NCBI GenBank assembly: GCA_002633005.1
Contig: NMRA01000386.1
Coordinates: forward strand, 324,032-388,031
Length of the DNA stretch: 64,000 nt
From: Phoronis australis
Taxonomy: Eukaryota > Animalia > Phoronida
Direction: 5' to 3'
Part shown: positions 1 to 64,000 of the stretch, piece by piece
Position numbering within the stretch: the first letter of the stretch is position 1
Layout of the letters: every line of letters begins with the position of its first letter
Position numbers and translations under genes: made by a program
The notes under the pieces: generated by a model
Database searches by the model: none
What the model saw: the letters and a program-made list of their open reading frames with translations, nothing else
Told to the model about the DNA's origin: nothing

Positions 1-453
1 AAATGTTTTGATTCCTTTTGGTTTCCAAGCAGTGCATAGTTAATTCAATAATTATGTTCACTCTTTGCCCAATATCAGCTGTCAGGTCAGAGTGCACACA
101 ATTCGGAACTCTCTAAACACTGGAGAACATTTAGCAGTACCATTCTTTAAAGGCTACTTATTGATGATATGAAACTGGTCTCAATTTATTTGATATTCAC
201 ATTACAAGTGTAGTGCGAAAAGTATGTTGCTGCTGGAAAGTCTATCCTCGACACAAAATTCAGCTGCACTCATTATGAAGAAATGAACTTAGTAAAACAA
301 TTAGTAATTGACCTTCCTTCGATCATGTAAAAAGCACAACTTACCATAAAAATAATATAAACTTCAAGCAAAATGTTAATGGTTGCCTACCTATCTCAGT
401 CAGGACAAAATCAAAAACATTCAATGTTTAACATTCAACTTTGTGTCAAGTAG

Positions 454-463
454 AGAAGGATAC
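454..463 (-). promoter_or_regulatory. U12-type (minor spliceosome) 5' splice site of the last observed CHD1L intron
   Basis: The minus strand reads ...ACATCCAT|GTATCCTTCT, matching the U12 donor consensus RTATCCTT, directly after the RGIATS exon. Confidence 0.85.
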
Positions 464-19147
<18,684 letters not shown>

Positions 19148-19340
19148 TCTGCAATGAACTGTGTCAGTTCATGTCATTTATTTATCACTGACAGAATCAC
19201 TCAACAAGTTCAATCATGTTCCCCGCCTCTGGAATTAACGTCAGCAGTGACATCTCGTGGCCTTTAAAAATGCTTCCGGTTTCAAATCTCGCGTCCTTAG
19301 CGTGAATTCCTCCTCAGCCGACAAAGCTGCAAGCAGGTGA
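19148..19340. promoter_or_regulatory. Candidate bidirectional promoter for CHD1L/DHX9 and candidate non-coding first exon of DHX9
   Basis: Directly upstream of the CHD1L ATG: GC box CCCCGCC (~19220), half-CRE ACGTCA (~19238), ETS-like CTTCCGG (~19273), TCTCGCG, then a plus-strand donor CAG|GTGATT at 19336. The DHX9 ATG exon has an acceptor 6 nt upstream of the ATG, so a 5' UTR exon is expected. Confidence 0.45.
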
Positions 19341-22063
19341 TTTGTTTTATATTTGATCGCTGTCAGACGCGAACGTTGAAAATTTAAAATCTGAAACACA
19401 CGTGCCTCAATAAGTTTCCTATAGTGGAAAGTTTTATCCGCATATCCCTAGTCTGTCCACGCTGTTAAAAAATCGTCAACATCCGGTCACCGGCGACTGG
19501 CCCAGGGCCAGGGGTCAGGCATGGGCATGGGACTCTTTTTGCCTTGCCCTTGAATTATTTCGATCTGTCAGAACATAGATTAGTTCTGTTATTCACCTTA
19601 TAAGTAAAGAGGGAAGGCATATCCGACCAGTCCCTCAATAACTGTTTACACTTGCGACATAGGCGGATTTAGGGGGGGGGGCCCAGGGCCCCCCTTGGCT
19701 TCTTCCAAAAAATAAAACAGGAAGACCGCAAGAGTGTGAGGAAATATTGAGTTTGCTAATTGACCCTGGTAATGACGATTTGGCCGAAACAAGGCTTAGG
19801 TCAGGAAGGGTGTCCCCCTGTTTTTTATCCGTGCAGTTGCATTTCAGCAACATGTCGTGAACACATCCACTACCACAAGAAACTGTAGGAACACTGCATT
19901 TATCCACCTTTACTCTTATCAGGATTCTATTGTGAGTCAGCATGTGTGAATAATTGGCTGATAAGTCACCTCTGGAGAGCTCTACTTTTGGCTGAATGGA
20001 TGACCACAAGCCATAAAATGGTAGCCAAGACCAGTTAACTAATGCAACAAAGAATAATGTCGTAGCAACACCTAGCCTTGGTGGAAAGCTGTATACTGTA
20101 TTGGCTCTAATAAACGCTTAGAAAAATTCATTTCGGGGGGGAGGGGACGCTTATTGTAGCCTACGGCAGTTGAAACCCGGTTTCTCAAACGGGTGAAATC
20201 GGAAGCTAGGATTCATCAAATTTACGCTCTGTGAAGTATTTGTAGCCTATGACAGCTAGTCTTTCTACAAAATTGTGGTGCATTGCTATCAAATTCCGTT
20301 GTTAAATTACGATAATTTTTCAAAAAGTTGTGCTCATCACAGGGCAAAAACTTGCCGACTGATGCGTCGCTGAATCGCGATCGTCAATTGGAAAACTTGA
20401 AATCTTGAATAAAAATATAGTTTCGTCTCAACAAATTACCTGAAATCTTCCTTATGTTTTTTAATTTTTAAAGTTCATGTGGAGTCCAGATTAATTGCGA
20501 TTAAGTCCAAATCTGCGCTACATCTTACCCCACAAAACGAGAAAAATCTCTAGATGAACACACATGTTGTTGTCACGTGACGTTTGTTTTGAAGTTCATC
20601 TGCGTATGAGAGTGAGTGAGCGTGCGTGTGTGGGTCATCGACGACAGACTTTTTTGTTACAAAAGACGGAGGATTATGCAAAAAAATGGCGTTTGCTAGA
20701 TTGTTTTTCACTTAAACGGTTGCAACGTACAAGGTTAGTGCTGGTTAACTCACAGATTTTGTGTGCACAGGGCGACGGTCGTTAGCTCTACCGTGGAGTA
20801 TTAATAGTCCAAGGTTCGATCTACATGTTGGTGACGAGGTGAACTACCCGGGCTGTGTGAAATTTCTAGGTCTAACGTAGACACTGACGCAGTGGTCAGC
20901 CAGCTCGCTGTATCAAGACTATAGTCAAAATCCAAATTCGCTTTATCGTGTCCCTGTCAATAATAACGGCATGCTAAAGTTTCTTAATTTTCGTACTTCA
21001 GGAACATAATAATCACGTACGTGTTTTGTACACATACGCGCACGCCGCAGATCACATCTCGGAAATTTTCGATTTGACGGATGACAATGAATGACCACAA
21101 TGAAATTAAACAACGTCGTTTTACATCTTGTAAAATTCATAATAAACGTATCTTGAATATTGCAATGAATGTGTTCCAAAATCTAAATAACTTGGGTCCT
21201 ATATTTTTATATTCGTGCGTGCCGAATGAAAATAATCGTGAGTGTTGCTGTGTTGCAAAACCTCTTATCCTGGGCCAATTTGAAAAATTCAAAGTTGTAC
21301 TCATATTTGTTTTCGCTCTTCTTTTCAAATATTACAGTAAAAACTACGTAAAACTCTCTCCATAAAAAGTACAGTCTGCTAGGCTAGATTGTAATCAGCT
21401 GATCATCGTGTCACGTGCACGCGCCATTTCCTAAATTTTTGTGACAACTTCGAAGAAACCAAATTTGTTCTAAAATTCGTTTTTTCAGTATCGAAATTCT
21501 AAAAAATTGAAATGAAGTGAAACCAGTTCCAAATTTCAAACGTAGTAGTCCGTAGATCGGAACCAATTATGCTGTGTTGTTTGGACTTGACTTAAAACAA
21601 ACAGATTTTGTACTTCTATTTCAAAACCCACAAAACCAGGATCTTTTTGCCCCCTACCTTGTGCTTTAAATTCAGACCTTGTAGTGTTACATCTTTTGTG
21701 AATGCTTGAATTGGTTTAGTATGTTATTTGGTGCGCTTTGTATATTACCCAACAAGTATCAGTAGTCACAGTGCTATTGGAGACTGCTGTGTTGTGTTTG
21801 ATTGCATGCCATCCACTAGTGAAATGGCAGTGCGCATTTTTTCCACTTCTTTGGGCAAATTGGATGTCACAGACCATAACAGTGCAGATTACAGTAATTG
21901 TCCTGTCCTGTTTCTATTCCATGATGAGTACACCATTACCTTGATCACACTGTGAGCAGCATACATTGTTGTATGTTTCTGACTGTGATGTTACAGTTTC
22001 TAGGCTTCATGCATGATTCTCAAACTGCCATACTTGAAACTTAACTTATACTTGCAGTGTGCC

Positions 22064-25000
22064 ATGGCTGATGTCAAGTCATTTCTCTATGCTTGGTTGG
22101 GGAAGCAGAAAAAGACCCCGCAGTATGAAACCAAACCATCGGGCCCCAAACACAAACAGAGGTTCATGTGCGAGGTAAGATTGTGTCTTTGCTGTTATTT
22201 TCCTGTTTACTGCAGTCGTGGTTCACTCTTGTCATCGGAAACCCTGGAAATGAGTCTTAAATGACTCGTAAGGAAACTCATGGAAAGTGAAAAAGAGCGT
22301 TGAACTGTTACGACTGTGCCATTAAAATTATTCCTTTAGTGCAGTGTATTAGCGTGTAGTGGCACCGAAAACTTCTGTTGTGTGGGGGAACAATGAGTCG
22401 TGGCTGAGTGCTGTTCAAAACTTTAAATCGTAGGGATAAAGAAAATATGAGGAATGGAACCAGTAGTCATTCTAAACTTCTGTTATTGACTAGTAAATTC
22501 TTTGTAATTAAAACGTCATTAAGTATATGCCTTGATAATATACCAATAGAGTTTTTGAACTATTCACTCATGATTTAGAGTCTCCTGAGTTATTGCCTGA
22601 ATATTAAACAATCAACAGAGGGCACTTATTTGCTTTTCCAGATCAGAGTGGATGGTATCCCCTACGTGGGTGTGGGTAATTCAACCAATAAGAAGGATGC
22701 TGGAACGAATGCAGCTCGGGACTTCTGTTCACATTTGGTGCGCACTGGCATGATGAACTCCGCCGAGGTGCCTAGCCTGAATGCGGTAGGTGTCAGCAAT
22801 CAGGGCGTATGCCCTGCTCCAGTGATGCACTGAAATTCCAGGTTGCGTATTGTGATGTCTAAGTATTACATAAGTCTCACCTGTATTATTGACTAGGAAG
22901 TTGATCCATTCTAGGCCTGTATTTTTGAAATGAACCCTCAGTATGGAATTGATTCGGAAGCTACATTAATCTTTGTCTTAATATTCACTAGGTGGTGCTA
23001 ATGAATGAAGGCTGCTGTTTTTAACACAAGAATAGACTGAGAGCCGAAAACAGTTGATCAGCATAGGCTGGGCTAATGGTCCAATGTAATTACAATACGT
23101 GATCGTATGAATTTCTGTAGGTCGGACTGTTATTGCACTGGTGCCACCTACTGAGTTAGTCGCCCATGCTTCGGAAGCTCGTGATTTCTTATTTTGTGTC
23201 GTTGTCAAACAGTAGATAATTTTGATTTGCACCATAGGTCCAGCCATCAGAGTTGACATCGGGAGCGGTAGGAGAGAGTGCTTTGCCCGGCGGGTTGGCC
23301 ATGCCTCACGAGAAATTGGGACTGAATGTTGGTGAGTTCTGGGCTCTGCCATTCTCGAATCTTTGTCTACACACTGCAGGTGTGTTGTTAAGTATTTCTG
23401 ATCACAGTGCTATGGATGGTCACATGATGTTTATGCACCTCGGTGCTTGTCTTACATAGTTATCTTATTTTATGATTTAATTGTATTATTGTGTACGTAT
23501 GCTATTTTCCTTGAATTGTATTTTTCTCTGGGCCCTCCTGGATGCCAGTGCTGTGTTCTGTAGAATCAATTCATTAGCCATGCATTTAGTGCTGTGTTTC
23601 GTAGAGTCAACTCATAGCCATGCAGTTGCGTTGCGAAATGTTTGCTTATAGAAAAGAAACATTAAATTCTGCACAGTAATTCATGAATTGTATTCCATAT
23701 TCCAACATTCCAACCTCACCATCCACCAATCTCTTCAAGTAATTTGGCGAAAATGGGTTTTTAATGTACATCTTCAGTGACGTCAGTTTTGCTCCAATAG
23801 ATATCGCACTATTGACATGTTAGTGACTGGATACGTTAGTTGTGAAGTGTTATTATATGTCGTGTTATCTTTGAAAACGGTTGTCTGATAATATGCTGGC
23901 TGTTACAGGTGATGGTGATAGTGGATCAGGGTTCAATGATGGACCAGGATTCAACACTGGAACGCCCTCTGATGGCCCATATCAAAGACACGACATGCCT
24001 CACATGACATTTGAAGAGAGAATTGCTGAAAAACGTAAACTCGAGGAGGTAAGTGGTTAGGGGAAGGGTGCTGTCGTCTCCTCAGGGATTAATTTTTCAA
24101 TAAATTCAAATTTTAATCCTGGACCAAAATATTTAATTCTGATTATATGTTAAGACCTTTTTGTCAATATGCAATTGGTATGCAAATCAACTGTAAACCA
24201 TGTATGTAACATAATTGTATTTTAGTCATCAAAACTGTTGTCTTGCTTATTTCACATCTTTCATTGCAAAGAATATGTCAAAACTGTTTTCTTTTGTTAG
24301 AAATCTCTGTTCACATAGTAGATGTCTATCATCTAGTGTTGCTTTCTAGTCTGAGGAGGTAGATTTCACTGCCAATATCCATGGCAACTGGACGATGGAG
24401 AACGCCAAGAGTCGTCTGCACCAATACATGCAGATGAATCGGATACAGACAGATTACAAGTACTCTATGGTTGGACCGGACCACAACAGGTAGATAGTCT
24501 GACTTACACTACATATGTCATGTGAAAAGACTGTTAAAACAGCCTGTGTTACTACTGGTATCAGGAAATACTATACATACCAAATTTGTTGGACAAAATT
24601 GCTGTTTTCCTGTTATGATGGCTTATTGCGCTTACACTGGATGTGGCTGTCAGTGTGTCACCACCGTGGTAGAACCCTAATTGTATTGTTGCGTTTCTAC
24701 AATACTTTCGTGGAATTTGTCTGCTGTTCCTGTCCTGATGGGCAGTNATTCGGAAGCTACATTAATCTTTGACTTAATATTCACTAGGTGGTGCTAATGA
24801 ATGAAGGCTGCTGTTTTTAACACCAGAATAGACTGAGAGCCAAAAACAATTGATCAGCATAGGCTGGGCTAACGGTCCCATGTGATTATGTGATCGCATG
24901 AATTTCTGTGGGTCGGACCATTGTTGCACTGGCGCCACCTACTGAGTTAGTCGCCCATTCTTCGGAAGCTCGTGATTTCTTATTTTGTGTCGTTGTCAAA

Positions 25001-28000
25001 CAGTAGATAATTTTGATTTGCACCATAGGTCCAGCCATCAGAGTTGACATCAGGAGCGGTAGGAGAGAGTGCTTTGCCCGGCGGGTTAGCCATGCCTCAC
25101 GAGAAACTGGGACTGAATGTTGGTGAGTTCTGGGCTCTGTCATTCTCGAATCTTTGTCTACACACTGCAAGTGTGTTGTTAAGTATTTCTGATCACAGTG
25201 CTGTGTGGATGGTCACATGGTGTTTATGTACCTCGGTGCTTGTCTTGAATCGTTATCTTATTTTATTATTTAATTGTATAATTGTGTACATATGTTGTTT
25301 TTGTTGAATTGTATTTTTCTATGGGCCCTCCTGTATGCCAGTGCTGTGTTCTGTAGAATCCATTCATTAGCCTTGCAACCAGTGCTGTGTTCCTTAAAAT
25401 CAATTCATTAGCCATGCATTTATTGCAGCCGTGTTTCATAGAGTCAACTCATAGCCATGCAGTTGCGTTGTGAAATCTTTGCTTATAGAAAAAAAACATT
25501 AAATTCTGCACAGTAATTCATGAATTGTATTCCATATTCCAACATTCCAACCTCACCATCCACCAATCTCTTCAAGTAATTTGGCGAAAATGGGTTTTTA
25601 ATGTACATCTTCAGTGACGTCAGTTTTGCTCCAATAGATATCACACTATTGACATGTTAGTGACTGGATAGTTAGTTGTGAAGTGTTATTATATGTTGTG
25701 TTATCTTTGAAAAGGATTGTCTGACAATATGCTGGTTGTTACAGGTGATGGTGATAGTGGATCAGGGTTCAATGATGGACCAGGATTCAACACTGGAACG
25801 CCCTCTGATGGCCCATATCAAAGACACGACATGCCTCACATGACATTTGAAGAGAGAATTGCTGAAAAACGCAAACTCGAGGAGGTAAGTGGCTAGGGGA
25901 GGGGTACTGTCGTCTCCTCAGGGATTAATTTTTCAATAAATTCAAATTTAATCCTGGACCAAAATATTAAATTCTGATTATATGTTAAGACCTTTTTGTC
26001 AATATGCAATTGGTATGCAAATCAACTGTAAACCATGTATGTAACATATATTGTATTTTAGTCATCAAAACTGTTGTCTTGCTTATTTCACGTCTTTCAT
26101 TGCAAAGAATATGTCAAAATTGTTTTCTTTTGTTAGAAATCTCTGTTCACATAGTAGATGTCTATCATCTAGTGTTGCTTTCTAGTCTGAGGAGGTAGAT
26201 TTCACTGCCAATATCCATGGCAACTGGACGATGGAGAACGCCAAGAGTCGTCTGCACCAATACATGCAGATGAACCGGATACAGACAGACTACAAGTACT
26301 CTATGGTTGGACCGGACCACAACAGGTAGATACTTACACATATGAAAAGGCTGTTAAAACAGCCTGTGTTACTACTGGTATCAGGAAATACTGTACACGC
26401 CAAATTTGTTGGACAAAACTGCTGTTTTCCTGTTATGATGGCTTATTGCGCTTACACTGGATGTGGCTGTCAGTGTGTCGTCACCGTGTTAGATACCTAA
26501 TTGTATTGTTGCGTTTCCACAATACTTTCGTGGAATTTGTCTGCTGTTCCTGTCCTGATGGACAGTTTCCATGACAATGAGTTCTGCTTGCGGCCATTCG
26601 CCATGTTCTGGAATTCTGGGTTATTTCGTCTGATATTTTTGTCATGTAGTGTGGGTTCCTCTAGATGTTGCATAACAAGTGCTGAGAAAATTTTTGTTTT
26701 ATATCAAAGGGAGAAATGGAGTAAAAACTATTTTAGAATTTCTTGATTTAATGAGTGCAGTATGCAATTAACCACGTTATTGTGACCACTAGGTGTAGCT
26801 ATGGTCAGCAGGTGATTATGTCATTTACCGACCCAATGGCAACTCAAGCAATAAAAAGATTTTCTTAGCTAACTTTTGTCCTTACTTCTCTCTTAGATTG
26901 AATTTAATGTTTGCAATTTACTTTCTTCTAATTGTTCTTACTGTTCCAAGCGAAGAAAGTTTTGTTACTCTCTAATTGGATTCCCACATGATAGCAATTG
27001 TTGAGGTTAGCTGCAATGTTCTGTTGGTACGCTTTAATGTTGATATGTTGGTTAATGAATACTGTGGTAGTATAATGTTTTAGAGTGAGAAATAACTGCA
27101 GCATTATACAATCCTAGTGTGTGGAGGGTTGTTGTAAGAAGTACCATCAAAGGCCCTTAGGGGGTGCTCAAATTGAATGTGGTCTCAGACTGATATTAAC
27201 ATGAATATGATAATCAGGTCATGACCTCTTTTGACCTGCTTAATGTGGTGATGGTGCAGATCATAAGAGGTCGTGTTGGATGCTTTTACCCACGGCAAGC
27301 AGTTCACATAAGACAGGTGTGGTTTGAAAGTCTTTGTGTGTTATGTGGAATCCATTTGTACCCGGGGGACAATACACTCGCGTTTGGTAGCGAGTTTTAT
27401 TGTGGAGAATTCTAACATGTGATTTTAACGATTTCCCATAATGCAACTGGCTCTGAGTTGTTTCTTGCGAGAGTCGGAAGCAGTTTTTGAGTTTGAGAAG
27501 AACTATTTGTTATTGCTTGAGACTCAAATTGATTACATACACAAGATTGTGGTTTTTGTTTTTGATGAATTTTGTCTGAAAAAAGGATATTTCTCATTTT
27601 CAAGTGACAATAAAATAAGTAGTACATAGACCTTATATTTAAATGATTGTGTTTTATGTTGCAAAAAGCTATAATGAAAGATAAGGACAAGTTACATAAT
27701 GTTGTCCTGGAAATATGAAATAACATACCACTCAAGAACATTTTAGATCCAAACCAGTGGTTTTGGGGTTTTGAAGCTTTGCTGTTCTGTTGGATACCTG
27801 TTTTCTGAGAACGCAAGAGTTTTCTGTAGAGATTTCCAGCTTAGAGGTGAAACCTTGACCATGCGTTGTTCTGCACTGCTAATGAGGCTTTGCTGTGGAT
27901 TTAATCTGATGGTGTTTGTATTCTGGCCCATGTTCTAGTTTGTGGGAACGAGGGTTAGAATATCAAACCTACTGTTTGTGCCTTTTTAATAGAAGACTGA

Positions 28001-31000
28001 TAAGTTTTATTACCTGGAACTTCTGAAAGTCCATAACCTAATTTAAAAAATGTAAATGTGGCCGACTGGTTTGATTTCTGCCTGAAATAAATATTTTAAA
28101 GGATTTCTACAATTTCTCAAAGTGAACTGTGTAATGCTCAAACGAGGTTTTGTTAGAGAGAGCTTGAAAATTTCTATCTTTGTGTATGGAGCATGGAATG
28201 TGTTTGGCACAGAAATGTCTTCAACTTTGTTCTCCCATCTTCGGGTGTACCCCTAAGCAGAGCCTCGTTATCAGACCAGTAAAGAACCAGCCGACTGATG
28301 TTCAAACAGACCACAGTCGGTTGTCACAAAGTTGCCTTTACAGTGTTTGGTGTAAAGCACATTTGTGACTCCGTCTTGGCTGTGCCTGAAAGCGTTCACC
28401 ACTTCCTGATGTATGGTTTCGTCATACAAGTGGGGAAGTGGGCGTGTGTGCACTCGAAAGGCTGGTTCTTAACTGATCTGACATTTCTTTTTGCAAGGTC
28501 AAGGTTTCTTGTTTAAGGTCATTGCCATGGTGATGTTGCTGCTCCTGGTGACAGGTATGGAATGTGCTTTGACATTTATATGTACCCACATTATATGTGG
28601 GTACATATTGGGGTCATTTCTTTCTGGGTGTCCTGTGTCTGGTATGCCCTTTAGTGGCTATTCGATTTGTTTAAAGTTAGTCTCTGAATCAACCTAGTAC
28701 CTTGAGGGATTTTTAAAAATTTGACAAACCTGTCGTTTTCGATATGATGACGCTACATTTGCAATTTCGAATGGATTTGACAAAGTCTGACCAGCTACTG
28801 AATGTTTTTATTATTTTTTAAGTCTGCTTTTGGTGTCTGTCTCTGTTGGAGAATCTTCTCAAAAGTTGGCAAATGTTCTCATATTGAATAGAATTTCATA
28901 CGGCCAGTGCTAGTTTTCAGAAAAATCTATTGTTAGTGTCTTTTTGAGACAATTTTAGTCGTCTTTGCGTTTTCTTCAACAACTATCATATTCTTTGCTA
29001 AGTGTTTATGAAATTTGCGTGTTGTTGTATTGGAGATAGCTCTACTCTGATGGAATTTAGTACAGTTCCAATTACTGTGGCGCCCCTAAGTGGCCGTTTT
29101 TTGTTCTGCCCCAGTACCTACCAAGTTCTTGTGTGGATCATAGCTGGTGTCAATTTTTAGTCAGATCTCAGTACTGCAGTGCCCCCTTGTGGCAATTCGG
29201 GTTATCTTCGCATTTTTCCTCATATCTCTCAAAGCTCTATTTGGTTCATCATGAAATTTGACTTATGGCTTCTAATAGAAGTTGACATGTGGTGCCCCCT
29301 ATTAAGAAACTGTCACCACATCTACCTCAGTATCTACCAATTTTCTGATGTATCCTCGTGAACTTTGATGTACATGTTGATACAGAGGAGAGCACAACTG
29401 ATAATGGTTTTTGACTGGATCCAGTTGCTGTGGAAATATTTGACTGACGAAGACCCTTGCATTGGTAACGTTCACGATGCACACTGTAGGCACATATCAA
29501 CACTGTCTTGTTCAGTAAGGCTCAAGTGCTGTTATGGGGTTTTTTCATTGTAGGGAATCATACTGCAGCAAGACCTTGAATCTCTGATTACTCAGAATAT
29601 TTTTTTCAAGTGAAAATGCGGGCACTTTTGGAAGTCTCAAAATCTTTGACTGAGATGAACCAATTTTGAGGCCGCACTCCTGCCTTAGCTCAGTCATGGA
29701 AATGATGAAACTTTTTTTTAATTCTTATTTCAGAATTTGAGTTCTTTATTGTGACAAACACAAAATCAATCCAAATCAAGGCCCGCTACGGAAATTCATT
29801 CGTGTCCCAACGTAATAGCTACTGTGCAATCTCTTATTAATTGTCAAATGTGAGATTTGGATAAAACTACCCTCTGTTTTGTTAACCTTGGCCGTCTCAT
29901 CAATGGTTATTATTTATTGGTTCTTGGTTAATTGTTGATTAGTGTACATACTCACCATAGCAACGTGCTGGATAAGTCACTGTATATTGCTTACCTGTTT
30001 GTAGGAGCTTTATTGCTGAGATGTCCATCTTTGTGAAACAGTTGAAGAGAAGTGAGTTTATTATTCCATTGACACTTGACAGTCTCTTTTAATAGTTAGT
30101 TAACATTCACGTTGGTGGTGGAAGTGCATTAAATTTTCTTGCGACTTCTCTGATAATTAATTATTTTTGCCCTCTGTGTTCAGGCTGTTGTGTGGTACAT
30201 GGAAAAAGTTGTGATCTTGTTTAAAATGAATTGTGACATCTAACAGGGTCTTGATTATATCCAAAATTGGCTGACTTTGGAACTTCAATGAAATGGCTGA
30301 TTGGGTTCGAATGAAATTTTCAGATATTATGTGTTATGCCCTGTTCAGCTACATGCTTTTAGGAATTGTTTTAAAATGGGCTATGAAAATATGGGACTTG
30401 AATGATTTTGTTAAAGAAAATTAAATGCTACTTAAAACAGAGATGAGGTGATTTTTAGAAAGATTTTGTACCATTTTTGAGATTTCATTTTGAACATTAT
30501 ATCAAATAAAATTTGGTCATGTTTACATTTGTTTTGTCATGAATGAACCTGTCCTTTTTCCTAAGTTGTTCTAAAAAGATGTCACCCAATGAATGACTGG
30601 TTGGTAGAATTAAAAATTGATTGAACCGAAAATACAGTGTCACAAAAAAAGTTAATTTTTATAATTTCGTCTAGCTACTTGGCTAAATGCTTTGTATTCA
30701 TGGAATTTTTGGAATTTGGTTTTGGCTGCAAGAATTTAACTGTAGTCTGCAAGCAATAGTGTATTTCTTATCAGCAATTTTCTCTCAACTTCCAGACCTC
30801 ACGGGAAGAGAGCACGGCTCCAACAAACAGATGGCGTCAAAGTCATGCGCTCTGTCATTGGTCAGACAGCTGTACCACATGGGTGTCATTGAGCCATTCA
30901 CAGGAGAGAAGAAGAAAAAGGATACTGAGCAGGTGAGAAGTCTTGTTTATGATTAGATGGTGTAGCTCCACCCTCTGCCCATTTATGATGAGACAGTGTA

Positions 31001-34000
31001 GCTCCACCCTCTGCCCATTTATGATTAGACGGTGTAGCTCCACCCCCTGCCCATTTATAATTAGATAGTGTAGCTCCACCCTCTGCCCATTTATGGTTAG
31101 ACAGTGTAGCTCCACCCTCTGCCCATTTGTGATTAGAAGGTGTAGCTCCACCCTCTGCCCAATTAGGATGGCAAGGATGGACAAGGCTGATTGAGAATAG
31201 GAATGGTTGTGCTTACAAATCTTAAACGTCTTTCGCTTGACTCAGTTTCCAAAAGTTGACTGGGATGAAAATGTAATTTCTGTTTTACACAGAAACTTTG
31301 AGATATTTGTTTAGAGAATTGCTTGAATACCCCATTGCAGTAGCAATTCGACAGCATGATGGTTGCAAAGAATTTATGGAAAATGCTCATTGAAAATAAC
31401 CCACTGCAGTGAATGTGCATAAGAATGCAGAATGGTTTCAGCCATTTACCGCATCACCATCTAGTGACAAGGTCTATTTCATTGTCAACAATATAATCTG
31501 GGTTTTTCCGTACATGGTTTGGACGGTGGTCTACTTGGCGCCAATTGTTCTATCAGTATATTAGTTTTTGTGGGGATGAGCTCAGATGCCACAAAAGATT
31601 CTGTTCAATTACGTAGTTGTCTTTGTCAATTCTTTCATTATCCTGCATTGTGTCTGTATTCTGGTTTCTAAACACAGATGAAGCCCTACAACGTGTGCCT
31701 AGCCCCTGAGGTGAACTCACAGCTGACCTCTCTGTTGGAAACCCTGGGAGTTGAGCCCGTGCCTCAGGTAAATTTGTTGATCAGCAGTATAATATTATTC
31801 ATTGGGCGGCCATCGACCAATCATGTTGTATGCTGTCATGACTTAGTACATGAGAAGTAACTCCTGGCTATCACCATCAGTGTCACCACTATACAATAAT
31901 ATGCAGTATTTTCATAATGCTTCAGAGCAAGCTATGTGTGCATATTTATTTAGAATAATTGAATTTTAATCACGTGTGGCTATTTGGAGATTAATAGTAT
32001 AAAGATTCGAATTCAAGTTCAAATTTTAAAAATCATTCACTCTGTTGTGTTATTCCTGCAGTATAAGTATGTCATATTATTAATTATGAAGTAACCAGTT
32101 TTGCCCACTAGAAATTTTATTGAATTGAATGACATTCTACTATATTTTAGTGCAGAAAAGTTTATGCAAAGTGTTTTCACCAGTGACAAAGAAAAGTCAA
32201 ATTCAATGTTTTACCATCATCTTAACGTCATGCATTTTCTGTTCTATTGTTTATGTTGTTGTTGTAGGGCAATGACCCCAGCCAGGCGGTCAGCTTAGCC
32301 GTCCACGACCCTCTGGCCCAGTTTGACCCCACAGCTCGCCAACAAGCCATGGTGGTGCCCTGGTCACCACCCACGCCCAACTGGAACCCCTGGACAGCCT
32401 GTAACCTGGATGAGGGGCCACTCGCCTTCGTAAGTTGAGATGCATGATTGGTTTATTCTCAAACCAATGATTTCGAAGAAAAATACAGTCTAATGATAGA
32501 CCATTTTGGGGTAACTAGTCAGCATTGTGGCTTAGAGTTTTGTGGAATGGTTATAAACCATGGGTGCCATTCACACGTAACAGGCCTTTTGAAATTGGCT
32601 TGCAAGGTGAGTGAAAGTAGTTCTTTGTGAACACTGCTCTTGGTATACAACAGTCCTAGTTGGCCTATGTAAGTAGTTTAAGAAAAGGTTTATGGTCCTG
32701 GTTGAGAAAGCAATGTTTTATTACCCCTTGTGGTTCAGTGAATAGCCCAACCCGGAATTCATGATAATTACTATGTGTAGTTAAATGTTCAAGGGATCCT
32801 TGCAAATCGTTTTTTGTTAAACTACTTTTATTTTTAATTTGTCAGGTATTTGTTATAGGCGTGAATGCGATCCTTACATATTTTGCTCATTCAGTATTTG
32901 TACAGAAATTTTGCGGCAGTACTATATCCTTATTTGTTCCGTCTATTGTGGTGACAAGCCATTAAGGTATTGCATTTAACAAGTTGTAATTACTCGTGAA
33001 ACGGAGAGATTTTCACATTCACCATGCCAAAATAATCAGATAAAATGACGTGGAATGCCTGTCAGGACATTTGTTCCAAAGCATAATTCACCTTCAGGGT
33101 AACTAGAACGACTAGTGGAAACAGTACGTTGTCAGATTTCTTTTGGGATGTACTGTAGTTGCCTTTTTCTACTTTCCATATTGCATTGCATAGGCCAGCA
33201 TGGAGCAAATCAGTCAAGACCTCAAATCGGGACTCGACCGTCAGATGTCTGAGGATGCCCACCTCAAGCAGATGATAGACGAACGGTCCAATCTGCCTGT
33301 TTGGAATTCACATGATGAGCTTATGGACGCCATCTCCAGGAACCCAGTGACACTAATCCGTGGCCAAACTGGCTGTGGAAAGACCACTCAGGTGCAGTAA
33401 CTTATAGGGTGTCCGAGACTGTGAGACAAGTTTGAAGCAGCTCAAAACTTGTACCATTTTAAATGTAGTTTTCAGTTGTTTGGTTTTGGGAAACAGTTGA
33501 GACAGTTCTTAGGCCCGAGAACAACTGATACTTCATTGCTTAGATCAGGCTCGATAAGCTTTGTTATTTTAAGGGCCGAGCATGGTCAACACAGCTGAAC
33601 TGTCAGTCCTTCCAAATCCCGGAAATCATTCCTTATCTGAGTTAGGAACAATTCGAGACAAATTTTTCGGTTGCTTTGCCATCTCAAGATAGGAAAACTA
33701 TTATTTGCTGTGTCGGCTATTGTCATTTCTAGGATATTTGAAATTATTGTTCAAACAAACACTTGTGTTGCCTGTGTGCTTAATGAATAGGTAACATGGA
33801 ATAAAAGTTCTCTAATTTGGGACATGAAAAAAAAATAAATTATTTTGCTCAAGGCCGGAGCCAGTCCTAAATTCTAGAAGTAGTTGCAATATTGGCTGTC
33901 CCAATTCAAGATTGAAATTTGAGAAATATGGTGAATGCCAAAATTGCTCTTGTCCCAAATTCCAGCATGAAGAAAACATAATTTTTGCTGATCCAGGAGT

Positions 34001-37000
34001 TTCTGTGTCTTAAATTCTATAGAATCTCCCAATTTAAGAATTTTTACCATAAGTGTTTAGGGCTGTTCCAGCAAAATTTGTATGGGAGGGGGGGAAGGCA
34101 CTTTTATTTCGTACCCACCGCCCATATTTTTCATTTATTTCTCCAACCCATGACCCATAATTTTTTAATTATTTTTAATAGGTTAAAATATAAAATCTAA
34201 CACTTGCAAACAAATTGCCTCCAGGAGGACCTGTTAAGAACTTAGATGATTGACAGACAAGAACTAGTTGTCTTGTCCAACATTGTCAAAAATTAAAGTA
34301 GCCTGTGAACAATACTTTTGGCAGCCACCAGGTGTCTCTGTTCACCATGTGTCTATAATTTCAATGAACATTTTTTCAATTATAAGGATCTATGAATCTC
34401 AAACTGTCTCCACAAACTCTTTTATACTTCTATGTCAAGTGAATATTGGAACTTGTTTATCTTACTCCTCATACTTTTTATTTAAAAATCATCAATTTTC
34501 TTATATGTGTTAACACCAGTTTAGTGTTGCATAACTTTTCAATTGAATAGGACTGCAGACAAGCACTTGGCTCAAATCAAGTTGCCCATGACTTGATTAA
34601 TGGCTTAGTGAACATATTGCACTCTGTTCACTGGCAATATGGGCTTTTTTGTATTGGGATAAGTTGGGATATATGCCAATCGCATTTTTTGAGTTTTGAT
34701 TTCGTTGGAGATGTGTTAGCTGAATTAACCAACCTGTCAAGGTTAACAGATCAAAAAATACCACCCATTTTTAATGCATCACTTCTTACAGGAACGACCA
34801 CCCATAATTTGCGTTTTTTTCTGAAGACCACCACCCATGAATTTTTATTTCTGCTGCCGTCCCCCCCCTCCCACACGGATTTTACTGGAACAGCCCTTAT
34901 GATTTCTATCGATTTTAACTAGTCCAGCATATATTTTTCATGAAGGTCCTTTTGCATTAATGCAGCAACTACACATTTCTCAAATTATTACTTAGGACTT
35001 TTGTCGAGTGCTTTCCAAAGCTCATCATTTGTGTGGATTCTTTTTGATGTACCTTTTGCAAGTTTTTGTATTTTTTTATAAGAAAACCACGTAATAGTCA
35101 AACTATGAACACTTCTACCGGACATTCTGTAATTAAAACTTTCCGTTGCAGGAACACAACTGTCCCCTTAAAAGTCAAATTATGAATGGTTCAACCCCCC
35201 TTAAGGGAGCAGTTGTGTTCTCTGCACTGGAAATGTTGTTGTGGTGTTTCCAATTGAATCACTCATAATTCGACTACAAACATGTAACTACAGGTAGTGG
35301 ATGTATCAGAATATACATCAGCTTGTTCAAAGACCATGTTACCCAAAAATCAGCATACACATGTTATGATCCGTATTCCACCAGGTACCACAATACATCC
35401 TAGATAGTTACATCAATCAGGGCCGGGGCGCCGAGTGCAACATCGTGGTCACTCAGCCGCGACGTATCAGTGCCATCTCCATCTCGGAGAGGGTCGCCGA
35501 CGAGCGATCGGAACCCCTTGGCAACAGCTGTGGTTACAGCGTGCGTTTCGAGTCGGTGTTCCCGCGACCCTACGGCGGTATACTATACTGCACTGTAGGT
35601 GAGTTACTGCACCAATAAATTTGCTTATCCAAAATCTGCCCCAGAGAGGTTCATGGCCACAACACATTATGCAAATCTCTGTTAGTGGGTAGTTTACTCT
35701 GAGTGTAGTATAAACATCTATTGAGTGGAAGTGTGATGGCGACCAACCAGAGGACTGTCTTCAGTCTGATATGTGAGTTATTTAAGCCACTGATGGCAAT
35801 GACCTTTGACCAAATTTTACAAGAAAATTGGATTATCTCAGGGCAAATTTTGCTGATAAGTAGAACTGTCCAACCTCTTTATTGTGTCATGGAATAGTCA
35901 TTCTAAAAAGCTTAATTATGGTTTTGAGACATGTGAACTGGACTTCCACCGCATGTTTTGCCACTGGTTTAATTTTGCAAAACTACGTGTCATACACCAT
36001 CTTCTGGTCGTGTTGTCGCCACACGCTTTAATTTGTAATATTCATATGGTTCTAATTTCCAAAACTGTGTTATTCGAAGACAACACATTGTAAATTTACT
36101 CGAACTTTGAAGTGCAATTGGTCAACATTTGAACTCATTTGTTAGTTTCAGAGTTTTGTCATTGTATGGATTTTCCATGGTTTCTGCATTCTTTTAGGTA
36201 CACTGTTACGAAAGCTGGAGAACGGGCTACGAGGGGTGTCTCACGTGATTGTGGACGAGATTCATGAGCGTGATATTAACGTAAGTAGGGTGACACCTTA
36301 GCATTAACAGTCTTTATCATAACCTGGTGTAAAAGATGAACACTTTCACTTTGGATAGCATTTATTTTATTTGAGTGATCACTTGTGATTCCATTAATTG
36401 CAAAATTTTTTACCTTTCTTTATGTTTACAACAGATCACGTTATTCATTGAGGGGTCTTTCATTCTGTGGATAAATATCTCATTTAAGGGTGACCCTGTT
36501 CGTTTCCTCTTCAGGTTGTCTGTGTGTACGGTAGCAATGAACTGACACACGGTACCCAAGAGGGTTAATCAAGTACTGTGATTGTTCAGTGCGTATTGTT
36601 TCAGTAGTTAATCCAATGTACTGTTTCATTTCAGACGGACTTCTTGCTCGTTTTGCTACGTGACATGATCAACATATACCCCGACATGCGCGTTGTGCTT
36701 ATGTCTGCCACTGTCGACATCACACTGTTCAGCGAGTATTTCGGCAAATGTAACGTGGCCGAGGTGCATGGACGACTGCATCCTGTGCAGGGTATGTATG
36801 TCTGCCGCCATCTTGTGCTTCCTACAGAAAGCTCGCGGCCCGGCGAGCTGTGATTGTTTTTATGTTCAGGAGTGCTTGCTACTCATTCCGGGTTTGTCCA
36901 TGAAATATTTAAACCATGCCATCTCCTTTTAATACACGCAAGTTAAGACACACTGCATGGAGGCAATACAGACTAGAACGCCATCTGCAGCCCAAGAGTG

Positions 37001-40000
37001 CATAATGGGTATTACCACAGAAATACTCTGTAACAAATTTAAAGCAGTTTGGTACGGTGAAATTACTTTTGTGTAAGATACAAGATTTGTCATTCAGTGT
37101 TTTCACAATGTGCTTGAAAATGATTGCAGGAAATTTCTCATAGGTCTATGATAATTTTGTCTCTGTCAGGTGCTAAGTACAATCTATCTTAATTTTTAGA
37201 CTATTTTCTGGAGGACTGCATTCAGATGTTGAATTTTGTTCCCCCACCGTCGACCAAAAAGAGGAGAGATGAAGACACTGTGGACGAGGACGGAGAGAAA
37301 GAGGTATGTTTGAATGACATGACTTTGTTTGAATGACATGTTTGAATGACATGTTTGAATGACATGGTTAATGATGTGTTTTAATGACCATTTTGGGCAT
37401 GTTTTTTTAAAATGTGTCCGTAAACGAACATGTTTTAGTGACATGTTTAATGACATGAATCCGAATCACTTGATTGTGGTGACTTATTCGCATAATTTCG
37501 ATAATTGGCAAATTGATGGCTAGATGTTTTCAAAAAATATCTTCAAATAGTTGACTGTTATTTTACGTCATTTCTGTTTTAAAATTTCTTCTGTATCTTC
37601 ACCTTTTGTTTGATGAGGCAAGACTTTGCGTGAATAATGTTAATTCTGCGAATTCTGCTTAACCGCAGGAGAACTGCAACCAGCTGATCAGTAACGAATA
37701 CTCAGAGCAGACCAGACGAGCCGTAGCCATGTTGAGTGAGAAGGAAATGTCGTTTGAACTCATTGAGGTGAGGTGGCATTAGTGTTGTATTTGGTTTTGT
37801 TCATCTCGTGGTTGTCACGGTGATGGTTGTGTTTTGGCTGAGTGAAAAGGAGCCAAAGTTAGTTTTAGAGTTCATTTTTACACTTTTGTGTATTGTGTTT
37901 GTGTTGTTGACGTGGTAACTCTACAGTTGTGGTAGTTGCGTGTTGTTCTTTGGTTGTTCACAGAAGTTCATCAATTCTTCAGTATGATAAAAATCGACTA
38001 AGTTGCCTTTTCAAAGGCCGACTGCATTGTTCCAGTTTGTCAAATTTTGTACATCCTTGTTGATAAGAATTGGTCAAAAGTTAAAAAACCGTGCCAAGAT
38101 TGAATTTCTTTTAACATTTTTAATTAAATAAATAAAATTCCACCATTTTATCACATTGTGAAGAATTGCTGAATGTTGTGTTAATTCATTGATACAGATG
38201 TTTTCAAGGCAATCTTAACAGACAATGAAAATCTATGTTGAGTTGGCAAAACTATACAGTACTGCCCTCTGTTGTTACAGGCGCTGGTGCGTTACATCAA
38301 AGATCTGGGCATCCCCGGTGCTATCCTCGTTTTCTTACCTGGCTGGAACTTGATTTTTGCCCTGATGAAACACCTGGAGATGCACCCAGAGTTTGGTAGG
38401 TACCTCGTTTTAGTCATCAGCAAAACATTCCTCTTGTCTAACAAGTTTAGGAAAAGTTAAGGCTGTCTTATCCATACTCTTTCCTTCCCATTCACCGATT
38501 TATAACTTAGGATGAGTTTCGTCAGTCGACAGAAATGACTAAAATATATTTTCTTAACTTTCATCCCTGTTTGTGTTTGCCTTATTGTACTTTTATTTTG
38601 TATGGTGGCAGATGAGTGAGTACTCATGAGGATCAATGGCAGCCATTTTAGGTTGTGCTGAGCCACTAAAATGGAAATTAAACTAAAAAATCATATAAAA
38701 TTTTGTTATGTTTGAGAATATTCGGATTTGCATTGAATGAGCATTATTTGGCTTTGGTTTCGACTGAACTAACTTTCGTTAAAATCCATTTTATGCAGTT
38801 TTTAATTAATGCTGAAAGGATATTCTTTAAATTAAGAATTGTTTGCAGTAAACCCACTGGAAGTCTGAATCTGGTGTGAACTTTTTAATTGTTAAGTGAC
38901 TTGTCAAATGTGAACGCTGGTTTTATGCATATTACTTGAAATTCAAAAGCCATTGAAGTTCAAGTTTTTCTTTTGTTTCCAGGGGGTCGTAACTATCGGA
39001 TCCTGCCTCTGCACTCACAGATCCCTCGCGAGGACCAACACCGTGTGTTTGAACCAGTACCTGAAGGTGTCACCAAGATCATCCTGTCAACGAATATTGC
39101 GGAGACTAGTGTCACCATTAACGACGTGGTTTACGTCATAGACTCCTGCAAGTAGGTTGTTTGTTACTTGTTGGCCAGTTTTTGGGAATAAACTTCAAGT
39201 TTCAGTTTTACCTGGAAGTAAACACATTCCCAAATAACAAAAACACCACTACCGTGCTGTTTGTTTTCCAAGATAAGTGCTCTGATCAGTTGTTCATTAA
39301 TTACATTTACAAAAAAGTACTACAAAAAAGTTTAATGTTCACCTTACCTCAGACCGGTTCAGCAGAGCTGTAAATGGTTTCTGGGCATATGCTTTATGAT
39401 TTTCTGCTTGAGAGGAAGGTCCAGTGCAAGAGATGCATGATTTCACTGTCAAGAACTGAATATTTCAAGGCTTCACATGTTGATTCTGGGTTCCTTAGCC
39501 ATGTCTGCTGTTGGACTTTTGTCCTTTGCCTCCTACTTGCTATTCACTTTAGTCTTGGCACTGAGAACCCTAAAGTTGTTTCGGGTTTCGACTCAAAAAT
39601 GTCAGATTGCCAAGCATGCTTCAAGTTAATTTTCAATTTTCACACGACGTGTTTCTTCAGTTCGCGGGGCAACTCTTCAGTAAAGTTTTGTTTCACTAGA
39701 ATATATCGACTCGCTGACTAATTTTCACACAGAGTTTTATTGGAGGTTCTGGAAAGTCTTGATTCAGACTCTTGTGTAAAAGTATGCTGTACAGTTGCAG
39801 CATTTTAGGGAAACAGATCTCTTGTATTAACTGTAAGTGTTTCACATTGATCCCTTCATTATTCACCATGTTTCACTATGAACCGTAACATTAATTGTGT
39901 GACTTTGCTTGTTGTCAGAGCCAAGATTAAGTTGTTCACGTCCCATAACAACATGACCAACTATGCCACCGTGTGGGCATCCAAGACAAATTTAGAGCAG

Positions 40001-43000
40001 CGGCGAGGTCGCGCGGGTCGTGTCAGGCCGGGCTTCTGCTTCCACTTGTGTAGCAGGTATATTTTATGTTAATCAGATGTGTGCACTATATTTTATGTTA
40101 ATTAAATGTTACTGAGTGTACAGTATGATTTTATGTTAATTAAATGTGTACCTTATACTTCTATCATAATTAGATGCGTACGCAATGCTTTTATGTTAAT
40201 TATATTAATTTGTACACTATTACTTTTATGTGAATTCAATATGAACTCTATGCCCTTTCATTAAGTTCAATTTTAGTTTGCACAAAGTCTTGCTCCCTAG
40301 GATAGATTAATATTTTAGCCCATGCCGTAAACTTTTTGAAAACTATCCATTTATTGGCTTTTTAATATTTTGCCGTTGGATTCTTGTGTTCTACTCAATT
40401 GCTAATTAGAATGATGTTAAAAGAGTTATCTTGATTTTATACTTTTTATATGTCTTAATTTTCAGTTGATAACACATAAACTGCTGCTGAGTCTTCACAA
40501 ATAGACTGTATTCCAGCACAAATTTTTTTCCTCAGTTTGATCCTTGTATCATAAGTTTGCATTTCATTTAATACGCCGGTGATTGAGGTTTGATTTCATT
40601 TTGTGAGCGCTAATGAATGTCATTGCTCCTATAAACAGGCCTCGATTCGACCGCCTGGACCAGCATATGACCCCGGAAATATTCCGAACTCCACTTCATG
40701 AATTGGCGCTTAGTATCAAACTACTCCGCCTTGGCGCCATCGGAGCGTTCCTGTCTAAGGCAATAGAACCACCACCTATTGACGCAGTTATTGAAGCAGA
40801 AGCACTATTAAAAGGTAAGAGATTCAAGATAAACTGTGACAATATCTCAGACATTAGGTTGTGTGGATGGATTTAATTTCTTATACGTTTGTTTGCTCAG
40901 TCGTAATGACCCACCTTTTTTCTGAGTTGCTTTGTCGCCGGAGTTCTTGGGTTCATGACAAGACTATGAATAGCCAATATTATTCTACTGGTAGATATTT
41001 AACAAGCTGGTTTGAATCCATTTCAATTTCAAATGATTTTTCTGCAAGTTCCAGACAGTGTTAATATTTGCTGAAGATACAGTGAAAAATTGTTTTTCAA
41101 AAGTTTCTTACATTACTGCAGGTGCCCAAAATTTCACAAATTGTTTGCTCGCAGCAAAAATGAACAAAATCATTTTCAAATTTATAAAAGCTTCTATTAT
41201 GCAAATTTTGTAACAATGAAAATCCACTTTTCCACCATATGATATATTCATCGCAATAAAGTAGTTTTTTTTTATTGTACTTAAGTCAGAATTTAGTGTG
41301 ACATTGGTGCACCTAGCCGCTAATTTTTTTGTAAAAGCTAGTTGTTACAATTTCAACAACTTGGGTGGAGTACCTGTCTGTGTTTTTCCAAGAATTTGTT
41401 GGAATTGAAACATAAGAGAGATTTTTAGTCGCGGTTCTTTCCGTTGAAACTTTGTTTAGAATTTCAACGCTGTCCAGTTCATTTTGAATCCAACTATCTG
41501 TTCATTTGATAACACATAGGTCTGCCCATCACAAAGCAAGAGAATTTCCATAGATTGCCGGTTAAAACATTACCTCTGCACACACTGCGTTTTTTGTTTT
41601 CCAGAAATGAATGCCTTGGACCAGAATGATGAGTTAACTCCCCTGGGCAAGATTCTGGCCAAGTTACCGATCGACCCTCGTCTCGGCAAGATGATTATCT
41701 ATAGCTGCATATTCTAGTGAGTGGTCATTCAAACTTTTGGATTTGACTATTGTCAGTTGATTAGCTCAAAAACCGGTTAGCGAAACAAGATGAAATTTGA
41801 CACAAATTTGTGTGACAGTCAATTTTCAGACTAAATTGACTGCTGTGTGTTGTGACACTGCCTGTTTGCCTTTGTAATTATTGACAAAAAATTCATAAAA
41901 AACAAGATTTTTCAACTTCAACACTTTTCGATGTCTCAAACATCATCATCAGTACAAGCAGTCAAGGCCATCTAACAATCTTGACCCACACAGTGTACAG
42001 TTGAGCTATCGTCAGTCTTTGATGTTTTGTTGCTATGATGTGTGCTGATAGCTCTACTGGCACTTGCCAGATTTTGATGGAATGAGGATATATGATGGGT
42101 ATGCGTATCTTGTTTGGGGTGCAGTCGTGGGCGCGTCTGAATAAACCACTTTTCTATTGTTAGTTTTGTATTTTTTTCATGATTTTCTTTGTCTTTCGAT
42201 TTTGTAACCTGATGATTTTCTGAGTACTGTATCTCCCTCTGGCTATTTTAGTTTTTGACCTTACATCGCTTGGCGATTATTGCCGAGGGGACATTTCAAA
42301 ACTGAGAATTACATTTTTATCTATACGACTGCTCAGACTGTTGATACTATAAAAATATTCTTGTTTAGAAAATCTACATTGCTTATTATTTATGGATGAC
42401 AAGAACGAATTAGTCGCATCCATCTTAACTCTAGTATTGCAATCTACAATCTCTCTAATACTAAATTTCCTTCATTTTGTAGATGAGGGTCATCCTCAGT
42501 TTACCCTCACATGGAACTCAGCTGGTACTCTGAATGGGTCATGGCTGCAGTAAATGTGTATTAGCTGAGAGTAACATTTTATTCCAGTTGCGGTGATGCG
42601 GTCTGCACCATTGCGGCCAGCTCCACCTTCCCAGAGCCATTCATCACGCCGGCAGACCGCCGTCGTCTCGGCTACGTTCACAAGTCCTTGGCAGGTTCGC
42701 GTTGTAGCGATCACGTGGCCCTACTGAATGCCTTTCAAGCCTGGGAGGAAGCCAGGTACGTCTGACCTGGTAGTAGGTTGGAGTTCGTGTATAGCAATTT
42801 TTAAATTAAGCACCCTAAGCAACGTTGAAATTCAGTGAAGTTTCGATGCACAAAGCTGCCACTGAGCATCCATTTCTTTACATCAAATTCCTAAATCTTG
42901 ACAAAAATCCACACTTCATCAAAATAACTTTTACCTTGCATAGGTGTAGTAATGTCACATTATTTTCGGATTTAAGTTGAACAAAACTTCTCTTTTCTTG

Positions 43001-46000
43001 CAACTAAAGTTCGACTAAACTGCCAAATATTTCGGGCGAGATTTTTCAAATTAGGCTAGAGTTCTGTCAGTCTATTGGTTTATGTTGAAAACGAGACATG
43101 TATAATTTACTTTTTGATCTCTGATAGTGATGCTGGTCTTTTCCTTAGGCTACTGGAATGATGTTTTTGATTGCATGAAACGGATGAACTGGAATAAACG
43201 TTTTCTTATTTTACTCAAAAATATGTAATCTTTCGTTCTCAAATCTGCTCACATCTTTGAATCTGGCAGTTATCACAGTTGATGCATATTCATGGTTATG
43301 ACTGTTCCATTGAGCGTTATTATATTATATTATTATATTATATTATTTTTTTCTTGGCTGTGTGTAGGAGTGGCGGTGAACAGTCTGAGCTGGCATTCTG
43401 TGAGGCCAAGTCTCTGTCAGTTCCAACTCTCAGGATGACATTTGAAGCAAAGGTAAGTATCATATACATTGTTTATTTTAGGTTTAGTTGCTATATTGTA
43501 AATAATATGGTACGAAAGTTTCCAGAAAGTGACAATGAATACATCATTCTGTACAAACAGTGCTATTACTTCACTAGCACACACTAGTGAGTTTTTGAGT
43601 CCCCCGTCTGGCCCTTTGCGACTCATTTTGCTAAATGTTCAGAGCTTTCTCTCAACACTGCATTCAGTTTAGTCACGTGTATGTTACTTCTGCTCCTTTA
43701 GCGCCAGCTGGAGGACATTCTCATAAACACTGGGTTCCCTGAGGAGTGCGTCATGCCACAGGTGTTCAACTTTCACGGACCTGACAGCAACTTGGACATG
43801 GTATGTTGTGCTATACATCAAACAAATAAGTATGACTGAACGTTTAGTTAGTAGTTGTCTGGGTATTTATTTGGTTCTGCAGTTTTTTGCACCATTTATT
43901 CTTCAGACACAACAAATTGTGTTTCTCGTGTTATGCTCTAAAATTACTTCTCCTACTTACTAACTGTTTGGTTCTCTTCAGAAAAACTCATCACTCCTCC
44001 CCATTATTACGCAGCAATAGTCGGATATAACGTGCCCGTACTTTGAGAATCAGTTTTATGGCTGTTATTCAAATGAGAAAAGTGGTTCTCAAAATTTGGG
44101 CACATTATACCCTACTGTTACCTTACTTCGCAACCAGTTTTCATAAGTCTATCCGTCCATTGCTGAAGGGCTCCTTAAATTTTGCAATGCTCTCTATTTT
44201 TTTTTTTTTAATCTCAGCTGTTGTTATTAGTTCCTTTGTTTTCAAGGTGACGACCTTGTTGACCCTTGGCCTTTACCCTAATGTCTGCTACCACAAGGAG
44301 AAGCGTAAGGTGCTGACACAGGAGAGCAAGGCTGCGCTGATCCACAAGTCTTCTGTTAACTGCTCCAACAGAGAACAGATGTTCCCCTCGCCCTTTTTTG
44401 TATTTGGTGAAAAGGTGAGTGTTGATTGGCTACAGTCAAGGGTGGATACGACCTCTGTTAACATGAACTTAACATAATCGTGTGCAACCTTGAGGCTGCA
44501 CTCATCCACAAGTCATGTACCTTCTGCTCTAAATTAGCAATTGCTTTTCTTGCATATCTTTGTGCAAAAAGGTGGGTCGTGATGGTTGGTTTTAGCCTAG
44601 GTTACGACCTCTGTTCACCCTGGGAATTTTATTTTTAATTAACATGTGTTGCCAGAAGGTGGCGCTAATGCACAGGTCATTGTAAGGCATACATATTAAA
44701 GCAATGGAATGGAGCAAAATGAGATAGATGATTCCTGTGGGCATCCACAATTTTAGGAGTTCTTTTAATCTATGTCTGTGCTTATCATCGGATAGCTGAC
44801 CAGATGTCTTACAGGACTATAGATACAAAAGTTTCTTTCAGAATTCAAATCAAATGTCAGATCTGTTATCTGGTCATTTATCTTGCGAACACTATCAAAA
44901 AGTTGTCGGACAAGATGAACTGGACCATCCTGTCATGGTGGTTATTCACATGTGGAAACCTTCCATCAAGATGGCCTTTTGTCAAGACCGGGAAGGATGT
45001 GAAATTTCTCCTCAGAATTTGACTTTATTATTATTTATTTGATTTCATTAGAATGTTTCTGGAATGATGAGTCATCCACCTAAATTTTTAATGTTTATCT
45101 CCTTCTGTTCATCCAGATCCGTACGAGAGCCGTCTCGTGCAAACAGATGACGATGGTGACCCCATTACAACTGCTTCTGTTTGGAGCGCGTAACGTCAAG
45201 TCACAGGACGGGCTTATTGTTCTTGACGACTGGTGAGTGGTTGTATGCATTATGCATGAAGCAGTGCCAGTGAAAGACAATTAAAATTAGATTCATCGAT
45301 TGTTTACTATATTTTGGAAAACTGACATGCCGGTGTTGAAGATAATAATGATTTTGTAGGAAATTTTCTGTAATAAAAGTACAATTTGGAAAAGTTGCCT
45401 TGACACCAAGATTTCTCCTAATTCCTCCATGTTCTGTTCATAGCTGTCAACAATATAGAACATTCTACATTAAGCTTCTCTAGAACAGGTTTTTGTGTGT
45501 AGTACAGCTGGCTTCAACAAACCCACTATGATATTTTGAGCATTTTTGGCAATACAGCGAGTATGGAAAAATGAAGAAAGGGCAATTTTGGTCATTGTGT
45601 TTGTTCAAATTTGAGGTCACTTTTCCGTAGTCAGTTGTAAAGACAGTAAATATTTATCTCTTCATCATTAGGCAAAAATGAAAATGAGGCAAGACTAAAA
45701 ATTGATTAAATACTCAGTAAGAAGTATAAGTGTGACAAGACATTAAAAAGTACATGTGCAATCTGAGTTTAGTTTTGACATTACTGCCCTCTGTAGGATC
45801 AACTTGAACATGCCTCACGACCAAGCTGCACGACTGGTCACCCTACGGCCAGCCTTGGAGGCACTCATTGTCCGCGCCACGGTGGAGCCTGAGGGTGTGG
45901 CTGAGCCCAGCCCCGAGGATGGACAGCTGATGCAGGTGGTGCGGAGTATCTCACGGCCCAGCGCTGGCACGCACGGTGTGGAGAACAATTATACTGGCAA

Positions 46001-47710
46001 GGAGGGTGCAGGGTGAGTTGTGTGGTGCACAATAGGTGGCGTTAGCAGCTGATTTGAAGATGGGGAGAAACCAATTTATGGGCACTACTGGCCCTGTCTT
46101 GCAAAAATCTGTTGGCTGCTTCTGCTTGCACATGGAATGAAGAAAATCTGCCCATACGGGGTTTATTTCTGAGGCTTTTCTTGCAGTGAGACACTCTGTG
46201 TACAGATAGAGTGATAATCCTAATTATTATTACTTGAACGTGCTGTTGGGTTTAAATGAGGAAAAATGAAATGAGGGCAGACTTGTGGACAGCATTTTGT
46301 CACAATGTCGCTGTCCTGATACATTGTTTAACAGCAGCATGTGAAACTTAAGAATTTAATTTTGTTCCAATAATAAAAATAGAAGATGAAATCAAAAATC
46401 GGCACTGTTTGTTTTGGTCAGTTGATGTAGTGATGCGTCATTTCTTAAACTGTCCATATTTTGTAAAAGAAAAAGTCACCTGGTGCTTAGTGAAATGAAT
46501 TGGTAGCCTTTCTTTTTTCACCCCATTAATGCCTGCTGAAATGGCAGCGCTACCTAGTGTGTGCTTCAGGTTTCAAAATCCATCAGACACAGACCATAAG
46601 GGTTTATGTCTTTTTGGCATCACCGATTTTCATAATATATGTCTGTTAGCTCCATGGAGCTGAGCACAGCGATTGGACAAATTCCAGTGGCATACAGCAG
46701 CGCCACCTAGTGTAGTCTAGTTCAAATCGTTTGTGGGTCACAAAGTAACATCTCTTCTCTTGATGTTTTGACATTCATGCAAAATTTTTATTAGTCTTTG
46801 AAATTTCAAATGATGTATCGGTTTCGAAAAAAACATGGCCTTAGCTTGATTTACACGGTGCTTTGTTGAGTTTGTATGTCTAGTTACTATACCTTGCATG
46901 TCTAGTTACTACATCTTAGGAATTGTAGGTGTCATGAGAACTATCTATATGAACAAAGTGATTAAATTAACAAAACGTTTAGTTGGTTCTGGTGAGTAAC
47001 TTGCTTACACCAGTTTCAGCTCTGAGTAGAACAAATGCAGGCCACAGTGACCTGCCAAGTATTGCATAAGTATGACAACTCGTCCCACTGTCTTGCATGC
47101 ACAAGTATCTCCAGCCCCCCCCCCCCCNCGAACACAGCAGAGAATCAGGACATTTTGTCTGAATACTCTTAGCCTGTACTGTACCTCATCATCACATCAG
47201 TGATCGAAAATACCGCCGACCACAACCAATCATACTATTTCGTCTCTACATGTATTCATTAAACTGAAATATTCCACTTCTTGATATGCAGCACCTTTGT
47301 CAGTGATATTTTCCACCGTTAATCTTTTGATAAATCAAGTCACTCTGTGTATTTTGTGTCCAAGTTTTTTTGTCTGTATTTTCAGTATGGCTGGCGGAAT
47401 GTCACCTTCTCAACGAGGTCGATTCTCGCGTGGGGGTAACTTCCGAGGAGGATTCAGGGGTGGTTATGGTGGCGGCGGCGGACAAGGTGGATTTGGCAAC
47501 CGCAGTGGATACGGTTACGGTAACCGTGGGGGTTTTGACAACCGCGGCGGATTTGGAGGAAGAGGGGGTCACAGAGGTGGTGGATTTAGAGGCGGTCGTG
47601 GCGGATTCGATGGAGGTGGTCGAGGATTCGGCCGAGGCAGCTATGGGAGAGGTGGAGGACCGAGTTTTGGCGGTTCCCGTGGGGGCAGGGGAAGATTCCA
47701 GCCTTACTGA
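22064..47710 (+). CDS. DHX9: ATP-dependent RNA helicase A (DExH-box helicase 9): two dsRBDs, DEIH helicase core, HA2/OB fold, C-terminal RGG tail
   Basis: Coding exons: 22064-22174, 22642-22785, 23238-23331, 23909-24048, 24350-24489 (these last three duplicated at 25029-25122, 25745-25884, 26186-26325), 30005-30051, 30796-30932, 31678-31767, 32268-32429, 33194-33391, 35385-35598, 36198-36280, 36635-36791, 37200-37303, 37669-37767, 38281-38395, 38983-39151, 39919-40056, 40639-40814, 41605-41716, 42588-42755, 43368-43452, 43702-43800, 44247-44414, 45117-45232, 45797-46012, 47386-47710. Motifs: [99 protein letters not shown]-rich last exon ending TGA. Confidence 0.97.
22952..26566. repeat. Tandem duplication 22952-24746 / 24748-26566 joined by a single N (probable haplotype assembly artefact)
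   Basis: Both copies contain DHX9 coding exons 3-5 and differ by scattered SNPs and small indels; N at 24747. Confidence 0.9.
26897..27026 (+). other. Candidate DHX9 poison (PTC-containing) cassette exon
   Basis: Strong acceptor (CTAAC branch point, long pyrimidine tract, TAG at 26896), alternative acceptor at 26994, donors GAG|GTTAG (27005) and TTG|GTACG (27026). An in-frame stop occurs with either acceptor. Confidence 0.45.
27794..28558 (+). ncRNA. Large multibranch intronic RNA structure (cis-element) in DHX9 pre-mRNA
   Basis: Nested complementary segments 27794-27801/28551-28558, 27849-27864/28493-28508, 27880-27894/28256-28270 and 28271-28292/28460-28481, plus internal hairpins; many non-Watson-Crick positions are G-U on the sense strand. 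Confidence 0.6.
30947..31161. repeat. 36-bp minisatellite, about 6 copies
   Basis: Unit TGATTAGACGGTGTAGCTCCACCCTCTGCCCATTTA, directly after a DHX9 donor site. Confidence 0.93.
34060..34896. mobile_element. PIF/Harbinger-type MITE in a DHX9 intron
   Basis: TIR GGGCTGTTCCAG(C/T)AAAAT.. / ..ATTTTACTGGAACAGCCC with TTA target-site duplication at 34057-34059 and 34897-34899. Confidence 0.8.
35141..35233. repeat. Short inverted repeat (foldback remnant)
   Basis: TTCCGTTGCAGGAACACAACTGTCCCCTTAA vs TTAAGGGAGCAGTTGTGTTCTCTGCACTGGAA. Confidence 0.5.
37307..37457. repeat. Degenerate 13-bp tandem repeat
   Basis: TGTTTGAATGACA repeated. Confidence 0.7.
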
Positions 47711-48566
47711 GTCGATCTCAAAGGACGGAGAATGTAAAGACTGAAGTTTAGTCTTGAAGGTGAACTGTATAATGCATGGATTGTCGTGCATATAGCAGAG
47801 GGTGAATGGAAGAGCTAGGTGTTTGCTTGAGATCAAATTGTCCACAATGTATAAATGCATGGTCCTGTCTTGGCTAGTTGGGGCAGAGAAAATGTTCCAG
47901 TCGTTGTAAAGTTTCCTTTTTATCCATTTTATTTTTGAGAGAACATTAAGTGGATGTAACAATTTTAGAATTTAATTTTTTGCTTCTTTTCCACGGTTTT
48001 GAAACTTTAGTGTTAGCAAGATGTTGGAGACTAGCAGACGTTCTTAGCGAGGAAGTGATTTTGTCAGGGGAAGTAATTTTACTGTATTACGACAGGAGAT
48101 AAGAACAGCTTTGAGTGAAGGCATCCCAAAATAGGGTTCAGTAATCTGAATGTGAACTGCGTTGTCCAATATGATGTAATAGGGGGGTGGGCTTTAAATC
48201 ATTAAATACCAGTGAAATTATGAGTGATGCTCAAGTGCTTCAAAATACTGGAGTTACAGCAAATTGTTTTTATTGAGCATGATTTGGCGTCATCATTAAC
48301 TCAAGTGTGTTTGTTGTGTCAATGTCTAAACAACTGAAATGCCGTATGGGAAGGATATATGGTTCTATACATTTTTCAGGTCCTTATTTTTAGTTGAATT
48401 TGGATTGCTTTTTAGAGCCCCAGAGGATATGAACCCTGTCTCTTGAAGTGTCCTTCATTTTGTTGTAATGATATGAAAAATGTCGTGCGTTTAATCTTTT
48501 CTGTTGTTACAGTGAGATTTTTGACAAAGTTCCTGTTCTCATAGGTTTTGTTGTTACTGAGAATGT

Positions 48567-48572
48567 AATAAA
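48567..48572 (+). terminator. Candidate DHX9 polyadenylation signal
   Basis: AATAAA about 860 nt after the stop codon, followed by T/GT-rich sequence. Confidence 0.4.
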
Positions 48573-50701
48573 GAATTTTGTTTACTATTGATCTACGTCT
48601 GTGTCGGTACATACGTCATGTATGGCTGACTTGTATGGGCAAGTAAGTGGGAATTTGTCCGAGTGAGCCCATTTTTAAAAAGTTTGATATTAAAATTGAT
48701 CAAGAGTCCAGGTATACAATACTGGATGTGGCCATAAGGCCTTGCAAATGTCCACTTATTATTGTAATCATCTGTGTGTGATGGTCATCCAGTATTGATT
48801 TATGTCTTCAGCAACCTGACAATTGATCATGATTCCGTCTTGCGCATCAATTATATGGCATGAAATTTCACAAACGGTTAAAAGTGTATTTAAGCTGAGT
48901 TATAGCTAAAATACCTTTAACGACATTTTGGACTGTTGTTTTGTACACCACTGCATTCAAGAAGTTAATTCCCTTCAAAATGTGAACAAATTCGTCCAAA
49001 CCACACCTGTAAAGTTATGTAGGACCTTATTGCAACCACAAAACTACAGATTTTAACCCAGCAAAAGTACACCAGTAGACCACTCAGAACCACACCATTC
49101 CGACATTAATTGGGTCACGTGACCATACCTTTTTAGTTCAATTTGGTAAAAAACTATGTCTATTGCAGTGCCAGCAACGACCAAATTTTGTTTAAATGTT
49201 CAAGATGAAATCTCAATAACTCTGTTACAGTTAGAATCTTTTCGATTTCATTTTGAACGACTTTTTAGTTTTTTCATAAGTCTTGTATTTTGAAAGATTG
49301 CCCTTTGAAAGTGTAAATTTCGGAAGTATTTTCCAATATTTTGGACAATGAATAAATTGTGGTGTCTGAAAGTTTCATATGAATTGGATTAGCCATTTCT
49401 GAGATATGATGCTTGAAAATTTGCCAAATTTGACCATTTTTTAGGAACCTACATAACATTAATAAAAGATGCAAGTGAAATCGTAATGATTGAAATTGAC
49501 ACGAGACCTAAAGCAAAGCACCCGTAACAATGGACATAAACGTAATATCTTTCATGGCCGTTTTTTAATTACTTCCATTTGTACGTTTTTGCCATGATTT
49601 TCTTACCAAGATTTTCACTCTGTTAACATAAATTATTTTGACCCAGCTTGTAAGGTAATCATTTTTTTTTATTGCAGTGACGTTAAGTTTATTTGAAATA
49701 TGACATTACATTTTTTACCTCCATTTTGAATTTGTCAGTGCTCGAGTAATTTGAACAAAAAGGTCTTGAATATTTTGCAGGCCTGTGGACGATACCTTAA
49801 GGTTACTCAGAAAACTTTTATGATTACAGTTCATCGATAATACTTGTCAAAAAGGGTTCACCTGCTTGAGAAGTGCTCGAACTGAGACCGTGTCCCTCAG
49901 GTTCGGATTTATATGGCAAACTTTGCACCACTGACTTGGATACCGTCCCTTCATAGTAAAACACAGCCAACTTGGTCATTCAGTCGAAAGATTAGAAATC
50001 GATCATATTTTCTGGATTACCTCTTGGAAACAATGCTTCATTTTTCCCAAATGAAACTCCATTGGTTTACTAACACCAAACAGCGAGTATATAAATTCAT
50101 AAACACCACAAACTCAAAGTGAACTGACAGCTCTGCATGTCTACACTTTTTGATGACTGAACCAATTTCTGTGATTGAAAAACTGCATTCTTTCACATTT
50201 CTTATACAGTGTATGATCTTTGTGGTTAAAGTGCTACTTAAGTGCATGTAAAAATATATGAATCGTGAATGCCAGCATTAATTGCGTCCAGCTTTTGAGG
50301 GCATATAACATAACTCTTAGTGGAAATGCACACCCACCAAAGCAAAACCCAGTCATTACTAACATGCGCTGTGTGTGTTATTTGTTGGATACTTCATCCT
50401 AAATGTATGCAGAGTGCAACTGGTTAGCCAATGTTGGAAATTCACCACAAGTCCTTTATTTCGTAAATTTAGTCACAATTCTTCCAAATTTAAAATGACG
50501 TGAGAAATTTGCTCATCAATTAAGAAGATGGTACAAAAAAGTGTGACGTTTTATTCAATTTTTCCATTCTCACAAACATGTAAAATTTCAAGCATCAAGT
50601 GCGGCTTTGCATATTAAAAGCCACAGAAATGTGTATCACAGAAATTCTAAATCTGCCAGAGAGAAGATGATCACTGACGAATTTCAGTTACAGAATCCGT
50701 C

Positions 50702-53700
50702 TTATTCTGTTTCCATAACATCGAGCGAGCTTGATACCTTACAATCATCATATTGTGACGATTCATTTTGCCGGTCACAATCACTTTCACCGGGAATTTC
50801 ATCAGACTGCCTGGTGGTCACATGTTCATTCATACCGACATTTGGACTAGAGGTGACGGACAGTCCCTTGTGTGAGGTGTGATAGTGTCTCTTCATGGCC
50901 TTCACAGACTTGAAAGTACTATCGCAGACGGGACAAGGAATTTCTTGGTTAAAGTGTGACTGCCGGTGTTCGGCTAGGCATGCTTTCCTGGCGAACCACC
51001 GATTGCAGATATCACATTGGTGTTGCTCCCCTGTGTGTTCACCGTGTTTGTTGGCCCGATGTACTAAGTAGTTTTCGCGTTGCATAAACATGGTGCCACA
51101 GACTTCGCACACTGCTGGATTCTTTAACTTGCTGCTAGAAGTCATGTGACTTTGTTCCACATGATCAGACAGCTGATTGATGAGGTCGAAATGGACTGAA
51201 CAGATTTTACATTTGTACGTCTTCAGGGACTGAGACGACATGGCTGAGGTGCATCTTAACTCAGGTACACATACTTTGCAAGAGTGAGGCTCCTCGCCAG
51301 GCGTGGCGTGTGACGTATTAAGGTGTTTACACCTATCGAGAGCGCATTTGAATCTTTCACCACACTTCATACACTTGTATACGAACGTGCGAGTCTTCAC
51401 ATGCTCCAATCGCTTGACATTAGTTCCACAAACGTGCTCGGCTCGCTCTTTGTCTGTCGCGCAAAGCACTTTACATTTCGTGCACTTGGTTTTTTGATTC
51501 AGCATCAGGGAGTCCTTCTGTGTACAACTAGATTCGTGACTGCGGCAGCTCACTTGGTCTACAAAGCGACAGCCGCATACACTGCAAGGGTACGGCTTCT
51601 CACTTGCACTGCAACTAGCCTGGTGGCTTATACATTTTGCCCTTTTGACAAAACTGACACCACACACTCCGCATTTGTAAGAGTTGCGCAGTCCACATTT
51701 CGCCTGGTGTATAGTACGGCTATCGTTCTTCACAAAGCCACGGCCGCATTTGATACACTTGTACCGTCGCTCAGTCTCCGGCACGTGATAGCGCTTGTGA
51801 GCTTTCAGCGCAGATGCGCTGACATATCTTTGACCACACGTGTCGCACACAAATGGCCGGTAGCCCGTGTGCTGGCGGTAGTGCATCTGGAAATGCTGGT
51901 ATCGTCGGAACTGTCGGCCACATTGGTCGCAGCAGAAACTCTTCGTTCCCGTGTGTGTGCTCTCGTGCTCCTCCAGGATCATCTGGGTTCGGCACGGCAG
52001 TCCACACTCGCGGCACTTGTACTTTTTCAGGGAACGGTGTTTCTTAGATGTATGCTGGTAGAGCTGTTTGAAGGTGCTAAATGTTTCCCCACACACGACG
52101 CATGTGGTTGTGTCCTGGTGGTAGACCATGTGCGCCATCTTGTGNACACTTGTACCGTCGCTCAGTCTCCGGCACGTGATAGCGCTTGTGAGCTTTCAGC
52201 GCCGATGCGCTGACATATCTCTGACCACACGTGTCGCACACAAATGGCCGGTAGCCCGTGTGCTGGCGGTAGTGCATCTGGAAATGCTGGTATCGTCGGA
52301 ACTGTCGGCCACATTGGTCGCAGCAGAAACTCTTCGTTCCCGTGTGTGTGCTCTCGTGCTCCTCCAGGATCATCTGGGTTCGGCACGGCAGTCCACACTC
52401 GCGGCACTTGTACTTTTTCAGGGAACGGTGTTTCTTAGATGTATGCTGGTAGAGCTGTTTGAAGGTGCTAAATGTTTCCCCACACACGACGCATGTGGTT
52501 GTGTCCTGGTGGTAGACCATGTGCGCCATCTTGTGGCACTCGTAGAAGAAAGTCTGGGGACACATTTCACATGAGATTTTCTTGCCATGCACGATGCGCT
52601 TATGTGCTTTTAGACTGACCGAGCTGCGGAAACCTCGGTCACACTCGTCACATTTAAATGGCATTTCCTCTTTCTTAACTTCCAAACGGTTCAAGAACAG
52701 GCCCGGTTTTGGCATGATTTTAACTGGAGTGCGCCCCACTGCGGGTGATCCATTCTTGACACTCCTGGATGCCCGAGCAGGTGTAAACACCATCGGAGTG
52801 CGAGGTGTACTGACACCAGCCACCGATGGTTGCGCAGATGTCAAGATAATCTGACCCGGGTTGACAGTCATATTTGGTAATACCGTTCCAGGTGGCAGCA
52901 AGATGAACCGTGATGTACTTGCTGACCCCTGTGATGTACTTGCTGACCCCTGTGATGTACTTGCTGACCTCTGTGATGCACTCGAAGACCCTCGTTGATC
53001 AACCATAAAGTTTTGCTTACGTTTTGCCTTATTTAGCCTTGTCACTTTTATTTTGGCCGCCCGACCACCTGCGTTACGCTTAGCATAGTCATGCTCAATA
53101 AAGTCCTCAGGTGCAGCAAAATTAACTGGCTTCCTGTCGTGATGAAAAACACTCCACATTTTACCTTCCCCGTATGGCTGTTTACTTTGCACACACGTTC
53201 TTAAATTAACACCATCCACAGCCTGGCCTCTAACCAGATCTATCATTTTGTGTTTCTCCTCCACAACTGAGACTGGTGTCTCCAACGTGTTCAATGTGTT
53301 CACCTCCTTATCCCTAACTCGTAGGTGACCCTCATGTTGAGTCATGCCATGTTCCCCTTCGTTCATCTGGAGCAGGTCGTTGGCAGCAGCAGCTGACTTC
53401 ACAGGTGTTGGGGAATATTTGTCCGACACCTGCTGACGTTCACTATTGTGAAATCGAATCACATTCATAACCAGGTCACCAGGTGGCTCTGTGCTCAGCG
53501 AGGAGTTGCGAACATCGCGAGGGCAAGCGGGAGCTTCTAACTGGCCGACCATTGATCTGTTTATATCAACATTAGTCTGTTTTGGCCCAGAGTGGTTGGC
53601 CTCGTCATCCTGAAAGAAGATTAGTTAAAAAACTGTCATTCCCTCATTAACTTTCTTACCAGCAGAGGTTCCATTAGGATTAACGGCAAGTCTTATGAAC

Positions 53701-56700
53701 TCAGTTCTTTTCTCATGAACCTCATATATACAGACAACATGGCTGCATTTCTTTTCTCATGAACCTCAGCTACAACAGTCATCAACATGGCTGCAGTTCT
53801 TTTCTCATGAACCTCAGCTCCAACAGTCACATATACAGTCAAGATGGCTGCTTTAACACAAAAATAAAATTAAGTCCTACTTCCACAGACCCTCCATATC
53901 CGTGCAAATAATGGCACAGATCAATTTACAAAACATATTTGCTCATTACATCTAAAATTTTACTGTTTGACATGGAATTCTTAAAACACTAATGGCTACA
54001 CTGGTTAAAGTGGCCTGTAACAGTGAACTAAGCCAATCTGGAGTCATATCATAATAGTAATTGTTCAAGTGAAAACAGCATCGTTTGTAAGGAATGAAGT
54101 ACAGTACATGAGAAAAGAACTGAATTCATAACGAACCATGGAACGCTGTCATTCACAATGTTCAGTTAATTCCCAAAGAAGTGAGTACTGTGTTTGGCGT
54201 CCTTGGTTATATTCTTTCTGAATAATTCCATCATACTTAGGTCACAGTTTCTATAAGAATGGTAGCATTTATTCTGCAACGAGCATCAGACTGAAAAATG
54301 AAGTAGTGGCGACTTAACACTTTACAGGTTGCAAACACTTTTTAAAGTACAATCGCTAGAGACAATTAATTAAAAATTGACCATAGGGGCTCAAACTTTA
54401 GCATAGTGGTCAAATTTCAGTGTGGAGGCTCCAAATTTGAGTGTGTCCAAAAAGCCTATTAAGAGTTGTGACAGAGTGTGTGAGCAAAGAAATTGAAGAC
54501 TGTACTTGTAAACCTGTTGACTGGTCTTTGCAACCACTAGGTGGCGCAGGCAACAAGCTGCCATCTGACCTTTCATATACAGCAATTTCTCCATTCTCGT
54601 CAAAGTTTTCATCTTCTTCAGACTGAAACATCAATAGCAAAAGATGGAAACACTAAATTATAATAATGCGATTACCATTATTTGAAATGGGCTTTATTAG
54701 TATGACATCATTTTGAACAAAGTCAAATAAAATTTAAGAGTCTAAATAAAAGAGTAATAATAATTTATATTAGATTTTACACAGCACTTCAAACCACTAA
54801 GCACTTTGAAAATTACTTCTGGGCTATGGACCTGGCACAACTTTACCCTCCTCAACTCCACGGGAGCATGAATGAAACCCGATAATCCAACACAATGCTG
54901 TAAAAGTTTCAAAAACTAAAATCCCCCGTGGCTACCTAAATGGGAAATTTTCCAACACCGATGAAATTTTATACAAAATGATGTGACTGTGCAGTTAAAG
55001 TCTTATTTGTGGATCCAAATCACACCATTATAGTGCTAGCACATTAATGAAATACAACTTGTTGCTGATATGGTGATGCTGTAGTTCATTCTATGCTTTT
55101 GTATGGAGGTAAGCATTACCAAGATTTCTATGAATTATAAAAAATAACTCTTCCACCCGCATAGAAATGTGTACATTAACAGTTCTAAGTTTGGTTAGAA
55201 TACCACCTGTGACTACATCACGTGACATACAAGTCTGAAAAGACTTCTGCTCCAACCAAGACTCGAGCCTGGGACCTTCAGCTAACCGTGCAGATGCTCT
55301 AGTCAGAAATAGTCTTGGTGGCTCAGTTTTGGTGGTGTGGTGTCTATGAATTGTTTATAACCATCATTTCTCATGTTGTTCAGTGGGATTATCATATGAT
55401 TCAGGAGAAAATGTCCAATCTCTCAAAATGTCCATTAAGGAAGGGAATTGCATGGTGTACCTCCCAACTTGGCCCATTTTGCATACACAGTGCCCTCATT
55501 AACATCGCCAATTGCCTAAAGTAGCTAACGCATGTCTTAACACTAGTTACAAAGAATTATCCTTATGCACTGCATACAGTACTAGACTACTGGACATACT
55601 TTGTGCTTTTTCTTAGCCCAAATTCCAACAGTGTCTTGTGGTGAACCACAGAATCCCATGAATCCCATTCTTTGCTAAATACTGTGTGATCATCCTTGCA
55701 TTTGCCACAAGCTAATCCAAGTCCTATCCTACACAAAGCTTGACCGTGAAGTGCGGACTTTTCACTAAATAAAACATTCTGATGCTGACAATCTACATCA
55801 TCTTAAAGTGGTTCTAACCTCAAGGGGAACGTTTTATTGTTTGAGGTAAATTCTTTAGCTTGAATTTTTAAATGGCGGAATGGAAGGAATACAATATTGG
55901 GATGAAGAATTGAAGAATTGAGAGCCCTGATACCAGTATTACAATATAAAATTGAATTACGCGAAAACTGCATGTCAAATATCCCGTATTAGCCACACAC
56001 TTTGACCACATTGCCAGCATAATTCAGTAATAAAGGATTTCACTGTTCAAAAAGGTCACAAGTCTGTAGCCTAGAAAACTGATTTTTATCTCAGCTCGTT
56101 AGTATGATGACAAAATGTTCAAAAATCTATCAATAGTGTTAGAAAAACAGAGATGAAAAAGTGTTGAAAAACCGCTATAAAGTTTCAGTATAATCAAAAA
56201 CGTTTTTCAGATAGCCACACTCAGTCAAAACCCTCACAGTTGCAGGCGGTATGATATAAACAGAAGAAAAAATGTCACAAAGACTTCTTTAAATATACTC
56301 ACCGCTCTTTCTAATTTAACAGATAGTAGTTCCATTTGCTCTGGTACTACACCTGGCTCTAGGACTCCACAGTTTGCTGACTTCTGGCCTGAAGACAAGG
56401 CCAAGGGGGCAGGAACAGATTTGTAATTTCTTGACACTTTCATTTTCAGATCTGTTATAAGTCCATGTATAGATGACAAAATTCTGTCGCACTGGTGACA
56501 TATGGCACCACTGGTGATATGCACCTGGAAAACATCGGATGTAAACTTACAGCACAAAATACAAATTTCATACCATTCTCGTTTTGGATTAATAGCAACC
56601 CGGGGTCTCTTCCATTCCCCTCAAATGAGCGACAGTTAGTATGCAAGTATGGTAACACATGGTCAGAGTTTAATCGAACTGCAAGAGTTTTAACACACCA

Positions 56701-58380
56701 GTTTTACCACATGAATTTTGTGACAACCAATAGAAAAACATGAAAAACCCATATATGAAATTAATTCCTACTTACATAAAATTTTCAAGAACTTTTCAAG
56801 GCTTTGTGTAAAAATGCAAGACAAATGTTAAAATTCAAGGACTTGAAGAGACCTCTGTTGATCTCAATCAAAACTTTTAAAGTTTAGTGGGAACCATGTT
56901 AAACTTCAATTATGTTTTATGTTTATCATGGTACAGTTACTCTAGTAGTTTCTAGACTATTCAGAAGACCTACTTGTCAACCATGGTTTCATTTGTGATT
57001 GCTTCATAACCAAAAAAGTCATATGTAATTCTACTTCAGCACCATATCCATCCAAATCAATTCAAACAACATTACTAGCTTCAAATATATGCCTTCTTGA
57101 CCCGTGTTGCTAAAGTAACAGGAGGATGAGAAAGTACGCAACATGTCGAAACAAAATTCTAGTCGTTTACAAAGCCAACCTAATAGCTTTGACGTAGCTG
57201 TGAAACTTCGATACTGAATCACAAGCTTAATTTAAATTAATTGGTATCTCTTACTCCATAACATGAACTAAGACTTTTTAAGACATAGTCAATTCTTTTT
57301 AACTAAAAAATCCAAGTGGACGCAGGGATATTCCTGACTTAGTTTGAACCTGTGCCCTTTGGGCACACCTGAACTGTGCCTTTTTTTCAAAAAGTTGTGC
57401 CCAACATCCTATTTATTACCCGACTGGTTGTAAGTTGACCTGAATCTCGCATTTTTGGAACTGTGTTGCATTTTAAAAGATGCGACTTTTTATTTTTTGT
57501 GAGCTAATGGAGCAAAGGTGAGCTTTAGAAATATCTGTGCCAGGACGACTGATTGCTGGCTGTACACAGTGGGAGGGGACTTCAAAAATCCCCGTTAAAA
57601 GGTTGACATCATTCCCCCTGGCGCGAGCAGTGTAAAAACAGCCAGTAGCAAATTTTGCAAGGGAATGAAAGACTGTTCCAAAAAAGTTTGATTGCCATTA
57701 TGTTATTTGTTGGAGCTGGAAAGAGTTAAAGACATTATTGCCCCTCCTAAGTGTCCCTCTATGCACAAAAGGTAAAAGAACACAACTTTGACGGCTTAAT
57801 CGGCGCTAAGCATAATTCGGCGAAAAGCTTCCGGCATGTGAAAGTCCAGTTATGCGAGCATCACTGACTCTACTGCTAATTAAGAGACGGTGGCACGGTC
57901 TGTCTAGGGGAGACAGACTTAACATTAACAACCATCTCAACTGGCCCCAGTAGAGATGGTGGCCATCCCACATAGGCCCTCCGGCAACCATATCTCGGCA
58001 ATTGGACAATTTAATATTGCTCCCGTAAGTGTATATAACATCATACATATATATTCTGTATTAGAGGTGTGCTCTAAAAGGATGAAATAAAGCTTAGAAG
58101 CTCTCCTGTGTCTCAAACTTTTCTCAAAAGTTCGCCATTATCGACCGTGGCGTAGTCTTCGCCTTCATAATTCAGCTTCAATGGTGCAGTGCCTCTGCAC
58201 AAACAATGTGAAGATGAAACATCATATTACCGAGCAGTACTGTAGAATCATATCCACAACAAACTGCCCTACAGCAGAATTCAAAAGAAAGTGAGTTCCA
58301 TTCTTGCCGTCAATATTCACTCCGCAAACAGCACAATCGAACTTCGCCAGACACAATTTGTCACAACAGGAGTCGTCCAT
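50702..58380 (-). CDS. Zinc-finger protein with N-terminal ZAD/zf-AD-like domain and about 15 C2H2/C2HC fingers (about 1000 aa after removing the artefactual duplication)
   Basis: Exons 58231-58380 (MDDSCC..CAVCG..), 56303-56524 (..AICHQCDRIL..), 54506-54622 and 50702-53609, all joined by phase-0 GT-AG introns (the 54506 donor was chosen for phase). The last exon has tandem CxxC..H..H fingers with HTGYRPF/HTGTKSF linkers. The apparent frameshift at 52145 disappears when the N plus one 390-bp copy is removed. Confidence 0.85.
51755..52535. repeat. 390-bp tandem duplication joined by a single N (probable assembly artefact)
   Basis: 51755-52144 vs 52146-52535, about 2 synonymous differences; N at 52145. 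Confidence 0.92.
53695..53850. repeat. Degenerate 45-50 bp tandem repeat, 3 copies
   Basis: TTCTTTTCTCATGAACCTCA...CAACATGGCTGCA recurring. Confidence 0.7.
55245..55306 (-). mobile_element. tRNA-derived SINE head fragment
   Basis: Minus strand TAGAGCATCTGCACGGTTAGCTGAAGGTCCCAGGCTCGAGTCTTGG: tRNA-like anticodon arm and degenerate B box. Confidence 0.45.
57700..57840 (+). mobile_element. Diverged relative of the TIR of the 17893-18822 element
   Basis: Shares TATTTGTTGGAG.TGGAA, CCTCCTAAG.G..CCTCTATGC.CAAAAGGTA and GCATAATTCG.CGAAAAGCTTCCGGC with 18620-18755. Confidence 0.65.
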
Positions 58381-59248
58381 TTTGCCTTGCCTTGCCTGAT
58401 CCCAGCTCAAAGAAGGTAGCAGGCCTAATGTCTAATGAACTGATAGTTCATGGCGATTGTTTTGCGCAGCACCGACAAGAGAACGTGATTCTACACGACG
58501 GACAGCCATGTTCGCTTGAACTCTTGTACGATTGGCACTTTCTCCAGTAGTATTAGTCTGTGGAAGACGTTTCACGCAGATGCCACTAATTTAAGCCACA
58601 GACAAACAGTTTTGTCTTCTCAGTGCTATCACCTGAACAATAACTTAGGGTCTTTGTTAACGTCAGTTGCAGAAAAATACATGCCATTTCTAGTTCTGAG
58701 GGTATTAAGGTCACCCACTGACCTATTTATGAAAGAGCTGCCAGCTGCCCTTTTGTCTCGCTAGCTTCAGAGTCTGGTCAAAGACGTTAAAACATTCTTA
58801 TAGCGTCACGGACGGTAGCGTAGCCTAGCGGGCGTGTGTGCGCTGACGAAGTACGCGAAGCGTTGGGCTACGGCCGATATCAGTTTGTCAAATTCAAAAT
58901 TGTGAAGTGCCTTTTGCTTAAAATATTGAAAACAAAAAAAACATGAGCAGTGCCATGGAAAATACACATTGGCAAAATCTTGGGCAGTAAAGTAAGTTAC
59001 GAGAAATACATCATAAGCAATTGACTCAGTAATCAGAAGTAAACAAGTGAAAATATGTGATTGGAGGATGAGCAGGTACAGAACATGAAAGATTTTGTCC
59101 AGGGAGGTCAGGGAAGTAATAAACGTAAGACAGACCTGCTGAAGAAGATGAGAGAAAAAACGGGGGCGGCGCCCTCAACCGGCCCGAAAGTGGGGGCGGA
59201 AATAGCTTTCTTTCCCCAATATTCCAGGTGTTAATATCAATTAATTAA

Positions 59249-59851
59249 NNNNNNNNNNNNNNNNNNNNNNNNNNNNNNNNNNNNNNNNNNNNNNNNNNNN
59301 NNNNNNNNNNNNNNNNNNNNNNNNNNNNNNNNNNNNNNNNNNNNNNNNNNNNNNNNNNNNNNNNNNNNNNNNNNNNNNNNNNNNNNNNNNNNNNNNNNNN
59401 NNNNNNNNNNNNNNNNNNNNNNNNNNNNNNNNNNNNNNNNNNNNNNNNNNNNNNNNNNNNNNNNNNNNNNNNNNNNNNNNNNNNNNNNNNNNNNNNNNNN
59501 NNNNNNNNNNNNNNNNNNNNNNNNNNNNNNNNNNNNNNNNNNNNNNNNNNNNNNNNNNNNNNNNNNNNNNNNNNNNNNNNNNNNNNNNNNNNNNNNNNNN
59601 NNNNNNNNNNNNNNNNNNNNNNNNNNNNNNNNNNNNNNNNNNNNNNNNNNNNNNNNNNNNNNNNNNNNNNNNNNNNNNNNNNNNNNNNNNNNNNNNNNNN
59701 NNNNNNNNNNNNNNNNNNNNNNNNNNNNNNNNNNNNNNNNNNNNNNNNNNNNNNNNNNNNNNNNNNNNNNNNNNNNNNNNNNNNNNNNNNNNNNNNNNNN
59801 NNNNNNNNNNNNNNNNNNNNNNNNNNNNNNNNNNNNNNNNNNNNNNNNNNN
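59249..59851. other. Assembly gap (N run)
   Basis: About 600 N. Confidence 1.
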
Positions 59852-59924
59852 AAAAAGGAGAAACGTCGCTCGTAGGATGTAAGACACAACAGATGGATGC
59901 AAAAAGAAATTCCACAGATATCGA

Positions 59925-59998
59925 GTCCTCAGTGGCTCAGTGGATGCAGCACAAGACCAGCAATCTGAAGGGCAGTGGTTCGATTCCCAGTGGAGACG
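59925..59998 (+). pseudogene. tRNA-like sequence (pseudo-tRNA or SINE head), AGC at the anticodon position
   Basis: A box TGGCTCAGTGG and B box GGTTCGATTCCC, 74 nt, acceptor stem GTCCTCA/TGGAGAC mostly paired; anticodon and T stems are degenerate. Confidence 0.6.
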
Positions 59999-60095
59999 GC
60001 ACAAGACCAGCAACCTGAAGACCGGAGGCGGAGACGGCACAAGACCAGCAACCTGAAGACCGGAGGCGGAGACGGCAGAGACGGCAGAGACGGGC
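59993..60095 (+). repeat. 38-bp tandem repeat (2 copies) plus 9-bp repeats following the tRNA-like sequence
   Basis: GAGACGGCACAAGACCAGCAACCTGAAGACCGGAGGCG twice, then GAGACGGCA repeats. Confidence 0.85.
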
Positions 60096-60409
60096 CCCCT
60101 CTCGCACACGCGCCCCCTCTGACACACGCACCCTCTCACACACACGCACCCTCTCTAGCCCCCTCTCCCACACCCTCTCAATGACAGCACACAGTTCTAG
60201 GTAGAATCAGGGCAGACGTATTTTCCTGATGGCTCTGTCGTCAATAAAATGTAAGAAAAGGTCAGAACACTTTTCTCCTGTGGAAAAGATTTCCCCGCAG
60301 GACTATATATTTACAGAGCAAATTGATGTCATTCAAGAAGAGCAAGAACAGTGATGCCAAAACAAGTCAACGGAAGCAACAGGCTTGGAGGGACAGTGGT
60401 TCTTGACTT

Positions 60410-61270
60410 GGGGAGACCGGGGCTAGTTCGACCCTTTTTTGAAAAAAGCGCAATATTGTGGAAACTACTTAAGCTGGTTCATCCATAAGCGCTGCGCGAG
60501 AAGTGCGATCTGTCAGTCAATATGTGGGGCATATTTAAGCGATGTAAGTGCACTGGTCTTGTAGCAATTTTCGTTTTAAAATGTCCACCTTCGGGGGTCC
60601 ACCTTGCCCTGGCCCTCGGCAAGTTGGGTCCACCCACGGGACACGTTCGGCCTCCATTGCAGTACTCTTAAAATGAACAAAACACATTTTTGCACAATTT
60701 TGTGTTGGTGTATGCCTGTTTTTTTGTCCCAAAGGACCGTAAAGTACACAAGAACTAGGGTTTGAATGTCAACTGTCTATTAAAAATACTTCGCAAATAT
60801 CATAATCTTTTACTTACTAAACTGATGATCGGATGCTACTTTTTTACTCAATGAGCTATTAAAAGTAAACAACGTGAGAGTTTAAACGTATTTGCTTTAG
60901 TCCCCATCTGAGTTAAAGCTGTGGTACACAAAGGAGTACAGCATCCCATCTTCAGCGCATTCCTTGTGGGCCGCAGGGGACCCAATTTTCTCTACTCCTG
61001 CTGTTAGAATATGGCTCTAGACAAACGAGTCAAAACACTCCTGTTCATACTCGCTCTCTGAAGATGGGGATGGCGATCTCTCTTCTTTTTGTTTTGGTTT
61101 TGTGTTAACAGCAAGCTTTCTCGCAGGTTTTTCTTCTTTCCCTTAACTTGTGCTTCTCTCAGGGCCTCTTTCTCTGGTGTATAGGTGAGAATGGCCGATT
61201 TTCTCCGTTTTCTGTTTCCACCTGTGGTTTTGCGCGGTGGAGCTGTTGGGTGTAGTCTTACTGTCTGCAG
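60410..61270 (-). mobile_element. Decayed pogo/Tigger-like (Tc1/mariner superfamily) transposon 3' end with PHD-finger transposase tail
   Basis: Minus-strand frameshifted peptides TVRLHPTAPPRKTTGGNRKRRKSAILTYTPEK and ECF/LVCLEPYSNSRSRENWVPC/AHKEC..DGD* (stop 60897-60899); terminus-like GGGGAGACCGGGGCTAGTT at 60410. Confidence 0.65.
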
Positions 61271-61611
61271 TAGTAGTAGGAGTAATACACTTTATTCATG
61301 TTACTACAAAAACATACAATTCATACCAATTCACGCTTATGGAGACTCTGTGAAGGACACAAAGGAGCCACCAGAGAATAAAATATAGAGTTATAGATAA
61401 CCAGAATTATAACATTAGGTGATAATGTAATTTAAAACTACTTGTAAAAAGACTAGGAGAGATAAATAGTTACTCACAAAGCAGTTGGGAATTGTGCACT
61501 CAAGTGCATAACTTTCAAAACAAACCTTTTTAAAATAATTTATAACAGAGGATAACGAATGGGTAAAAAATTTTTCGGAAACACTTTCAGGAAGGTTATT
61601 AATGATATGAG

Positions 61612-63628
61612 GTAGGGCATTGCGAGCTGAATTTCAGAAAATGATTTAGTACAACGAGGAGTTTGTAGAAGATGTTGGAAAGAAAGCCAGTGACCTTACT
61701 GAATTAGCCTATAGCTTGTTTTGCTCTATATGCGTAAAATACACTACTGTTTAGCCCTATTTTGAGTGTTTTGTTACGACAACAACGCGAAGTTTGTGGC
61801 ATTCAATCTGCAAAATTTAAGCAATTCATTCTTTGGTGGGTAAGTGGTCACATTGATCGAGACACGTAAGTGAACATAGTTTTTTATGGAAGTACGGTTG
61901 TGTGAAGGTTTGTCTAGGCGATTTCAATTAATGAAAATACTTCCGACGCCTATCCAGAATCAAGAATAGATCGCCTCTTCATTATGTGTATGGCGATCGA
62001 CCTGCCCGAGAGACCGGCCCTCCAACCATAAAAGCCAGAATGGAGTCGTGTAAGATATTTGCTACAAGGTGATCTTCCCAACTTGTTGTTGGGCTATAGA
62101 ATCGAACAACTAGTTGGGAGCAACGGGAAAACGCCGTAATGATCCAGGCCATGTAATTGGCTAACTCGAACGTAGCCCTTAGTCTGTCCAGAGACCGTCT
62201 TTGGTCTATCTCCGGTTCTCCCTGTAGCAGCTCCGTGAGCGGAAGCAGGGATCTGAGTTCGCGCAGTGCCAAGTCCACTGACCATTTTTACATGTCTGTA
62301 AAGTGAACGTTCGAAAAATGTAGTCCAGCCACAACACGTGTTCTTTCTGGCCTTTGTGACCATGTTCACATTTCTTCACTCAAATTCAATAAACACCTTT
62401 AAACAGTATACACCATGGATTTTTGCACATTTTTAATTACCGGTGGCCACAGACTAAATGTATGACGTAAAATTTAGCTAAACCCATGTTTATTTTGTGT
62501 AATTAGCTCGAAATTTTGATTTTTCTTTCAATTTTGCCAATTTTCACATTTCCCGCCAAGTGACGTCATGGGTTGAACACAAGAGATCAGTGACTAGCAT
62601 TGAACAATGGCGAAGTGCAGAGAATTTGAAAGTGACGACGATTATGAGCAAGAATTGAACGAATACTATGAAGAAACCTACGGGAATGGTGGCCAGGATG
62701 AGAAAATTTGGTTGCACGAAAGCGAGAATAAGTTTAATGTGCTTCCGGCAGCGCCCTACTTTGAGCCTTCAGAACTGGATCCTCCCGCGAGAGAAGCGGC
62801 CTCGGGCTCGGCGAGTCAACCCAGTCATCCAACAGNGTAGGGCATTGCGAGCTGAATTTCAGAAAATGATTTAGTACAACGAGGAGTTTGTAGAAGATGT
62901 TGGAAAGAAAGCCAGTGACCTTACTGAATTAGCCTATAGCTTGTTTTGCTCTATATGCGTAAAATACACTACTGTTTAGCCCTATTTTGAGTGTTTTGTT
63001 ACGACAACAACGCGAAGTTTGTGGCATCCAATCTGCAAAATTTAAGCAATTCATTCTTTGGTGGGTAAGTGGTCACATTGATCGAGACACGTAAGTGAAC
63101 GTAGTTTTTTATGGAAGTACGGTTGTGTGAAGGTTTGTCTAGGCGATTTCAATTAATGAAAATACTCCCGACGCCTATCCAGAATCAAGAATAGATCGCC
63201 TCTTCATTATGTGTATGGCGATCGACCTGCCCGAGATCCGGCCCTGCAACCATAAAAGCCAGAATGGAGTTGTGTAAGATATTTGCTACAAGGTGATCTT
63301 CCCAACTCGTTGTTGGGCTATAGAATCGAACAACTAGTTGGGAGCAACGGGAAAACGCCGTAATGATCCAGGCCATGTAATTGGCTAACTCGAACGTAGC
63401 CCTTAGTCTGTCCAGAGACCGTCTTCGGTCTATCTCCGGTTCTCCCTGTAGCAGCTCCGTGAGCGGAAGCAGGGACCTGAGTTCGCGCAGTGCCAAGTCC
63501 ACTGACCATTTTTACATGTCTGTAAAGTGAACGTTCGAAAAATGTAGTCCAGCCACGACACGTGTTCTTTCTGGCCTTTGTGACCATGTTCACATTTCTT
63601 CACTCAAATTCAATAAACACCTTTAAAC
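61612..63628. repeat. About 790-bp duplication 61612-62404 / 62837-63628 across a single N (probable haplotype artefact)
   Basis: Near-identical copies, both starting GTAGGGCATTGCGAG; N at 62836. Confidence 0.88.
62403..62835 (+). mobile_element. 5' end of a TTAA-inserting (Kolobok-like) element with a truncated acidic ORF starting at 62607
   Basis: Present after TTAA (62399-62402) in one copy of the duplicated block and absent at the equivalent TTAA (63623-63626). Contains TGACGTCA, ATG in AATGGCG context, and ORF MAKCREFESDDDY..PYFEPSE.. cut by the N at 62836. Confidence 0.45.
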
Positions 63629-64000
63629 GTTACATTAATTTTCCTGGGACATGAAAAAAGTGCGTAGCGATGTGCACAGAGAGTTACGTTCGGCATACGA
63701 AAATATTGCCCGCGCGTTTTTATACTGAGCAGAAGGCGACACAACTTAGTGCCAGAGGCGTAAGTAAAATACAAACCTTTTAGTCACTCATACAACTGTA
63801 GGTTTCTGCGATAATTTAACGTTCCAGTCTCGATAGTTCTTTCGCGAGCTCTTTTGATTTAGCCTAACATGATCTTTCCTTAGTGGCGCCCCGGCAGCTT
63901 TTCTCGCAAAAAAGTTACTACAGGAGTTTACTATGAAACGCCACCCTTCAGATGATCGCAAACGACAGTTGCCGACACCCACTTGGTGATATCCTTGTAA

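What the first reader, a model, noticed from the sequence alone, without database searches (positions are those of the whole stretch)
27794..28558. About 770-nt nested multibranch RNA structure in the DHX9 intron orthologous to the human poison-exon intron
Seen: an outer stem ATACCTGT 27794-27801/28551-28558, extended imperfectly, encloses GAAACCTTGACCATGC 27849-27864/28493-28508 (15/16). That stem closes a three-way junction of two abutting stems, 27880-27894/28256-28270 (15 bp, two G-U) and 28271-28292/28460-28481 (20/22). The first arm contains further nested helices (~27943-27960/28220-28237, ~27974-27982/28206-28214, ~27983-27996/28146-28160). The second contains three hairpins (28291-28320, 28323-28369, ~28392-28445). 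Many non-canonical positions are G-U on the sense strand, and I saw no TIR/TSD, unlike the DNA foldback elements elsewhere in the window. Established: DHX9 binds and unwinds dsRNA via two dsRBDs and a DExH core. Inference: the helicase's own pre-mRNA carries a large dsRNA substrate that could act as an autoregulatory sensor of DHX9 activity, or as an ADAR target, controlling splicing of the nearby cassette exon.
Basis: partly seen in the sequence, partly recalled or inferred. Interest (0 to 1): 0.85.

Follow-up and report, generated by a model that had tools for sequence, protein, structure and literature searches.

The report
Folded RNA hides DHX9 stop exon
An intron of an invertebrate gene for the RNA-unwinding enzyme DHX9, at the same position as a known human self-destruct exon, is predicted to fold into stems that bury the splice signals of a likely 57-base stop-carrying exon, which would let the enzyme throttle its own production by unwinding them, although use of the exon has not been seen.

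Summary
The core fold is well above chance (z about -5.5; best of 30 tiles across the gene). Three stems are predicted at p>=0.91. The outer stem is marginal, and the inner first-arm helices and one hairpin are not supported. The intron is the counterpart of the human exon 6A intron: the human junction primer shows the same codon phase.

New here: the cassette most likely lies inside the fold, at 28498-28554 (57 nt, in-frame TAA). Its branch-point-like motifs, AAG acceptor and donor (joint best of 290 GT sites) each sit in a helix; only the U-rich tract is open. A 33-locus animal clade with unalignable sequence has the same layout, with near-invariant splice sites and a stop or frameshift in 15 of 15 exons.

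Against: no inclusion junction was listed beside 35 skipping reads, the acceptor is weak, the antisense strand folds equally well, no close relative was available for covariation, and a cross-lineage test gave P=0.07. ADAR editing is unsupported; control by DHX9 is inferred.

The scan noted similar DHX9 clamps before on other DNA. Closest tested analogue: the plant DEAD element.

The parts
26186..26325 (+). DHX9 exon ending ...GPDHN + 2 nt (counterpart of human exon 6)
   Evidence: Junction reads; homology to DHX9/MLE proteins; human primer at the same phase
26326..30004 (+). Host intron, 3679 nt; longest of 19 mapped DHX9 introns (most 300-870 nt)
   Evidence: 35 junction reads in 3 runs; intron list
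27794..27801 (+). P0 5' arm: exact complement of the candidate donor (-4 to +4); marginal helix
   Evidence: 8 of 8 pairs; p 0.07-0.79 by context and temperature; post hoc chance of this 8-mer in a 60-nt slot about 0.001
27849..27864 (+). P1 5' arm; pairs with the candidate acceptor and the first 11 nt of the exon
   Evidence: p 0.91-1.0 at 37 C
27880..27894 (+). P2 5' arm (pairs with 28256-28270)
   Evidence: p 0.99
27918..27963 (+).
   Evidence: p 0.95
28256..28270 (+). P2 3' arm, abutting P3 at the three-way junction
28271..28292 (+). P3 5' arm; pairs with the branch-point-like motifs
   Evidence: p 0.95-0.99
28323..28369 (+). Hairpin in the second arm
   Evidence: p 0.99
28399..28441 (+). 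Hairpin in the second arm
   Evidence: p 0.99
28460..28481 (+). P3 3' arm carrying branch-point-like motifs CTTAAC, CTGAT, CTGAC (branch consensus recalled)
   Evidence: Sequence; mean unpaired 0.22 over 28468-82
28482..28492 (+). U-rich pyrimidine tract, predicted single-stranded; possible helicase loading site 3' of P3 (inferred)
   Evidence: Unpaired 0.88
28493..28508 (+). P1 3' arm carrying AAG acceptors that end at 28497 and 28503
28498..28554 (+). Candidate poison exon, 57 nt (51 nt from the second AG), in-frame TAA at 28514-28516; not seen spliced
   Evidence: Translation R-S-R-F-L-V-stop; no inclusion joint listed
28552..28560 (+). Candidate donor CAG|GTATGG, paired either in P0 or in a local hairpin
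   Evidence: Joint best of 290 GT sites; unpaired 0.09-0.28
26897..27316 (+). Rival cassette candidate upstream of the structure (420 nt, stop at 26973)
   Evidence: Acceptor with branch motif and 16 of 18 pyrimidines; donor at 27317 ties for best; its region folds at only z -1.55
30005..30051 (+). Next constitutive exon (47 nt)
   Evidence: Junction reads on both sides

Best explanation
The DHX9 intron is predicted to fold into nested stems that bury the branch-point-like motifs, acceptor and donor of a likely 57-base stop-carrying exon (28498-28554), so the exon would normally be skipped and would be used, sending the mRNA to decay, when the stems are opened, likely by DHX9 itself. Shown: the intron and its skipping junction, the complementary segments, the splice-like motifs, the in-frame TAA and the shared position with human exon 6A. 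Predicted: P3 pairs the branch motifs, P1 the acceptor, P0 or a local hairpin the donor, and the U-rich tract between P3 and P1 stays open. Inferred: DHX9 binds the helices through its dsRBDs, loads on the open U-rich tract 3' of P3 and unwinds; inclusion truncates the protein inside dsRBD2 and triggers nonsense-mediated decay, a negative feedback loop. My odds: a selected structure controlling a poison exon in this intron about 0.7; this exon about 0.5; DHX9 as the opener about 0.3.
For: (1) The fold is far beyond shuffles and best of 30 tiles. (2) The donor at 28555 ties for best of 290 GT sites under a matrix from 19 of the gene's own introns (9.3 bits; constitutive leave-one-out 1.0-11.3). 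(3) Branch motifs, acceptor and donor are each mostly paired while the tract is open. Opening the -30 to +2 region costs 23.8 kcal against 5.0-13.1 for 11 constitutive acceptors, which were folded in shorter contexts. (4) Both AAG acceptors lead to the same in-frame TAA; a third AG at 28517 also gives a stop. (5) Same intron position as human exon 6A, an NMD-linked poison exon (passages). (6) Independent clade: of 33 related loci, 20 reach a conserved 3' block; 20 of 20 have a CAG|TA acceptor-like site and 19 of 20 the donor CAG|GTGCGT, the miss being cut by its contig end. In 15 non-redundant loci the 65-93 nt exon has a stop (13) or frameshift (2). Its body is the 3' arm of a long-range helix: 95.6% of 435 cells paired, 5 of 29 pairs with a two-sided change, slid controls 22-45%. 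(7) Picked by hand, L003, L039 and L049 show an acceptor in or at a long-range helix, a stop and a donor; L023 and L046 show 50-nt frameshifting candidates whose body is the 3' arm. (8) A plant helicase gene uses this logic experimentally. The fly orthologue MLE prefers stems plus U-rich single strand, and DExH helicases load on 3' overhangs (passages). DHX9 binds a three-way junction in HIV-1 RNA (abstract).
Against: No joint into or out of the exon was listed beside 35 skipping reads (20, 7, 8); the listing threshold is 3 reads a run and 18-19% of each run was read. Depth over 28418-28579 is 0.95, 0.4 and 1.7, no higher than the rest of the intron. The acceptors are AAG, while 19 of 19 mapped constitutive acceptors are YAG; they rank 18 and 8 of 184 AG sites. 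P0 is marginal at 37 C. The antisense strand folds equally well. No relative aligns to this intron (blastn; profiles of the clade's two blocks list no hit in the intron among their top 12), so this structure has no covariation support of its own and the clade is an analogue, not a shown homologue. The cross-lineage test (strong donor within the top long-range 3' arm or 80 nt after it) gave 9 of 17 against 5.9 expected, P=0.073, with the 80-nt window chosen after seeing the data; control introns gave 3 of 15 against 3.2. L036 has the 5' block but no 3' block in 2957 nt. L057 and L048 do not fit cleanly. 11 of 80 loci lack the intron. Human exon 6A is explained in print by polymerase speed, hnRNPM and SRSF3.
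Confidence: 0.5

Rival explanations
1. The structure is a selected splicing element but acts through other sites or another trigger. The exon could be 26897-27316, 27993-28554 or 26897-28554; 28555 could be a recursive AG|GT site; or the stems could sense polymerase speed or splicing factors, as reported for human exon 6A.
For: The 26897 acceptor has a branch motif and 16 of 18 pyrimidines; donor 27317 ties with 28555; 28555 also ranks 5 of 184 as an acceptor. Run X3 has raised depth at 27932-28255 (10.4 and 8.9). Slow polymerase, hnRNPM and SRSF3 control human 6A. BRD2/BRD3 poison exons respond to structure and elongation rate (abstract).
Against: The 26765-27560 region is not unusually folded (z -1.55) and reads there carry more differences and indels. 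The 27993 acceptor ranks 60 of 184. The X3 bump is absent in X1 and X2. The comparison clade points to a short exon formed by the 3' arm.
Confidence: 0.25
2. The stems are the neutral remains of nested foldback or miniature transposon insertions, and the splice-like motifs are coincidental.
For: Antisense folds as well as sense. A 6-nt direct repeat flanks 27782-28565. The P1 core motif also occurs in repeat-like stretches of L012. The window holds DNA foldback elements. No conservation of this sequence could be shown.
Against: Single copy in the window. No true terminal inverted repeat, and the direct repeat arises in 9% of random tries. No plus-strand first mates over 26150-29713 and none of the 18 shown loose ends (of 48) inside the structure, while repeats at 28591-628, 29162-197 and 30290-375 do attract them. 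The best donor of the intron sits at the structure's end, facing its exact complement. A transposon origin would not exclude later function.
Confidence: 0.15
3. The structure is mainly an ADAR substrate whose editing creates or destroys a splice site.
For: Helices of 15-22 bp with bulges; the A of the acceptor AG (28496) is the one mismatch in P1.
Against: No A>G excess over T>C in three runs; no A>G among listed differences inside the structure. Depth of 0-10 there cannot exclude site-specific editing.
Confidence: 0.05
4. The segment is a separate intronic non-coding RNA (snoRNA-like, microRNA-like or a stable intron fragment).
For: X3 depth bump at 27932-28255; two stable hairpins in arm 2.
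Against: No Rfam match inside the structure at E<=5; the only hit in 26300-31000 is a sub-threshold histone stem-loop outside it. No pile-up of read ends; the bump is in 1 of 3 runs.
Confidence: 0.05

Closest known systems
Human DHX9 poison exon 6A (PMC4741636: passages; PMC7072589: passages and supplement; PMC8652244: passages)
   Same: Same gene, same phase-2 intron after P-D-H-N, stop-carrying cassette predicted to trigger NMD.
   Different: Human 6A is shown to be spliced and to respond to polymerase speed, hnRNPM and SRSF3. The passages read mention no RNA structure or DHX9 feedback ('autoregulat' 0 and 'minigene' 0 occurrences in PMC7072589; one 'secondary structure' hit was not displayed). 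Sequence homology to 6A was not tested. The exon here is not seen spliced.
Plant DEAD element in DRH1/RH46 (PMC12218528: abstract and section 13; bioRxiv 10.64898/2026.01.23.701338: abstract and section 14)
   Same: An RNA helicase pre-mRNA carries a helix over an alternative acceptor; opening it shifts splicing to NMD isoforms as negative feedback.
   Different: DEAD is one 20-bp hairpin over an alternative 3' splice site in a DEAD-box gene, experimentally tested. Here the gene is a DExH helicase with dsRBDs, the fold is a roughly 700-nt multibranch with long-range arms, and all three signals of a cassette exon are predicted paired. No Rfam or sequence relation was found.
BRD2 exon 3b and BRD3 exon 5b under pairs of conserved complementary regions (PMC10789245: abstract)
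   Same: Poison-exon inclusion set by long-range intronic pairing.
   Different: For BRD2 the pairing regions lie in the flanking introns; here the exon itself is the 3' arm. The hosts are not RNA helicases.
MLE remodelling of roX2 (bioRxiv 10.1101/2022.11.11.516098: passages) and DHX9 on the HIV-1 PBS three-way junction (PMC8191761: abstract)
   Same: Substrate shape: stems plus U-rich single strand; a three-way junction.
   Different: These are trans substrates, not the helicase's own pre-mRNA. Binding here is untested.

Membership tests
DHX9 exon 6A-type poison exon | Lies in the intron after the P-D-H-N codons (phase 2) | tested here: met
   Junction reads; human primer
DHX9 exon 6A-type poison exon | Carries a premature stop well upstream of later junctions | tested here: met
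   In-frame TAA at 28514-16; at least 16 mapped introns follow
DHX9 exon 6A-type poison exon | Is spliced into mRNA | tested here: inconclusive
   No inclusion joint at 3 or more reads a run beside 35 skipping reads; low depth, NMD not blocked
DHX9 exon 6A-type poison exon | Isoform stabilised by NMD block | not testable with these tools
   No such data held
DHX9 exon 6A-type poison exon | Descent from the same ancestral exon as human 6A | not testable with these tools
   No vertebrate intron held; no alignment even to other invertebrate loci
Helicase-sensing structured RNA (DEAD-element type) | Lies in an RNA helicase pre-mRNA with a helix over an unproductive splice site | tested here: met
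   Predicted pairing of acceptor, branch motifs and donor; prediction only
Helicase-sensing structured RNA (DEAD-element type) | Conserved with covariation | tested here: inconclusive
   No relative of this sequence; modest covariation in an analogous clade
Helicase-sensing structured RNA (DEAD-element type) | Splicing responds to the host helicase's activity | not testable with these tools
   Needs experiments
Helicase-sensing structured RNA (DEAD-element type) | Single 20-bp hairpin in a plant DEAD-box gene (DEAD family proper) | tested here: not met
   DExH gene, multibranch fold: works like DEAD but is not a member
Foldback / miniature DNA transposon | Terminal inverted repeats and target-site duplication | tested here: not met
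   Ends do not match; the 6-nt direct repeat is at chance level 0.09
Foldback / miniature DNA transposon | Many genomic copies | tested here: inconclusive
   One copy in 64 kb; no foreign reads among those shown; no genome held
ADAR substrate | A-to-G excess on the sense strand | tested here: inconclusive
   No excess, low depth, no matched DNA
Rfam families | Covariance-model match | tested here: not met
   None inside the structure at E<=5

The most novel reading that the evidence does not exclude
DHX9 intron 6 is an ancient helicase-sensing switch kept across animals by layout, not sequence. A short stop exon forms the 3' arm of long-range helices that bury its splice signals; DHX9 loads on the exposed U-rich tract and opens them; human exon 6A is one descendant of this switch.
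Probability: 0.3. Interest if true: 0.82.

Novelty: new variant of a known kind. Interest (0 to 1): 0.62.

Why it matters
DHX9 clears dsRNA and R-loops (recalled) and is a cancer target (listings). Its human poison exon has been explained by polymerase speed and splicing factors. Seven library searches (mostly listings only) showed no paper on RNA structure or self-control at that exon. If the helicase reads its own activity through this fold, animals have a counterpart of the plant DEAD feedback loop, and the exon becomes directly testable with a small minigene and openable with antisense oligonucleotides. The window gives exact coordinates and a predicted loading site, and the L001 clade gives a 15-sequence alignment for design.

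Tried and rejected
No genome is held, so no genome-wide copy count. No RNA holder was listed by the run index; three raw RNA runs were laid once and X4 gave nothing. A finer look at depth, variants and loose ends across the structure was not obtained, so inclusion and editing rest alone.

Searches that found no relative: Rfam, nothing in the structure; look-alike stretches in the scan's other windows, 0; blastn of the intron against 80 DHX9 loci, no real match; clade profiles against the window and other introns, no meaningful hit; a 16-nt pattern in viral contigs, 9 matches with no extension; prokaryote genomes, 3 weak loci, not followed. The bacterial promoter and terminator scan was at chance level and is irrelevant here.

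My first candidate exon, 27993-28554, was demoted: its acceptor ranks 60 of 184 and the helix over its tract has p<=0.07. The cross-lineage donor test was not significant. Splice-site mapping placed 19 of 24 junctions; 5 failed and were left out of the matrix. The supplements of PMC4741636 were not read and those of the bioRxiv papers are closed; they may hold exon 6A sequence or structure data. The label 'annelid-like' for the L001 clade in my notes is a guess and comes from no call.


Full report
Setting. The window carries a DHX9/RNA helicase A gene on the + strand from about 22064 to 47700. The exon-6 peptide matches DHX9/MLE proteins; the best named identities are a brachiopod (85%) and oysters (83%). 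No genome is held. RNA reads from three runs of the same species label define the host intron as 26326-30004 (20, 7 and 8 junction reads) and the next exon as 30005-30051. First mates lie only on the minus strand over 26150-29713, which in most stranded libraries means sense transcription. The intron is the longest of 19 mapped. Of 80 metagenome loci with this exon, 64 have a GT at that position, 11 lack the intron and 5 were unclear.

Observation. The four main stems are present as described. The region folds far below shuffles: z -5.84, z -5.46 for 27845-28512 and z -6.49 for the second arm. It is the best of 30 tiles across the gene. P1, P2, P3 and two arm-2 hairpins have p>=0.91. The outer stem P0 is marginal (0.07-0.57 at 37 C, 0.40-0.79 at 15-25 C). 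The nested helices of arm 1 and hairpin 28291-320 are not supported, and the arm-1 interior folds like shuffled sequence (z -1.23). The antisense strand is as extreme (z -6.58), so folding energy does not pick the strand. Rfam has nothing here.

What the stems cover. The 3' strand of the fold reads as a small exon with its signals. Branch-point-like motifs at 28468-82 lie in P3; a U-rich tract at 28482-92 is unpaired; AAG acceptors ending at 28497 and 28503 lie in P1; and the donor CAG|GTATGG at 28555 is paired in P0 or a local hairpin. That donor ties for best of 290 GT sites under a matrix from the gene's own introns; the acceptors are weak (ranks 18 and 8 of 184; 19 of 19 constitutive acceptors are YAG). 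Either acceptor gives an in-frame TAA at 28514-16. Opening the acceptor region costs 23.8 kcal against 5.0-13.1 for 11 constitutive acceptors folded in shorter contexts. The exact complement of the donor 8-mer lies 48 nt 5' of P1; the post hoc chance of that is about 0.001.

RNA evidence. No joint into the candidate was listed (threshold 3 reads a run; 18-19% of each run read), and depth over 28418-28579 is not raised. That is expected of an NMD target but is no support. Five of the 40 listed differences (of 122) fall inside the structure, all in the arm-1 interior and none in P0-P3, where depth is only about 0-4. Two turn predicted G-C pairs (p about 0.5) into G-U and one breaks a p=0.85 pair. 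The cleanest reads there carry 0-2 other differences against 6-9 at 27032-27123, a weak hint of constraint from few animals. There is no A>G excess. None of the 18 shown loose ends (of 48) falls in the structure, whereas three nearby repeats attract them.

Comparison. No fetched locus aligns to this intron, so covariation of this structure is untested. A clade of 33 loci (L001 and others; host not determined) shares two conserved intron blocks. Twenty reach the second block; all 20 have a CAG|TA acceptor-like site resembling the clade's constitutive acceptors, and 19 have the donor CAG|GTGCGT 33-63 nt after the block. In 15 non-redundant loci the implied exon is 65-93 nt, 9 of 15 are not multiples of three, and all 15 have a stop or frameshift. 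Its body pairs with the 5' block hundreds to thousands of bases upstream: 95.6% of 435 cells paired and 5 of 29 pairs with a two-sided change, against 22-45% paired when slid. Variant cells still pair in 25 of 44 against 0.43 on permutation (0 of 2000 reach it), but relatedness was not modelled and the structure was derived from the same alignment. The donor is in a local hairpin. This is the window's layout in unrelated sequence. Hand-picked candidates in L003 (164 nt), L039 (109), L049 (46, also an AAG acceptor and the same 7-bp helix core as P1), L023 and L046 (50 each) fit to varying degrees; L057, L048 and L036 do not. A formal test across 17 lineages gave 9 hits against 5.9 expected (P=0.073, window chosen post hoc); controls gave 3 of 15 against 3.2. 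None of these exons was shown to be spliced.

Mechanism. The likeliest reading is a structure-masked poison exon. With the stems closed the exon is skipped. When they are opened it is included, and the stop inside dsRBD2 sends the mRNA to decay. DHX9 is the natural opener: the fly orthologue prefers stems with U-rich single strand, and DExH helicases load on 3' overhangs (passages); the one open tract lies immediately 3' of the helix holding the branch motifs; DHX9 binds a three-way junction in HIV-1 RNA (abstract). These steps are inference. Rivals are another exon or trigger (0.25), neutral transposon remains (0.15), ADAR (0.05) and a separate non-coding RNA (0.05).

Relation to known systems. 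It works like the plant DEAD element but is not a member of that family. It shares gene, intron and stop with human exon 6A, but splicing and descent are unproven. It resembles BRD2/BRD3 structure-controlled poison exons (abstract). Seven searches (listings, with passages of four papers read on DHX9) showed no report of structure or self-control at the DHX9 exon. The scan's earlier unchecked notes describe similar DHX9 clamps in other genomes; they are leads, not support.

Verdict. A real and unusual fold, partly as described, most likely hiding a 57-nt poison exon. New variant of a known kind; interest 0.62, and 0.82 if the animal-wide helicase-sensing reading (probability 0.3) holds.

Noticed in passing
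window 22945-24746 and 24741-26566: Tandem duplicate of about 1.8 kb (88-99% alike) covering two DHX9 exons, joined at a single N (24747); probably two haplotypes left uncollapsed. Similar duplicates flank the Ns at 52145 and 62836.
   Followed up: partly
window 26765-27560: Second cassette candidate (acceptor 26896 with branch motif, donor 27317) enclosed by a perfect 12-bp helix 26843-54/27510-21; a helix 26977-93/27339-54 loops out the donor; the region folds at only z -1.55.
   Followed up: partly
window 27932-28255: Read depth of 10.4 and 8.9 in run X3 only, against 2-4 beside it; unexplained.
   Followed up: no
window 28288-28323: A 10-bp local hairpin overlaps the end of P3's 5' arm and could form first during transcription; low equilibrium probability.
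   Followed up: partly
window 28530-28560: The donor site also scores as an acceptor (rank 5 of 184), the pattern of a recursive AG|GT site; L057 intron position 556 shows a pyrimidine tract plus CAG|GTGAGT inside a long-range helix.
   Followed up: partly
L001 clade, e.g. L019:1360-1540 and L019:2090-2190: A conserved structured RNA with near-invariant internal splice sites in DHX9 intron 6 of a 33-locus animal clade; a better covariation target than the window itself.
   Followed up: yes
L024, L025, L026, L033, L034, L042, L051, L054, L059, L065, L067: 11 of 80 loci have no intron at this position, so these lineages lack the proposed switch; a natural control.
   Followed up: no
L003 intron positions 1535-1698: The predicted stop exon is 164 nt, the length an earlier unchecked note (e1-8037745) reports as spliced in another genome.
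   Followed up: partly
window 30910-31197: A 36-nt minisatellite overlaps the end of the exon that closes at about 30932.
   Followed up: no
window 17893-18822: Young foldback element with 99% complementary arms; an older one lies at 4642-5140.
   Followed up: no
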